Assembly: GCA_000002435.2 (NCBI GenBank) | Contig: CM018790.1 | DNA from: Giardia intestinalis | Taxonomy: Eukaryota | Length of the DNA stretch: 64,000 nt | Strand: one strand, 5' to 3' | Shown: piece after piece, positions 1-64,000 of the stretch | Layout of the letters: every line of letters begins with the position of its first letter | Position numbering within the stretch: position 1 is the stretch's first letter | Made by a program: the position numbers and the translations under genes | Notes under the pieces: generated by a model | The model's database searches: none | The model's input: only the letters and a program-made list of their open reading frames with translations | What the model was told of the DNA's origin: nothing

Positions 1-3000
1 ACTCTTTATCCAATACACTGTCTGAGCCACTTGATAACGTTAACATTAGGGAGCCTGCACCTAAACTAGGTCCTGAACTACACAACTCAGAACCAGAACC
101 AGATGCAAATGCAAATGCAGAATTAGAAGCAAGCAATCAACAGGCACATGCGACCAAGGTAGTGTATGATGCTCAAGGAGATGTTGTTGAGATTGAAGGG
201 CTGCCAGCAGATCTTTACCCAGAGCTCATTATAGACTCCTTGTTGCACAACGACGACGTTGCCTTCCCCCGCTTTTCTAGAGTCGATACTATTGAAGCCG
301 AGCGAGCAAATCTGCCCTCTTTTGGCATGCAGTATTCTTTTCTCGAGCTACTGGGGAAGACAGATGTCCTGTTGATCAAGGGCTCGACTGGCTCTGGAAA
401 ATCGACCCAGATACCTCAGTTTCTTCTAGAGGGTGGATACTCATCTCTTGCATATCCTTATATGATGGCTGGAGCTTCCTGTCTTAAGCCCCAAAGGGAC
501 GCGCGGTATGGCTATGGGGGAAAGATTGTTGTGACCCAGCCACGACGCATTGCAGCTATTGGTGTAAGCAGTCGCATTGCAGAGGAGCTTGGACAAGCTG
601 TTGGGGACACTGCAGGCTATGTTATCAAGCAAAACAGTCGTGTCGACAACGGCGGAAAAGACAGCACCAGAGTGGTATTTGTAACAGAGGGTGTTTTACT
701 CAAGATGATAGAGGCAGATTTTTTGGTGTCTGACACGTCTATCATCATACTGGACGAAGCCCATGAGCGCACCATTAACCTAGATCTGCTTATAGGATTA
801 TTAGGAAGGATATGTGCTGCCAGACGATCTCTCTTTAACAACTGGTTGGCGAAATATAAAGATTTAATTCTCAATCTAACTTCCCAGTACACTAACTTCT
901 GCTCTGAGCCTAACTCACAGAAATCTAGAAATGGAAGGGTGTTTGGGGACGTTGGAGGGGGAGATGCCCTGGCTGCACAGCGATATTATGAAAAGGATAG
1001 GGACGCAGAACAAGAAGAGCAGGATGAAGATGAAGATGAGGATGACGAAGGGGAGAATGAAGAAGACGAAGAAGATAGCGAAGATCCAGATACTAGTAAT
1101 GAATCTATATCATGTCGTGAGACAACTGACTTGTCAAAGCTTACATTCCAGCGCTCTCGGTCGTTCTTTCAAGCAGCATTCTCGGAAAAGGAGGACCTAT
1201 CGCTGCCTGAGTACTTTGACTCAAAAGAATATACCACCCTTTTGAAAGAGTTCGCTGTGCTGTGCCGTGATCCGCCTCCAGCAACGCCACTAAAACTTAT
1301 AATCATGTCTGCCACGCTCCATCAAAAGGAGCTTTTAGAAAACGATGCACTGTTTCATTGCAAACCGTTAGTATTCGAGATCCCTATGCGTACATATCCT
1401 GTTGCCATTCACTACGAAATTGCGACAGAGCCCAATTATGTGCAAGCTGCAATCGACAAGGCGATTACGATACACAAATACTATGATCCAGGGTCAATAC
1501 TCATATTCCTAAGTGGAAAGAGAGAAATAGAGAGGTGCATAGATGGCCTTAACAGTAACTTGCTCCATAAAGGCACGCACGTGGAGAAGAAACACAATGA
1601 TAAAGCGCTGCGTAAACACCTCCATGACAAGCGTGCGTACAGAGACACTTTTGATAATACCATATTCGACCCAGTACAAGATGTAAGTGATGACGACGGA
1701 GAAGAAGGATATGAGTCTAATCCTGTACTAAGAATGCTCCAGGACTACGCTAACGAGGTCAAGGGAGAAGCACGACGAAACGAGCTAGAGGCCGCAGACC
1801 GATCTGTAGAGCCTTCACAACCTCTAACGCAAAACAGCCCAGCGTTCACGACTAACGACGCCATCTTCAACACATATAACACCGTGCTAACTTCAAATAA
1901 GATATCCAGCACAGGTCAGCAACAGGATGAACAAGAGGTTGAGCAGTTGATAAAAGAGTTTAAGGAATGCGAGGCGCAAAGGCACACAGGAGTCGTCAAG
2001 GCTGCACCTCCAGAACCTATAATCTTGCCGCTCTATGGAACCCTTGATATTGTCGAACAGTCTCGAATATTCTCTAAAGAATACCAAGACAAGGCTAAGC
2101 ACCGTCTTATTATTGTGTCTACAAACGTGGCAGAAGCGTCAATCACTATCCCCAACATTCGATATGTAGTGGACGCTGGCAAGGCAAAGGAGAAACAAGA
2201 GTACAATGCAGTTACCGCCCTCACTGTGCAGTTCATTTCAAAGGCAAATGCGGACCAGCGTGCTGGACGAGCTGGGAGAACAGCGCCAGGTCACTGCTTC
2301 CGGCTGTATTCTCCTGGCTTGTTTCAACGAATGCACGACTTTCCTGTTCCAGAGATCCTGCGCTTGCCTATAACAGGGCTTATTCTTGCAATGCTGAAAC
2401 TAGGGGCGTCAGATGTTCGGTCCTTCCCGTTTGTGACCCACCCAGGACCTGACAGACTTGACAAGGCACTTGCAGAGCTCGTAGTGCTGGATGCTATTCG
2501 AGAAAGGTCGGGGACCACGACCCTTATCGATCTGTACACCGGATCCTTCATCTCTACGGATAAAGAGAGTGGCACTAACACAAAGACCACCAAAACAAAC
2601 TATGCTCTTTCAAAGTTGGGCAACTTAATGGCTGCAATTCCCCTTTGTCCGAGGATGAGCAAGCTAGTCGTCAAGTCAGTGTTGTACTTCCACAAACAGC
2701 CCACAGCCCACGGGTCCTCATTTCTCATATATGCCGTTCTTCTTGCTAGTGGCTACTACAGTCAGCTGTCCACGATTGCGCCCATTCGCTGGCCCGTCAC
2801 AAGCGGCAGTGGGGATGCCCTCTCAAAGCTATTCACCATCTGTGCTCTTCTTTGCTTCAAGGATAAGCACTCTGCGTCGCGCTTTTGTAAGGAGTACTGT
2901 CTGCGCTATGACGAAGCGCATCAGGTACTTACCACCGCCATACAGATCTTCAATATCATTAATATCCCCCCATTCGATGATCTTTTCAAACAAGTGTATG

Positions 3001-4148
3001 CGCAGGCTCCCAATAAGGAGGTGATAATGTCGACTATAAAGGTGACAACGCCGGCCACATTTACCCCGGAGCTTAGAATGGTCATCAATTGGCTTCTGAT
3101 GCAGTCCTTTCCAGACCAGCTTGCATTCAGAGAATCCACAGACAGCGGGAAATATATCTTTCAAGGTGTGTCGGCCCGTGAACTCCTGAAAACGCCTAGT
3201 GAATACAGGGACCTGCAAGCGGTCGACAAGATACAGGGGAGTAACCGGTTCAACTTGACAACCCAGCAGGTAGACTTGTTCTTACAGTATAAGCCTTACA
3301 CAAACACTGGGGCCCTTTCTCACACGTCAGACATCTATTGCTGTGCTGATTCCATCCAGTCACTGCCACCTTGTGTCTTGTACACATCGGCTAGAGTAGA
3401 ACTCTACGTCAATAAGACGCTAGAGATGTCTGCGACCAACATTGAAGAAATCAAGAAGGCCCTTCGTATCTCTGTCCACTTGGAGGGCGTTGTGGAGGTT
3501 AGCAAAGCACTCCTCTGCCAAACACAGGACTTTCTGATCAGTCCGTGCTTCACTATGATGGAGCAAACCAAGCAGCGCTACGACAGACAAAAAGACATGC
3601 TGGTTGGGGAGTCCATGCTGCATTATGTGGGACTACCGTTGGTGGATGGGAGTAGCGAAGAGCCAGCTTTCTCCATGGGGTCCGTTCTTGTCGGATCTTG
3701 TACAGAGCTCTATCCGGGACGAAAGTACATTGATGAGCAACTGGAGGCAAAGATGTCCCCATGCATCCTGAGTACACTACTAAGATCTATCTATCACAGG
3801 AGGTTCCTGGCTGCAATTCTGGCAGGAGATATACTACCAGATCTTAAGTGCATCAGCGAAAAGGTCTCTGTGGCAATGAGGGATCTTTCAAATCCCCGCT
3901 GTAGGAAGTCCTCTAGAGAACTGGATATTGCTCTCCTCAACATACAGGAGTGTGAAGCTTACTCCAGGACTGGAATCATAAAGTATTATGAGGCACGCTG
4001 CGCAGGCCTGGACCAAAAACAACAGGAAGAACTAATAGGAAATGACCGCCTAACGACGAGCATCTCCCGCTGCTACAGGGCTGACTATAGCAAGGCATTT
4101 GTAGCCATTTGGAAGAGAAATGTTCAATTTATATTAAATGAAACCTGA
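1..4148 (+). CDS. DEAH-box ATP-dependent RNA helicase (DHX family), 5'-partial
   Basis: All helicase motifs are present in order: GSTGSGKSTQIPQF (I), TQPRRIAAI (Ia), IILDEAHERT (II, DEAH), IMSATL (III), LIFLSG (IV), STNVAEASITIP (V), QRAGRAGR (VI). The ORF-track start at 162 is a GTG. The reading frame stays open back to base 1 with no in-frame ATG, so the true start lies upstream of the window. An acidic D/E-rich insertion sits at about 1000-1090. Confidence 0.85.
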   Translation, partial: SLSNTLSEPLDNVNIREPAPKLGPELHNSEPEPDANANAELEASNQQAHATKVVYDAQGDVVEIEGLPADLYPELIIDSLLHNDDVAFPRFSRVDTIEAERANLPSFGMQYSFLELLGKTDVLLIKGSTGSGKSTQIPQFLLEGGYSSLAYPYMMAGASCLKPQRDARYGYGGKIVVTQPRRIAAIGVSSRIAEELGQAVGDTAGYVIKQNSRVDNGGKDSTRVVFVTEGVLLKMIEADFLVSDTSIIILDEAHERTINLDLLIGLLGRICAARRSLFNNWLAKYKDLILNLTSQYTNFCSEPNSQKSRNGRVFGDVGGGDALAAQRYYEKDRDAEQEEQDEDEDEDDEGENEEDEEDSEDPDTSNESISCRETTDLSKLTFQRSRSFFQAAFSEKEDLSLPEYFDSKEYTTLLKEFAVLCRDPPPATPLKLIIMSATLHQKELLENDALFHCKPLVFEIPMRTYPVAIHYEIATEPNYVQAAIDKAITIHKYYDPGSILIFLSGKREIERCIDGLNSNLLHKGTHVEKKHNDKALRKHLHDKRAYRDTFDNTIFDPVQDVSDDDGEEGYESNPVLRMLQDYANEVKGEARRNELEAADRSVEPSQPLTQNSPAFTTNDAIFNTYNTVLTSNKISSTGQQQDEQEVEQLIKEFKECEAQRHTGVVKAAPPEPIILPLYGTLDIVEQSRIFSKEYQDKAKHRLIIVSTNVAEASITIPNIRYVVDAGKAKEKQEYNAVTALTVQFISKANADQRAGRAGRTAPGHCFRLYSPGLFQRMHDFPVPEILRLPITGLILAMLKLGASDVRSFPFVTHPGPDRLDKALAELVVLDAIRERSGTTTLIDLYTGSFISTDKESGTNTKTTKTNYALSKLGNLMAAIPLCPRMSKLVVKSVLYFHKQPTAHGSSFLIYAVLLASGYYSQLSTIAPIRWPVTSGSGDALSKLFTICALLCFKDKHSASRFCKEYCLRYDEAHQVLTTAIQIFNIINIPPFDDLFKQVYAQAPNKEVIMSTIKVTTPATFTPELRMVINWLLMQSFPDQLAFRESTDSGKYIFQGVSARELLKTPSEYRDLQAVDKIQGSNRFNLTTQQVDLFLQYKPYTNTGALSHTSDIYCCADSIQSLPPCVLYTSARVELYVNKTLEMSATNIEEIKKALRISVHLEGVVEVSKALLCQTQDFLISPCFTMMEQTKQRYDRQKDMLVGESMLHYVGLPLVDGSSEEPAFSMGSVLVGSCTELYPGRKYIDEQLEAKMSPCILSTLLRSIYHRRFLAAILAGDILPDLKCISEKVSVAMRDLSNPRCRKSSRELDIALLNIQECEAYSRTGIIKYYEARCAGLDQKQQEELIGNDRLTTSISRCYRADYSKAFVAIWKRNVQFILNET

Positions 4149-4464
4149 GCGAATTAAATGTTACCGCAGGCACAGGGGAACACGAATGAGATAAGCCTCA
4201 GAGCTCCAGAAGGCGGCCGTAACATGGTCCTAGCTAAGCCTGACTTCAGTAATGCGCCGCAGACTGACGTGAAAAACCGTATAAGGTGTTTCCTAGATCG
4301 TGCTCGTGCTCTTCCAGAGTGTGCACCCAACGCTTCGGAGCCTATTGTGTTGGACAGTAACAGTGATTATTCGGGCGGTGAGCATGATGGGTCCCTTGGA
4401 GTGATCATGGATGTAATAGAAATAGGTCCCGCAGAATCACGGGAGAGGATTGAAGGCGGAGAAG

Positions 4465-7400
4465 CTACATGAGCCCAAAGCCTTCGCAGCACTCGATGGC
4501 GCAGAGAAGCCTGTTCATGAGTGTTTCCTTTGAGCTGTAAGAAGGCAGACAAAGTATGTTAAAACAGGTATGGGCACCAGGCAATCGAGAGTCATCATCT
4601 CCATTTGGAATTATTTTAAGTCCTATGTTCTGCACGCCGCCAGCTGGCACCCTGTCGGAGCCGGTGATGAAGCGAAGGAGCCGCCGCTGCTGCTCTTGAG
4701 TCAGCTCTGCAACAATCCTCCAGAAGTTCTTTATATTAGGATGAGAGCTAGAATATGGGTTCTCGTAAGCTGTGAACGGCTCTAGAAGAGAGAAGTTCAG
4801 GTCTACTTCTCCGGTCAATGCCAGGTCCAGGTCAGACGCTGTGAACATGGCTAACGAGCGTGCCTTAGCCATACTAAGGAAGCCCGATCGGATGAATTCA
4901 AATATCTTTTTATTATATATCGTTGCAATTTGTTTGAGACGAATAAATAATGGTAAGGTTCGCAGATTGACCGGCAAAAGCTCTATATCATAAGGGGCTG
5001 TCAAGATATGGTGTCTATCTTTGACCAGCTCCTTAAGCTGCCACAGGATAGAGTTGGGAGGAAAACTATTAGAACAGAGAAAATCGCCGAAGTGTGAGAT
5101 TGTACGAACGCTGACAGTCCGGTTCATGGATACCAGTTCTTCGCTGACGATTTCTGTTAAGATGGCTCCGAGACCGACAAAAGTGAGAATAGGGTCACTA
5201 GACTCTTGTAAATTGACAGTCAACTGTGAGTCTTCGTTGTGAGCGTGTTTCCAGAGATTAGTGAGCGAGAAATACAGCTCCTCATCAACATCGTGCAAAT
5301 CCTCTCGTGTAATTACTGTGTAAGAGTGCCCTAGTAAAAGCTTGAAGAAGATAGGAGGAAATATTGAGGAAACGGTAGCGCCACTCACAAGCGAGATCCC
5401 CAACATGGCCCCAAGCTGGCAAAAGAGATTACGTAGATCATAGAGATAGCGTTCCTGAGTTGGTGACAGTGCATACTTCTCCGTAGTAAGAAAGTATGGG
5501 TCGTGGTTGGTACAATCTCTGATGCGCTGCCAATTAATATAATAGTATTGTGTCTCTGAATTAAACGTGAAATAGCCCTTGTGGTCAGTAATGAATGCTG
5601 GGAGCAAGTCATTGAATAGCTCTCGAGACGGGCCGCCAAAGTCTACGGCCGCCTCTCCCGAGAACTGAACTCTGATGGGTCTTCTAAGCAGAAGCCGGTG
5701 GACCGGGGAGAGCCACTCGTAAGATAGTTCTTCAGCTGCAAAGGACATGAAATACGCCAGGAAGTCTCCTGCAAGGGTCTTCCTCTCAGCGTTGATGCAG
5801 AGGAACGGGGATTGCCTCGAGCAGCGAATCATATACCCCAGTTCATACAACAAGATATTCAGCTTCGTCTGAGGATTCAGTAGAAACGGATATGAGCAGA
5901 AGGTGAAGAGTTTGGAAATAGCATGCTTATTTGTTTCCACTTCGCCGACTTTACCTACTATATTTTGATCAGCGTGTCTCGGTATGGCCAAGTGCAGCAT
6001 GTCTAGCATTCTTTCGTGGTTAGAATTGTAGATAGATGCAACAGTATCCGTAGTTGCGGTATTGCGAGGTACACTGATAATCGATCCTTCCACCAGACGA
6101 AAGGAACTTGTTTTGCGCTGAACAGGAGCGCTCGGCTTACGTAGCTTGTAGTAGCATCTAGGGCCTAAATATTGCTGCAGACGGGAAATCTCATATCCCA
6201 ACAGCTGGTCTAGAAGAGCTTCATCTAGGTCGAGGCTCGCAGTGACTATGTCCTCGTTGACATCCTGCAACGCTGTTCTTAACTCTTGAGGTATCAAGCT
6301 TTCTAATTGCAAATAAGCTTTGCTGGCCCTCAAAAAGTAGTTGTCTGGGTCGAACAATATTGCAAGGCATTGAGCATCGATTCTCCAATCGTAGGACGGT
6401 GATGATAGGAACTTATTGTGGAAGAGATCATTTGGAATAATTGGAACCATGTCCAGGCGCTGCACATCATCAGTAGCTCCTGCTAAGAATATTGTTTGCT
6501 GCAAGTTAGGTGGTAGAAGAAAAGATAGTGCGTCTGCTATAGATCTGAGATTACCATCGTTTAGGCACTGATGCTGTTGAGATATCCGTTCATAGATTTG
6601 TGGAGAGAGTTGGTTGTAGTTCAAGAGGCTCTTCAGTTGATTAGCTATTTCAGAATTAGCCAGTTGTGGAGTGGAATAACTGATTTCGAACAGCACCTGC
6701 GGTGCGATAAATGGAAACGTATAGCTTGTGAAGTTGTTGGACACGTAGAGTAACCTAGAAAGCTCACAAAGAGAACTCAGTGTGTGGTTAAAGTCCAGGA
6801 TGTCCACGAGAGTAAGCCTGTTGACATCATACGTATACTTTGACTGAGAATTCTCAGACCAAAATATCGGATCGTTAATCGGATAAACGATGCAGTGCTC
6901 CGCTCCAATTATTCTAGTGAACTGCCTAGGCTGGTCAAAACTATACACGTGGGCATTCCTGATAGGAGCACTGGGCTTTTGTTGAAGAATTCTTTCTAAG
7001 GTATTATTAATTGCAGCATTAGATAGGCGAACTAATGTGGTCAGTATGTGTACTGAAGTGTCTAGAGGAAGCGTGTTAAGAAAGGCACGCATCTTAATGC
7101 AAAGACGTAGACGTATGCCTGTATTTTCTTGCAGCGCTAAAAGGACGCTAGCTATTGAGTCTAAAAGGTGTGAACTAAGATTGAAGTAGCGTTCTGTCGA
7201 GAAGAGAAGCAGAAGAAGCATAAAAACATGCGCATCGGAACAGAAAAGAGACGGCTTGACGGCAATTGTTGCGAGAGCAGATTTGAAAAGGTCACCAAGC
7301 TTATTCATGAAGGCCAGTATGGGGAGCGGATCCTCACACTTATCATACTGCAAAAGAATTATCTCTTGAAAGAGTGTATAATTAAGATAGGCGTCGTGGA

Positions 7401-7941
7401 ACGTGGCGCAATTGTCCAGCAAAAAGTGCACGACTCCATCAGGACTGCCGCATCCGTGACACAGAGAAGTAACCAGATTAGCTAGCGCATCAAGGCTAAA
7501 AAACCTTCCCAGCACTTGCTTGTTATATGTCAAGAGCTTAGGCATATATTGCTCTAGAAATGCCCTATTAGAAGAGGACGGGTCCTGGAAGTTAACATGC
7601 CAAATAAGATGATTGAGCGGCCTGGCTGAATAGACGGTTGCAGAGAAGATGTCTGGATCGTCAAGATTGCGGACAACATGCATGACTCCTCTTTGCCACA
7701 TAAGCAGAATATGGCGGATAGACGGCTTGCATATGATGGAAGAACCGTGCGACCCAAGAAGCTCCTTCGCCAGATGCACTGTATCTTGAGGTGTCCACCC
7801 TTCTCCTCTGTGTCCACCATAGCTAAATCCAGAGGATGAAGCGCAATAGGAGTTGCTGCACTCTGCACTGCCACAGCCCTTCAGCAGCTGGACAGACAGG
7901 ATCGCCACCTCCATCGACGTAGGGGTGTGCTTGGCTTTCAT
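4465..7941 (-). CDS. HECT-domain E3 ubiquitin-protein ligase
   Basis: The C-terminal ~350 aa carry HECT signatures: ...GEAAVDFGGPSRELFNDL..., ...LPGAHTCFNILCLPSYSSKETLMNRLLCAIECCEGFG (catalytic Cys in TCFN). The start is a genuine ATG (cat at 7939-7941). The N-terminal 800 aa are unrecognisable. Confidence 0.8.
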   Translation of the reverse strand: MKAKHTPTSMEVAILSVQLLKGCGSAECSNSYCASSSGFSYGGHRGEGWTPQDTVHLAKELLGSHGSSIICKPSIRHILLMWQRGVMHVVRNLDDPDIFSATVYSARPLNHLIWHVNFQDPSSSNRAFLEQYMPKLLTYNKQVLGRFFSLDALANLVTSLCHGCGSPDGVVHFLLDNCATFHDAYLNYTLFQEIILLQYDKCEDPLPILAFMNKLGDLFKSALATIAVKPSLFCSDAHVFMLLLLLFSTERYFNLSSHLLDSIASVLLALQENTGIRLRLCIKMRAFLNTLPLDTSVHILTTLVRLSNAAINNTLERILQQKPSAPIRNAHVYSFDQPRQFTRIIGAEHCIVYPINDPIFWSENSQSKYTYDVNRLTLVDILDFNHTLSSLCELSRLLYVSNNFTSYTFPFIAPQVLFEISYSTPQLANSEIANQLKSLLNYNQLSPQIYERISQQHQCLNDGNLRSIADALSFLLPPNLQQTIFLAGATDDVQRLDMVPIIPNDLFHNKFLSSPSYDWRIDAQCLAILFDPDNYFLRASKAYLQLESLIPQELRTALQDVNEDIVTASLDLDEALLDQLLGYEISRLQQYLGPRCYYKLRKPSAPVQRKTSSFRLVEGSIISVPRNTATTDTVASIYNSNHERMLDMLHLAIPRHADQNIVGKVGEVETNKHAISKLFTFCSYPFLLNPQTKLNILLYELGYMIRCSRQSPFLCINAERKTLAGDFLAYFMSFAAEELSYEWLSPVHRLLLRRPIRVQFSGEAAVDFGGPSRELFNDLLPAFITDHKGYFTFNSETQYYYINWQRIRDCTNHDPYFLTTEKYALSPTQERYLYDLRNLFCQLGAMLGISLVSGATVSSIFPPIFFKLLLGHSYTVITREDLHDVDEELYFSLTNLWKHAHNEDSQLTVNLQESSDPILTFVGLGAILTEIVSEELVSMNRTVSVRTISHFGDFLCSNSFPPNSILWQLKELVKDRHHILTAPYDIELLPVNLRTLPLFIRLKQIATIYNKKIFEFIRSGFLSMAKARSLAMFTASDLDLALTGEVDLNFSLLEPFTAYENPYSSSHPNIKNFWRIVAELTQEQQRRLLRFITGSDRVPAGGVQNIGLKIIPNGDDDSRLPGAHTCFNILCLPSYSSKETLMNRLLCAIECCEGFGLM

Positions 7942-8033
7942 GCGCAGATTATTTTTTGAAATTGCTCGTGATCTATTACATAGTTACTGCGGATTGCTCG
8001 GGAGTACAAAAGATTTAAACTGCCAGAAAGTGT

Positions 8034-10298
8034 TTACGTTACATCATGTTCCTTCTGCTCAAGAAATCCATCAAGTAGAATGAGCATAGGTTTGAACACG
8101 TACTCAGACTCTTTCTTTAGAGACGCTAGCTCATTATTCTGAAGAGGCTTGGCTGAGTACAGTGCATCTAGAAAGACAGCCATCAAAACCAAAAGAGGCA
8201 CAAGCGCCCAGATACACACCATGGTTAGAGTGTTAGTTGCTAGCCGCTGCAAGCCCAGCACTCCTATCTCATATAAAAGGACACAGATTGCCATCTCCAA
8301 AGCGCTGCCATCAAACCGTCCACCCTCAAAGATCCTGTGCCGTTCTAGATGGTGTACGTGACAGCGTGCATACAGAAAATCGGCACCAAAGAGCTGTGCG
8401 GCAGAGGCCATCATAAAGCAGAGCAGAATGGCCAGCGTGATCATAAGAATGCGAAGAAGAGTAAGAAACGCGTTTTTGCGCTTAATCCGCCGCACTGCCC
8501 GGATATTATATTCCAGCCGCCTTAGAATGCTAACGATCACTGCGTGGCAATCCCTGAGAATACGTTCGTTGTCAACAAAAATGGATTGCTCAAGGGACCA
8601 ACAGAGCTCATCGGTAGATGCTAAGAGCTCACCGATTCGGCTGGTAGAGGCACAACTTTGGTGTAAGCCGTTTCCAAGACCAACCTCTGAGCTTGCTGGG
8701 CCCTGAGAAATGATAGAGTGAGCATCATAAGTATTTGGGTTTACGACCCGGAGCATGGTGCCGCATTGGCTAATGAGCTTTCCGGCCATTGCGTTAACGA
8801 TTGCTTGTGAAGCAGCAAGGGTCTTAACTACATTTGACTGCTGCAGCGAATCAGCTAGTGTATAGTTCTGCTGCTGAGAGGGTGCCACTGACGAAGAAAG
8901 GAACTTATCCTGCTTGTCTGCAGATAAGGTCAAAGTAGAGATGCCCAAATGTGTTGGCTCCTGCGAGAGCTGTGGCAGTGCACCTGTTTCTACTTCGCTA
9001 GCTCCATACTGTTGCGGTCTGTTGCTTAGAGTAGCACTCAATTTAGTGACTTCAAGAACTATGTTTGACGTGTCGACAAGCGCTCTTGTTTGCTCATTAA
9101 GACATCTTATAGTATCGCATATATCTTGTTTTAGCCTCGTCGTTTTAGCCTGCTGGTTTGCCATTTTTGCATTGCCATAATGGGGGATACAGACTAGATT
9201 CATTTTGAAACGTCTGTATGGGGAGAGCAATATGAGTGACGAGGCGTACTCCTGAATGGCGTCAATACACGATTGTTTATCTGTAAGACGATCACACTTA
9301 GTAATTAGAATAGTTGTTTTTCCAAAAAGCTCATTTGATGAACTGATGTAGTGTAGTAGCCTTCCATTTTCCACAGAAAAGCCTTCGGTTTTTGTATCTA
9401 TACCACAGCTTGTTGTAAAAAGGATCTTATCAACTTGATGAAAGAGCGCCTTGATTGTGTTTTCAAACACTCGAGTTTCTGCCTTAGAAAAAAGCGAGCT
9501 CGGCTTGGCTTGTTTGCCTCGCTTGGACAGGTTGCTCAGAGAGCTGAGAATTCCTTTTGAAGTCGACGACTCTATCACGTAGCGGTAGAAAAATGGTACT
9601 TCGATGAAAATAAAGGGACACGTAGGCCCCATTAACTGGTCAGATGCTCCATGAAGTATGTTGTTACTCTGTGGTAAATGTGAGACAGACTTTTCTAACT
9701 TATCTATCGAATTATAGAGGGTAGCAGAATTAGACGAGACATCTTTATATCTAGAAGCCGAAGTAGATGAAGAATCACGTCCCCTTGGCAGCTGCTTAGT
9801 GCCCTCAGCAGTCGACTTAGTAGAGTAGTACATGGATTTCCCGGTGGGGGAGAGGTTCGCGTTGTGAAACCCACTTTGTAATTGGCTCTGGTCTGTTGAA
9901 AGCACCGATCCAGGAGTCTGCTTACTATATGAATTAAAAGCGCTGCAACGAATATGCGAGCCTGGGAATCCGTTTTCACGAAAGCAAGCATGGATGGATG
10001 GCAGTGTGTCTGCAAGACTGTCTGTAAAATAGGCAACATCGTTGACGCAAGGCACGTATATATTGATGCACATTCCCTCTGAGCGAAGCCTTGATCCGGT
10101 GATGTGACTTATAAGCGACGATTTTCCGCTGTAGTCCTCGCCAAGAACCAAAATCACTGGTCGTGGATTGGGAGCCTTAAAGGGGGTTGTAATGCGAAGT
10201 CTTTGACCAGCTGAGATTATGTGATGTACATATAGGTCTGAGATGGCTGCTCGTGTTTGCAAAGCCACATCTAAGCCTTGATCTGTATTAGAGATCAT
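8034..10298 (-). CDS. Dynamin-superfamily P-loop GTPase with C-terminal transmembrane segments (EHD/Sey1/mitofusin-like topology)
   Basis: G1 motif VILVLGEDYSGKSSLISHITG resembles the dynamin/EHD pattern G..S.GKSS. G4-like motif ILITKCDRL matches TKxD. A ~120-aa Ser-rich low-complexity insertion lies between them. Two long hydrophobic segments sit near the C-terminus (LTLLRILMITLAILLCFMMASAA... and ...VLGLQRLATNTLTMVCIWALVPLLVLMAVFL). Start is an ATG at 10296-10298. Confidence 0.5.
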   Translation of the reverse strand: MISNTDQGLDVALQTRAAISDLYVHHIISAGQRLRITTPFKAPNPRPVILVLGEDYSGKSSLISHITGSRLRSEGMCINIYVPCVNDVAYFTDSLADTLPSIHACFRENGFPGSHIRCSAFNSYSKQTPGSVLSTDQSQLQSGFHNANLSPTGKSMYYSTKSTAEGTKQLPRGRDSSSTSASRYKDVSSNSATLYNSIDKLEKSVSHLPQSNNILHGASDQLMGPTCPFIFIEVPFFYRYVIESSTSKGILSSLSNLSKRGKQAKPSSLFSKAETRVFENTIKALFHQVDKILFTTSCGIDTKTEGFSVENGRLLHYISSSNELFGKTTILITKCDRLTDKQSCIDAIQEYASSLILLSPYRRFKMNLVCIPHYGNAKMANQQAKTTRLKQDICDTIRCLNEQTRALVDTSNIVLEVTKLSATLSNRPQQYGASEVETGALPQLSQEPTHLGISTLTLSADKQDKFLSSSVAPSQQQNYTLADSLQQSNVVKTLAASQAIVNAMAGKLISQCGTMLRVVNPNTYDAHSIISQGPASSEVGLGNGLHQSCASTSRIGELLASTDELCWSLEQSIFVDNERILRDCHAVIVSILRRLEYNIRAVRRIKRKNAFLTLLRILMITLAILLCFMMASAAQLFGADFLYARCHVHHLERHRIFEGGRFDGSALEMAICVLLYEIGVLGLQRLATNTLTMVCIWALVPLLVLMAVFLDALYSAKPLQNNELASLKKESEYVFKPMLILLDGFLEQKEHDVT

Positions 10299-10371
10299 CT
10301 AGCTTTTATTTCTCATTCACTGGTTAATTTCGAGCTAAGTTCCACCCGTGCAGCGGACCAGCCCTTCCCGC

Positions 10372-12003
10372 GCTTTGGGCCCGGGCGGGCACGCTCTGGC
10401 CTGCAGCGCCGCGACCTTCCAGGGCGTCTCCGGGGCCCGGCGAGGCACACCCGCCGCCGCGGGCTGTGCCGGCCGGCCACAGGCGGCTGCTGTTCGCTTC
10501 CTCGCGACCGCTTGCCACCCAGGGTCCTGCCTGTCGCTGAGGGTCCTCGGATCAGGCCCTGTCTCCGGCCAGCCGATCGAGCCGCTACCGGATCACCAGG
10601 AAGAGCAGACCCACCCATTCTGCGGCCGACACACTACCACTCTCGGAAGCGCTACGCACATAGAGAGTCTACAGCGCACTCAGCCTGACAGCTGTGATGA
10701 GCCAATACTCGACAACGCAGCATAGACAAGGGCACCGTCACGCATAGACGCCTCCACATAGTTTGCTTTGGTTCATTACGGCAAGCTTGCCAGCTGCTGT
10801 CCGACTAAATTACTCAAAGAGAACGGCTGCGGTGGACAACATTCTTGCTCATTGAATTTGAGATCCGATGATTCGGATGCCATCTAGTTCTGGTGGAGAA
10901 AGAGATCTCCATGAGTCCCTGCTGCAGGAATCACCAGTTCAGCTCTTGCACTACTGTTTCAGGGACACTCCGTCCCCTTTGCTTACTCCCCTTGGGCGCT
11001 AGAACTTGGGCACTGCCTATGTCTTGTTACATGGGTCGATGGCGCCCCCAACTTCCGTCGCAATGTCTCGTAGGGACCACCGACGTTAGTAGAGGCGTAG
11101 CTCAGATGGCGAGAGGCTGGGGCCTAACGATTAACATTGCTAAGCGTAAGAGCATCCAGAAGGTATGAAAAGTTTTCTTCCTGGGAACCCAGTCTCGAAA
11201 GAGCGGCTATCTGCAGCCCTCAGGGCGATCGCGAGTACATCAAAGCATCTGAAGCTGGTAATTGATACGCCATATGACTTCTACGAATCCTTCAACGGAC
11301 TGGTCAGGGTCTCTAGCTGAGATACTTGTTTCGGACCTGAAGAAGCCCATTGCGTTTTTGGCTATACAGGACAGCGGCAGCCTGGGGGTCCACCTACTGG
11401 GCGTCTACTACAGCAGCTGGCGGTGCCTGACATCATCGAGTAGATGGGTGCCGGTTGTAGAGAGAGACGGCCTAACGACGAACCGGTCCTGATCGCTTCT
11501 GATGCTTTGGATGACGCCTCGACAGACCGAAGCATCACCCCAAGTGTGCTGTGCAGATGGACCAGCCCACACGTCACTGAGCCAGACACACTGCACAGGA
11601 TGGGCGCCGATGCGGTCTCGTGCTGGGTGACGGAGCACCTCTGCGACCCATGAACCGAGGACTGGACCTCTCCCCTGATACCAGCGCATGGGAGTACTCC
11701 ATCGACATCCACGAATGCGTACCACAACCTCAAGATAGAGGCGCATGGGGAGCGCGCCCTCCCGGTCATACTCGGAACCGATGATCGCTTCATGGGGAGA
11801 CGAAGAGGCACCCGAGGAACGGGGTAGACACCGGGGTCGTGGCGTGCGATCTTTGTCGTAGAGCACCAAGACCTTGAAGTACATGGCCAGAGTCAACTGC
11901 TCTGAGGCCAGATCGCCGTGGATGATGCAGACCCGAGACAACGGATGCTCACTAGACATCAGACGAGAATTGACCCCGACGGGCCAGAGAGAAGGGAGGA
12001 ATC
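10372..12003. repeat. Left arm of a large inverted repeat; the outer ~1.16 kb is near-identical to the right arm and the inner ~0.47 kb is ~85% identical with indels
   Basis: Reverse-complement identity to 18108-19766. Track ORFs 10893..11168(+) and 18975..19250(-) encode identical 91-aa strings. 11262..11492(+) and 18651..18881(-) encode identical 76-aa strings. 10348..10725(+) and 19418..19768(-) are identical over 116 aa. The outer boundary was read directly: identity stops after ...cccgggcccaaagc. Outer 10380-10640 is ~75% GC. Confidence 0.8.
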
Positions 12004-12523
12004 CTAGAGGCACCGCAAGAAACAGCAGGGACTCTTAAAAGAGACGGGGCATAGGAGTTCTTCCGCCGGGATTCGAGAACACCCGACTCTCGGATTTCTG
12101 ATCTCAGCTAATGTATGAGTGAGAGACTTGCCTAGAGTGGTGGTGGCTCGCATGAGAGACCACTCAGATAGCAAATGAGAGTAAATTAGGGGACCTTATT
12201 GAAAAAGAAACGGTGACCCGAGCTTCACCCATCGTGAAACAAGACCAAGGAGAAGCGCCATGGGTAGAGCAGAGAGTCTGCGAGAAGGCCTGAACCCCGA
12301 AAGGACCGATGTACGCATTCGGTCTGAGCATGCACCCATGAAACGGTAGAGAAATGTACCGGGCCCTGGATGTATCACTGGAGAGGACCCTCTTGTTATG
12401 TTATCAATGACCAACAGTCGTCTCTGAACTGGTCAGAGCTTGAGCGAGGATCACACGCAAGATCTCTGGACAATCCTCAGATAGCCCCAGCAGCATAGTG
12501 TAATAAGCTACATACAACAATGC

Positions 12524-12538
12524 GTTTACTACCTAAGT
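12524..12538 (-). promoter_or_regulatory. VSP-type extended polyadenylation signal immediately 3' of the stop
   Basis: On the mRNA strand the sequence reads TAG ATGT ACTTAGGTAGTAAAC. This matches the conserved Giardia VSP 3' motif ACTYAGRTAGTRAAY, which contains the general poly(A) signal AGTRAAY. Confidence 0.6.
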
Positions 12539-12542
12539 ACAT

Positions 12543-15245
12543 CTACGCCTTCCCGCGGCAGAGGAACCACCAACACAAGAAGCCCACAAGACCACCTACA
12601 ACAACGATCACAGCAACAGAGATGCCCGCGATCGCGCCAGTGCTGAGCCCGCTCTTGTTGACGCTTCCGCCGTTGTCAGTGCCATCCGTCTTGACGTAGC
12701 AGATGACAGAACCACTATTACCAGTTGGAGGATCGCAGCTTGCGCAGTTAGCGACACCCTGGATGCTACCGCTTGTCTCTGTACACAGCTTGCATGCTTT
12801 ACTGGCGTCCAAGTAACGGCCAGGTGGACAGGCGCTGCACTTATCGGGTTGATTGGCCACGGTGCATGTGGCACAAGTGGAATCGCATAATGGACACATG
12901 TTCGAGACAGCTGTCAAGCCATTCGCACATGTTTGGCATTTTCCATCCCCAGTGGGCGTTGTGCAGATGCTCTTCCCGGGGAGCCTGTCAGTCTTGTAGC
13001 ATCCGCCCTCCTGGATGAAGTATCCGGCGGCGCAGACCGTGCAAGCACCGTTAGCGGCAGTGGTGCAGAACAGAGTCCTGGCCGCATTGCTCGTGCAGAC
13101 GCCATTGAGCGGCACGTTGCTCCCCTTGCACTTCGAGCAGTACTTGGTACCTCCAATTGTTAGGCCGCACGTCTCGCACTCCGGGCCTTCCACGCATTGC
13201 TCCACGCACGTGCCGCCCTCATTAAGCTTGCTTTCGTCGGCGTACCTCAGCATCTTCCCGGCGGGACAGGCCGTGCACTTGGAAGCGCCGGCCCCGCTGC
13301 ACTCCGCACAGGAGGGGTCGCAGGGCGCGCACGTTTGTCCGGATAGATACGTTCCGACAGGGCAGGCATCTAAGCATGCCTTCTTCGTCGGGGTCAGATG
13401 CTTGCCTGGTTCACACGCCTCGCAAGTCTGCTTGTCCGAGGAGCACGTCTGGCAGTTCTCGATCGGGCAGTCGGCCGGCGCTGGGTTGCACGCCCTGTTA
13501 TCCCCGCTGGCCACGAATCCCGGCTTGCACGCCTCGCACGTCGCCTTGTCCGAGGAGCACGTCTGGCAGTTCTCGATCGGGCAGTCGGCCGGCGCTGGGT
13601 TGCACGCCCTGTTATCCCCGCTGGCCACGAATCCCGGCTTGCACGCCTCGCACGTCGCCTTGTCCGAGGAGCACGTCTGGCAGTTCTCGATCGGGCAGTC
13701 GGCCGGCGCTGGGTTGCACGCCCTGTTATCCCCGCTGGCCACGAATCCCGGCTTGCACGCCTCGCACGTCGCCTTGTCCGAGGAGCACGTCTGGCAGTTC
13801 TCGATCGGGCAGTCGGCCGGCGCTGGGTTGCACGCCCTGTTATCCCCGCTGGCCACGAATCCCGGCTTGCACGCCTCGCACGTCGCCTTGTCCGAGGAGC
13901 ACGTCTGGCAGTTCTCGATCGGGCAGTCGGCCGGCGCTGGGTTGCACGCCCTGTTATCCCCGCTGGCCACGAATCCCGGCTTGCACGCCTCGCACGTCGC
14001 CTTGTCCGAGGAGCACGTCTGGCAGTTCTCGATCGGGCAGTCGGCCGGCGCTGGGTTGCACGCCCTGTTATCCCCGCTGGCCACGAATCCCGGCTTGCAC
14101 GCCTCGCACGTCGCCTTGTCCGAGGAGCACGTCTGGCAGTTCTCGATCGGGCAGTCGGCCGGCGCTGGGTTGCACGCCCTGTTATCCCCGCTGGCCACGA
14201 ATCCCGGCTTGCACGCCTCGCACGTCGCCTTGTCCGAGGAGCACGTCTGGCAGTTCTCGATCGGGCAGTCGGCCGGCGCTGGGTTGCACGCCCTGTTATC
14301 CCCGCTGGCCACGAATCCCGGCTTGCACGCCTCGCACGTCGCCTTGTCCGAGGAGCACGTCTGGCAGTTCTCGATCGGGCAGTCGGCCGGCGCTGGGTTG
14401 CACGCCCTGTTATCCCCGCTGGCCACGAATCCCGGCTTGCACGCCTCGCACGTCGCCTTGTCCGAGGAGCACGTCTGGCAGTTCTCGATCGGGCAGTCGG
14501 CCGGCGCTGGGTTGCACGCCCTGTTATCCCCGCTGGCCACGAATCCCGGCTTGCACGCCTCGCACGTCGCCTTGTCCGAGGAGCACGTCTGGCAGTTCTC
14601 GATCGGGCAGTCGGCCGGCGCTGGGTTGCACGCCCTGTTATCCCCGCTGGCCACGAATCCCGGCTTGCACGCCTCGCACGTCGCCTTGTCCGAGGAGCAC
14701 GTCTGGCAGTTCTCGATCGGGCAGTCGGCCGGCGCTGGGTTGCACGCCCTGTTATCCCCGCTGGCCACGAATCCCGGCTTGCACGCCTCGCACGTCGCCT
14801 TGTCCGAGGAGCACGTCTGGCAGTTCTCGATCGGGCAGTCGGCCGGCGCTGGGTTGCACGCCCTGTTATCCCCGCTGGCCACGAATCCCGGCTTGCACGC
14901 CTCGCACGTCGCCTTGTCCGAGGAGCACGTCTGGCAGTTCTCGATCGGGCAGTCGGCCGGCGCTGGGTTGCACGCCCTGTTATCCCCGCTGGCCACGAAT
15001 CCCGGCTTGCACGCCTCGCACGTCGCCTTGTCCGAGGAGCACGTCTGGCAGTTCTCGATCGGGCAGTCGGCCGGCGCTGGGTTGCACGCCCTGTTATCCC
15101 CGCTGGCCACGAATCCCGGCTTGCACGCCTCGCACGTCGCCTTGTCCGAGGAGCACGTCTGGCAGTTCTCGATCGGGCAGTCGGTCGATACTGATGTACG
15201 GTGAGCCTGTGTCACTGTAAAAACTAGGAGAAATCCTACCAACAT
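12543..15245 (-). CDS. Variant-specific surface protein (VSP) with 15 tandem 38-aa Cys-rich repeats
   Basis: Signal peptide MLVGFLLVFTVTQA. CXXC-rich ectodomain. One C-terminal TM followed by the invariant Giardia VSP tail ...GFLCWWFLCRGKA. ATG at 15243-15245, TAG stop at 12543-12545. The 38-aa unit DCPIENCQTCSSDKATCEACKPGFVASGDNRACNPAPA is repeated about 15 times. Confidence 0.9.
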   Translation of the reverse strand: MLVGFLLVFTVTQAHRTSVSTDCPIENCQTCSSDKATCEACKPGFVASGDNRACNPAPADCPIENCQTCSSDKATCEACKPGFVASGDNRACNPAPADCPIENCQTCSSDKATCEACKPGFVASGDNRACNPAPADCPIENCQTCSSDKATCEACKPGFVASGDNRACNPAPADCPIENCQTCSSDKATCEACKPGFVASGDNRACNPAPADCPIENCQTCSSDKATCEACKPGFVASGDNRACNPAPADCPIENCQTCSSDKATCEACKPGFVASGDNRACNPAPADCPIENCQTCSSDKATCEACKPGFVASGDNRACNPAPADCPIENCQTCSSDKATCEACKPGFVASGDNRACNPAPADCPIENCQTCSSDKATCEACKPGFVASGDNRACNPAPADCPIENCQTCSSDKATCEACKPGFVASGDNRACNPAPADCPIENCQTCSSDKATCEACKPGFVASGDNRACNPAPADCPIENCQTCSSDKATCEACKPGFVASGDNRACNPAPADCPIENCQTCSSDKATCEACKPGFVASGDNRACNPAPADCPIENCQTCSSDKATCEACKPGFVASGDNRACNPAPADCPIENCQTCSSDKQTCEACEPGKHLTPTKKACLDACPVGTYLSGQTCAPCDPSCAECSGAGASKCTACPAGKMLRYADESKLNEGGTCVEQCVEGPECETCGLTIGGTKYCSKCKGSNVPLNGVCTSNAARTLFCTTAANGACTVCAAGYFIQEGGCYKTDRLPGKSICTTPTGDGKCQTCANGLTAVSNMCPLCDSTCATCTVANQPDKCSACPPGRYLDASKACKLCTETSGSIQGVANCASCDPPTGNSGSVICYVKTDGTDNGGSVNKSGLSTGAIAGISVAVIVVVGGLVGFLCWWFLCRGKA
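13417..15184. repeat. Perfect tandem array, 114-bp unit x ~15.5, inside the VSP coding sequence
   Basis: Unit gcctcgcacgtcgccttgtccgaggagcacgtctggcagttctcgatcgggcagtcggccggcgctgggttgcacgccctgttatccccgctggccacgaatcccggcttgcac repeats head-to-tail with no visible mismatches. The first copy (13417-13530) is degenerate. This array produces the spurious long ORFs in three + frames. Confidence 0.9.
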
Positions 15246-15878
15246 TAGCCGGGTTAGTATGCCACTGCTCTTCTGTCAGGCCGGTGTATTGGCCGCGAGC
15301 AGTGAGAGACAGCCGCTCTTGCTCTCTCGATCAGTTGGACTGAAGAAGGATAAGATAGGAGCACGCCCACCGGAGGCCGGCTGATAGTGCAGTTCCCCCT
15401 GACTTCGATAGGAACAGGACCAGTGATGACTAGACTCAGACCGCACCTCTCTTGTGGAATGATTGTTCGGGGCGCACTCCTGTACATTGCTGTCACTGTA
15501 TCACTGGGCCCGCCTGCAAGTGCGCTCAGAGATCCCACGGGTAAGCTGCGCCCACTTCTCGACCGTCCGGAGACGATGGCTAGTTGTGGATAACATACTA
15601 AGAGCTCCTCTCCATCGATGCATCCAGAGCTCAGTGTGGTCCCAGTCGGCGTGCCCTGTCGAGGGTGCTCCATGTCGGCCTCCAGGATCCGGCCTGCTCA
15701 GGGCCATACAAGCCGTTAGTATGCCTCTCCTTGGCCTGCCATCGACAGCTCGCACTGGCCGCCCTGCTCGGGTAGTAGCCAAGGTCACTCCAAAGGGTGG
15801 CTCCGGATTGCAGTTAAGATTAGCGATGGCTGTTGGCTCCACTCCCCGTTCCAACTGCCGCGGAGGGCGCCCTGGGAG

Positions 15879-18016
15879 ATGCTAGTAACAGTGCAGTTAG
15901 CGGCTTTGCAGAGCCGATGGGCGCTGGTGGCATCCCCGTGCTCAGCGGGGGCCTTCAGTGTTATCTACTCTCCCAAGGGATGCCCCTACCTCGCCGTGAG
16001 AGAGATCCGGCTCGACGGTCTGGATCAGCACGGTGTGGATGCTAAAGCGTGGGCTGGTCGCCCTTCTTAACATCTTTCACCTGGGAGTCCTCAAGCACTA
16101 TCAAGTGATTGAAGACGAGGGCCTCATCTACGTCGTCACGGACCGGCACGACAAGACCCTTGAGCGCCTCCTCACCGAGCACAAACGAAGGAAGATCCCC
16201 GTCCCTATCGCTGTGATCCTCTCTGTCATGAAGCAGGTCGCTGCCGCCCTCGCCTACCTCCACGGCCTCAGCGGAGTGGGTGCCGACGGTCGCCCCTACA
16301 AGGGCCTCGTCCACCGCGACCTCAAGCTTGCGAACGTCCTCGTCAGCGCAGATGGTGAACACTTCATCATCGCCGACTTCGGCCTCTGTAAGGACGCCCT
16401 GAGATGCGGGAGCACCATTGCAGGCACGGCAGTATACATGGCCCCCGAGATTCTCCTCCGTAATGAGACCAGCCATGCTTCCGACGTGTGGAGCCTCGGG
16501 GTCATCATTTATGAATTAGTAACTCTGAGGAGACCGGACTTCTTGGGGGGCAAGGAGCCAGCAGAGGTCTTCGTCGACGGGTGGAGGCCGGACCTGAGCG
16601 GTGTCACTGATGGCTTCATAAAGAGTGTTCTGGAGAGGATATTCGTGCTGGAACCAGAGGAAAGACTGACGGCCAGGGAGCTGCACGAGACGCTCACTGC
16701 GGCTGACATCCCAGTTAGTGAGCTGAGGGGCAGTGCGTGATGCTGAGGTACAAGTGCGGATCCTTGGAGGCTGCGCTGAATGGCGCTAACGCCAGGATCG
16801 CGCTGCTGGAAGAGGAGGTTAAGACTAAGTCTACTAAGATTGACGCACTCGAAGAGCAAGGTAAGGAGCACCTAGCCATGATTAAGGCACTGGAGAGTAG
16901 GCTTGCACAGTTCGGTGACAGGATGAACACGACTGACCCTCAGTCCAGCCTCCTTTTGCTGCCCAGGCTGATGCGTGCCGCGCATACGAATAGCATGGAA
17001 ACCGTCTGGATGCTGCTTGAAGAAGGACTCGGCGTTGGCTAGCGTGACGAGCAGGGGCACGTCAGTCCCGTCGAGTTGCTTGTTGGGGAGGAGAGGGGCC
17101 TCCAGGACAGGAACGGCTGGACCCCCTGATGATCACCACAGAGGAGGGCTATGCAAGAGCTGCCTCCCTTCTGGTCCCATATGAGAAGGACCGGATCGGC
17201 AGCGAAGGCAAGACGGCCTTGGTGATTGCGGCAGAGGCAGGACATGGAACTGTGGTGGAGGCCATCGACCCAACCGATGAGAATGGCGTCACGGCGCTCA
17301 TGCGAGCTGTTAATAGAAACTACGTGGGGCCTGTGAAGGCAGTCATACTTAGCCAGAGAAGGAGGAAAACATACAAAGAGGTCATAGCAAGCGGATGGTA
17401 CATGCGCACAGGAACAGCTCTGATGATGGCTGCGGCACATGGATACGCAGAAATAGTAGAACTGCTAGTGGAACACGAAAAGGGGAGAAAGTAGGCGGTT
17501 GGGCCGCTCTCATATTCGCGGCACGGTGCGACCGTTCCAATGACCCCCTGGTGGACTATATTGGGCGCGTTGAGCTTTTGATGGAGTATGAGAGCAATAT
17601 CTCAGGGTGGACGGAGCTCATGTATGCAGTAGCACGAGGGCAGAAGGGAGTGTAGAGCTGCTCAAGCAGGAGACTGGGATACAGAATAACGATCATCAGA
17701 CTGTCCTCACGTGGACGGTGTGCAATGATCACCCAGAGTGTGTCAGGCCCCTGCTGAAGGACGAAGGCTGCATGCAAACGACCAAGGGGGGACCGCCCTT
17801 ATGAACGCAGCATATAGCAACACCGTGGAATGTGCAAGACTTCCTAAAGAAAACGAGAAGGAGCTGAAGACAATTTCTAGCTGCCATGGTCACTCGCCCG
17901 GTACCACTGCCCTCAATATCGCTAAGAAGAAGGATCGCAAAGAGATAGTAGACATCCTCCCAAACGAGATCTACTCTGCTTCATCAAGGTCGGCTTGCCA
18001 GCTCCTGTCCGAGTAA
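15879..18016 (+). pseudogene. NEK-family protein kinase - coiled-coil - ankyrin-repeat gene, disrupted by at least six frame changes
   Basis: Kinase subdomains I-II (SAGAFSVIY..., LAVREI) lie in frame 0 at 15879-16070. Subdomains III-XI lie in frame 1 at 16033-16740 (HRDLKLANVLV, ADFGLC, YMAPE, DVWSLGVIIYEL); that segment 'starts' with GTG. A coiled coil (LEEEVKTKSTKIDALEEQGKEHLAMIKALESRLAQ) lies in frame 0 at 16737-17042. Ankyrin repeats (GKTALVIAAEAGHGTVVEAI, GTALMMAAAHGYAEIVELLVEH, GGTALMNAAYSNTVECA, GTTALNIAKKKDRKEIVDIL) are spread over frames 2/1/0/2 between 17129 and 18016. Confidence 0.6.
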
Positions 18017-18107
18017 ATCCGTCCAGGATCCGGAGTCCGGATGCCGCCCACTCTGGAGAAGAGCCTTGTGCATCCCGCCTAGGAGCCATTGGGTGCTCCA
18101 CTATATG

Positions 18108-19766
18108 CTTCGGGGCGTCCCTTCTCTCTGGCCCGTCGGGGTCAGCCATCGCCTGATATCTAGTGAGCACCCGTTGTCCCGGGCCTTGCGTCGGTCACGG
18201 CGATCCTGTCTCAAGAGCAATTGACTCTGGCCATGTACTCTGGAGTAGCTTTGTGGTGCTGATGCTCCATGACGAAGATCGCGCCCCACGACCCCGGGTG
18301 TCGACTCCCGTTCCTCGGGGTGCCTCTTCATCTTCTCGTGGAGGGCACCATCTGTTCCATTATCAAGGATGCGCTCCCCGTGCGCCTCTGTCTTGGAGTC
18401 ATAGTACGCATTCGTGGATGCCAGCGGAGCACTCCCATGCGGTGGTGTCGGGGGAGAAGTATGGCCCTCCTATTCATGGATCGAAGGGCGCTCTTGCAGG
18501 CGGTCCGTCACCCAGCACGAGACCGCATCGGCGCCCATCCTGTGCAGTGCGTCTGGCTCAGTGACGTGTGGGCTGGTCCATCTGCACCGCAAAGCACGCT
18601 TGGGGGAATGATTCGGTCTGTCGAGGCGTCATCCAAAGCATCAGAAGCGATCAGGACCGGTTCGTCGTTAGGCCGTCTCTCTCTACAACCGGCACCCATC
18701 TACTCGATGATGTCAGGCACCGCCAGCTGCTGTAGTAGACGCCCAGTAGGTGGACCCCCAGGCTGCCGCTGTCCTGTATAGCCAAAAACGCAATGGGCTT
18801 CTTCAGGTCCGAAACAAGTATCTCAGCTAGAGACCCTGACCAGTCCGTTGAAGGATTCGTAGAAGTCATATGGCGTATCAATTACCAGCTTCAGATGCTT
18901 TGATGTACTCGCGATCGCCCTGAGGGCTGCAGATAGCCGCTCTTTCGAGACTGGGTTCCCAGGAAGAAAACTTTTCATACCTTCTGGATGCTCTTACGCT
19001 TAGCAATGTTAATCGTTAGGCCCCAGCCTCTCGCCATCTGAGCTACGCCTCTACTAACGTCGGTGGTCCCTACGAGACATTGCGACGGAAGTTGGGGGCG
19101 CCATCGACCCATGTAACAAGACATAGGCAGTGCCCAAGTTCTAGCGCCCAAGGGGAGTAAGCAAAGGGGACGGAGTGTCCCTGAAACAGTAGTGCAAGAG
19201 CTGAACTGGTGATTCCTGCAGCAGGGACTCATGGAGATCTCTTTCTCCACCAGAACTAGATGGCATCCGAATCATCGGATCTCAAATTCAATGAGCAAGA
19301 ATGTTGTCCACCGCAGCCGTTCTCTTTGAGTAATTTAGTCGGACAGCAGCTGGCAAGCTTGCCGTAATGAACCAAAGCAAACTATGTGGAGGCGTCTATG
19401 CGTGACGGTGCCCTTGTCTATGCTGCGTTGTCGAGTATTGGCTCATCACAGCTGTCAGGCTGAGTGCGCTGTAGACTCTCTATGTGCGTAGCGCTTCCGA
19501 GAGTGGTAGTGTGTCGGCCGCAGAATGGGTGGGTCTGCTCTTCCTGGTGATCCGGTAGCGGCTCGATCGGCTGGCCGGAGACAGGGCCTGATCCGAGGAC
19601 CCTCAGCGACAGGCAGGACCCTGGGTGGCAAGCGGTCGCGAGGAAGCGAACAGCAGCCGCCTGTGGCCGGCCGGCACAGCCCGCGGCGGCGGGTGTGCCT
19701 CGCCGGGCCCCGGAGACGCCCTGGAAGGTCGCGGCGCTGCAGGCCAGAGCGTGCCCGCCCGGGCCC
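18108..19766. repeat. Right arm of the inverted repeat (reverse complement of 10372-12003)
   Basis: See left arm. The inner boundary was found by comparing the reverse complement of 11800-12003 with 18108-18330: ~85% identity, lost beyond 18108 and 12003. Confidence 0.8.
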
Positions 19767-19863
19767 AAAGCACAGATGATGGTTCATTTCATCTATTTAC
19801 TAGAAGGCAACTAGCCGAATAGTCTGATAAGTAGCCTCTTCTTATGCATGTTAACTGAATAAG

Positions 19864-22281
19864 TCATATAACTGGGATATAACAGCATCCAATAATAACC
19901 CAGACAGCCGCAATGGTTTCTGCATATCCAAAGACAGAAACGTGCAGTCCTATACGCAGTTTATCCCCATGTGCCTCAACTATACTACGACTTTTATCGT
20001 TTGAAAGAAGCGTCTCTACAATAGGTGGAGCATAGAATCTTAGGCTCCCCATGACCTGCAACGGATAAACTATCAGTGTTTCACGAGAAGAAACATAATT
20101 TTTGAGCGCTACCTTCAAAGTCTCATTGCCTAACTGGCCGATAGTTCCACCCATGAGGCGTGTCTGTTCCCAGGATGCTACTGTGGGCGCCAATATCATA
20201 GAAAGCTGTTCAGATCTGGGTGTTGTCAGTCCAAGTGTTTGCCTCCGTGCTTCAATAAGCCTCCATATATCTGCTGTTAAATAACTGGACAGTGTAGCGG
20301 CCAAGGAGGGGCCAAACGGTTTTAGTATATTCTGGTTTTGAAGCAAACGTGGAAGACGGGTAGAAGTCACTAGATAATCATCGTCATCCATGTTATAGTG
20401 ATAGACATAGCTATTATAGACGCGTTCTATCATGGACTGATTGAAAGCTTTCCAAAATAAGGGCCTGGATATATCTAGAGATATGCCATGTATAAGTTGT
20501 TTTTCAGGTATGTATTGTAGTCTATTTGTACTTTGAATATTAACAAAAAGCATGGTTTCATTGAAAATGCAGTCTATTGTCTCATACGGAAAATGAATAA
20601 CAGTTCCAGCAGAATCAGAGTGTTTATCTATCTTGTATTGACCTTCTGTTGGCAACGAGTGCAGCTCTATCATACCTCCATGATCCGATAACAAGCAGTC
20701 CCAGAATTGAATCACCTGTGCACAGAGTGTGATAACGAACGCAGAGCGGACACTCCTATTTCCAGACACATCCGATTTTAGCCCTGGAAGAGCGCATGTG
20801 CCCAGAGCAACGAATGCCGGTATCTGATATCCTCTCAGCATCGAGCACAAGAGAACTGCCTTGTCAAACGGTGTACCAGCACCGACAGATAGCGTGGTGA
20901 TAACTCGAGACCAGACTAGCTCGTTGTTTCCTGATAGTCCAGCGGTGGCTGGAGTTGATTGGCGTCCAGGTGCTGGCATAAGTTGGATAAAGCGCATGCA
21001 ATAGCTAGCCGTTGGAAGGTACGAGCTTGTAAAGGGAGTGATAAGAGTGGAAATAGGGACCACCATTCCATCATCCCGAAGAGCATGGAGCTGAACAAAA
21101 CGCTTGTCTAGTCCAACCGAACTGGGCTGCGAGCCAAGATAGTCTCTCATAAATACGCTTGCGGTCCTATCATATTCTGCAAGTGCTCTGGAGACTGATC
21201 TTTTTGAGGTTGTTAATATGTCTCTAAGGGAGCGGAAGGAGGCTTCTTCAGAGACATCTGCACTGGTCAGAAGGGGCGTGAAAGTGATTGAAACGTTAAG
21301 AGTACCTAGCCGTATTTTTTCGGTTGGAGTGTTGGGTCCTGGTGCTTGAGAATAAGGGTACATGGGAACACTAACTGCCCCAGCCAGCAGAGAATTGGCC
21401 TTGGTCAGCTCAGTGAAGAACTCCACAAAGCCAACTCGTCCATGTGCATGAAGATACTGCATTCCTGAATAGCTGTGGAACACCGCAAGAAAGGTAAGGT
21501 CAGTTACTTTGAGATCTGAAATTGCTCTGAAAGAAGTCAGCGGAGTGGAGGATATACAGAATCGAATCTTTGAAAACGCTAACGGTGCAAGCCCTATAGT
21601 AGCATCACTTCTTTCACACTTGATTGGCGGACAGACATGCCGCAAATTTCCAAGAGCTATTGTGAGGGTAATCACGCCTTCCTCACTGACGCCAGATTGC
21701 CCACCAAGATTGTTACTACACGGAGGAGCAAGCTCACCCGAGGTGATCTGAACCTCTAGATGTTGTTCTACAAGAGTTCTAGACTCTCTAGCAGCGTGAA
21801 GCGCTGTAAGCATTGAGACGGAATCTCTAACCACTTCACTCATAGCACGTGTTGCCTGACGCTCTGTACTATTTAAATCATCGTGTGTATTCATAGACAA
21901 TACATTAGGCTGTGTGCCCCCCTGGACAGACTCCAAATGGCGGCGAGCTTGCTCTCTTCTTTCCATACGTTCCTCTGCAGACATTGATATGCAATCTGTT
22001 GGCTCTGCAGTGGCCCCAGAGCACTTCGACCTGTGAATAGCATATGCCTCCTTCACTGTTTGCTTATCAAAGGCCTGGTCAAAGTATCTTTCTGCCAGTG
22101 AGTGTACTAAGTTGGACTTTTCCAGGTATACTAAGAGACGCTTTTCTACGTCCCGTGGGTTCATATCTCTATCTATCTTTAGCTCTGGGTCCTTGGACTC
22201 ACTGAGTTCCTGGAAAATGCTCTGCAGCTGCTCTTTTGTAAGCTCTCTTAGAACGAACGCCTTAATGCTCTGGGAGTCCAT
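19864..22281 (-). CDS. Hypothetical protein with a possible transglutaminase-like (TGL) domain
   Basis: 805-aa ORF with ATG at 22279-22281. The segment GTPFDKAVLLCSMLRGYQIPAFVALG resembles the Cys-containing core of TGL domains (G.C..A.L...LLRA.GIPAR.V.G). There is no other recognisable motif. Confidence 0.45.
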   Translation of the reverse strand: MDSQSIKAFVLRELTKEQLQSIFQELSESKDPELKIDRDMNPRDVEKRLLVYLEKSNLVHSLAERYFDQAFDKQTVKEAYAIHRSKCSGATAEPTDCISMSAEERMERREQARRHLESVQGGTQPNVLSMNTHDDLNSTERQATRAMSEVVRDSVSMLTALHAARESRTLVEQHLEVQITSGELAPPCSNNLGGQSGVSEEGVITLTIALGNLRHVCPPIKCERSDATIGLAPLAFSKIRFCISSTPLTSFRAISDLKVTDLTFLAVFHSYSGMQYLHAHGRVGFVEFFTELTKANSLLAGAVSVPMYPYSQAPGPNTPTEKIRLGTLNVSITFTPLLTSADVSEEASFRSLRDILTTSKRSVSRALAEYDRTASVFMRDYLGSQPSSVGLDKRFVQLHALRDDGMVVPISTLITPFTSSYLPTASYCMRFIQLMPAPGRQSTPATAGLSGNNELVWSRVITTLSVGAGTPFDKAVLLCSMLRGYQIPAFVALGTCALPGLKSDVSGNRSVRSAFVITLCAQVIQFWDCLLSDHGGMIELHSLPTEGQYKIDKHSDSAGTVIHFPYETIDCIFNETMLFVNIQSTNRLQYIPEKQLIHGISLDISRPLFWKAFNQSMIERVYNSYVYHYNMDDDDYLVTSTRLPRLLQNQNILKPFGPSLAATLSSYLTADIWRLIEARRQTLGLTTPRSEQLSMILAPTVASWEQTRLMGGTIGQLGNETLKVALKNYVSSRETLIVYPLQVMGSLRFYAPPIVETLLSNDKSRSIVEAHGDKLRIGLHVSVFGYAETIAAVWVIIGCCYIPVI

Positions 22282-22347
22282 GCTTCTGTCTGCTAAAAAC
22301 AGAAGGGCACAAAATCAATTTTTGGTAGTCTCTAGGATCTCGAAAGC

Positions 22348-25300
22348 ATGCGCTTGAATGAGCTTCTGGAGCAATACGGGCTTCAGAACCTTGAAAACTT
22401 ATCTCCAGGATCTTTTACTGATCTCCTAGACACATACTGTCGCGAGTTAAATGGATCCGCTGGTAATGCCATAGATGTCCTAGAGGAGCAAGAAGAGCTT
22501 CCTAAGGCGATCGTTGTATGCATAAGGAAAGCGACATCCCTTCTTCTAGATTCCAGTCATAACCTAGCTGTCTGTCCTTCATTTTGCAAGTTTTGCTCCC
22601 TTCTCTTTACCTTACTCTCTGAATTATCCAACAAGAAGCTTTTGTCTCAATATTCTATGCTTCTCCTTCAATCGTTGGCCAAAATTGCGCACTCTTTGTC
22701 ATCCAGTAGCTCCTTCAGTTCACTCTTTTCTGCTTCACCCTCATCTCGACGTTCACTTTACACCAAGGACACGTATCTTGCAAGCCTTTCTACGTCCAGT
22801 ACACTCCTTATCAGTCTCATTTCTTCGGGGACGGAGTTGGCCACAATTACCTTACTTTCTAACTCCAACAGGTCGGACGGACGAGTTGCTAATTACATAC
22901 AGCTTTTAGAATTTATAGCTACACACGGACCCTTGCTATACTTTATTGGATGTGCAGATTTAGATGACGTACAAACTGAACACGTACAGGTACAGATGCT
23001 TGCAATGGTAGAAAAGATTATACCGTCTTCTATCTTACACATATTGACACATAGAGCTAGTTGTCTGAAGGTCAACACATCAGATGCCCCGGCATCCTCC
23101 GAATTGAAGCGCCTACTTGCAGGGATAAAGCAGTACATGTTCTCTATGTATGCTCTCAGCATATATGCCCAAGGCCACGAAGCTAAGCAGGATGCAGAGG
23201 GTAGTGAGTCATATAGTGAGGACTCTGATCAAAGACTCGATATAAATAATCAAGACAGCACCACGAGTTATTGGCTGTCAGATATCGATGCAAACTTTTC
23301 TCTAGATGAAATGAGCTTTCTTAGATTATACGCCAGCACTGGACTGAGCTCTTTGAACAAAGCACTCGTCCTTTTCATTACTTCCACACTACGAAAGACC
23401 TCTATGGATAGCATGAAGGAGTGGCTTGGTGAACTGTACTCGTTTATCCCTCCATCTGGAAGGCAAATTACTGCGTTAGCTATTCTTTTGATCGAAAGGT
23501 TATTCTCTAGAGGCTTGAAAAGCTATGCACCCCTCTCTGGCTTCTTATTAGATCTGTCTGAGGTGTATTTCATGATGACTGATATGGGCGTATCTGTGCG
23601 CATCATAGATATCTTTGTAGAGATTCAAGCAAGCGGGCCAATAGGCAGGGAATATGTCAGCACCGTTCTTTACCGTAATTTGCTTCGAAATAGATTATCT
23701 GCAACATCACTACGCAGAAGGCAGGCCATATACCTTCTCCAAGAGTTATTTCCAGTTTCCGAAGAGGCAGAGCTGATATCTCTGGACATCGACTCCTTAA
23801 TTTCTGCACTTGGAGACAGTGACACAACGGTTCGGGAGGCCGCTATGGCATGTTCTATTGCCATTCTATCCAAATACTACGACTGTATGCCGTTTGCAGG
23901 GCGATCTAAGCTTCTTTCCAATCTTCTTGAGAGCACTTTCGATATCTCATCTACTATTCGATCCTTGGCCATCAACGGGCTTGTAGAGCTGCACAAAGTG
24001 CCCTCTCTTCGTGCAGATATTAGCTCGTTTGCTTATAATAACCGAGAAAAGCTTTCTCTTCTGCTGCTGGACAGTACACAAAGTGGCGAATCGAATATCA
24101 AAGCATCTGTTCAGCACGCATACATACGGTTCATTTGCAGCATTGCGCACGATGCTGCGCTCCTCTCCACCTCTGAGACCTCTTCTGGCACATCACAATA
24201 CAAAGTACTGACTACGAGTATGCGACTATTTTATTGCACTATCTACTCGCAACTGTTTAGTGGAAATCTTGCCATTTTAAATAACATCTTTCCGACGCCA
24301 ATACAAACGCTACTAGATGCCCGAGAAGAAAGCAGCACGAGCAAGGAAGGGGCAGATTCATCTGGAGGCGAAGTCTTCTTGTCGTTTTTGCGAAATATAA
24401 TTGTTTCGATGGGATACCTTTCAGGTCCTTTAGTCGAAGCTGTGGTAAAGTATCTCAGTGACGATATAGACTCCATGAAACAGCCAGAAACACGGTTGCT
24501 GGGACATGCTGCTGTGCTGAAACTACTTCTATCTCTAGCCTGCTATCTTTACGAAATTATAACTGTGTCTATGGAGAACGAAGAGGTTATACGGTATGTG
24601 ACATATGAGCGTGATCATGAGTATGATACTGGTCAAATAGAGACAAAGTCTATCGAATCCACTATGGAATTCTGCAATCCTTTGTCAATGCTCTTACGAC
24701 TAATACCAGAAGTCTATAGCCATGTCTCGTTGGAACAGACCAACGTCTCTAAGTCTGAACTGCGAGCAAGGCGCCGGAGTATGGCCCCGCTGGTTGGTGA
24801 CCTCACCAGAGAGTGGTGCTCTGGCTGTAGTGTTAAGTTGCTAGCTTTTTTAAAAGAAATATGTTACACAGGCACGGATTCTAAAGCCTCTATGCATGCA
24901 ATGGTGTTAGCCTTCCATTTAGAAAAGGTAGTCATGCAGTTAGATTCTGAGCTCCGTGATAATGAGCATACAGAGGGCCCTCCATTTAAAGAATCTTATA
25001 GCACTGAGTTCTCCAATGCTGCTGTTTCTTTCGCTCGGTCCATTGGCCAATCGTACTTGATAGAGCCGGCAACTTGGTACCTTGAATGCTTGTGCCACAC
25101 CCACGACTGTGCTTTTATAAACGCTGAATGTGTGGATGTCATAGACCTTTCTATACTCATTGCAGAGCGAACGGACTATGAAGTTGATGAATCTTTGTTA
25201 GGGCTCTCTGGCGCCACAAACTACAAAAGGATCATAATGCGATATTATAGCAAGGATTATAGCAAGAGCTTCATAGGTGCTAACAATGCTCTCGATGTTG

Positions 25301-26073
25301 TCAAGGAGACGATAGTGGAGATGGCTCAGTTGCTGGTTAGTGTCTACTCATGGAAAACGAACAAGACAGAGAACGACAATCACAAGTACATGGAGCGATT
25401 GATACTAGCGTGCTGTTGCAAAGCATGGTCACTGCTATGCTACTTGTACACACATTGGTTGCTTAGTGACGATGATGTCCTGCCACGGGAGCTTGAAGAC
25501 ATGTGGACAGCAGGTATCAGTCTGGTATTATTTTTCTGCACTTATCTATTCAAGACTGTCTATCGTAGCAGTCTGGGAGATTCTGACATAATCATCTCAG
25601 ATAGATCTTATAGCATGCTGTCACTGTTAGCTGGGATTGGAATAGATGCTATGATAATATCACTCTTGATCAATCTAAGCATATCGTATAGCCCTTTGGC
25701 GACGCAGATTATTATACAGTTTCATAATTACTTCATGAAGAATGATGTTCGTAGCAGTTCTTTTACCTTAAGGGCAATATGTATTAACAACGAGGGCGTG
25801 CTAGGGAAAGTATTTAGTACTGAAGAGCTGGAAACAGGGCCGGGAGCCCTTATGTCTCTGCTTTTACAAAAGTGCACTTCAATCATGCTTGAGCGAGCAA
25901 AAGCACATGGCGCAGAGCGTCAGAGGTGTATACTTTGTATCGTCGATAGGCTGATCACTTCGAAATCTCTTGAAGATTTGAGCCTCCGCGACGCTATTTT
26001 TACTTCAATGGAGCCAGATTCCAAAAAAGTCTATTATGACCTCCTCTTGCTAGCCAAGTGCTTAGATCATTAG
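22348..26073 (+). CDS. Large hypothetical protein (1241 aa), possibly alpha-helical/HEAT-like
   Basis: Long uninterrupted ORF starting at ATG 22348, typical Giardia codon usage, Leu/Ser-rich helical repeats. No catalytic motif recognised. Confidence 0.55.
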   Translation: MRLNELLEQYGLQNLENLSPGSFTDLLDTYCRELNGSAGNAIDVLEEQEELPKAIVVCIRKATSLLLDSSHNLAVCPSFCKFCSLLFTLLSELSNKKLLSQYSMLLLQSLAKIAHSLSSSSSFSSLFSASPSSRRSLYTKDTYLASLSTSSTLLISLISSGTELATITLLSNSNRSDGRVANYIQLLEFIATHGPLLYFIGCADLDDVQTEHVQVQMLAMVEKIIPSSILHILTHRASCLKVNTSDAPASSELKRLLAGIKQYMFSMYALSIYAQGHEAKQDAEGSESYSEDSDQRLDINNQDSTTSYWLSDIDANFSLDEMSFLRLYASTGLSSLNKALVLFITSTLRKTSMDSMKEWLGELYSFIPPSGRQITALAILLIERLFSRGLKSYAPLSGFLLDLSEVYFMMTDMGVSVRIIDIFVEIQASGPIGREYVSTVLYRNLLRNRLSATSLRRRQAIYLLQELFPVSEEAELISLDIDSLISALGDSDTTVREAAMACSIAILSKYYDCMPFAGRSKLLSNLLESTFDISSTIRSLAINGLVELHKVPSLRADISSFAYNNREKLSLLLLDSTQSGESNIKASVQHAYIRFICSIAHDAALLSTSETSSGTSQYKVLTTSMRLFYCTIYSQLFSGNLAILNNIFPTPIQTLLDAREESSTSKEGADSSGGEVFLSFLRNIIVSMGYLSGPLVEAVVKYLSDDIDSMKQPETRLLGHAAVLKLLLSLACYLYEIITVSMENEEVIRYVTYERDHEYDTGQIETKSIESTMEFCNPLSMLLRLIPEVYSHVSLEQTNVSKSELRARRRSMAPLVGDLTREWCSGCSVKLLAFLKEICYTGTDSKASMHAMVLAFHLEKVVMQLDSELRDNEHTEGPPFKESYSTEFSNAAVSFARSIGQSYLIEPATWYLECLCHTHDCAFINAECVDVIDLSILIAERTDYEVDESLLGLSGATNYKRIIMRYYSKDYSKSFIGANNALDVVKETIVEMAQLLVSVYSWKTNKTENDNHKYMERLILACCCKAWSLLCYLYTHWLLSDDDVLPRELEDMWTAGISLVLFFCTYLFKTVYRSSLGDSDIIISDRSYSMLSLLAGIGIDAMIISLLINLSISYSPLATQIIIQFHNYFMKNDVRSSSFTLRAICINNEGVLGKVFSTEELETGPGALMSLLLQKCTSIMLERAKAHGAERQRCILCIVDRLITSKSLEDLSLRDAIFTSMEPDSKKVYYDLLLLAKCLDH

Positions 26074-26159
26074 CTTAAATGGGGGCGCATAATTAAATAA
26101 ACCGGGAGACTCCCCTGACAGTTTCCCTGCGTTCCAATAAAAAATACTGTGGCCTGATT

Positions 26160-28427
26160 ATGCCAACTATACTTCCACGCTTCACTTATGTTAAACGGTC
26201 TGGAGACGCACTGACGCCTCTGGGCTCATTTGTTTGTCTTTTTCTCATGGCGATGGACCTGTTCTATGCGTATGCCCTGTCCTCGCAGCTAAGAGTCACG
26301 CAGGAACTTATGTTTTCTATGCCAGCCCACATAATTTCCTTGACTACGATAGTAGGCTTTATTCTTGCTGGGTATATTTCGTTGCCACTTCGCGGCCTTC
26401 TCACCTGTACGCTTGTGGGGTCGGCTATCCCTGTTTTAATCTGCGGAATCGTCTTGACAGCGGGGGCAGCTCCTGTAAGCTCCTGTAGCTATGGACTTGC
26501 CGCATTTGTGGGGATTGCGCTCGGGATTCGTGTCCCCGGCATCTTTGTCTATATGCTTGATGTGAGTCGGAGCCGATTGGGGAACCGTTCAGGGCTCGTG
26601 ATCTCTGGATATCTCTTTGCCTTTTGTCTATGTCTAGTGCAGCAAGCGTTTCTTTACCAAGCCATTGGAATGACAACCTTGAACAAGGCGACCTCGTCTA
26701 CAACTTCGTCTGAATTGTCAGCACTATATACAACTGCCATAACGCCACATATTTCCTATCTGACACTTTCTTATGGCATTGTTTTATCCCTGGGAAGTCT
26801 TATTTTCGTTATTAGTGCAATGCCACACAAGCTTGATCCTAAATCCGGGGATTACAAGCCGCAAACAAAGCGCCAAAAAATTTCATCGTTCAGAGCTGTA
26901 TCCTCTGAGGTTGCAGCCCCTATTGTCTCTCCATTTCACATTACTGGGGTTAAAGTGGGAGATCAGTACATCGCGAATTCCTCTTCGCACTTGAGCACTG
27001 CAAGCCCCCGGACAGCCTATTCTAGCACCATCAAGACGCCTCTAGATATTGCACAGGCAGAGTCAAATCCCCATGCGGTTCTCTCGTCAACTACCAATGG
27101 GTCGGTTATGTTTGCGGTCCATAGCGTTAATACCATGAAGAATATGACCTTTGCAGCATATGAAACATCCTTCAATAATAGCGGTAACGATGTCCGACAT
27201 AACGGAGTGAAGACTCTTCGCCTGTTCAACAAGGGTGTCCACAATAGACTTGCGTATCAAATATGCGCCTTGGTGTGCTTGTTAGCGTCTCTGGAGATTC
27301 TGTTTGCCGCGCTAGCTTACGTTCAGTACAATCTCTCGTCTATAGGGCACCTGAGGACGATATTCCTCCGCCTGGTACCGGATCTGGACAAAATAGGAGG
27401 CTCTACGGGCAGCACTGATCCGTCTAAAAGGCTATATTTACAAAACCTTTTTGCGCTGGCAATCTGGTGCGGAGTCTCCTGCTTTTTATTGTTTATTTTT
27501 TCCATTCTCGCTGCATTTGTCTCTCCCTTGTTTATTAGTTATCGTCAGCGTCTCCTAGAGCTTCCTGGCACCAAGAAGCTAATTTACACGCTCGTAACAC
27601 CAGCTATCCTCTCGTTTCTTCTTCTTTACCTCCCCAATCTGTTAGTTGCTTTCTTCTGTGGTACCACACAGTGCCCCGGATATGAAAATCCATTCACGAT
27701 CTATTTCGTTATTATAATATCAGTATTTGGCGGGTCCTGTGTTCTGTTTCTTGTCTCCCTTAGTATTGCACACATTTATGAGTTTACAGAACAGCTCAAT
27801 CGAAAGTTTAGCCGCCCCATTATTAGGCTCATGGCTCTCCCTTTGATTATCAATCCTCTTGTTGCTCGTCTGTTGGTGTTCGACTTATCTCGCATACCAT
27901 ACTTTTCGGTAGTTTACTCCGAGCTCAATAACAGTTCTACGTCACAGGCACTTGTTCTGGTTGGCATTCTTATTAGCATAAGTGGGCTGCTTACTGCCCT
28001 GGGACTGATACTGATAGTGGTCGGTAAGGGACACGAGCATACGGCACAAGTGGACTTTGAAAAGATAGGGATAACCCTTAAGTCTCCAAATGCATCTCGG
28101 AAGGGCGCAGGTAGTCTTCAGAAGAAGCCCTTAAAAGATGATGAAGTGCTCCATGAAATCCCGAAGCCTTTTTCACGCGTGCTCGTGGAGCCATCCGATC
28201 AGTCCCAGAGCCATGAAGAAGCTCAAAGCACGGGGGATCAAAGCCACTGTCTGGAAAAGGCACATCCTAATCATCCGACCACTGACAACGGTCCTTTAAG
28301 CCGATCAATTTATCAACACGAGGTTGTCTGCGACTCGTCGACTCCCGCGTCTCCAGCAAGCATTTCTCCAAACACTACTATGACTAGCCAGTTACGTAGG
28401 CCAAGAGACAGCCTCACAGACCCTTAG
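26160..28427 (+). CDS. 12-TM membrane protein with 6+6 topology (MFS-transporter-like)
   Basis: Six hydrophobic helices, a ~150-aa hydrophilic loop, six more helices, then a hydrophilic Ser/Pro-rich C-terminal tail. ATG at 26160. Confidence 0.55.
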   Translation: MPTILPRFTYVKRSGDALTPLGSFVCLFLMAMDLFYAYALSSQLRVTQELMFSMPAHIISLTTIVGFILAGYISLPLRGLLTCTLVGSAIPVLICGIVLTAGAAPVSSCSYGLAAFVGIALGIRVPGIFVYMLDVSRSRLGNRSGLVISGYLFAFCLCLVQQAFLYQAIGMTTLNKATSSTTSSELSALYTTAITPHISYLTLSYGIVLSLGSLIFVISAMPHKLDPKSGDYKPQTKRQKISSFRAVSSEVAAPIVSPFHITGVKVGDQYIANSSSHLSTASPRTAYSSTIKTPLDIAQAESNPHAVLSSTTNGSVMFAVHSVNTMKNMTFAAYETSFNNSGNDVRHNGVKTLRLFNKGVHNRLAYQICALVCLLASLEILFAALAYVQYNLSSIGHLRTIFLRLVPDLDKIGGSTGSTDPSKRLYLQNLFALAIWCGVSCFLLFIFSILAAFVSPLFISYRQRLLELPGTKKLIYTLVTPAILSFLLLYLPNLLVAFFCGTTQCPGYENPFTIYFVIIISVFGGSCVLFLVSLSIAHIYEFTEQLNRKFSRPIIRLMALPLIINPLVARLLVFDLSRIPYFSVVYSELNNSSTSQALVLVGILISISGLLTALGLILIVVGKGHEHTAQVDFEKIGITLKSPNASRKGAGSLQKKPLKDDEVLHEIPKPFSRVLVEPSDQSQSHEEAQSTGDQSHCLEKAHPNHPTTDNGPLSRSIYQHEVVCDSSTPASPASISPNTTMTSQLRRPRDSLTDP

Positions 28428-28470
28428 CACCCCTGAAATAAGCATCAAAAACAAAGAGATCAATTTACAG

Positions 28471-28947
28471 TCAATACTCCTCAGGGATCGTATAACAACC
28501 CTCAGATAACATAAAGAGATGGTCCACGCTGATGTCAAAGGTAAAAAACAGGTGTTTTTGGCTACATGTAACCTTGCGGAGATCCATCATCTCAGGGAAC
28601 GCTGAACAGAATGTTATTGACTGAAAAACGCTGCGACAAAGGCTATGGTAATCGCTTGCGGTGAACTGAGGAGATTTAGGAGGAGCCGCGGTGCATTTTT
28701 TTGAGGGCGCAAAAACATCATTGTTGGCACCTAGGGAGGGAGATTGCGTTATTGGGGATCTAATATCTCGTGTAGTGGTGATAATAGGCGAATCCACCTC
28801 CTCGTGGAGAAAGTCTGGCTCTAGGTCGGGGACACTCAAAGGTGCGTCTTCGTACGATATATTGCGCTTTAGAACAGGCTCGTGTTCGTGTACAGTTGGT
28901 GAAATAATACAAGAAGAAGGTTCTGCTGGGGTGGGTGTCTGATTCAT
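28471..28947 (-). CDS. Small hypothetical protein (158 aa), weak support
   Basis: ATG-initiated ORF in the convergent intergenic region, low-complexity sequence, no domain recognised. Confidence 0.25.
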   Translation of the reverse strand: MNQTPTPAEPSSCIISPTVHEHEPVLKRNISYEDAPLSVPDLEPDFLHEEVDSPIITTTRDIRSPITQSPSLGANNDVFAPSKKCTAAPPKSPQFTASDYHSLCRSVFQSITFCSAFPEMMDLRKVTCSQKHLFFTFDISVDHLFMLSEGCYTIPEEY

Positions 28948-29226
28948 TTGGGTGTGATTTTTTGAAAGTCAAAATATGAAAAAGCGGAAGATTTTTTGAA
29001 GGTTAAAAGCGGGCTAGCTGACTTTGTCATAGGTTCTGTCTGCCAGCACTGTACCGCGCCCCAACCCTTCTGCTTGTCTGGGTTAGCTTTTAGATATCAA
29101 TCTTTTAATTTTTAACTATTATTTTTAGTGGATTAATTACATTCTAATCAACGTCCTACAAACTTACCAACGTATTCACGAAACTTCTGGTCCTAATTCA
29201 AGTATAATCTAGTCTAAAATTAGGGT

Positions 29227-31881
29227 CTAAATTTGGGACACGTCTCCCATGTCGCTTGCTAAAAGTCTTACACTATCTCCATCGAATCGGCGACGTTTAC
29301 GCTCCTCTAATTTCTTCTTGATAACGGTGAACCACAGAATAATGAACACAACGACGGCTACGAGCATGGCAACGCCAACGCCTATCCCAGCAGAGGCTTT
29401 TGCATTTAGCGTACAAGTGCCTGAATCATTTGTAAATCCACTATTACATATGCAGATGCCCTCTCCGCTATCAAAAAGTATGCTGCAAGATCCATGCCCG
29501 CTGCAAACGGTCCTTGAGGTAGATGAAGAGAAGCAGCCTAGCGGCATGCAAAATCCCGAAGTGTCATCCTTGCGAGAGCTGTCTCCCGAACAGAGGCACT
29601 CTGCCCCGTTTTCAGTAACAGCACAGCTGCCTTGTAAGCCACAAACACTCATGACACCGTCCCGCTGGTAGATGCAGGAGTCTGGGACACATCGGTCCGT
29701 CCCCAATGCGGTATATCCATAGTCGCACGAACAGATGTTCTCGGAAGAGCAAGATCCGTGACCACTACAGTATCCTTCCTCGCCCACACACGATCCTGGA
29801 ACACATTGTGCAACCCCATTGACAAAGACAATCGTGAATGGGAAGACACAGTCTTGGCACCACGCTCCAGAAAAACCTTCTTGGCACTTGCAGTAGTTTC
29901 CACCAGACGAAACCACACACTCCCCTCCGTGTTTGCAAGGAATGGTGGGGCACGACTGCTTATCGCATATGGCTCCAAACCAACCTTGCTCACACTTGCA
30001 AGCTGAGGTAGTTTCTCCTGTATTGGGGTCAGCAACTATCCGACAGGCTCCGTTACCAGAACACTCGGTCCCTTGTAGAGGGTCAATCTCGCATGGGTTT
30101 ATCTTACAGTCATGTCCATAAAAGTGCTCCAAGCACTCAGTGCACTCTCCGCTTTCAGAACACGTTCCCCCATTGCAGTTGGCATTGTCACCTTCGCAGT
30201 CATAGCGCTGGCAAAGGAGACCCTTGTAGTGCAGAGAGCACACACAACGGTGCAGAGAGACCTTTTTAACCACTGTACCGGCGCTAGTTGTAGAAACAAA
30301 CTCCTTCAGTGCACATGCCCCATTGCCAGAGCACTGCGGGGTGTCGGATCCGCAACCCTTGCGAGAGCAATCAGTCAAGTCTGACCCCGCAGGGCAGTTG
30401 CACGCCCAGCTTCCAAAGGAGTCTTGTACGCATGTCCCACCGTTACAGAGAGAATCCATACCATTGCAGCTGAACAGTTCGCATGCTGGACCACTGTATC
30501 CCGGTCTGCAGCGACATGTCAAGTCGCTACACGACCCACCGCCATTGCACTCTATATAGGTCTTTTGGACAGGAGCATCAGAAGATGTGAATTCCACTAT
30601 CTGGCAGGGGTTGTCCTGACACAGATTTCCTGTGTAGTTAGTTAAACACTTACAGGCATAAGAGCCTTCGACAAGCTTGCAGGCTCCACGACCCGAACAT
30701 ATGTTCTTCATGGAGTAATCTTTCTGATCATCTGGCAGCTGGGTGAGGCAATTTGTCGGAATGCAGTGCTGTGTCCCTATGAGCGCAGTATCGGGTGAAC
30801 AGCTACAGGACTTGGTGTCTGCATTACAGGATCCGTGGCCTGAGCAAACAATACCAGCGGAAATATCAGAGATGCATCCGTATGGGGTGCAGCTGTTGAT
30901 AGTCTTTGTAAAGTACTCCCCAATCCTGCAGGAATCGCAGTTTTCCCCAATCAGATTGTTCGGACATATGCACATGTGTAGAGCCTGGTCACAGATCAGT
31001 GGGGCAAAGCATACAGATGGATTAATAACGCAGTCCTCTAGGCTGCAGTCAGAGCCGACCCACCCTTCGTCGCAGTCACAGGTTGCATTATCAGGACCAT
31101 CATCACGACACGTGCCACGATCATTGCATTGCTTAACAATACTGTCCCCAATACTGTGGTAGATAATGCCACAGGGGTTCTTGCCACAGTCTGGTCCATA
31201 GTGATGGGGCTTGCACTTGCATTGCTTAGTCTGACGATCGCATGTATGCTTATCGTTGGTGCACACAAATAGGCCATTGGTGCAATCATAACTTTCGCAT
31301 GAGTGGCCATAGAAGCCAGCATTGCAATCACAGTAGTATCTAACGGGAGGAAGTTTCCCTGAGACCTCGGGGGCTTTCGTGCAAGTGCCACTACCACTGC
31401 AGTATTGATACTCCTTGGCAATGACATCATAGACAGGATTACATGTAGAAATGCTGCAATCGCCCTTATTGAAGCCAGGTTCACAGACACAAACGCCCGT
31501 CTCTGAGTCACATTTTTGCCCATTGCAGTCAGCAGGAGACGTACACATCTTCATCTCGCATGTATCCCCACTAAAGCCCTCCTCACAGACGCATTTATAC
31601 GTGCCATTGTCCTCTACGCACGTGCCAGCAAGGCTACATGCAACTGTCTTGTAAGGGCTTTCATGAAATATTGGCTGCTGCTCTCTGGGGTCTCTGTGAA
31701 TGCCACAAGGGTTAATCTCACACGAAATTCCGCTGACACCCTCAGGACACTTGCATCCAAACCAGTCGCACTGCCCAACATAACCACAGTCGTAATCAGT
31801 TAAACATGAAAAGGACGCCGCCGCGAATAGACTAATCACTAAAGTAATCATTAAAAAACTAATGTCATTTTTTCCTATCAT
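29227..31881 (-). CDS. High-cysteine membrane protein (HCMP) with multiple EGF-like modules
   Basis: Signal peptide MIGKNDISFLMITLVISLFAAASFS. About 880 aa with dense CXC/CXXC/GxC patterns typical of EGF-like repeats. Single C-terminal TM (IGVGVAMLVAVVVFIILWFTVI) followed by a basic cytoplasmic tail KKKLEERKRRRF..., not CRGKA, so HCMP rather than VSP. Confidence 0.85.
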   Translation of the reverse strand: MIGKNDISFLMITLVISLFAAASFSCLTDYDCGYVGQCDWFGCKCPEGVSGISCEINPCGIHRDPREQQPIFHESPYKTVACSLAGTCVEDNGTYKCVCEEGFSGDTCEMKMCTSPADCNGQKCDSETGVCVCEPGFNKGDCSISTCNPVYDVIAKEYQYCSGSGTCTKAPEVSGKLPPVRYYCDCNAGFYGHSCESYDCTNGLFVCTNDKHTCDRQTKQCKCKPHHYGPDCGKNPCGIIYHSIGDSIVKQCNDRGTCRDDGPDNATCDCDEGWVGSDCSLEDCVINPSVCFAPLICDQALHMCICPNNLIGENCDSCRIGEYFTKTINSCTPYGCISDISAGIVCSGHGSCNADTKSCSCSPDTALIGTQHCIPTNCLTQLPDDQKDYSMKNICSGRGACKLVEGSYACKCLTNYTGNLCQDNPCQIVEFTSSDAPVQKTYIECNGGGSCSDLTCRCRPGYSGPACELFSCNGMDSLCNGGTCVQDSFGSWACNCPAGSDLTDCSRKGCGSDTPQCSGNGACALKEFVSTTSAGTVVKKVSLHRCVCSLHYKGLLCQRYDCEGDNANCNGGTCSESGECTECLEHFYGHDCKINPCEIDPLQGTECSGNGACRIVADPNTGETTSACKCEQGWFGAICDKQSCPTIPCKHGGECVVSSGGNYCKCQEGFSGAWCQDCVFPFTIVFVNGVAQCVPGSCVGEEGYCSGHGSCSSENICSCDYGYTALGTDRCVPDSCIYQRDGVMSVCGLQGSCAVTENGAECLCSGDSSRKDDTSGFCMPLGCFSSSTSRTVCSGHGSCSILFDSGEGICICNSGFTNDSGTCTLNAKASAGIGVGVAMLVAVVVFIILWFTVIKKKLEERKRRRFDGDSVRLLASDMGDVSQI

Positions 31882-31931
31882 TTTTCCTGTTCTTTTCGTG
31901 CGCTCATCTCTCTTCGGCTCAACACTGTCTA

Positions 31932-33278
31932 ATGATAAGCTCTCTGCTAATCATTCACGGGCTCACAGGTGGCATGGTGGCATACAGAGATTTCGTTCCC
32001 GAAGCCTCCAAGAAGGTCCAAGGCATCTTTACTAATCATATCTTGATAAACCCTGACGCTGAGCACTCCCCGCTTTTCTCAGTAGAGGACCTTAATATCT
32101 GTTTTATCAAGCATACAGACTGTTATTTGGTGGCTGCAAGTAGTACCAATGCAGATATCAATTCTGCTACCGCGTTCTCCATACTACATTCGCTGGTCAC
32201 CGTCCTAGACACCTTTCTTGACGGATTCACGAGCGCTCGCAAACTAGAATTGAACATAGTGGTCGTTCTGCGTGTCCTTGCAGAGTGTTCGAGCAACGGA
32301 CAGATCTTTAACTTTGACCTCTCGTTCCTGCAGAACTTAGCACGGCCAACACAGGTTTACGATACCTCTCGCAGCACAGGGAGTGTCGTTGTCCGAAAAA
32401 CGACCTTCCACCCTTCTCCAGTTTGGTCCCGTGAAAGACCTGCTCCGCTGACGTCATATGACGAGAACGAAATTGAGTTTACTATTTCTGAGCGAGCGGA
32501 TGTGGTGGTCGATCTGACAGGTAATAAGGTAGAATCCTGCGTCGTCTTGGGGGCTGTTAATGCCACTGTGCACCTTGTCAACTCTCCAGAGATCACGGTC
32601 ACCCTTTCGGATAACGTTAACATCAGCCAAGTACCCTCAAGTAAGCAAGCCAAGGGCGTTGCTGCCCAATCCCAGGCTTCAATTGAGCTATGTGATGTGC
32701 AGCTGCATAGAAGCGTTGACATAGCTAAGTTTCACATAGCTAAGAAGCTAGTATTCGTCCCCGTTGAAGAGGAGTTTAGGCTCTTCTCGTACAGGCTCAA
32801 TAAGGTCGATTCAGCGCCCATCCTCTGCATTGTCACCAACAGATCCAATCCCCAAAAGCCGCTGGAGCGCGAATACCATTTGAAGTTAGAAACGCTTTAT
32901 CCCAGTAGGATCATTTCAAAGCAGATTGTCATTTCTGTGCCTGTCATGATGAACATAGACTCGCCCAAATTGCAGACACGTCGCGGGATCATGAAGTATT
33001 GCCCTCATGAGCAAGTTGTCAAGTGGATCCTTGAGTCTCTTCCTGGGAAGCAGATATTTAAGGCGTTATTAAACTTTGGTGTACCTAGCAGACATAAGGA
33101 TCAGCTGGGTTGTGATGCTACGTCGCTGCGGCCTATTGTGATAGAATACACTATACCCTACCACCACATTAGCGGTCTGAATATAGACAAGTGCGTGGTT
33201 GACGCGGATTATAGTCCTGAAGTCACTGTTACCAAGTCACTGACTGGAATGGTTGTCATAAAACACACCATCGTGTAG
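31932..33278 (+). CDS. Adaptor protein (AP) complex medium (mu) subunit
   Basis: The N-terminal longin-like domain aligns with AP mu chains (MISSLLIIHGLTGGMVAYRDF...NICFIKHTDCYLVAASSTNADINSATAFSILHSLVTVLDTFL). The C-terminal mu-homology domain includes MKYCPHEQVVKWILESLPGKQ, matching the KY.PE...W.I pattern. Length 448 aa. Confidence 0.8.
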   Translation: MISSLLIIHGLTGGMVAYRDFVPEASKKVQGIFTNHILINPDAEHSPLFSVEDLNICFIKHTDCYLVAASSTNADINSATAFSILHSLVTVLDTFLDGFTSARKLELNIVVVLRVLAECSSNGQIFNFDLSFLQNLARPTQVYDTSRSTGSVVVRKTTFHPSPVWSRERPAPLTSYDENEIEFTISERADVVVDLTGNKVESCVVLGAVNATVHLVNSPEITVTLSDNVNISQVPSSKQAKGVAAQSQASIELCDVQLHRSVDIAKFHIAKKLVFVPVEEEFRLFSYRLNKVDSAPILCIVTNRSNPQKPLEREYHLKLETLYPSRIISKQIVISVPVMMNIDSPKLQTRRGIMKYCPHEQVVKWILESLPGKQIFKALLNFGVPSRHKDQLGCDATSLRPIVIEYTIPYHHISGLNIDKCVVDADYSPEVTVTKSLTGMVVIKHTIV

Positions 33279-33452
33279 GTCTCTTCAGGTGCTTCTGCTC
33301 ATCATCTGAACTTTTGTACACTCCATCTACTTTACCAACGTCTGCACTTTACCTGCAGCCTCATCTCGCCCGCATCCATTCACTCTGCATCAGCTGTTTG
33401 AAAACTGAAAATTCCATCTTGTGCACGGATCCACAAGGTCCTTAGAAGTCGT

Positions 33453-33665
33453 CTACTTATTAGGCTGTGCATCGGGGGCCTGCAGGAGCGGCTTTTTCCT
33501 ATTGTTACTTAAAAACCACTGGCCAAGCCACAGCAACGGCTTGACAGGCCTCTCTTTAGCCAAGGCTATGGCGCCCTCATTGAGGTAGTGAATCATGTTT
33601 TGCTCAGATATATATTCCTGAATCTCTGCGTCTTCATACTCAACACCGGTGATGTAATCCGTCAT
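33453..33665 (-). CDS. DPY-30 motif (RIIa-like dimerisation/docking) protein, ~70 aa
   Basis: ...IHYLNEGAIALAKERPVKPLLWLGQWFLSNN matches the Dpy-30 motif (YL...V.P.L..GL..LAKERP..P...LA.WLL.NN). The ORF-track start at 33686 is TTG, so I place the start at the first ATG (cat 33663-33665, MTDYITG...). Confidence 0.5.
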   Translation of the reverse strand: MTDYITGVEYEDAEIQEYISEQNMIHYLNEGAIALAKERPVKPLLWLGQWFLSNNRKKPLLQAPDAQPNK

Positions 33666-33764
33666 CTTAATTTTCAAAAAAATCAAAAAAGTTAAAAAAG
33701 TTCCCGGATTTTTTTATCTTCTGCATGGAGGCAAAAGGTTGGTTTGCCGACTACTGAGGGGTTC

Positions 33765-36700
33765 CTAGGAAGTGGAAGAGCTAGAAAAAACCTCTTTGAC
33801 AAGTCCGTGAGAAACTCTACGGGCTTCCGCGGGTGAAAGTCCAAAGTACCTTAGGGTATTTTCTGTATCACCGGCTGGGGATAGCCCGTGATACAGCGCA
33901 AGATCGGCACATAAGGCATCATGGGAATCCTGTGCACCTTGAATGCTTTGCTCGTCCGTAGCACTAGCGATGTTCACTAAGCTAGTGAAGATGTTTTCCG
34001 CTAAATCTGCCACCCTCTTCGGTTTGTGGTATTCTTTAAGTGCCATTTTAATGATCTCATCGCATATTGCCTGGGACAATCCGAAGATACTTTGTCCAAA
34101 AATTCTGCTTGCGCCACCGCTCTGAGCCTCCAAAAATCGCACCATATTGAACTCCGATGAGCTGTCGGCAGATCCGCGAGCAGAGCAGACAATAGAGTTC
34201 CTTGTACTAGGGGCTGTACTCTTGTTTGCATCTGCGTGACCTTCCTGCCTTTTTCTTTTGTATTTAACTTTGATGACCACGCGTGCCCTTCCGTTGGAGT
34301 CTTGATAGTATTGGCCAGCATCTTCATCTCCATGATCTGACTCCGAGATGTAGCATATTAAGTCGCCAGTCTCCTGGTCAAACCTCCTGTAGTGTCGACG
34401 CACGCTCCCGTCCTCGGCCTCTTCTAGTGAATACTCTCTATCTTCGTAGGTATAGTCTACGTCGTCTTCAACAGCATCTACTTCACTGACTTCCTTTTGA
34501 TCGGACGTCTCTACAAATGGCGTCCGAGTACTGAGTTTAGCCATAGCTTTGTTCGCATAATATACTAGAATATCGTCAGAATGTGGGATTGGCCTCATTA
34601 GGCCATCTGAGCCTCTCACCAGGTGGCGCCTAGTTACCGAACGGCCTCCAACAATGATGTCCAGTTCTGAGGCAGTTTTCTCTATTTTGGATAATTCATA
34701 ATTTGCTGCTCTTGCCTTAATTAAGTGCTCCTTCAAATCAAACGGTTTCTGATTACCTGTCTTACCAGCCTGTTCAAAGAATGCATAGCTCATGTGATTT
34801 GCCTTTCTACCCGACTGTGCTACCTTCTGTAGCGCAAGATTGATGTCATCCCCTGATTGACGTGTAACGTATTTCAAGTATTGTAGTAGCTCACTCTCAA
34901 GTAATTCTAAATCTATCATAGATGGATCGTCATGCACACTCTTGTACATATCAGAGCTGTCTGCATGTGACGCCAGTAACTCTGGTCCTGATTCTAGTGG
35001 TTGGAGCATGTTGGAGGCCATTCTTCCACGAAGACAATTACGCTGAACTGATTTTGGTGCTCTGAATTGGGGATCGGGAGCAGGATGGGATTTGTCTCTC
35101 CGCATGATCAATAGATCTGTCAGTTCTATTGTAGAAATCGTCTGTATTGGGCCAATTCTTTCAGTTCCGGATGCTTTGACGGCTGGGTTTTGAGACACAT
35201 CGTTGTTAGCATCGCATGCCAGCAGCATATAAAAGACTGGATCACTGTTCCCCCAAGTGTCAAATGAAACTTGGATCGTACCTTTTGATGGAAGTTTTTC
35301 AATCTGCACGGGGAAGTACTCGACGGGGTCCTTTGGAGGGGCTTCTACTTCTGCCAACGACGGGACGTGCTGCTTAGACCGTTGAAACACTTGCTTTCGG
35401 AGATTAGTGGTCGATTTTGTAGCCATGCTCTTACGCAGATTGATTGATTTAGATGTGCTTGTTTGAATAGAATGGATATCACCCTCTGCAGCATTTAGCT
35501 TTAAATGGAGATCTGATAGTTTTGTGGTCATGCTGCTTACTAAGTTAGCACAGGCCGTTTGATCGGATTTCTCAAGACCTGGTGGTCTCCAACTTGAGTT
35601 GGTTGTGCTCCGTGACAAGTTAATGCAAAAATCGTGCTCTACACGTCCTCCTTTTTTATCTGAAATGTCCCTTGACGTGTAAATTGGAGTTCCACAAAGT
35701 GAGTGTTTAGAAAAGCGCTGGCGAACCTCACTCAAGGAAATATCAACGATGTGTTGGGCGACTACCTCGTTAAGCTGCACTATATCTAGGTTGGCTGACG
35801 GCACTCCACTCTTTGCTGGACAGATACCATTTCCTCCTACTGCACTACTTCTTGTCTGTACCGGTGTACTTATGGATCTCACAGAGCCATCTGCTTTACC
35901 TTGGGGCCTTGCAAGTATTGTTGCATGGTTGTTCATTAACTCTCTAAAGGGAATCCGTCGTATGGGATTGCTTCTGTCACGGAGGAGATTGTAGCGTATC
36001 AGTATATGAGGGACAGTTCGTGGAGATCCAACATCCACGTTAGTGAGTAGCTCCAAGTTTGTATCCGCCAAATCAGCACGGCAAATGCGCATAAGGTCAT
36101 CGTCACTGACTAGGTTGTGGAGTCCACGTAAGTTGGCATGAGTGCGTAGTCTCGTTATGTGCGGGTCATTGTGTCCTCCAGAGTCGCTAGATGTGTGAGG
36201 AGTCGTTCCAGTTGCTTTTAGATGCTCCAAGCGAAGCTCTTCTGCCTTTGAGGAGGCGTGTTGGGTGCTGCTGGTTGGGCTGGAAAGGGCATATCTGTCA
36301 CGTAGGTCTTGCTTGTCTGTGGATGACATTGTGCTTGAAAAGGAATGATCACACTGCTCTGCAGCAGCAGCTTGAGCAAGTCTTGTTGGCAATCGCTGTG
36401 TCCTGTTTTCCTTTTTGTCGAATTGTTGCGGCTGTGATAGTGGCGGCGGTGGCGGTGGCGGTGATTTCGATGATGATAATAAAGGTGATAAGTTGGGACT
36501 TGGAAGGGGAAGAGCCATACGTGTGGTTTTCTCTGTGGCAGCATCCAGGGAGGACACGATGGGCATAAGAGCTGAGGAAGATACAGCGGGGGGAGATTTT
36601 TCCACTGCTGGTTCTGAAGTAGAATCTGTTTCCATAGCTTGCTGCGAGTCTCCTACCAATTTATGGCGACATAGTTTTATGTGCGATGACAGCTTCATAA

Positions 36701-38267
36701 ATAGATCTTTATTAGACAGTGTTTTGTTTTGGGGTTGGCGCCATACAACAAAATACAAATTAGTTGCGTTATTCTGTTTGACACCCACAGAGATAGTATA
36801 ACTTTTAACATAATGAAGCGGCTTTTTCAAAGGCTGTACTTTTGATCTATCAAGTTGAGGATTTAGTTTTGCGTGCAGATCCCTGTACGTTAAAGGATGA
36901 TCAGTGTTCGCTTGCTTTATGGAATGCTTGTCATCTACAGCAGATTTAGGACTAGCTTCATTCGTCTCTCCAGCTAAATCGGTTTCAGAAGGTATGTCTG
37001 CCACGCAACCGCTGATAACAGGACCAACATATGTGTTACGTAGTACTTGTATCCCTCTCTGAAGCACTATGCTCCCGGGCTTTTGAGATATACCCAGATT
37101 TCGCGCCAAAACAGACCATTCACGTGTGTTGTAAGAATCTGCCTTTTCTAACAACTGTGATTCTTCCAAGGATATGACTCCTAGGCCCACCATTGTGTAT
37201 AGATATCTGACGAGGAGGATGACATATTGCCGTCCACGTATGGTATGATCAAATACGGCTTCTGTCGATAGGAGTGCAGCTAGCTTTGCAAAGAGAGGGA
37301 CCACAAAGCTTCGGGTAACCTCTCGGAGTAAGGGATACACCTCTATGAGAGTTCTAGATCTTATGTCTGCGTTGAATAACCGCGTAATGTAGGAGAGGAC
37401 TAGAATGGTATAGTTGGCATTACTAAGTAAATTAATTAGAGCCAACAGGAGGATGCGCAGGTCAACCATCCCTATCACAGCCTCTGCGAAGTAAATTAGC
37501 TGGTCTCTGTCCAGGATTGTAGCCGTTGCATACGATAACAGCTTAAGGAGATCGTTAATACTCTTAAGTACTACATCGATGTCTGTGCTCTGCGTGCTGG
37601 CATAAAGAGACCTAATATGCATAGGCCATCTGACCTTAATCTGAAAGAGCTCGGCACGGAGAGCGTCTGCGCTGCTGGCGTTAAGCAGAGAAGATAATGC
37701 GCCGTCGATCACGGCGTTCCTTTTGATATTAAGTGAAATTGACGCCATTGTAGATTTTGTTTGCTCGTCAAGTTGAAAAATGTTATTAATCCCTCCAATA
37801 TCACGTAAAATTTCATCATACTCAGCTCCTGAAACTAGATGCCCTATTTTATTTGTGAGATGCTTCTTGTGCCTGAACTGTGGGGACGCATCTTTGACCA
37901 TATGAAAATCGCCATGTTGATCTGAAACTGGCTCTGCACCCAAGTCTCGCAGCTGTCTACCATACTGAACTGTGGATCCAAAATACAGTTGGCCACTATA
38001 GCCATTAACGAGCTCTCGAAACGCGGGCCGAACAACTTGACAAGATACGTCTGCATAATTTTGTGGTTGACTATTACTACGCAATCTAGTTCTATTAATG
38101 GTTCGCAGATTGCTACAAGGGTCTCGTTGCTGGAGAGAACAAGCCCGCTTCCCAAGCTGCTTAAGGCCCTGAGACAGCCGCACTGCCTGCTTAGGATGTT
38201 TCATTGGAGGTTTATGAATATGCAGCACCACCTCATCCTGCTTGACATTGATGTAGTGAGCAAACAT
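33765..38267 (-). CDS. Very large hypothetical protein (1500 aa) with poly-Pro and Ser-rich low-complexity tracts
   Basis: Continuous ORF with ATG at 38265-38267. PPPPPPP tract encoded by ggcggcggtggcggtggcggtg at ~36430-36475. No domain recognised. Confidence 0.55.
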   Translation of the reverse strand: MFAHYINVKQDEVVLHIHKPPMKHPKQAVRLSQGLKQLGKRACSLQQRDPCSNLRTINRTRLRSNSQPQNYADVSCQVVRPAFRELVNGYSGQLYFGSTVQYGRQLRDLGAEPVSDQHGDFHMVKDASPQFRHKKHLTNKIGHLVSGAEYDEILRDIGGINNIFQLDEQTKSTMASISLNIKRNAVIDGALSSLLNASSADALRAELFQIKVRWPMHIRSLYASTQSTDIDVVLKSINDLLKLLSYATATILDRDQLIYFAEAVIGMVDLRILLLALINLLSNANYTILVLSYITRLFNADIRSRTLIEVYPLLREVTRSFVVPLFAKLAALLSTEAVFDHTIRGRQYVILLVRYLYTMVGLGVISLEESQLLEKADSYNTREWSVLARNLGISQKPGSIVLQRGIQVLRNTYVGPVISGCVADIPSETDLAGETNEASPKSAVDDKHSIKQANTDHPLTYRDLHAKLNPQLDRSKVQPLKKPLHYVKSYTISVGVKQNNATNLYFVVWRQPQNKTLSNKDLFMKLSSHIKLCRHKLVGDSQQAMETDSTSEPAVEKSPPAVSSSALMPIVSSLDAATEKTTRMALPLPSPNLSPLLSSSKSPPPPPPPLSQPQQFDKKENRTQRLPTRLAQAAAAEQCDHSFSSTMSSTDKQDLRDRYALSSPTSSTQHASSKAEELRLEHLKATGTTPHTSSDSGGHNDPHITRLRTHANLRGLHNLVSDDDLMRICRADLADTNLELLTNVDVGSPRTVPHILIRYNLLRDRSNPIRRIPFRELMNNHATILARPQGKADGSVRSISTPVQTRSSAVGGNGICPAKSGVPSANLDIVQLNEVVAQHIVDISLSEVRQRFSKHSLCGTPIYTSRDISDKKGGRVEHDFCINLSRSTTNSSWRPPGLEKSDQTACANLVSSMTTKLSDLHLKLNAAEGDIHSIQTSTSKSINLRKSMATKSTTNLRKQVFQRSKQHVPSLAEVEAPPKDPVEYFPVQIEKLPSKGTIQVSFDTWGNSDPVFYMLLACDANNDVSQNPAVKASGTERIGPIQTISTIELTDLLIMRRDKSHPAPDPQFRAPKSVQRNCLRGRMASNMLQPLESGPELLASHADSSDMYKSVHDDPSMIDLELLESELLQYLKYVTRQSGDDINLALQKVAQSGRKANHMSYAFFEQAGKTGNQKPFDLKEHLIKARAANYELSKIEKTASELDIIVGGRSVTRRHLVRGSDGLMRPIPHSDDILVYYANKAMAKLSTRTPFVETSDQKEVSEVDAVEDDVDYTYEDREYSLEEAEDGSVRRHYRRFDQETGDLICYISESDHGDEDAGQYYQDSNGRARVVIKVKYKRKRQEGHADANKSTAPSTRNSIVCSARGSADSSSEFNMVRFLEAQSGGASRIFGQSIFGLSQAICDEIIKMALKEYHKPKRVADLAENIFTSLVNIASATDEQSIQGAQDSHDALCADLALYHGLSPAGDTENTLRYFGLSPAEARRVSHGLVKEVFSSSSTS

Positions 38268-41200
38268 GAGGTGGAGAGTGGGTAGAAGAAATCAAGGCCT
38301 GCGGTTTATAAAATCTCTTTTTGGTATGGCAGAGCTAAGGCTCTCAATACCTCCAGCCGTTCTTCAACAGATGGTTGCTTTGGCTGCTGAGATTACTATT
38401 ATTGAAAATGGTCTCGCTCAAGCACTTACTCTGGCAGACCGAACCAGATTTCGCACATCTACAGAGTTGACTAACTACCTCTCTCATAAGCTAGACAAGC
38501 ACTTCTACACTACCGTTAGCCAGCGGATTGGATTCCAGCGAGCGGCGTTTCTCTCTGCCTCTGCAGCTATGAAAGAAACGGCTGATACCTGTTTCGAAGA
38601 TTGGGGCTCCACCATAGATAGCTTTAAAAGGGGCGTGGAAAAGATACCAGTTCTGCAGGCAGAGATAAAGAGCTTTACAAGCACTACAGAGCATGGGCTG
38701 CAGGAAGACCTAAAGGACATAAAGACGATCAACCAATCTCTTATCAACCAAGAGAAAGAAGCGCACAGTCTCCTTACAGAAAGGATAGCAGCTCTACAAC
38801 AAAAGACTTTGGAAACTATCAAGCCAGTAGGGTCTCTGCACTCTACCATAGATGCGACAAAGGACGAGCTTCGACATCTTAAGTACCAGCAACGGCTACG
38901 GTCCCAAGCCAATGAAGATAAGTTCTCGTCTCTGCGGTCTGCTCTTGATAAAGGGAATTTTCAGGCTATTCGAAGAGACCGGGTATTTAAACAGGCAGAG
39001 TCAGATATTCTGGAAAAGCTCAACCCGCTTCTCTTTCACCATATGTCTGAGGAGAGTAACTCCTCAAAAGAGCAACTACGTAATCTGCACACCACCATCT
39101 CTACTCAGCTGTCTACGCTGCGCGACTGGGAAAACAAGTTGAACGCTATGGCATCAATCTTTACCAGAGATCACTACACTACCGTTAAAAAACCGGTGGA
39201 GAGATCCATTGAATCAATGCGCACTGAAATAGTAGCACAACAAGAGCGCGTAATACTAGACTTACGCTCCATTCGGGATGAGTTGAACAGTGCTTATCTT
39301 GAACACAAGCGCGGAACAGAACTTATTCGCAAAGTCAAGATCGAAATGGACACTATGAAGCAGAAGTGGCATCAGAGTATAGATCTTCTCAAGAAGAAGT
39401 ACATGCTCAACGACTTGGAAGAGTTGCGCCGTATTTACGAGAAGGAGATCCCAGAGGCCTCTAGATCCAAGGCTTTCGAGCTCTGTGCGGATGCTGAGAC
39501 GACACTGGCATCCACTGAGCAGGCTGTTAAGATGTGGAGCGATCTCATGGCCCAAAGGGTCGAGTCAGAAGATGCAAAAATGAAGAAAATGGAGCAGACG
39601 CTTAACAGACTCTTGAGCGAGTTGATTCTAACCACGCACACACGTTCTCTGGGAATAGATGAGTTGAATAGGCGGCTTTCCCACAAGGCCTTCGAGCTAA
39701 CTCAGCTTGTTGGTACCCGCATGGATGACGCTCAGTTCAAGCAAAAACTCGCAGAAAAGGTGAGCAAATCCGATACAGATATAGCATTTGGTGTGTATTG
39801 TCCTGCGGAACACGAAGAACAGGTCATCCCTCAGCCCCCTCGTGGTAGGATTAACGCCAGCAACTCATACCGTCCTCAATCTGCCAATAATATTAATAAG
39901 AAAGTATGGAGCGATAAGAAGATTGCTGAAGATAGCAGATTGCTTCGAGAGTATCAGAATCAGTGTGCACTAAAGAGCGAAGATTTCAGCTTTATCAAAT
40001 ACTTTACAACTGCAATCATGAACGAAAAATCCGGATTAATGAGTGACCCTTCTCTAGCAGATACGGAGTCGACTATATATGCAGGTCCACACGGTAATGC
40101 CGTACTTGATAGCGATCACGTCGCCACACACGTTTTGCAGGTCAGTCCCAGCTTGGTGCAACAGAGGGTTGCAGCCAGCCTAGCTCTCAGGGAGGCTTCT
40201 CAAAAGTCAATCAGCTCTCCGCTACCATTATCAGTCCCATCTGCTATGCCCGCTTCGAGTAAGGAGCAAATAAGGCTGCGCCCCGGAACCGAGGCCCTTT
40301 TCCCCAAGGAAAAAACTGCATCTACCGTATCACTGACTAATATTTACATGGCAGAGTCAGCGAGTGCCTCCCCAACAGAAGCAACCTCGCAGCACCAGCG
40401 ATTAAATCATACGGGTCGGAATCTCCGAGGACGCCGGTCGTACCATGCACGAATAGCACAAACTATTCTGAATGCAAACGAGGATCTAAACAAGCTAACT
40501 GACAGTATCGCCAAAGCAGAACGCGACCTAGAGGAAGCTGAAAGCAAGCGAGCCATAAATGCCGATTTGACCGGCATCAGAGTCAGAACGCGAGCTACCT
40601 CCGAAGGCATATCATCAAGGCACCAGCAGGTGATGTCTGTGCCCTCAAGCGTGCACGGAAGAAGTCGCTCTGGTAAGGTGGTATCCGCTGGCACTGAAAC
40701 GTCTCTGCTGCACGAAGATGATAAAGCCGTGATTTTCACAACCAGTGACATCAATCCAGAGGTCTTAGCGTATAGCAAATCGGAATCTAAAGATAATTAT
40801 AGAGCACAGAGATATCCTGATGGCATTAACCCCCGAACAGGTCTCTTCGAGGAAATTTCACCGTTCGAATATCAACAGCCCAGGGTAAAACATAGCACGG
40901 TCACAAAATCTACTCCTTCGTTGCCGGCCATGCCAGAAGAACTTGTGATTGTCAGTCACACTCTGGGGAAGGATCAGAATAGACAGCGACAACAGTTGAA
41001 CGCTCGACGCACAGTGCGCTCTGCTGTTCCCGTTGGCGAGCAATATCTGTTGAAGCAGTGTGAACCCCCACTAACCACCTCTATGGACGATATCTACGTT
41101 GAATCTGTCAATACCAACAAAGAGAGTGGCCTTACTAGCGCAGAGGCTAACAAGTTACCGAGAGCATACAGCGCCAATGCGGCTTTGAAAGCTAAAAGAG

Positions 41201-41487
41201 ATCTAGCTACTAACTCGCTTCTTGGCGATGAACCAGATAAGCTGGGGGCCTTTTTGACCATGGGCAACCCAGGGAGAGAATGCCTCCCTAAAATACTGGG
41301 CGGAATCATGGGCACACCGGTGCGCCTACCAGCGTCAAGACAAAGAAATCCGTCAAGGCAATCATGGGAAGAAAAAGCTCTTCGGCGGCTATCCCATGCT
41401 AGAGCAGAAGATCCCGCTACCAAATCAACAATCGACAACACCGAAAAGGTTCTGCGAGAGGCTGAAAAAGCTATTCACCAAGACTAA
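38266..41487 (+). CDS. Long coiled-coil protein (hypothetical)
   Basis: 1073-aa ORF whose N-terminal two-thirds are strongly heptad/charged (K/E/L/Q-rich). Its ATG at 38266-38268 overlaps the ATG of the divergent upstream gene. An alternative start is M21 (MAELRLS, 38326). Confidence 0.55.
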   Translation: MRWRVGRRNQGLRFIKSLFGMAELRLSIPPAVLQQMVALAAEITIIENGLAQALTLADRTRFRTSTELTNYLSHKLDKHFYTTVSQRIGFQRAAFLSASAAMKETADTCFEDWGSTIDSFKRGVEKIPVLQAEIKSFTSTTEHGLQEDLKDIKTINQSLINQEKEAHSLLTERIAALQQKTLETIKPVGSLHSTIDATKDELRHLKYQQRLRSQANEDKFSSLRSALDKGNFQAIRRDRVFKQAESDILEKLNPLLFHHMSEESNSSKEQLRNLHTTISTQLSTLRDWENKLNAMASIFTRDHYTTVKKPVERSIESMRTEIVAQQERVILDLRSIRDELNSAYLEHKRGTELIRKVKIEMDTMKQKWHQSIDLLKKKYMLNDLEELRRIYEKEIPEASRSKAFELCADAETTLASTEQAVKMWSDLMAQRVESEDAKMKKMEQTLNRLLSELILTTHTRSLGIDELNRRLSHKAFELTQLVGTRMDDAQFKQKLAEKVSKSDTDIAFGVYCPAEHEEQVIPQPPRGRINASNSYRPQSANNINKKVWSDKKIAEDSRLLREYQNQCALKSEDFSFIKYFTTAIMNEKSGLMSDPSLADTESTIYAGPHGNAVLDSDHVATHVLQVSPSLVQQRVAASLALREASQKSISSPLPLSVPSAMPASSKEQIRLRPGTEALFPKEKTASTVSLTNIYMAESASASPTEATSQHQRLNHTGRNLRGRRSYHARIAQTILNANEDLNKLTDSIAKAERDLEEAESKRAINADLTGIRVRTRATSEGISSRHQQVMSVPSSVHGRSRSGKVVSAGTETSLLHEDDKAVIFTTSDINPEVLAYSKSESKDNYRAQRYPDGINPRTGLFEEISPFEYQQPRVKHSTVTKSTPSLPAMPEELVIVSHTLGKDQNRQRQQLNARRTVRSAVPVGEQYLLKQCEPPLTTSMDDIYVESVNTNKESGLTSAEANKLPRAYSANAALKAKRDLATNSLLGDEPDKLGAFLTMGNPGRECLPKILGGIMGTPVRLPASRQRNPSRQSWEEKALRRLSHARAEDPATKSTIDNTEKVLREAEKAIHQD

Positions 41488-41505
41488 ATCTGAGGTGAAA
41501 AATAA

Positions 41506-41925
41506 ATGCCCCCTGTCATTGCTTCGAACTTTGCTGTGAGCGGAGCGAACGATTATGTGACCACATCCAATGGCAGTGACTCCCGCCTGGACTGCACAGT
41601 TCCTTCTATTGCTCCAGCCGTTGACTTGGAAGGTTATGAGGGTACTACGTGGAGAGCCTGCGAAGATCTATCCAAAAGCGATCTAGTAAGTCCTCTGCGG
41701 ATTTTTGATGAAATACCACTGGCATCGATGCCACTAGTACGGATATTGTCGCCGGAATCTTTCTACCGTTCTTGCTTCAAAACAACCACGTCTATCACCT
41801 CTCCTAAGCCTCCCGCACGGCAAAGAAGCATGCTTCCAGACGATAGCGACGTCTCAGACATAACGTATGGTCACCAAAAGAACCGCCTCCCAGATCTATC
41901 ATGGCGCTTCAAGCCTATTCTTTAG
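41506..41925 (+). CDS. Small hypothetical protein (139 aa), weak support
   Basis: ATG-initiated ORF. Its 3' end overlaps the convergent gene 41899..42693. Confidence 0.25.
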   Translation: MPPVIASNFAVSGANDYVTTSNGSDSRLDCTVPSIAPAVDLEGYEGTTWRACEDLSKSDLVSPLRIFDEIPLASMPLVRILSPESFYRSCFKTTTSITSPKPPARQRSMLPDDSDVSDITYGHQKNRLPDLSWRFKPIL

Positions 41926-42693
41926 CCTCTCCAACTGCCTTTTCAAGGCCAGATATTTGTAGATCTTGTCACCATATCTGTCTAGGTTGTCTCCGAAATA
42001 CTCTAAATGGCGTCTCATCTGACCTAGTAGATCAGCAGATTTCCTTAACGCGTCTATTAGTCCAGCAGAAAATGCTCTCAAACCACCACTACACTTCTTT
42101 TCAATTCCTTCCGCAACGGCGATACGCGAACGGCAGAGCAGATGCTGAAGACTAAGCAGCTGCTTGCCGTATTCCTGCCGTAGAACACTATAATCGAGTG
42201 TCTCCATAACCTTTGCGGTTCCAATCTTTTGTAAACAAGCCTCTAATGTAGTCGTTATAAGCCTGGTGCGTTCATCGTTAATTTCTGCCTCGAGACTGTG
42301 AAGATCAAGTCGGGCCTGGTCGAGGCTTTGAGAAAGGGTAGAGTGCCAGTTAACCATCCGCTGCGTATGCATCTCTGGAGCTGTGACGGGCTGCCCCATC
42401 TGCGAAGAGAGATCGGAGGCAATCTTCAAATACCTTGGTAGTCGAAGAATCTGCTTTTGGATAAAGTTGAAGACATACTCGCTGTCCTCCAGTATGTCAT
42501 AGTGCTTAAAATGCTGTCCAATAAGTGTAGATCGCAAGGATACAAGCTCTGCCAACTTCTGCATTTCCTGCTCGTGTTTGTACTTGAGTTCATCTAGATC
42601 TTTGTGCGCACATACAAGCTTTGCGTTTAGTGCATCTATAATATTAGAAACGAGAGGGTGAGAAGCAGTGAATCCATCTGCCTGCCTCAGCAT
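41899..42693 (-). CDS. Coiled-coil hypothetical protein (264 aa)
   Basis: ATG at 42691-42693. Helical, Leu/Glu/Lys-rich sequence. Confidence 0.45.
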   Translation of the reverse strand: MLRQADGFTASHPLVSNIIDALNAKLVCAHKDLDELKYKHEQEMQKLAELVSLRSTLIGQHFKHYDILEDSEYVFNFIQKQILRLPRYLKIASDLSSQMGQPVTAPEMHTQRMVNWHSTLSQSLDQARLDLHSLEAEINDERTRLITTTLEACLQKIGTAKVMETLDYSVLRQEYGKQLLSLQHLLCRSRIAVAEGIEKKCSGGLRAFSAGLIDALRKSADLLGQMRRHLEYFGDNLDRYGDKIYKYLALKRQLERLKNRLEAP

Positions 42694-42725
42694 GTTATTT
42701 TTACGTTTGGCTCTCCACCAGTAAC

Positions 42726-43784
42726 CTAGTAGACATCATCGTACTCCGGGGCCTGCTTTCTACGCCCGAGGTAACAGAGGCCGTCGACAAAGTCATTCAG
42801 GCTGTTCCCGGAGTGTCCCTTAACATGGACGAACTTTACTGTTCGGGATTGCATTTCAGCATAAATCCAGAGCAGAAGATCTTTGTTGAGAGGCTTTGCA
42901 TTTATGATATCTTTTCTATTAGGGTTTTGAGGGCAAAGCAACCCTTTTTTCTTCCACTGAGTAAGCCATACCCTGCAGCAATTGATTGCATACTGCGAGT
43001 CGGAGTATATGTGCAGAACGCTGCCCTGTGGGACGTTGAGCAAGGCACACAGGATACCCCGCAGCTCCATGCGATTATTAGTAGTGGATTTGTAACTGCG
43101 CGCAAACACATGCATCTCAGTAGCATTGAACAGCAGGCAGCCCCAGCCACCTGGGCCACCTGCACTGGGGGTTGAACCTCCATCTGTGAAGGCAACATAA
43201 TCCGGCGTACCGCTATCACTAAGGCTACTATTAGTGCCAGCTCTAGTTACAGAATTTGCTGATGCGGGGTTCTCTTTCCAAGCTCTTTCAGTGGCCTCCA
43301 TATGAAGCTTGGCTTCTGTGTAGCGTGCAAGATAATCTCTAGGAGATCCATTAGTGCTTTCTTCCAGAAATTTGAAGTGTGTGTCCGGTGCCAGGACTTT
43401 GGCCATGTCGACTAAATCGGCAGCCGACTTTCCATAAAACATGTCATAGCTCACAGGGGCAGCAGGCTCTGTGAATAAGCGCACAGCGTCATGAAGAGTG
43501 GTTGTTTTACTCTTTCTCTTTGACGGTAAAATATTGGCCTTTTTATCGCGAGAAGAGCCCTTGGAAACCTTGACAGATTTGTCCTTCGCTCTAATCTTCA
43601 CGTGCTCTGGGTCAATGTCTTTGTACCACCCAGAAGAAAATGGCTCGTCAGGGGTTCTGAACTTTTTGACTGTCAAGCCAGAAACTCCAGAAACGAGCTG
43701 TTTGACATAGTTCCAAGAGTATCCAATGTAGATCACGTTGGAACTACCGCGAGCGGCATAAACAGATTCAGCAGCAGGGTCCAT
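42726..43784 (-). CDS. Ribonuclease H1 with N-terminal hybrid-binding domain
   Basis: The C-terminal domain carries the RNase H motifs: ...GWGCLLF..., NNRMELRGILCAL (cf. TNNRAELTA), IYSDSQYAINCCRVWLTQWKKKG (cf. TDSQYV....W...W...GW), HVKGHSGNSLNDFVDGL (cf. GHSG..GNE.AD.LA). The N-terminal region YAARGSSNVIYIGYSWNYVKQLVSGVSG..KKF.T..E matches the HBD fold. The track start at 43835 is TTG, so I call the start at the first ATG (MDPAAESVY, 43782-43784). Confidence 0.8.
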   Translation of the reverse strand: MDPAAESVYAARGSSNVIYIGYSWNYVKQLVSGVSGLTVKKFRTPDEPFSSGWYKDIDPEHVKIRAKDKSVKVSKGSSRDKKANILPSKRKSKTTTLHDAVRLFTEPAAPVSYDMFYGKSAADLVDMAKVLAPDTHFKFLEESTNGSPRDYLARYTEAKLHMEATERAWKENPASANSVTRAGTNSSLSDSGTPDYVAFTDGGSTPSAGGPGGWGCLLFNATEMHVFARSYKSTTNNRMELRGILCALLNVPQGSVLHIYSDSQYAINCCRVWLTQWKKKGLLCPQNPNRKDIINAKPLNKDLLLWIYAEMQSRTVKFVHVKGHSGNSLNDFVDGLCYLGRRKQAPEYDDVY

Positions 43785-43834
43785 TGAAAGGGGACAAATG
43801 GAAGCAACTGCTAAAAAAGCAGCACTAAAAAACA

Positions 43835-45055
43835 ATGACGATCGCCCTTGCTCCCCTGGTCACAAAAAAGGACTGGCACGCGGTATCTGAGTCACTACAC
43901 ACCTTAGCATCATCGCCAGAGATGTACAAGGAGGACAGGGCTGGCTCACAAACTGACTTCCAGGGAATTCTTGAGTGTATCAAGGACTGTACACATGCTC
44001 TCGATAAGGTGGCTTTGGCCCATTTTTATGCAATCTACGTTCGATCGCTTCCTTTGTCTGAGGCTCTTGAGTTCGTTGAGAAGGAACGGGCTGTCTTTAA
44101 CCATCATCCAGAAGCCTTATCCGTGATAATTGCTCTGCAGTACCTTCTGTACACAGCGGAACTGGACCCCGTTACCCTTGAGCATGCTATGGCGTTCTCC
44201 TACGAGCGTCAACTGCTCGAGAGCCTGTCTTCTGGTGTATTCTCAGTGTCTTCATACGCCGAAATGATGGCCTTGGAGGCCGCAATTCGCTATGCCATCG
44301 TGGAGCACCGCTTCTACGACATCTATCTATTTTATCAGAAAATGGTTCAGATAGCCATTACGACCCCTTGGGCATACAGTATACTTAGTAACTACTTCTG
44401 CATTGCTGTATGCTCATCGTTCTGTATTTGTGACCATCCCATCGACCTGCTGAGCCTAGTCTATAACGTGTCAGGAAAGAAGAATGCAGAGCACCCGTGC
44501 ACGTGTGCCGATACAGACATAACCGGTAGCACAACCGATAACAATAATAGAGGCATCTGCTGTGGTAGCCCATATTGCATTTCAATGGACTCCATGCTAT
44601 CATCTCACTTTCCACTCAAGGAAACACCGGCCCATAATCTTTTGCTCCAGGTCACTGAGGGTATAGTGCCCAGTGATAGTGAGCTTCCAAAGGACGCAAA
44701 GTACGGGGTTAACTTCTTGTCAGTCAAAGACGGAATCCGCAGACAGGCCCTTCAGCACCGCTTCTGCAAGCTTTTGTATGATGCATCCCTGGCAAAGCGT
44801 AACAATTACCCCTACAGAGACCTTATGGACTCTCTTGAATTACCGAGTGTTCTAGACTTGGAGAGGTTTATATTGGACGCTATGAGGGCAAACCTTCTTG
44901 TGGGGACCTTAAACACGGTCTCGCAAACACTGACAGTGTCCATCATCCAAGCGCGGACAGTGTCGTCCAAGCAAGTCGTAGTCTTCAGCAAGCGCCTTCA
45001 GGAGTGGGCAGACAGAGTGGCGCATTGCCGATCCGTTTTAGATGAGTGCATGTAA
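43835..45055 (+). CDS. PCI-domain protein (proteasome lid / CSN / eIF3-type subunit)
   Basis: Helical N-terminal region. The C-terminal winged-helix-like segment LDLERFILDAMRANLLVGTLNTVSQTLTVSII resembles PCI C-termini. ATG at 43835. Confidence 0.4.
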   Translation: MTIALAPLVTKKDWHAVSESLHTLASSPEMYKEDRAGSQTDFQGILECIKDCTHALDKVALAHFYAIYVRSLPLSEALEFVEKERAVFNHHPEALSVIIALQYLLYTAELDPVTLEHAMAFSYERQLLESLSSGVFSVSSYAEMMALEAAIRYAIVEHRFYDIYLFYQKMVQIAITTPWAYSILSNYFCIAVCSSFCICDHPIDLLSLVYNVSGKKNAEHPCTCADTDITGSTTDNNNRGICCGSPYCISMDSMLSSHFPLKETPAHNLLLQVTEGIVPSDSELPKDAKYGVNFLSVKDGIRRQALQHRFCKLLYDASLAKRNNYPYRDLMDSLELPSVLDLERFILDAMRANLLVGTLNTVSQTLTVSIIQARTVSSKQVVVFSKRLQEWADRVAHCRSVLDECM

Positions 45056-45311
45056 ATCTAGCCCCGATGGTCCAATCTTTTTTTCCAGTCTTTTTTTTTG
45101 TAATTGTGGCTTCAATCTTAGTAAATAATTTTAATTGCTCCCTCATTAACTCTGATGGGAAGCAGTGTGTGTACAAGGGTATAGCGAAGATAGTGAGTAG
45201 CCGGCATGATCGTAGCATCATTTGAACATCAGTTGCATAAGTAGCTGGGGTTGAGGCTTTCATCTCTAGTTAGCAACCTTAAATGATTGGGAATTTTACT
45301 CAAAAAGTTAA

Positions 45312-46709
45312 ATGATCACCATTGAGACAGAACTGATCAACAGTACCATTGACGCCCTCAAGGAACTCATTTCTCGGCCCCCTCTCACTGAGAAATTGCT
45401 GTCTCGGCCTCCTTTCAAATACATTCTTGACATCTGCAAAGCGGTATCTGCAGCCACTGGCTTCCCATCTCCAGAATCTTGCAACTACGATGACATAACA
45501 GATAGGGAGGAGCGCACTGCCTTTTTAACTTCTATAATTGGCCAGATCACTGATCAACTAGGCGTCCCCGTTGACGTTCAAATTAAGTCTATCTTGGCCG
45601 GCAAAGACGTTCCGAAGACACTCCGGATGTTGGTTATGTTGGCACAGGCAGCAAAGTTGTTCAAAGTAAGATCTAATTCCTCCCAACCTCCACCACAGCA
45701 AGCTCCCAGAGAGACGGTTGCCTCTCCCCCGCAAGAAGATTTGGAAGCTCTTGCACGCGAGAAGGCTGAGAAGGAGCGCCAAAGAAGAGAACAAGAGCAG
45801 CAGGAACGTGAACGAAAAGAGCGAGAGCGTCAGGAAAAGGAACGTGAAGAAAGAGAAAAACATGAGTTAGAATCACGTGAACGGGCGGAAGCAGAGCAGT
45901 GGAAGCAGAAGCAGCAGCAGCAGCAACAACAACAGCAATCTGCTATCTCTCCTCAGAAGAGCCCTCCTAAGGTGCGCTTTGCTGACGATGACAAGACTAG
46001 AGTAGAAGAACACCAGCCCGTCATTGAGCGTCCGCATTTTAATAGGCCTCCTCCCTCTCAGCACTCTCGTCGCATGGCAGTAACAGCAACTTCGGAGCCG
46101 AGCGCACCCCAGCCCTCTGCCATGCGTCTGGTCAAAGTCGTCAGAGAAGAAAGTTCCGACGAAAGCAATCAAGACCTCAATCAAAACGCGGGCCAGGACG
46201 GCGGGTTTACAATGGGGCTTGACGCTGAATGGTGCGATGAAATGCTACCTGGTGAGTTTCCTTTGGATACTGGGGCGCCGGCACCCTCCAGCACTCATGG
46301 AGAGCTAGTGGCAAACATACTTGATACTGCAGAAGCATATAATGTGGCCCTGCACGGAGATGGTTCGAAAAAGCCCACGGGCTTGTCTACACAAAGAGAC
46401 AAGAAACCCATTGACTCTTATAGCCAACCCGTTCAGAAGCTCATCTCTCATATTTCAGCGATCATTAGAAAGTCTGTTCCTTACGCTAAGCACACTGCAT
46501 TCCTTGACGAACATATATTGACTATGCGGACAGAACTTCATACTGCCTCGGAAGCAGTTACAAAGTTGCTATCCACCAGTTTGAAACAAGAAAGCTCTCT
46601 CAAGCAAGCCAATAATGCTTGCGAGTCGAAGCTACACAGCCTTAAGGAGCAAATATATAGTCTTCGGCAAGCGCAGCTGGAGCTCCTCCATAGCACACTT
46701 GCGCTCTAG
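45312..46709 (+). CDS. IFT54: Intraflagellar transport protein IFT54 (TRAF3IP1/MIP-T3/Elipsa homolog)
   Basis: The N-terminus ...[23 protein letters not shown] matches the conserved MIP-T3/IFT54 N-terminal domain ([22 protein letters not shown]) almost residue-for-residue. It is followed by an RE/K-rich charged tract and polyQ, then a C-terminal coiled coil, as in IFT54. Confidence 0.85.
   Translation: [465 protein letters not shown]
45901..45945 (+). repeat. CAG/CAA polyglutamine-coding microsatellite inside IFT54
   Basis: cagaagcagcagcagcagcaacaacaacagcaa encodes [11 protein letters not shown]. Confidence 0.7.
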
Positions 46710-46794
46710 TCAGGGACAGGAGTGCGCTTTGATCGGCGAGTTGTCGGATCTCCTTTAAAAAGTAAAAAAATCGGTTTTTTGACTTTTTCAACCC

Positions 46795-49700
46795 ATGCTG
46801 CTTCCGGAGCGACAGATCATTCTGGTTCATAAGGACACATTTTTAATTTTTCTTGTGTTCTCAGGCGGCTATGCAACTTACATGCTTTATAAATCCTGTA
46901 GCGTCCATTTCGGTATAAGTGAGGCACATGAACCAACCACCTTCTACGAGTTAGAATATCATCAGGATGCGCAAATGACTTGCCAGCAGATTCAAAACAC
47001 CAATCCTCGAGATCGGTTCATTGAGCTCAGTGCATTTTTTCCGGCACATGAGACGCATGTGCTTGGTTTGACGGAGACATATGCTGTTCCGATCGAGCGT
47101 AACCTCCTCCACAAGATGTTTAGCTCTATACTACCCATTATTGACGTTAGCAAGCCGAATTTTGTGCCGCCGTCACCCGCAGCGCCATCTTCGCCACGCC
47201 GGAAACTGAATCTACCTGTTGCCAAAGTTGCAATGAACGCCAAAGCAAAGTTAAAGGGCAAGCTACAGGAGGATCCGCACTTGCCCAAGATACCAGACGA
47301 CTGCTCGGTGCTCCAGTACTCTATTGAGAAGAACTTAGTGGATATCCAGAATGAAGATGTAAGCCAGGATGATATCAATATACCGAGAGTTGTCTCGAAG
47401 TCCAGTCTGCCTACCCTTGCTCAGGTTCAGCAGGGAGGCCCGTTAGCCGTTTCTGCTCCAACCCCCAGTGTATTGCTTAGTATCCCAAGGGGCGACACCC
47501 CGCAGTCGTGCTTTGCATCTGTTCGGTCCGCTATATCAACTACGGTAATGAGCGCCATCTCTAGTGTGAGGACAAACAGAATTGGTCAAAGGTTGGGTTT
47601 GAATAAGGAAACTGAAAGCAACGACAGTTTGACTAACAGCAGTCAATCCACCACTTCAGGAGTCGCCAGCAATACGTTCTCGACCACCTCGCCCAATAAA
47701 GCCTATCCAGATATTAGACGCTCGATGACTGAAGCCACTTTGACTGGGGCCCTCTTGGATAGTACAGGCAATCTTTTAGTCTTTTCAAATTTTTACAAGC
47801 GTAATTTTGTTCTGCGACTACCACAAGGGACAGGTAGCGCACTCTCGTTTGGCATATGCAATCAATATGTGCCGGGCAATCCTGCAACTCTCAAGAAGCT
47901 TACATTTAGGCTTAGAATGGTTACCTTTCCGGTTATCAACTACTCAAATTGCTGCCTATTCGCCTCTGAGATGATTTTGAACTTTCATCACGCAACCCTA
48001 ACCACGTTTCTCCTTACAGAGACCGCGCACCTCAAGTACTCGTTCCCCTCTATCATTGCAGCCGATAAGAACACTATAGATAGCTCTATAGATTATTTAT
48101 ATAAGCAAGACTTCAAAGTAATAAGCAAAGCCCTTCTCACAGAGCCCAAAGACCTTATACATCGATACTACTTTTTCAAGGTGAATCCGCAAGATCCAGA
48201 GTTCTTATCGGTCCATGATTATTCATCAGCTACCATCTTTATTCAAAAGCAGCTTACCAAGAGGCTGGCAACAGACTTTTTGGTGGGGTGTGCTGCTCTT
48301 TCTGTCCATAGCATTCCAAAGATATATCTTCCAGACCTGTCTCTACTCAAGGACCAGGAGCAAGAAGAGCTGAAGCCGGCAGAACCTCCTAAACTAACAT
48401 TTGGTTCTTCTCCATCTCATCCCAAGAACACAGATAGTCCTAACAGCAAGTGCGTCGATAACGATGCAGAGACCCAGGACAGCAATATGAGCACAGTCTA
48501 TAGTCTAAGCGCTCAGAGCTATGCTGATTTCGAAATGCTGAAGAGCAATGGTATTGTCTTACCGACCTCAGTCTCTACCAAACCACTAACAGGTCTTGAT
48601 GCACTCCACGCCTGTCACAAATCTTTACTCAGTATCCTTACTCATCAACGGTCATACTTTCTCGGCGTTTTCCCCATGCGCCCTTTTACCCTCAGCTACA
48701 CTGACCCTCGGAAGATCATGACCACTTGCGACAAGAAGACCCTCTACACCATCAACATTCTAATAGAGCCTGCTGATACCGCAACTAAGGAGAGCATAGG
48801 GCACACGCTTCGGTCATTGCCGTCGCTAAGTAGCTCAATCAACCCCAACATAAGCACATATCTAATTCTTACATTCCCAAAAGACAAGGTGCTAGGAACA
48901 ATAGTCAACTCTGCATACGGTGACCACAATATTGCCGGGGTTTATGTATACAACAAGCACAGCGAGCACATCACCCAGACGCTGGAGCGGACATTTAGTA
49001 CATTCAGCATCCTTGACCCGGTATCCAAACGGCGATCTCTTAGCAATCTTCAGTCCCTCCTCCCAGAGTACTGCGCCCTTTCCTTTGGCTCTAACACGAA
49101 ACAGCTCATAGCCTCCACCATCAGCAGCGACAGTAATTCGGGAATGGCCCATGACGATGACGACGATAACGATACGACTGTCGATGCAGACGATGTCACC
49201 AACGTGGTGTTCAGTCAGTTTCTCCACCAGGACCTCTACGACCATGGGCTATCGCCCACTGTCACAGGAGAGACGCGGCACCTGCTGGAACTGCATTTGG
49301 AACGCTTGGTAGAGAACATTTATTCTCTCGTATATGCTAAGATATATAATAGCGTCATTTCAGCGCTGAACTGCAACTTCTTGATCAATTTCACCGGGTG
49401 CAGCAGCGTTGGTAAAACAGAACTGGTGGACTCGTTTTTGGGAGCAGATGGCGCAGCCTGTATTCAGGAATCTTCATACACAAGCCTAGAGCGCGTGCAC
49501 GCTTACCTGGATGGCAATTTTAACCACCCTTTTGTCATTGACCATGAGGACTTGCTTCGTGAGCTGGTGAAGTACCGTTTGAAGTGTGTACGAGATGGAT
49601 GTTTGTTCAGTCTCTACGAGGGGAACCTGTCTGTGTACAACCCGTCTGTTCTTGACAAAGCGGAGCGATCCCTTGTATTACACCTTCATACAAATCAGGC

Positions 49701-49950
49701 CACTGCTCACTACAGGAAGTATCAGCAGTCGCTGCGTGCAAACGGGAACAAGACCTTCATTAATCAGATATGGCCATGCTATGTGTGGTACAGAGACAAT
49801 GTTTTGTCGGCTGCAAAGAAGTATATCAGCATCCTCAACTATGACACAACGCAGCACAAGCCCGAGGAAACCTACTCGTATCTGATGTACCTATTGGGGC
49901 GCATTGTGGATGCCCACAATCAAAACACCTCCAAGGGCTCGTTAGTGTAG
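46795..49950 (+). CDS. Large hypothetical protein (1051 aa) with a cryptic Walker-A-like motif near the C-terminus
   Basis: ATG at 46795. GCSSVGKT (GxxxxGKT) at 49396-49419. Nothing else recognisable. Confidence 0.5.
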   Translation: MLLPERQIILVHKDTFLIFLVFSGGYATYMLYKSCSVHFGISEAHEPTTFYELEYHQDAQMTCQQIQNTNPRDRFIELSAFFPAHETHVLGLTETYAVPIERNLLHKMFSSILPIIDVSKPNFVPPSPAAPSSPRRKLNLPVAKVAMNAKAKLKGKLQEDPHLPKIPDDCSVLQYSIEKNLVDIQNEDVSQDDINIPRVVSKSSLPTLAQVQQGGPLAVSAPTPSVLLSIPRGDTPQSCFASVRSAISTTVMSAISSVRTNRIGQRLGLNKETESNDSLTNSSQSTTSGVASNTFSTTSPNKAYPDIRRSMTEATLTGALLDSTGNLLVFSNFYKRNFVLRLPQGTGSALSFGICNQYVPGNPATLKKLTFRLRMVTFPVINYSNCCLFASEMILNFHHATLTTFLLTETAHLKYSFPSIIAADKNTIDSSIDYLYKQDFKVISKALLTEPKDLIHRYYFFKVNPQDPEFLSVHDYSSATIFIQKQLTKRLATDFLVGCAALSVHSIPKIYLPDLSLLKDQEQEELKPAEPPKLTFGSSPSHPKNTDSPNSKCVDNDAETQDSNMSTVYSLSAQSYADFEMLKSNGIVLPTSVSTKPLTGLDALHACHKSLLSILTHQRSYFLGVFPMRPFTLSYTDPRKIMTTCDKKTLYTINILIEPADTATKESIGHTLRSLPSLSSSINPNISTYLILTFPKDKVLGTIVNSAYGDHNIAGVYVYNKHSEHITQTLERTFSTFSILDPVSKRRSLSNLQSLLPEYCALSFGSNTKQLIASTISSDSNSGMAHDDDDDNDTTVDADDVTNVVFSQFLHQDLYDHGLSPTVTGETRHLLELHLERLVENIYSLVYAKIYNSVISALNCNFLINFTGCSSVGKTELVDSFLGADGAACIQESSYTSLERVHAYLDGNFNHPFVIDHEDLLRELVKYRLKCVRDGCLFSLYEGNLSVYNPSVLDKAERSLVLHLHTNQATAHYRKYQQSLRANGNKTFINQIWPCYVWYRDNVLSAAKKYISILNYDTTQHKPEETYSYLMYLLGRIVDAHNQNTSKGSLV

Positions 49951-52314
49951 TTACTCCCTGCAATTTTCTAATACCTTCTTTAGTTTTGTAGTGAATGCTT
50001 GCTGCTCTGCTGCTCTAAGCTTATTGAGTTCATCGACTCTGTATGCCGCTTCTTCTGCTCTTCGCTGGGCCTCAACAAGCTGTTCGTTAGCGGATCTATA
50101 CATTGCTTTGACCTTTCCGAGGGCAACACTGAGGCCCTGCTCTCTGCCGGCAGACTCTGCAACAAAGCGCTTGGCCTCGTTCAGCTCGGTCATGAGGACA
50201 CGTAGCCTATCGTCACAGTCTTTTCTAACTCGCTGAATCTCTGATTGGGCCCGGGAGTTAAGATTGGTTGCACCTTCTCCGCCACCATAGCTTCCCAGGG
50301 CGGCTATCATTTCTGTGAATATGTTTAATATTGCATCCGAAATAGGAGGTATCATATACCCGTTGTTTAGCCGCTTAACACGCGATGTCTGCTGAGCGGC
50401 GCCTCCTGATTCAATGTTGAAGAGGATGGATGGGTTGAAGGCGTGTGGAGACATATTGAATCTTTTGGAGAGAAGGACACCGATATCTATAGGTTCTAGC
50501 AAGAAGCTGCTGCTGGTCCCCTGTGCCACGACCTTTTTGGTGTAGTGAACTGCTTCGGTGCTCAGGATAAGCATGTTGTAAATAAACAAGTTTCTATGTT
50601 CTACATCAGTTGAAAGTTGCTCTATAGATTTAAGAAGATTGGTCACTTCTATGGCATGAAGATTTGCCGCTTGTTTTGCTTGATGGCTGTGCTCGCGTAT
50701 TTGCTGCTGCAACGTCAGTGTCATGGTGTTCAACTGCTCGATCTTCGAGGCGTTCTCGTCTAGCTCTTTGTGAGCTAGCTGGAGCTGCTCTTCCAACTCC
50801 TTGACCTGCTTGGCCTTATCCTCAATGACGAGACTCTGCTCTGTCTCTCCCTGAGATAGCCGAATGCATTCCTGGCGGGACTTCTCACCCTCAGAGAGTG
50901 CGTGTTGGAGGCTAACACGAAGGCCTTCAGACTCCTTTGCCAGCAGATCACATTGTGTACATTTTTGGTTATAGTCCGAAAGCAGATCATTGAAGTTGGA
51001 CTTGACACTGTCCATTTCTTTCATTATTTCCTTGACGTTCCCCAGCCTCTTCTCATACTGGGCACAGGTCTCGGTCAGGGCTGTGACATTTTCGGACAGG
51101 GTCTGGTTCTTCTTATTTGCCTGGGAAAGCTTGTCCTTGTATACACCCAGGGTGATGTCATGCTCATCTGTTAGTGTCTTAATCTTTAACTTTAGCCGTG
51201 CAATCTCAATCTCGTTTCTTACGACTTGCTTGTAGTCACACTTGGCCACCTCGGCAGGAGAACATGTGGTGAGTGGCGAGTTCGCTGAGGAGAGCACTCT
51301 TTCAGTAGCAAGAAGGTCTGTCACCCCTCCGCTCCCAGAGATGCTTGCTGATGAGTGAGAGGGAATTCTCTCTGGAAGATTGGGGGCCTCTGATCTGAAA
51401 AGTTGACTTGGCTGGTGGTCTATTGAGGAGATTACTGAACTAGGTTTAGATATTCGTGGACCTAAAAGGCCAGAGGATCCTTGGCCTCTGCAAGTGCTTG
51501 GTGTGCCTGCAGATTCTTGCGTAACATCGGCAACTGCACGGAGGGCCTCAAAATCGGCTGCTAATTGCTTATGCTTTTCTAGAAGAGAATTATAGCTATC
51601 TCTATAGAACTGTGATGCATCAGGAGGCGCGGGAGGCGCTCCCGGGTGGCTGCTATGTGCAAATGTGGTTTCGCTGCCAGAAGACCCCTTGAAAGACTCT
51701 ATTTCTGTTTTTAGCTGCGTGATGTACTGATGCGCATCGTGTAGTTGACGCTCTAACGCTCTATTCTTATCTCGGAGCTTCTGACAAATTAGTTTAAGTG
51801 CATGAGCATAATTGTATATGCGTTCTATTGCGCCTAGTGAGTTGTCCGATTCAGTCTTGCCAAGGTCAACATCAGGACCTGATGCATACAGAGCATCTAT
51901 TATTCTATTCCTGTTTTTGGGCATACCGGCACTCAGTAGCTTTTCCTCTGCCGCCGCGCTGTTGTACTGATAGGCTTCATCAAGTCCTTGCTCCTGATCG
52001 TCAGTCAGGAAGTCCAAATAAACGTGTGCCCCGTCGTTGGTCTCCGCAGCAGAGTCTGTCAGGGTATTAATTATACTTCTGCTGCGGCTTAAATCATCAT
52101 CAAATCTACTACTACAATCAGAATCTAGAGCGGCGCTTACGTTCACGCCTTCGTGAAGCAGCTGCTTAACTGCTTGGTCGCGGTACACGGAGAGATCCTC
52201 CTGCAGTAACCGATCGACCTCGTCGTCAAACTGTCGGACTTGAAATTGCTGATAGGACCCGGAAGGATCGGTCTGAAGATCTATGTTAGCCACTAGTGAG
52301 AGATTTGGGCGCAT
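49951..52314 (-). CDS. Coiled-coil protein (hypothetical)
   Basis: The ORF is open to 52380, but that start is TTG. The first ATG is at 52312-52314 (MRPNLSL...). Long heptad-rich central region (..LEEQLQLAHKELDENASKIEQLN..). Confidence 0.5.
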   Translation of the reverse strand: MRPNLSLVANIDLQTDPSGSYQQFQVRQFDDEVDRLLQEDLSVYRDQAVKQLLHEGVNVSAALDSDCSSRFDDDLSRSRSIINTLTDSAAETNDGAHVYLDFLTDDQEQGLDEAYQYNSAAAEEKLLSAGMPKNRNRIIDALYASGPDVDLGKTESDNSLGAIERIYNYAHALKLICQKLRDKNRALERQLHDAHQYITQLKTEIESFKGSSGSETTFAHSSHPGAPPAPPDASQFYRDSYNSLLEKHKQLAADFEALRAVADVTQESAGTPSTCRGQGSSGLLGPRISKPSSVISSIDHQPSQLFRSEAPNLPERIPSHSSASISGSGGVTDLLATERVLSSANSPLTTCSPAEVAKCDYKQVVRNEIEIARLKLKIKTLTDEHDITLGVYKDKLSQANKKNQTLSENVTALTETCAQYEKRLGNVKEIMKEMDSVKSNFNDLLSDYNQKCTQCDLLAKESEGLRVSLQHALSEGEKSRQECIRLSQGETEQSLVIEDKAKQVKELEEQLQLAHKELDENASKIEQLNTMTLTLQQQIREHSHQAKQAANLHAIEVTNLLKSIEQLSTDVEHRNLFIYNMLILSTEAVHYTKKVVAQGTSSSFLLEPIDIGVLLSKRFNMSPHAFNPSILFNIESGGAAQQTSRVKRLNNGYMIPPISDAILNIFTEMIAALGSYGGGEGATNLNSRAQSEIQRVRKDCDDRLRVLMTELNEAKRFVAESAGREQGLSVALGKVKAMYRSANEQLVEAQRRAEEAAYRVDELNKLRAAEQQAFTTKLKKVLENCRE

Positions 52315-52383
52315 ATAAGCACCTACTCCGCCTGTCTTTTTTCCTTTCACGTCCGAGTCATGAAGCTCCCCTCCCACCAAGAT

Positions 52384-54600
52384 TTACTTCGTATTACTGC
52401 ATGGTACTGATCTCAAAAGAAGCGTGACGATGTGTTGTACCTTGACGAAGTCAACACGAGAGAATTGTCCTCTTCCACAGGCAGCTATCAAAAGAGAGGC
52501 AACACTGGCTGCATATTCTGGACCCTCGTGTTCCGCAATAAGACTAACAGCTTCCTTGTTCAGTGCAAAGGCAGACAACTCCAGAGCAGTCTCGCCAGCC
52601 ACAGAACACCGCCCTCCCTCATAAGGAAGTAACAAACATATGTGTTCAATGCACCCTACTTGCGACGCGTACATCAACGCTGTAATACCAGCGGGCGTGC
52701 ACCTGCCCGCCTCTCCCGCCTCGATCAACGCCTTGCACTCGTTCTGCAGGGTCTTACCAGATTGACAAACGCACATGAGAGATGTATTCTGTTCAGCATT
52801 TACCATGCCTGCTTCAATAGATAGCAAAGTAGTATACAAATTGACTAAAGCGTCTACACCCAAGAGGCACGCCTTTGTTAAAAGACCGCGGCGCGATGCG
52901 ATAATAAGAGCGGTGTCTCCAGTGAAAAGGGCATGAAACGAGGCCATGTGAAGTAAGCGACATGCATTTTTAGCCAGCTGAGCAAGTGCTTCGGGATCCT
53001 CCTCCGATTCCGCCATAACGAGCAGAGATTGTAGCATAGTCAGCCCAGTTTGGATTCGTACAAGTTCATGATTCGCTAGGTAGTTTGCGACAGCGCGATA
53101 CCCTCTCTGCATGGCGAAAGTTCCTGCAGTAGTACCATCCTCCGTCATTGTTCCAGCATATTGATCTACAAGCCCAATGACTGCTTGCTCCAGCCCGTTT
53201 AGTGCAGCATACATTAGAGGTGTATAGGCATGCTTTGAAGGTGGTAGAAAGACAGTGGTAGAGGGTGATCTTATAACAGGGCAGCGACGAGTGCCATAAT
53301 GAATGATCCGATTGATTGTCGACGCGGAAATATCTGTTAGATAAGTTGCACTGCTAGATAACCTAGATATGTCTATCAGTGCCTGTACAGCGCTGGTGCC
53401 GTTCAGCCAAAGGTAGCGGAGCGCATACTGGCCATCATTGTCCATGGCATTGAGTGTATCAAGGTTCAACACACAAACCAGATCAAGCCAGCAAGCAGTA
53501 CTTACACGAAGAAAACCATTGATGGCCAAGCGATGCAAGGCCGTCATATTCTTTTGGTCTCTGCGGAGACCTTCGATGTGCAGCAGGAGCCGTGCTTGAG
53601 CCAAATCGCAAGCTTCTAGGGCACGCATATATCTAGTCACACCTTTGCTATCTACTTCCAAGACACCCATTTGTACATCGAGCACAGGTTGCAATGCCGC
53701 TCGCACGGTGTCGTAAGCAGCAGAAAAGTCTATGCGATGGACTGCAAATGGATTGGAAAGCGCCCGAAGCAGGTTAAAAAACCAATCTATTTGCGAAGTA
53801 TTCACGTAATTGTACAGTAACTGCACGCTTGATGAGTTCAGACCTTTGGTTATTTTCTGAACAACCAGGGAATGGAGATAGTGAACCGTGGCATGAAACT
53901 CAGATACGGTGGGAAATTTTAAGGCGACCTTTCTATTGGCAGCTAAGAGCTCTAAGCACAGCATACCCACCTTATGGAGCAGGACCTGAAGTCCACTTGC
54001 ACTGTCCCGCCGGGGCTTTGGTGTACTACACTGACCAGATATGAATTGGCTGAACTTAGGTTCCAACTTAATATACCCGTTGGGGGTCAGCCAGATATTC
54101 GATGGTGTTAAACAATCTGAAAATATGTGCCAGGGAAAGTCTGGCCAAGAGTTACATGAGCGGAGGTAATCGCAAAGACTGAGTAGCTGGACTAAAACGG
54201 AAAGGATAAGGTAAACTGGAAAAGGTCGAGATGCTTTTTTTCGAGAGTGGGTCAGCAACAGGTCAGTGAGCCGCACTGATCCAGTAGGGATCCAAGATGC
54301 AAGCATGAGGGTGTGGAGATAGCGACACGAAGACACCTTAACTACTGCTGGGAGGACTCGTTGTACCACTCCCTCAGACACGGATTGCTTCTGGAAGCTT
54401 GCTGCGCCGCAAAGGGGGAGAGTGTAATGACTAAGTGTTAGTGTAAGGTGGTAAGTCTTGAGCAAGACGCGAATCCCGGCTAGCTGCTTCTTTGTAGATT
54501 GTCTGATAATATGAGAAATATAACGTGGAGACCCATTAACTGCGGATAGAGCGTAGGCCTCTAGCGGACCTGCAAACGCTACGAAAATGTGACGTGTCAC
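52384..54600 (-). CDS. NEK-like pseudokinase fused to ankyrin repeats (Giardia 21.1/NEK-type architecture)
   Basis: The N-terminal kinase-like fold has degenerate catalytic motifs (HRDLKPxN replaced by FSDCLTPSNIWL; DFG replaced by EPKF). The C-terminal half carries multiple ankyrin repeats (TPLMYAALNGLEQAVIGLV, GDTALIIASRRGLLTKACLLGVDALV, GITALMYASQVGCIEHICLLL). The frame opens with GTG at 54600 and the first in-frame ATG is at 54306, so the true start is uncertain. Confidence 0.55.
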   Translation of the reverse strand: MTRHIFVAFAGPLEAYALSAVNGSPRYISHIIRQSTKKQLAGIRVLLKTYHLTLTLSHYTLPLCGAASFQKQSVSEGVVQRVLPAVVKVSSCRYLHTLMLASWIPTGSVRLTDLLLTHSRKKASRPFPVYLILSVLVQLLSLCDYLRSCNSWPDFPWHIFSDCLTPSNIWLTPNGYIKLEPKFSQFISGQCSTPKPRRDSASGLQVLLHKVGMLCLELLAANRKVALKFPTVSEFHATVHYLHSLVVQKITKGLNSSSVQLLYNYVNTSQIDWFFNLLRALSNPFAVHRIDFSAAYDTVRAALQPVLDVQMGVLEVDSKGVTRYMRALEACDLAQARLLLHIEGLRRDQKNMTALHRLAINGFLRVSTACWLDLVCVLNLDTLNAMDNDGQYALRYLWLNGTSAVQALIDISRLSSSATYLTDISASTINRIIHYGTRRCPVIRSPSTTVFLPPSKHAYTPLMYAALNGLEQAVIGLVDQYAGTMTEDGTTAGTFAMQRGYRAVANYLANHELVRIQTGLTMLQSLLVMAESEEDPEALAQLAKNACRLLHMASFHALFTGDTALIIASRRGLLTKACLLGVDALVNLYTTLLSIEAGMVNAEQNTSLMCVCQSGKTLQNECKALIEAGEAGRCTPAGITALMYASQVGCIEHICLLLPYEGGRCSVAGETALELSAFALNKEAVSLIAEHEGPEYAASVASLLIAACGRGQFSRVDFVKVQHIVTLLLRSVPCSNTK

Positions 54601-54866
54601 AGGCCCAGAATTTTACGGATTGAGATAGGGCCGACAAGCGTGAAAAAAATGTGTTGCAGCATTTGTAAAATAAAAACAGAAGATTTTAAAGGGCAGTTTA
54701 ACATTTCAATGAACTACTATTAGAAAAACCGTGCTATCTACTGGTTGTGTTCACTACTTTATGTGACAGAGGTATTTCGATAAAAGAATTTTCCCTCAGA
54801 GTCTAATTTCTTGGAAAAAAGTTGCTTTTACAGGCGTGAGATCTTTTGAAAACTGTTGAGAGCCAA

Positions 54867-55760
54867 ATGGCGTACAGCGACTGGGCTAAGAGTCAATATA
54901 TGGAGTTGAATGAACTAGGGTGCAACGGAAAGCTTTCCTTACACAGTGCGCGTGTGAGGTCGTCCGGGGACGCGGTTTCCTTCTGGCGCATCGGTATATC
55001 TGGCCTCCCCGATTCTGTACTGGATGCAATCGTCGTGGAAGTCCAGCATGTCAAGGACTATCAGCATCCAGCACTAATAAAGGTAACCAATGTGTATGCT
55101 GATGTAGACGACCTGTATGTGTACATAGAGATGGAACCTGTCAACTGCACCTTGAAGGACTATGCGAAGCAACACATCAGCGCTCAGAGTAAAGTTCCCG
55201 AGCAAGTTGTTTGGGACACGGCAAGCTCTTTATTAGAGGGTCTTTCATACCTTCACTTGCTTGAAAATCCTACCCCGTTTCTATCAACGAGCTCCTCTAG
55301 TCTGATGGATGCTACCAACAACAGTAGAAGCGTTAATATTGTTGGAGTTCACGCCAGTATCACGTCGTCAACCGTCTTAGTAACGCAGGAGGGCCATATA
55401 AAGCTCGGTGTCTTTGGGCTTTCCGCGACCCTCGATGAACTGTATTCGCTCGGATATTATGACGTCCCGCACTGCTTCCGAGCACCTGAGGTGACAAAGT
55501 ACAAGCACAGCTTAAAGAGCGACGTTTGGGCACTTGGAGCAACCCTTGTGGATATGTGCGTGGGAACGCTTTCTTCTCGTGATGACTTCCCGGTCAATCC
55601 TGGCTCATTGGAGCACCCAGATCTTTCAGACTATCTAGCGCAATATACACCAAGGCTTAGAAAGTTCCTAGGTGTGTGTCTGCGCTTCGATGTGACAAAG
55701 AGGCATCTGACTAATGGGTTGATGGACGAGCTGGCTAGTCTGAAACCGAACGGAGTGTAA
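54867..55760 (+). CDS. Protein-kinase-like protein, predicted inactive (NEK-like pseudokinase)
   Basis: Kinase fold is recognisable (Gly-loop-like LGCNGKLSLHSARV, hinge YIEMEPVNCTLKDY, APE-like FRAPE, DVWALGATLVDM). The catalytic loop reads HASITSSTVLV instead of HRDLKxxN, and DFG is VFGLS. The track start at 54846 is TTG. The first ATG is 54867. Confidence 0.55.
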   Translation: MAYSDWAKSQYMELNELGCNGKLSLHSARVRSSGDAVSFWRIGISGLPDSVLDAIVVEVQHVKDYQHPALIKVTNVYADVDDLYVYIEMEPVNCTLKDYAKQHISAQSKVPEQVVWDTASSLLEGLSYLHLLENPTPFLSTSSSSLMDATNNSRSVNIVGVHASITSSTVLVTQEGHIKLGVFGLSATLDELYSLGYYDVPHCFRAPEVTKYKHSLKSDVWALGATLVDMCVGTLSSRDDFPVNPGSLEHPDLSDYLAQYTPRLRKFLGVCLRFDVTKRHLTNGLMDELASLKPNGV

Positions 55761-55802
55761 ATGTGTCATTTTGCTGCGTGGCCTCTGCATGTACGCGTGG
55801 GT

Positions 55803-57188
55803 TCACCCATAAGCTGTTCTAGGTACCCTCTGTTTGAGGGACTCGACAATATCGGTAAGGTAGAAGACTTGAGCTTTCAATTCAAGCACTTCCGATCGCG
55901 TCTTGTGAAGCTCTTGCTCAAGCTGTATGTTTCGGCCTTTGAGAAGAGCCATCTCGCTTTGCAAAGCTTTGACGCCTAAAGGCACAATTTCTTGATTGCA
56001 GTGAGCTCCAGGCTTGCTCTGTGGACCAACAGGCGCAGTGTTACTGGAAGCATTAGCCGATACCGATCTATATGCCTTCTGAGTCTTGGTATTGCTGCCT
56101 CGCGCGGGAGAAAGCGCCGTTAGAGTATAGTTCATGGTTGGGGTTGCTGCTCTCTGGCTGGATGAAGATCTTCGAGTCAGCATTCGCGACAAAGTTCCCT
56201 CTATGAGTGGTATGTTAGATACCTGCAAAGACCCATTGAGCGAAAAGAGAGGGTTCTTGGTAAAAAGGGCTCGGGGTGTACTAGGCTGAGCTCCATTCGG
56301 ATGAAACTCTGCTTGTGGAATAGGGATCGTGCTGGATGATTCTGTTTTGCAAGCATTGATACGATAGAGAATGTCGATAATTTCCTCTGGGAGGTCAATC
56401 GACCCCGTCCGCATAATAATCCTGCACAGCTTCTTGTGGACCACACCAGTGACATCAGTAAAAAGCGCTGGGCGTATATTGGACGGAAACATAATGAACA
56501 CTCCGCTTATAGAGTCGTACACCCTGACCAACTCTCGACCCGATGCTTGGAAAAAACTCAAGATATACCTGTTTTGGAAGATAACTGTCATGTGGTAGGC
56601 ATCACAAACAGCGTCATCTACTATCAGCTCGTTGACGGTGATTTTGTTTCCCTTCTTGAGAAGCTTGAGAATGCCCAGCTCGCTATGAGTACCCTTCCTG
56701 CGAAGGACAAGTAGCAATATGGTTCCCTCAAAGCTATGTGCAAAGAGCGGAACACCATTTATATCTATGTCAGTAGATGAGAAGATATGTGTTTCAAGCT
56801 CAAAGACGTAGACCCTTGAGTGGCCTGGAGCGGACGCTACAGTAGTTTCCGTGAGGATAATGTATATGTGGCTGTGCGTAGCGGCAATAACACCTTGGTG
56901 GCCCACCGGACCTGACCCTATGGCCTTGAAACTTAGGGTAGAGTCTATTAAGAAGAGGCTGCCCTGGGACAATTGATAAAGATAAGCAGTACACGCAGCT
57001 CTGTCTCTTGCTAAGTCAGGGCTTATAGACTCATGTGTCCACGTGAAGACGCAGGTCTCGCGGTCGACGTTTGCAAGTCTCGAAGGAACAATTGCGGGCG
57101 TGTGCTCCCATGTACCTGTGCTTGACATCTTCAGTACACGGGTGCACCCCCTACTAAGAGCGTATAGCTGTCCATTCAGTGAAAACAT
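55803..57188 (-). CDS. Hypothetical protein with C-terminal coiled coil
   Basis: 461-aa ORF, ATG at 57186-57188. The C-terminus EMALLKGRNIQLEQELHKTRSEVLELKAQVFYLTDIVESLKQ is coiled-coil. Confidence 0.45.
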   Translation of the reverse strand: MFSLNGQLYALSRGCTRVLKMSSTGTWEHTPAIVPSRLANVDRETCVFTWTHESISPDLARDRAACTAYLYQLSQGSLFLIDSTLSFKAIGSGPVGHQGVIAATHSHIYIILTETTVASAPGHSRVYVFELETHIFSSTDIDINGVPLFAHSFEGTILLLVLRRKGTHSELGILKLLKKGNKITVNELIVDDAVCDAYHMTVIFQNRYILSFFQASGRELVRVYDSISGVFIMFPSNIRPALFTDVTGVVHKKLCRIIMRTGSIDLPEEIIDILYRINACKTESSSTIPIPQAEFHPNGAQPSTPRALFTKNPLFSLNGSLQVSNIPLIEGTLSRMLTRRSSSSQRAATPTMNYTLTALSPARGSNTKTQKAYRSVSANASSNTAPVGPQSKPGAHCNQEIVPLGVKALQSEMALLKGRNIQLEQELHKTRSEVLELKAQVFYLTDIVESLKQRVPRTAYG

Positions 57189-57235
57189 CCTCCAAAGTCT
57201 GATTGTTTACTTTCTCGCCCAGGAGCTCTAAAATA

Positions 57236-57631
57236 TTAGGCCGGCGACCCTCTTCTAAGATCTCTGGTTCTCAGAGCATCATAGTCATAGCCTTGCAGAA
57301 GACGTGGAGGTCCTTGAAGCATTCCTATGTGCAAGGGTTCTATCATCTTGTGTATACCCACCCAGGAGTGAGCCACATTGCACGCTTCCGTAATATCATA
57401 GCCAAAGAAGGGGCGCAGAATGTCTTTTCCAGCAGGATGCCAGTCTAAATATTGCGTGATGTCGTAGACACGACCACGGTAGGTGACCCAACAGTCATCC
57501 TCTGAACGATGCTCATAAACCTGGTTTGCCGTGTAATTGGTATTGGCTGCTACATGCGCCGGGACTCCCTTAATCCGCCTGTGCTGCATGAGAAACGCCA
57601 CTCCAGATGGGCGACCATGATGTTCACTCAT
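57236..57631 (-). CDS. Cytochrome b5-like heme-binding protein
   Basis: HRSEDDCWVTYRGRVYDITQYLDWHPAGKDIL...GYDITEACNVAHSW matches the cytochrome b5 signature (H..DD.W....G.VYD.T.....HPGG..IL....G.D.T..F...H). ATG at 57629-57631. Confidence 0.8.
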   Translation of the reverse strand: MSEHHGRPSGVAFLMQHRRIKGVPAHVAANTNYTANQVYEHRSEDDCWVTYRGRVYDITQYLDWHPAGKDILRPFFGYDITEACNVAHSWVGIHKMIEPLHIGMLQGPPRLLQGYDYDALRTRDLRRGSPA

Positions 57632-57703
57632 TAAAATTATGGTGAAATTCCTGTGACTTTGGACGTGACCTTGGACGTGACCTTGGACGGAGCCCCGTAC
57701 CTT

Positions 57704-58264
57704 CTACTTGTCAATAAGATGCAAAAGCATCCCCTTCGTTACTTCAGCATGCTTCTCTGGAGTCACAAGCAATTCCAGGGCCTTGACAGCGAAGAGAAGA
57801 GCTGTCGCTGGCCCCTGGGAAGTTAGGAACTTGCCGTCAACCACAACAGGCTCGTCGACGAATTGAGCACCGTTTGCAACTAGCCCGTCCTTCATGGCAG
57901 GATAGCAGGTTGCACGCTTGTCCTTCAAAAGACCCCATGACGCTAGGGAAGCAGAGGGGGCCGCGCATATAGCCATGACCCACTTGCCGTGCCGGCTGTG
58001 ATTCTCCGTTAAAGCCTTGATAACACCATTCGTTTGCATTTCCTTCCAGCCAGGTCCGCCAGGTAGCACAATGGCGTCATAGAGCGTGTTGCCAATCTCA
58101 GAGACCAGGGCGTCCGTGTGTACAGTGACCCCGTGAGCACCCTTTTGGACTTTCTCGGTGCCTGCAAGTGTCACAGACACTCCGCCACGACGGAGAACGT
58201 CCACCACTGTGACACACTCGATGGGCTCGAAGCCTTCGACAACGCAGACAAGTGCAGAGGGCAT
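57704..58264 (-). CDS. DJ-1/PfpI (ThiJ) family protein
   Basis: ...LPGGPGWKEM... and the nucleophile-elbow motif VMAICAAPSA (cf. DJ-1 AICAGP). Length 186 aa. ATG at 58262-58264. Confidence 0.85.
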   Translation of the reverse strand: MPSALVCVVEGFEPIECVTVVDVLRRGGVSVTLAGTEKVQKGAHGVTVHTDALVSEIGNTLYDAIVLPGGPGWKEMQTNGVIKALTENHSRHGKWVMAICAAPSASLASWGLLKDKRATCYPAMKDGLVANGAQFVDEPVVVDGKFLTSQGPATALLFAVKALELLVTPEKHAEVTKGMLLHLIDK

Positions 58265-58336
58265 GGATTTGAAAAGATATTAAAGCATCTTCTTAAAATG
58301 GCGATAGTAAAGAGTATTATCGCAATATCATTTTAA

Positions 58337-58843
58337 ATGCAAGCAATCAACTTGTCTGATCTCCCCCCAGACGCGCGCATTGAGAATGAGCGATCGATAG
58401 AAGAGAGGTGGGCGGAGACGGCTGCGAAGTATGCCGAGATAATAGAAAAGCTTCTAGTTTCTGCAGGCCGCAAATCAATAGATCACCTTCACCGGATGCG
58501 CTTTACTCCCATGGATAATGAGATGTACCGGATCTTCAGAACAGCATTTCCTGAGCTGAATGTTAAGTGCATTGATGTGGCCAGTCTGAAGTCTGCAGAA
58601 GAAAAGGCGAAGTGGTATTTGATATTGGAGAGCTGGAAGGATTCTCTCAAGGATTACAATACGGGAACACTTTTAAGAATTGACTGCGCCGCCCCCCTTT
58701 CCCCAGAGAATTCCTGCATCGTTCCTCGCAGTCAGTTCTATTGCATAGAGATTGCGCGCTGCCGTGAGGGTCTAAATGATGAGTTCGTCCAGTCAGTTAT
58801 CGATGGAAGGCAGACCACTGCGAAGCTCGATTCACATGCATGA
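58337..58843 (+). CDS. Hypothetical protein (168 aa)
   Basis: ATG-initiated ORF in a sensible position between flanking genes. No domain recognised. Confidence 0.35.
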   Translation: MQAINLSDLPPDARIENERSIEERWAETAAKYAEIIEKLLVSAGRKSIDHLHRMRFTPMDNEMYRIFRTAFPELNVKCIDVASLKSAEEKAKWYLILESWKDSLKDYNTGTLLRIDCAAPLSPENSCIVPRSQFYCIEIARCREGLNDEFVQSVIDGRQTTAKLDSHA

Positions 58844-58896
58844 GGGCAATCTGCCAACAGGGATAGCAGAGGAGGATAAGTGTTAAGGAATAAACT

Positions 58897-59757
58897 ATGT
58901 GTACGTGCTTTTCCAATATTAGGTCCATCACCCCTGGCCCAGGAAGCTATGAGGCAACACCGTTCAGCGTCTACAAGCCTCGCACACCGTCGGTTCACAT
59001 CTCTACGCGGCTGAAGAGTGGCAAGCGCGATGGCCCGGGGCCGGGAAGATATGATTTCAACGAGCTTTCTTCTTCGTTTCTGTCGGGTATACAGAGCCAC
59101 AATTCCTCTCAGCAACTAACCAAGGCTCAGCTGACCCGAGCTCATCTGTCAGACTTTGGAGGAACGCAGTCAGGGATGCTAAGCGCGGATAGCTCTTACC
59201 TGAGTGCTACAATGAGTAGATCGACCACCCCGATCCTCATATACTCAGAGGACATGCAGACAACGGCCCAGACCGAACTAAGCAGGAGCAGCACCCACAC
59301 TAAGGCACCAGCACACTCCTTTGGCGCTTGTGGTCGCTCAGCAGGGGGGCCGTTTGACGTTAGATACGCCATGGATTTCTCGAACATAGGACCGAAATAC
59401 ACCCCCAAAACGTCCCTTACTAAGACGGCAAGCCCTGCTATACACATCGGGTCGCGGCTTCCAGACCTTTCCGCGCGGTCTAATACCCCCGGGCCTGGGA
59501 GTTACTCCCTAGACAGAAATCCGGACTTTTCGGTACAATCTAGAGCAGATATCATTAGGAGGCGTGCCCTTCTTGCATCTCGCTCCAAGAGACAGGCTGA
59601 TAACGTTGCTAGTTCAGTGTCTGAGAAGTTTATACCAGAAGCCTCCAAGCCGCGAAGCTACTGTCCTCATCTCTCAACAACTATACTACCAAGCGTCCGA
59701 GGCCCTGCATTTACCCTTTCCAGTCGCACGCCCCTGCGGATTTTCGGCCAGTATTAG
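58897..59757 (+). CDS. Sperm-tail PG-rich repeat (STPGR; ODF3/SHIPPO-like) protein, N-terminal segment
   Basis: Repeated PGPGxY units: TPGPGSYE, GPGPGRYDF, TPGPGSYSLD, each with ...FS.gSR... spacers. ATG at 58897. Terminates at TAG 59755-59757. Confidence 0.65.
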   Translation: MCTCFSNIRSITPGPGSYEATPFSVYKPRTPSVHISTRLKSGKRDGPGPGRYDFNELSSSFLSGIQSHNSSQQLTKAQLTRAHLSDFGGTQSGMLSADSSYLSATMSRSTTPILIYSEDMQTTAQTELSRSSTHTKAPAHSFGACGRSAGGPFDVRYAMDFSNIGPKYTPKTSLTKTASPAIHIGSRLPDLSARSNTPGPGSYSLDRNPDFSVQSRADIIRRRALLASRSKRQADNVASSVSEKFIPEASKPRSYCPHLSTTILPSVRGPAFTLSSRTPLRIFGQY

Positions 59758-59883
59758 CCGCAGAGTTAAAAATCCACGCCCACTTTCTTTGATTGTATTA
59801 AGGGCTCTACCCCAGGCCCTGGATCGTATGATGTCCCGGTACTGGATTTTATACAGCCATCTACCCCATCATTTAGCATAGGC

Positions 59884-61260
59884 TTGAAGCACCCTACTCC
59901 AAGGGATTTGACTCCGGGCCCAGGAACATACAACGTAAACCAGGGGGACGAAGCAATGCGTAAGGGCCCCAAGAACCTCACTATTGGAGTTAAGCTACCA
60001 GACCATCACATACAGGAGACTCCAGGACCAGGGACCTATGAAACCCAACGGGCTTTTGAGGTAAAGCCAAAGGCACTCTCGTTCTCCGACAGGCATGCAG
60101 ATCCTTATGAGCAAGAACGCCTAATGACGCCGAGTCCGACACGTTACAACCCGTCTTTATCCCTGAAGCAGGTTCAGGATAAGGTTTTGCCATGCACGTT
60201 CAAGTCCAGCGTGACTCCACGAGGCCCATTTGATGATCTGGCCCACACGCCAGGTCCGTCAGCATACTCTGTCAATGACAGCATGACAACACCTCGTGCA
60301 AGCAGGGCTTGTATCGGAAATAAGCAACCGGTTAGCTATGACAATCAGGTCCCTGGCCCTGGTTCATATGATAATGTTATGAAAGAGTACATAGAGATGA
60401 CGACACCATCATCTCCTGCTTTCACTCTGCACGGGAAGCTTGAACACGGCGGACCATTTGACGTTCATGCGGTGAGGGAATATGCCTCCGTAGGCCCAGG
60501 AACATACACACTGGACAAGCTCGTTAGCAACGGCGGACTTATTTTGCCCCACGCTGCCAATCTTTCTGGTAGACATCCCGATCCTCTCGAAAGGGAAAAA
60601 CAGCTTACGCCAGGCCCGGGCTCATATTTCAAGGAAGGCGCTGGCGCACAGACAACTCCGCAATACGATCCGCTGGGGACCAAGGGATGCAAATTTGGAG
60701 TACGGCCTGCAGATCTTACCTTCATCTCATCACAGTCTGGATTAGGAACACATGATAATACTGCCGTGGGTCCAGGGACTTACACACCTAGATCAGTGAC
60801 TCCGCGCACTCCTGGGGGCGTACTGAGCTTCAAGCACGCAAATCCTTTACGAACCCTTGGAGATGGGCCTGGTAAATATGATATTAGCAGCGCAGTTACC
60901 GCAACGCTTCCCTCGTCACCGCAGCCGACTATGCATAACGGTCGGGCCAACGACTTAAACAGCCCATTTACAACCCGCTTTGATTGCAGCTGCCTAGGTG
61001 GGCCTGGTACATATGCTTTGGGGGAGAAGCTTCGAGGTAGTAGGCTTCGGGGTGCGCGCGCACTGATCTCTAGCGACACTTCACGAGGGTCTTCTAGTGG
61101 TAGGGTAGGCCCATCAATTGGGATACGATATACACGGATACGGCAGCAGAATACTCCTGGGCCGGGTGAGTATGACATATCTTCAGCGCCGCGTGGACCC
61201 TCGTTCTCATTTAGATCCCGCACCCCTTTGGCGGTAGGAACAGGTGAGCCTATGAAGTAA
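59884..61260 (+). CDS. STPGR-repeat protein, continuation. Same frame as 58897..59757, no ATG at its 5' end, lies beyond two in-frame stops
   Basis: About 12 more PGPG(T/S)Y units: TPGPGTYNV, TPGPGTYET, VPGPGSYDN, VGPGTYTLD, TPGPGSYFKE, GDGPGKYDIS, TPGPGEYDIS. The 'start' at 59884 is TTG. A repeat unit (GSTPGPGSYDV...FSIG) lies in frame in the 59770-59883 gap. Confidence 0.5.
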   Translation: MKHPTPRDLTPGPGTYNVNQGDEAMRKGPKNLTIGVKLPDHHIQETPGPGTYETQRAFEVKPKALSFSDRHADPYEQERLMTPSPTRYNPSLSLKQVQDKVLPCTFKSSVTPRGPFDDLAHTPGPSAYSVNDSMTTPRASRACIGNKQPVSYDNQVPGPGSYDNVMKEYIEMTTPSSPAFTLHGKLEHGGPFDVHAVREYASVGPGTYTLDKLVSNGGLILPHAANLSGRHPDPLEREKQLTPGPGSYFKEGAGAQTTPQYDPLGTKGCKFGVRPADLTFISSQSGLGTHDNTAVGPGTYTPRSVTPRTPGGVLSFKHANPLRTLGDGPGKYDISSAVTATLPSSPQPTMHNGRANDLNSPFTTRFDCSCLGGPGTYALGEKLRGSRLRGARALISSDTSRGSSSGRVGPSIGIRYTRIRQQNTPGPGEYDISSAPRGPSFSFRSRTPLAVGTGEPMK

Positions 61261-61278
61261 TACTGCTACTCCCTTCTG

Positions 61279-64000
61279 TCAATCCTCTATCTCCATGACC
61301 CCATCATACCACTGCTTCGGTGGAAGGTTCTTGGAGTATGGGTTGCCAAATGCTATTTTCAAACCCTCAAGCTTTATTCTAACAGTCTTACTAATGGCCT
61401 TTCCGACCTGCCCAACCGATTGGTAGACGTCTATAACGTTGCAGAATTCGCTGGAGTAGAATAGCAGACTGTCTGTCAGCTCAATAAAGGCAAGCATTAA
61501 GTCATCGCGCAACGACAGGGTAGAGAGCCACTCAGCCTTCTCCGCAAACCACTTTTGGATGTCTAGTACGATATAGTTAAAAACGTTCTTGAAATACGTG
61601 CCTGCAAGCTGTTCCGACCACCCATATACACGGGCAAGGCTGGTATAGAGCGAAAATGTACTTAGCGCCAGCTTCAACACCTCAGTACGCAGAAGAGCGC
61701 TTCTCTCTGGCCTTTTTATATAATCTTTTCCGACAGCAGGAGCTCCCGCAGCTTGCTCCAAACTGGCCACTTCACTTGTGTAATTTTCAGGGAGGACTCC
61801 GTAGATGTTCCCTCCAACAATTACATAATCCTTGAACACCTTGCAGGTAAATGCCAGGAGATTGCAACCTGCAAACACCTCATTAGTGAGAAGGTGCAAG
61901 TGGTCCTTGAGGGCTAGGCGCTTCTGCTGAATGAAGAAGGCATCGAGGGGCTTTGCAGGGGGGTCCGAGAGGGCCTTGATGTGAGCAGTCACGATGCTGT
62001 CGAGGGTCATGGTTGCATTAACGAGAATGTTAAAGACACGCAAAAAAGCATAAATATCGTCGCCTTCCACCTTGATTTCAAAGGAGTCCGGATTGATGAC
62101 CTTTGGAAAGACCTTCTCCAGCGTATATGTGCACCCGCAGTTAGCAACAAAGATCTGCCACATGCGCTCGTCACTCACTGCATTGCTTATTCCGTCAATT
62201 ATCAGGTCTGTATGTATGTTCCCATGTATATAGGACTGCAGGAAGTACTTTCGAAGTTCTGGATTCAGCGACAGCTTCTTGGTACGGAGGGCATTGACAA
62301 CTATCGTGAGAGCAACCTCGTGATATTGTGAGCTATTAAATAAGCAGAGAAGCATTGACTGGGAGTTGATCAATCGGTGGTAGCTTCCAACAATGGCCTC
62401 CGTAAAGAGAGCAATCTCGTCAGACCTCACCATTTCGCCCATAAATAGGCCAACTTCCTGTATGTCCCTAGTGATCTTTACAAAAATGGGCTCTGGTGCC
62501 GCAGACTGCATCTGGGTGGGGTCTATGATTTTGCCATCTTCCTGAGGTTTGACAGATTCGGAAACCTTGGTGCTAGGGAGCCGCAACATGAAAGACACAG
62601 ATTCCTTGATGTAAGCGTCTATCGTGGTGCATGTGTTGAAGAATCCATATGCTCTTCCACGCTCTAAACTTACAGATAGAATAGTTGCAGCGGCGTGTCG
62701 AATGTATCTGAAGAACTCAATTGCATAGTTAAATAACTGTAAGTTGTCCTTACCGTGCACTTTTGCCAACTCTGTGCTCCCCTCTGGTATCTCATTAAAG
62801 AGAGAAAAGTTATGTGTGTCTTTTAGAAGATTCATAATTGCAAATGTAAGCCCCTTTACCTTACGAGTGGTGTCAGAAATGTAGAATAAGTGATCGCGAA
62901 CGAGGTGATGCGCTGGATGGTTAAGCACGCAAGCGGTGATGCCTAGAAGTAACTTGGACATTTGTATGTATTCGGGGTTAAGCTGAAAGAACGAAGGGCT
63001 TCCCTTCTTGTCAGCAGTTGTGATTTGCTGTTGGAGCATGGCCTGGTCGATTCCCTCTATCCGTATCAGTTTCGTCTCACTCTCTTGTGCTGTGGCTGCA
63101 CCCTGTGCGGCATCAGCACCTTTGGCATCAGAAGACGGTCTCTCCGAGACTTGCTTTTGTGATTGGTGAAGGTTGGTCAGCATAGCTGTTTCATAGAGCT
63201 CTCGGGGCGGTACTGTATTAAAAGCGGTGTTGGCAAGAGCAAACAAGCAAGACTCCAGATTGAGCACCATGCGGCGGCTCAAGTAGAACGGCACGTGAGG
63301 CTTTGTATATGACTGGTAAAACTCATCGAGCACCTGGAGCGAGGGAATAGACTTGAAGCTGTTCCTGATGTTTATGCTATTTCCCTGTAGCATGTTCGCC
63401 TTCAAGACCTGGGCACAGATGTCGAGATAGACGTGAATGGCCCCTGACAGAAGTGTAAACGCGTTTATGTATGCTGCACGGAACAAGATCTCTCTTTTTT
63501 CCTTGGTTCTTATCGTCTTAAGCCGGGTCCTAGAGGCCTCTAAGACAGACTCGAGCTTGCTCTGGGGATAGTCAGTTATGGAAAGAGTAGACATGATATG
63601 GATGTCCAGATTCTTCACCTTTGTGAGCCGCGCTTGTAATTCTCGTATGTTTTGTCCGGGGAGGCGATTAAGGTAGTATTTGTCGATTGCGTTGGAGCGG
63701 TCTCCCTCTGCCTCCATGCCCATGGATATAATAGAGGTGTAGTCGCTCAGCAGCGAAGGTGCATCATTGACTATCCGACTGCAATCTACTATAGTATTTT
63801 GGACAACTCTACGCAAGTCAATCTTAGGTTCAGAAGATGACTCCGTTAATATGCGATAAAAATTGTGATTGGTTGCAGTGGACGGGTTCTTGAGTACATT
63901 AAACGTATTGAAATCGAAAAAGAATAGCAGAGCTAAGGCTAGGCATAGATACGGCTTCAAAATAGTTGCCTCAGAGTTAATGTAGAAGAACAGGAACGTC
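61279..64000 (-). CDS. Hypothetical protein, 5'-partial (continues past the window end)
   Basis: The ORF-track start at 63960 is TTG. The minus-strand frame stays open through 64000 with no stop, so the gene begins beyond the window. No domain recognised. Confidence 0.5.
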   Translation of the reverse strand, partial: TFLFFYINSEATILKPYLCLALALLFFFDFNTFNVLKNPSTATNHNFYRILTESSSEPKIDLRRVVQNTIVDCSRIVNDAPSLLSDYTSIISMGMEAEGDRSNAIDKYYLNRLPGQNIRELQARLTKVKNLDIHIMSTLSITDYPQSKLESVLEASRTRLKTIRTKEKREILFRAAYINAFTLLSGAIHVYLDICAQVLKANMLQGNSINIRNSFKSIPSLQVLDEFYQSYTKPHVPFYLSRRMVLNLESCLFALANTAFNTVPPRELYETAMLTNLHQSQKQVSERPSSDAKGADAAQGAATAQESETKLIRIEGIDQAMLQQQITTADKKGSPSFFQLNPEYIQMSKLLLGITACVLNHPAHHLVRDHLFYISDTTRKVKGLTFAIMNLLKDTHNFSLFNEIPEGSTELAKVHGKDNLQLFNYAIEFFRYIRHAAATILSVSLERGRAYGFFNTCTTIDAYIKESVSFMLRLPSTKVSESVKPQEDGKIIDPTQMQSAAPEPIFVKITRDIQEVGLFMGEMVRSDEIALFTEAIVGSYHRLINSQSMLLCLFNSSQYHEVALTIVVNALRTKKLSLNPELRKYFLQSYIHGNIHTDLIIDGISNAVSDERMWQIFVANCGCTYTLEKVFPKVINPDSFEIKVEGDDIYAFLRVFNILVNATMTLDSIVTAHIKALSDPPAKPLDAFFIQQKRLALKDHLHLLTNEVFAGCNLLAFTCKVFKDYVIVGGNIYGVLPENYTSEVASLEQAAGAPAVGKDYIKRPERSALLRTEVLKLALSTFSLYTSLARVYGWSEQLAGTYFKNVFNYIVLDIQKWFAEKAEWLSTLSLRDDLMLAFIELTDSLLFYSSEFCNVIDVYQSVGQVGKAISKTVRIKLEGLKIAFGNPYSKNLPPKQWYDGVMEIED

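What the first reader, a model, noticed from the sequence alone, without database searches (positions are those of the whole stretch)
10372..19766. A ~1.65-kb inverted-repeat pair brackets a 6.1-kb cassette holding a VSP gene and a dead NEK-ankyrin gene
Segments 10372-12003 and 18108-19766 are reverse complements of each other. Several 76-116-aa ORF translations are letter-for-letter identical on opposite strands. Between the arms lie exactly two genes: the variant surface protein (minus strand) and a multiply frameshifted NEK kinase-ankyrin pseudogene (plus strand). A long inverted repeat flanking an antigenic-variation gene is the geometry of an invertible or recombinogenic segment, or a composite-transposon-like unit. 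A read-through transcript could also fold into a long hairpin dsRNA. This matters because Giardia VSP expression is controlled post-transcriptionally through RNAi-type mechanisms. The arms themselves have no convincing coding capacity.
Basis: seen in the sequence. Interest (0 to 1): 0.75.

Follow-up and report, generated by a model that had tools for sequence, protein, structure and literature searches.

The report
Inverted dead-retrotransposon repeat around a VSP
In the Giardia WB genome, a real 1.6-kb inverted repeat made of dead retrotransposon remnants plus copied host flank brackets one surface-antigen gene and a dead kinase gene; gene conversion keeps its arms identical, and it fits the already described unstable surface-antigen islands better than a genetic switch.

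Summary
Arms 10372-11997 and 19771-18118 are reverse complements: the outer 1183 nt are identical and the inner ~450 nt are degraded. They enclose one intact VSP (probably GL50803_33279/vsp100) and a NEK-ankyrin pseudogene with at least 5 frameshifts. The window is Giardia intestinalis WB C6. Independent assemblies support both outer junctions and the gene order, so it is not an assembly artefact.

The arms are not featureless. Each holds about 225 nt copied from the native 3' flank of the CEP76-like gene, about 300-470 nt unassigned, and about 0.9 kb of a decayed non-LTR reverse-transcriptase ORF whose 3' end points inward.

Isolate DH (A2) has the same structure in the same orientation. Over 435 comparable sites, 14 are fixed WB-versus-DH differences and none differ between arms within an isolate. 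That indicates arm-to-arm gene conversion. P15 (E) also carries paired inverted RT remnants here, but in the opposite orientation and with different genes.

There is no target-site duplication, transposase or recombinase. The VSP's initiator and poly(A) signal lie inside the spacer, and its mRNA should not contain arm sequence. The structure therefore looks like an inverted segmental duplication in a known type of GC-rich VSP/NEK/RT island. Flipping and hairpin RNA remain untested.

The parts
10372..11997 (.). Left arm of the inverted repeat. 10372-11554 is identical to the right arm; 11555-11997 is the degraded inner part.
18118..19771 (.). Right arm of the inverted repeat. 18589-19771 is identical to the left arm; 18118-18588 is the degraded inner part.
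19546..19771 (.). Outermost ~225 nt of the right arm: native 3' flank of the CEP76-like gene, orthologous to the sequence directly downstream of CEP76 in P15. Its mirror at 10372-10597 is the derived copy.
   Evidence: L019 1-12769 matches window 32292-19546
10340..10371 (.). About 32 nt just outside the left boundary that still resemble P15's CEP76 3' flank. The original duplication reached slightly beyond today's identity boundary. The matching right-side bases (19772-19796) have shifted from GC to AT.
11070..11903 (+). Decayed non-LTR reverse-transcriptase ORF (C-terminal part of the RT domain to near the ORF end), several frames, 3' end pointing inward.
   Evidence: tblastn with Giardia RT proteins P0046/P0050/P0051 (E 8e-9 to 1e-8) and RT-family HMM (iE 2e-7):
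18184..19073 (-). Mirror copy of the decayed reverse-transcriptase ORF, 3' end pointing inward.
   Evidence: tblastn P0050 E 1.5e-16, P0051 E 3.9e-13; HMM iE 1.7e-7:
11998..12542 (.). Left spacer between arm and VSP. 12100-12173 is homologous to an 80-nt piece that also abuts the RT 3' end in P15.
12543..15245 (-). Intact VSP gene, 900 aa, CRGKA tail, TAATGTT initiator, AGTAAA poly(A) signal at 12525-12530. Probably vsp100 / GL50803_33279.
13414..15184 (-). 15.5 copies of a 114-bp (38-aa) tandem repeat inside the VSP.
15879..18014 (+). NEK kinase / coiled-coil / ankyrin pseudogene, at least 5 frame changes. Old 'hypothetical protein' models GL50803_104062 and GL50803_104063 lie within it.
8034..10298 (-). 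Left flanking core gene GL50803_0017385 (754 aa). Its ATG is 74 nt from the arm.
19864..22281 (-). Right flanking core gene, CEP76-like 'Centrosomal protein' (805 aa). Its AGTAAA signal at ~19801 lies 30 nt before the arm.

Best explanation
The structure is an inverted segmental duplication inside one of Giardia's GC-rich, non-syntenic VSP/NEK/retroelement islands. The island sits between two conserved core genes of isolate WB. Each arm is a composite: about 225 nt copied from the native 3' flank of the CEP76-like gene, about 300-470 nt of unassigned GC-rich DNA, and about 0.9 kb of a dead, 5'-incomplete non-LTR reverse-transcriptase gene whose 3' end points into the cassette. Shown: the composite make-up of the arms. 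Shown: the same structure, boundaries and orientation in sub-assemblage A2. Shown: concerted evolution of the arms in WB and DH, and arms that are each other's closest relative in P15 too. Inferred: identity is maintained by repeated arm-to-arm gene conversion, with a tract covering the outer 1183 nt in WB and nearly the whole arm in DH. Inferred: the left arm is the derived copy, made by a fold-back or template-switch type of inverted duplication. Inferred: the repeat is a structural by-product that makes the locus recombination-prone, consistent with the mosaic, fast-diverging interior. It is not taken to be a device controlling the enclosed VSP, which carries its own initiator and poly(A) signal inside the spacer and is expressed like other VSPs.
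For: Repeat anatomy. GC island at 55-68% against ~46% in the flanks. RT homology in both arms on opposite strands: tblastn E down to 1.5e-16, family HMM iE ~2e-7. No other Pfam domain in any frame and no Rfam family. The outermost 225 nt are orthologous to P15's CEP76 3' flank, and 32 nt outside the left boundary still match it. DH has left flank - L arm - VSP - NEK - R inner arm in the WB orientation, and the right flank plus 435 nt of the R arm. Concerted evolution: DH_L versus DH_R is 437/437 in the outer part and 369/371 in the inner part. WB versus DH arms are 94-97% in the outer part and ~79-82% in the inner part. Of 435 four-way sites, 14 are fixed between isolates and 0 vary within an isolate. 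Flanks are 98.6-100% identical between WB and DH, against 52-97% inside the cassette. P15 arms are 90-95% identical to each other but 64-75% identical to assemblage A arms. VSP signals lie inside the spacer, and the VSP protein is detected in WB proteomes (PMC7775365). Literature for the class: 14 identical inverted VSP pairs with abrupt divergence points (PMC2996952); psi-RT or NEK between divergent duplicated VSP pairs (PMC7000408); GC-rich non-syntenic islands with VSP, RT, NEK, protein 21.1 and GTP-binding genes (PMC3091692).
Against: Gene conversion is inferred from sequence patterns, not observed. Independent re-duplication with identical boundaries in WB and DH is very unlikely but not formally excluded. 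Only ~810 nt of DH's right arm is assembled. The two P15 contigs are not joined, so calling its copies an inverted pair assumes WB-like orientation of the flanking genes. The P15 copies point the other way, so the history needs at least one more rearrangement that I cannot reconstruct. The three ~80%-identical versions of the inner arm (WB-L, WB-R, DH) are not explained by simple arm-to-arm conversion and suggest input from copies elsewhere, which I could not search. Absence of function is an argument from anatomy only; no read, RNA or small-RNA data were available.
Confidence: 0.75

Rival explanations
1. Flip-flop (invertible) segment: homologous recombination between the 1183-nt identical tracts inverts the 6.1-kb VSP/NEK spacer at an appreciable rate, producing two isomers, possibly with an effect on VSP expression.
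For: The perfect 1183-nt inverted tracts and the evidence for arm-to-arm recombination make occasional crossover and inversion mechanistically plausible. Nanopore data predicted 162 intra-isolate inversions in WB (PMC7048089).
Against: The orientation is the same in the PacBio WB assembly, the 2007 Sanger annotation order and DH. The initiator and poly(A) signal both lie inside the spacer, so inversion should not switch the gene. No recombinase was found. This locus did not appear in the part of the Pollo et al. SV table that is held, but the table is truncated, so this is inconclusive. Adam et al. state that VSP switching is epigenetic (PMC2996952, abstract).
Confidence: 0.12
2. Hairpin-RNA / endo-siRNA locus: a read-through transcript covering both arms folds into a >1-kb dsRNA that Giardia Dicer processes. 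The products would silence the related retroelement family or act on the local locus, including the VSP.
For: The arms pair perfectly over 1183 nt and derive from a retroelement. Retroposon-derived sense/antisense small RNAs and endo-siRNAs are reported in Giardia (Ullu 2005 and Liao 2014, seen only as references; their content is from my own knowledge). Concerted evolution preserves the pairing.
Against: It needs a transcript of at least 8.2 kb across the cassette; nothing here shows one. The arms contain no VSP sequence, and the VSP mRNA should end at its AGTAAA ~0.5 kb before the arm, so VSP-directed RNAi is not expected. The identical tract is partly host-flank and unassigned DNA rather than retroelement. 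The inner arms are allowed to decay in WB. There is no Rfam hit.
Confidence: 0.08
3. Mobile composite element: the two arms are terminal repeats or flanking elements that moved the VSP-NEK cassette into this site.
For: The cassette is a GC-rich insertion-like island between conserved genes, and P15 has different genes at the same site.
Against: There is no target-site duplication. There is no transposase or integrase. The arm termini are copied host flank, orthologous to P15's CEP76 3' flank. The RT remnants are dead, 5'-incomplete non-LTR fragments that cannot act as composite-transposon ends. The exact arm ORF was found only at this locus.
Confidence: 0.02
4. Assembly artefact: one arm is a mis-join or collapsed repeat.
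For: Identical inverted repeats are known to break or confuse Giardia assemblies (PMC2996952).
Against: Both outer junctions occur in independent short-read assemblies. DH contigs carry both arms with lineage-specific substitutions. The old Sanger-based annotation has the same gene order. The inner parts of the arms differ by ~21% and each joins unique DNA.
Confidence: 0.02

Closest known systems
Inverted pairs of identical VSP genes in Giardia WB (Adam et al. 2010, PMC2996952; Xu et al. 2020, PMC7000408)
   Same: Kilobase-scale, essentially perfect inverted duplications in VSP islands with abrupt divergence points. They have a unique spacer a few kb long, RT remnants or a NEK gene are associated with several of them, and they break short-read assemblies.
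   Different: In those pairs the arms are the VSP genes themselves and the 2-4 kb spacer is non-coding or holds a psi-RT or NEK. Here the arms are psi-RT plus copied host flank, and a single-copy VSP (plus a NEK pseudogene) sits in a 6.1-kb spacer, the reverse arrangement.
GC-rich non-syntenic islands at synteny breaks between Giardia assemblages (Jerlstrom-Hultqvist et al. 2010, PMC3091692)
   Same: An island of elevated G+C between conserved genes. It carries VSP, NEK kinase and RT remnants in WB, and GTP-binding, ankyrin (protein 21.1-like) and RT genes in P15. This matches the gene categories that paper lists.
   Different: The paper does not describe an inverted-repeat architecture or arm homogenisation at such islands.
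Palindromes / large inverted repeats kept identical by arm-to-arm gene conversion (human Y-chromosome palindromes, plastid inverted repeat; from my own knowledge)
   Same: The arms are more alike within a lineage than orthologous arms are between lineages. They have a unique spacer and sharp outer boundaries conserved between lineages.
   Different: The scale is much smaller. The arm content is junk (dead retroelement plus intergenic DNA) with no sign that selection maintains it. Isomerisation of the spacer is not shown.
Giardia non-LTR retrotransposons GilM/GilT/GilD (Arkhipova & Morrison 2001; paper not held, so from my own knowledge and from PMC7000408 and PMC10999387)
   Same: The arm core is homologous to Giardia RT/endonuclease-type proteins and is riddled with frameshifts, as reported for the 'dead' GilD family at internal chromosomal sites.
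   Different: Family assignment was not tested, because no Gil reference sequences were available. The closest proteins are P15/GS-type RTs (up to 38-71% over short pieces). DH's annotated RT/endonuclease proteins P0055 and P0057 are only 35-36% identical to the P15 RT that abuts the arm.
Bacterial invertons / site-specific DNA inversion switches
   Same: Inverted repeats bracket a surface-antigen gene.
   Different: Invertons have short repeats, a dedicated recombinase, and a promoter or coding junction split by the inversion. None of these is present here.

Membership tests
Giardia inverted identical VSP pairs | Two identical VSP ORFs in head-to-head or tail-to-tail orientation | tested here: not met
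   Only one VSP lies between or in the arms. No VSP domain appears in any arm frame.
Giardia inverted identical VSP pairs | Near-identity extending to an abrupt divergence point | tested here: met
   Identity is 100% up to 10372/19771 and then breaks abruptly, at the same boundary in DH.
Giardia inverted identical VSP pairs | Spacer of 2-4 kb between the repeated units | tested here: not met
   The spacer is 6.1 kb between the arms (7.0 kb between the identical tracts) and contains genes.
Inverted repeats homogenised by gene conversion (palindrome-type) | Arms more similar within a lineage than orthologous arms between lineages | tested here: met
   14 fixed WB/DH differences and 0 within-isolate differences over 435 sites. 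Inner core: DH 99%, P15 95%, WB 86%, against 81-82% and 69-75% between lineages.
Inverted repeats homogenised by gene conversion (palindrome-type) | Both spacer orientations present in a population (flip-flop) | not testable with these tools
   This needs long reads spanning 9.4 kb. The held copy of the Pollo et al. SV table is truncated.
Non-LTR retrotransposon remnant (Gil-type) | Reverse-transcriptase homology | tested here: met
   tblastn E 1.5e-16 to 8e-9 and HMM iE ~2e-7, mirrored in both arms. The Pfam RVT_1 model itself does not hit the WB arms, but it hits the P15 ORF abutting the homologous arm at 3.8e-25.
Non-LTR retrotransposon remnant (Gil-type) | Assignment to GilD, GilM or GilT by comparison with reference elements | not tested
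   Reference sequences and the defining paper were not available.
Site-specific invertible switch | Recombinase gene in or next to the element | tested here: not met
   No recombinase, integrase or transposase domain in the cassette ORFs or arm frames that were scanned.
Site-specific invertible switch | Promoter and gene separated by the inversion boundary | tested here: not met
   The TAATGTT initiator at the ATG (15245) and AGTAAA at 12530 both lie inside the spacer.
Composite or TIR DNA transposon | Target-site duplication flanking the terminal repeats | tested here: not met
   The left flank ends ...CCCTTCCCGC and the right flank begins ACAGATGA...; there is no duplication.
Hairpin-RNA / endo-siRNA locus | Single transcript covering both arms, and Dicer-sized small RNAs from the arms | not testable with these tools
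   No RNA data were available. The only evidence is pairing potential.

The most novel reading that the evidence does not exclude
The paired, conversion-maintained inverted retroelement remnants act as a hairpin-RNA source, in effect an endo-siRNA 'trap' against the Gil-type retroelement family, or as a recombination hotspot whose occasional flipping or conversion drives diversification of the enclosed VSP. On this reading the persistence of inverted RT pairs at the same locus in assemblages A and E would be selected rather than accidental.
Probability: 0.07. Interest if true: 0.6.

Novelty: new member of a known kind. Interest (0 to 1): 0.3.

Why it matters
The repeat does not support a new mechanism of antigenic variation. 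It does give a clean, datable example of ongoing intrachromosomal gene conversion in Giardia, an organism whose recombination and sexuality are debated. It shows dead retroelement copies and copied host flank acting as the substrate for inverted duplications in VSP islands, which complements the known inverted VSP pairs. It also marks a locus where long-read data could directly measure inversion and conversion rates. Practically, it explains why short-read assemblies of assemblage A break at exactly these positions.

Tried and rejected
1. Pfam scan of all six frames of 10300-12542 at E<=1: only a chance-level hit. The RT origin emerged only from Giardia-specific RT proteins found through the P15 locus.
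2. Rfam over 9500-20500: only chance-level snoRNA hits.
3. Exact look-up of the 900-aa VSP and of a reconstructed 748-aa (11-repeat) form: neither is on record. Identity with GL50803_33279 therefore rests on repeat unit, repeat count arithmetic, initiator type and solitary status in Adam et al.'s table.
4. Search for other genomic copies through the exact 51-aa arm ORF: only this locus appeared. This detects only near-identical copies, and no whole-genome BLAST was possible.
5. Pollo et al. 2020 SV supplement searched for the VSP and flank gene IDs: no hit, but 5,045 rows of the table were cut when stored, so this is inconclusive.
6. Arkhipova & Morrison 2001 and Liao et al. 2014 could not be read.
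7. Assemblage-B-like contigs stop 155 nt after the CEP76 stop, and their tails do not align to WB, so they are uninformative.
8. P15's 765-aa GTPase-like and 910-aa ankyrin neighbours have no orthologue in the window.
9. I tried to derive the WB arrangement from the P15 one by a single inversion or deletion. No single event fits, so the history is left unresolved.
Full report
SOURCE AND OBSERVATION. The two genes flanking the feature are exact matches to Giardia intestinalis WB clone C6 proteins: GL50803_0017385 (KAE8302294 / XP_001706166) and a CEP76-like 'Centrosomal protein' (KAE8302296 / XP_001706158). The inverted repeat is real. Arms 10372-11997 and 19771-18118 align at 93.3% over 1660 columns. 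The outer 1183 nt are 100% identical, and the inner ~450 nt are degraded to 62-98% per 50-column block with indels. It is the only large repeat in the 64-kb window apart from the VSP's internal array. It bounds a GC-rich island of 55-68% G+C against ~46% outside.

CASSETTE CONTENT. Inside are a 900-aa VSP at 12543-15245(-) and a NEK-type pseudogene at 15879-18014(+). The VSP hits Pfam VSP at 3e-164, has a CRGKA tail, and carries 15.5 copies of a 114-bp repeat. The pseudogene has kinase, coiled-coil and ankyrin parts and needs at least five frame changes relative to the DH version.

NOT AN ARTEFACT. Independent short-read (Logan) contigs from other sequencing runs end exactly 30 nt inside the right arm (19742) and the left arm (10401). 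That is the behaviour expected of a k=31 assembler meeting a repeat. Others run from the left flank ~1.1 kb into the arm at 100% identity. In the 2007 RefSeq annotation, the protein numbering runs from CEP76 (…158) through two small ORFs that lie in the NEK pseudogene (…161, …162) to the left flank (…166). This is the same order as in this PacBio-based sequence. The DH (sub-assemblage A2) assembly carries both arms.

WHAT THE ARMS ARE. No Pfam domain appears in any of six frames, and no Rfam family matches. The clue came from the orthologous locus in P15 (assemblage E), where an RVT_1 ORF (3.8e-25) abuts a sequence homologous to the arm. Giardia RT-family proteins retrieved with that ORF match the WB left arm on the plus strand (about 11070 to 11903). 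They match the right arm on the minus strand (19073 to 18184). E-values reach 1.5e-16, the matches are spread over several frames, and the last residues of the proteins fall near the inner ends of the arms. A family HMM confirms this (iE ~2e-7).

The outermost ~225 nt of the arms are not retroelement. They are orthologous to the DNA directly downstream of CEP76 in P15 (L019 1-12769 matches window 32292-19546). In addition, ~32 nt just outside the left boundary (10340-10371) still resemble that P15 flank. The corresponding bases on the right have drifted from GC to AT in both WB and DH.

Each arm is therefore copied host flank, plus ~300-470 nt unassigned, plus a dead RT gene pointing inward. 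The left arm is the derived copy. This rules out two independent retroelement insertions as the origin of the WB repeat. It also rules out terminal repeats of a mobile element: there is no target-site duplication, no transposase or recombinase, and the exact arm ORF was found only at this locus.

CONCERTED EVOLUTION. DH shows left flank - left arm - VSP - NEK - inner right arm in the WB orientation, and on another contig the right flank plus 435 nt of the right arm. Both contigs stop in the stretch where the arms are identical. DH's two arms are 437/437 identical in the outer part and 369/371 in the inner part. They differ from WB's arms by 3-6% (outer) and ~20% (inner).

In a four-way alignment of 435 sites, 14 are fixed differences between the WB pair and the DH pair, and none differ within an isolate. 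With P15 as outgroup, derived states occur in both lineages. The outer boundary is identical in WB and DH, so the duplication predates their split and has been homogenised since. This is the signature of arm-to-arm gene conversion.

The conversion tract covers the outer 1183 nt in WB and nearly the whole arm in DH. In the arm core, the two arms are each other's closest relative in all three lineages: P15 95%, DH 99%, WB 86%, against 81-82% for A1 versus A2 and 69-75% for A versus E. The three ~80%-identical versions of the inner arm (WB-L, WB-R, DH) exceed A1/A2 neutral divergence. So does the mosaic 52-97% identity of the cassette interior, against 99-100% in the flanks. Both point to additional exchange with paralogous copies elsewhere. 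This is an inference I could not test.

P15 COMPARISON. P15 also has RT remnants next to both flanking genes, 90% identical over 1287 nt and mutually inverted if the flanks are oriented as in WB; the two contigs are not joined. Their 3' ends point outward, towards the flanking genes. The intervening genes are a GTPase-like protein, an ankyrin protein and an RT ORF, not a VSP and a NEK. An 80-nt piece that abuts the RT 3' end in P15 also abuts it at the WB left arm (12100-12173). No single inversion or deletion converts one arrangement into the other, so the deeper history is unresolved.

FUNCTIONAL READINGS. The VSP has its TAATGTT initiator at the ATG. It has the canonical Giardia AGTAAA signal 12 nt after the stop, ~0.5 kb before the arm. 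The CEP76-like gene has AGTAAA 30 nt before the arm. Inversion would therefore carry the VSP with its signals, and VSP mRNA should contain no arm sequence. The arms contain no VSP sequence that could seed VSP-directed RNAi.

The VSP is probably vsp100 / GL50803_33279. That entry is listed with a 114-nt repeat x 11, 748 aa, a TAATGTT initiator, and no pairing or array membership. 748 aa plus 4 x 38 aa gives the 900 aa seen here. The protein is detected in WB trophozoite proteomes. The orientation is the same in every assembly available. Flip-flop at low frequency and a hairpin transcript from the arms remain possible but could not be tested here. The one published SV table that might have answered the first question is truncated in the held copy.

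COMPARISON WITH WHAT IS KNOWN. Giardia WB is known to contain 14-19 inverted pairs of identical VSP genes with 2-4 kb spacers and abrupt divergence points. Several have a psi-RT or a NEK gene in the spacer (PMC2996952; PMC7000408). It is also known to have GC-rich non-syntenic islands carrying VSP, RT, NEK, protein 21.1 and GTP-binding genes at synteny breaks (PMC3091692).

The present structure belongs to that landscape but is the reverse arrangement: psi-RT plus host flank in the arms, and a single VSP in the spacer. I found no description of it, nor of arm homogenisation at such loci, in the papers searched. It works like a small palindrome maintained by gene conversion. It fails the defining tests for an inverted VSP pair, an inverton and a composite transposon.

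VERDICT. Its main value is as clear evidence for ongoing intrachromosomal gene conversion in Giardia, and as a convenient locus for measuring inversion and conversion with long reads.

Noticed in passing
window 61279-63960 (-): An intact 893-aa ORF with no Pfam hit (E<=10) and no PDB sequence match. Eight different Giardia RT proteins give consistent but sub-threshold tblastn hits (E 0.15-0.56) to 63250-63459 within it. It could be a very divergent RT-like protein (possibly telomerase), or chance.
   Followed up: partly
window 13414-15184: The VSP has 15 identical 38-aa repeats here. Adam et al. 2010 list 11 copies for the likely same gene (vsp100), and the DH orthologue is called at only 392 aa. 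This is either repeat collapse in older assemblies or real copy-number variation.
   Followed up: partly
L019 14079-15200 (-) and L007 1-5189 (P15): At the orthologous locus P15 keeps an uninterrupted 373-aa RT-domain ORF next to CEP76. It also has a 765-aa GTPase-like gene (AIG1/MMR_HSR1 hits) and a 910-aa ankyrin gene in place of WB's VSP and NEK.
   Followed up: partly
window 10372 and 19771 (Logan contigs L001-L006, L016-L018, L024): Right-flank contigs stop 28-30 nt inside the arm in every Logan sample read. Left-flank contigs from several samples run up to ~1.1 kb into the arm and then stop at 11465-11508, 46-89 nt before the arms diverge. The asymmetry and the early stop are unexplained; they may reflect assembler heuristics or allelic variation.
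   Followed up: no
window 11400-12700 and 15217-18510 versus L009 (DH): WB-DH identity drops from 99-100% in the flanks to 52-89% in blocks of the inner arms, the left spacer, the VSP 3' end and the NEK pseudogene, interleaved with 93-97% blocks. This mosaic suggests exchange with paralogous copies elsewhere in the genome.
   Followed up: partly
window 19772-19796 versus 10340-10371 and L019 12490-12545: The ~25 nt between the CEP76 poly(A) signal and the right arm have changed mostly from GC to AT in WB and DH, relative to P15 and to the copy preserved outside the left arm. This may reflect constraint on 3'-end formation of the CEP76-like mRNA.
   Followed up: no
window 16042-16476 (-) and 17129-17494 (+): Two 'hypothetical proteins' of the 2007 annotation (GL50803_104062 and GL50803_104063) are ORFs lying within the frameshifted NEK pseudogene, one of them on the antisense strand. 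They are very likely not genes.
   Followed up: yes
L020-L023 (assemblage-B-like Logan contigs): Contigs carrying the 80%-identical CEP76 orthologue all end 155 nt after its stop codon, and the last ~160 nt have no match in WB. This suggests a repeat boundary at the same place in that lineage too.
   Followed up: no
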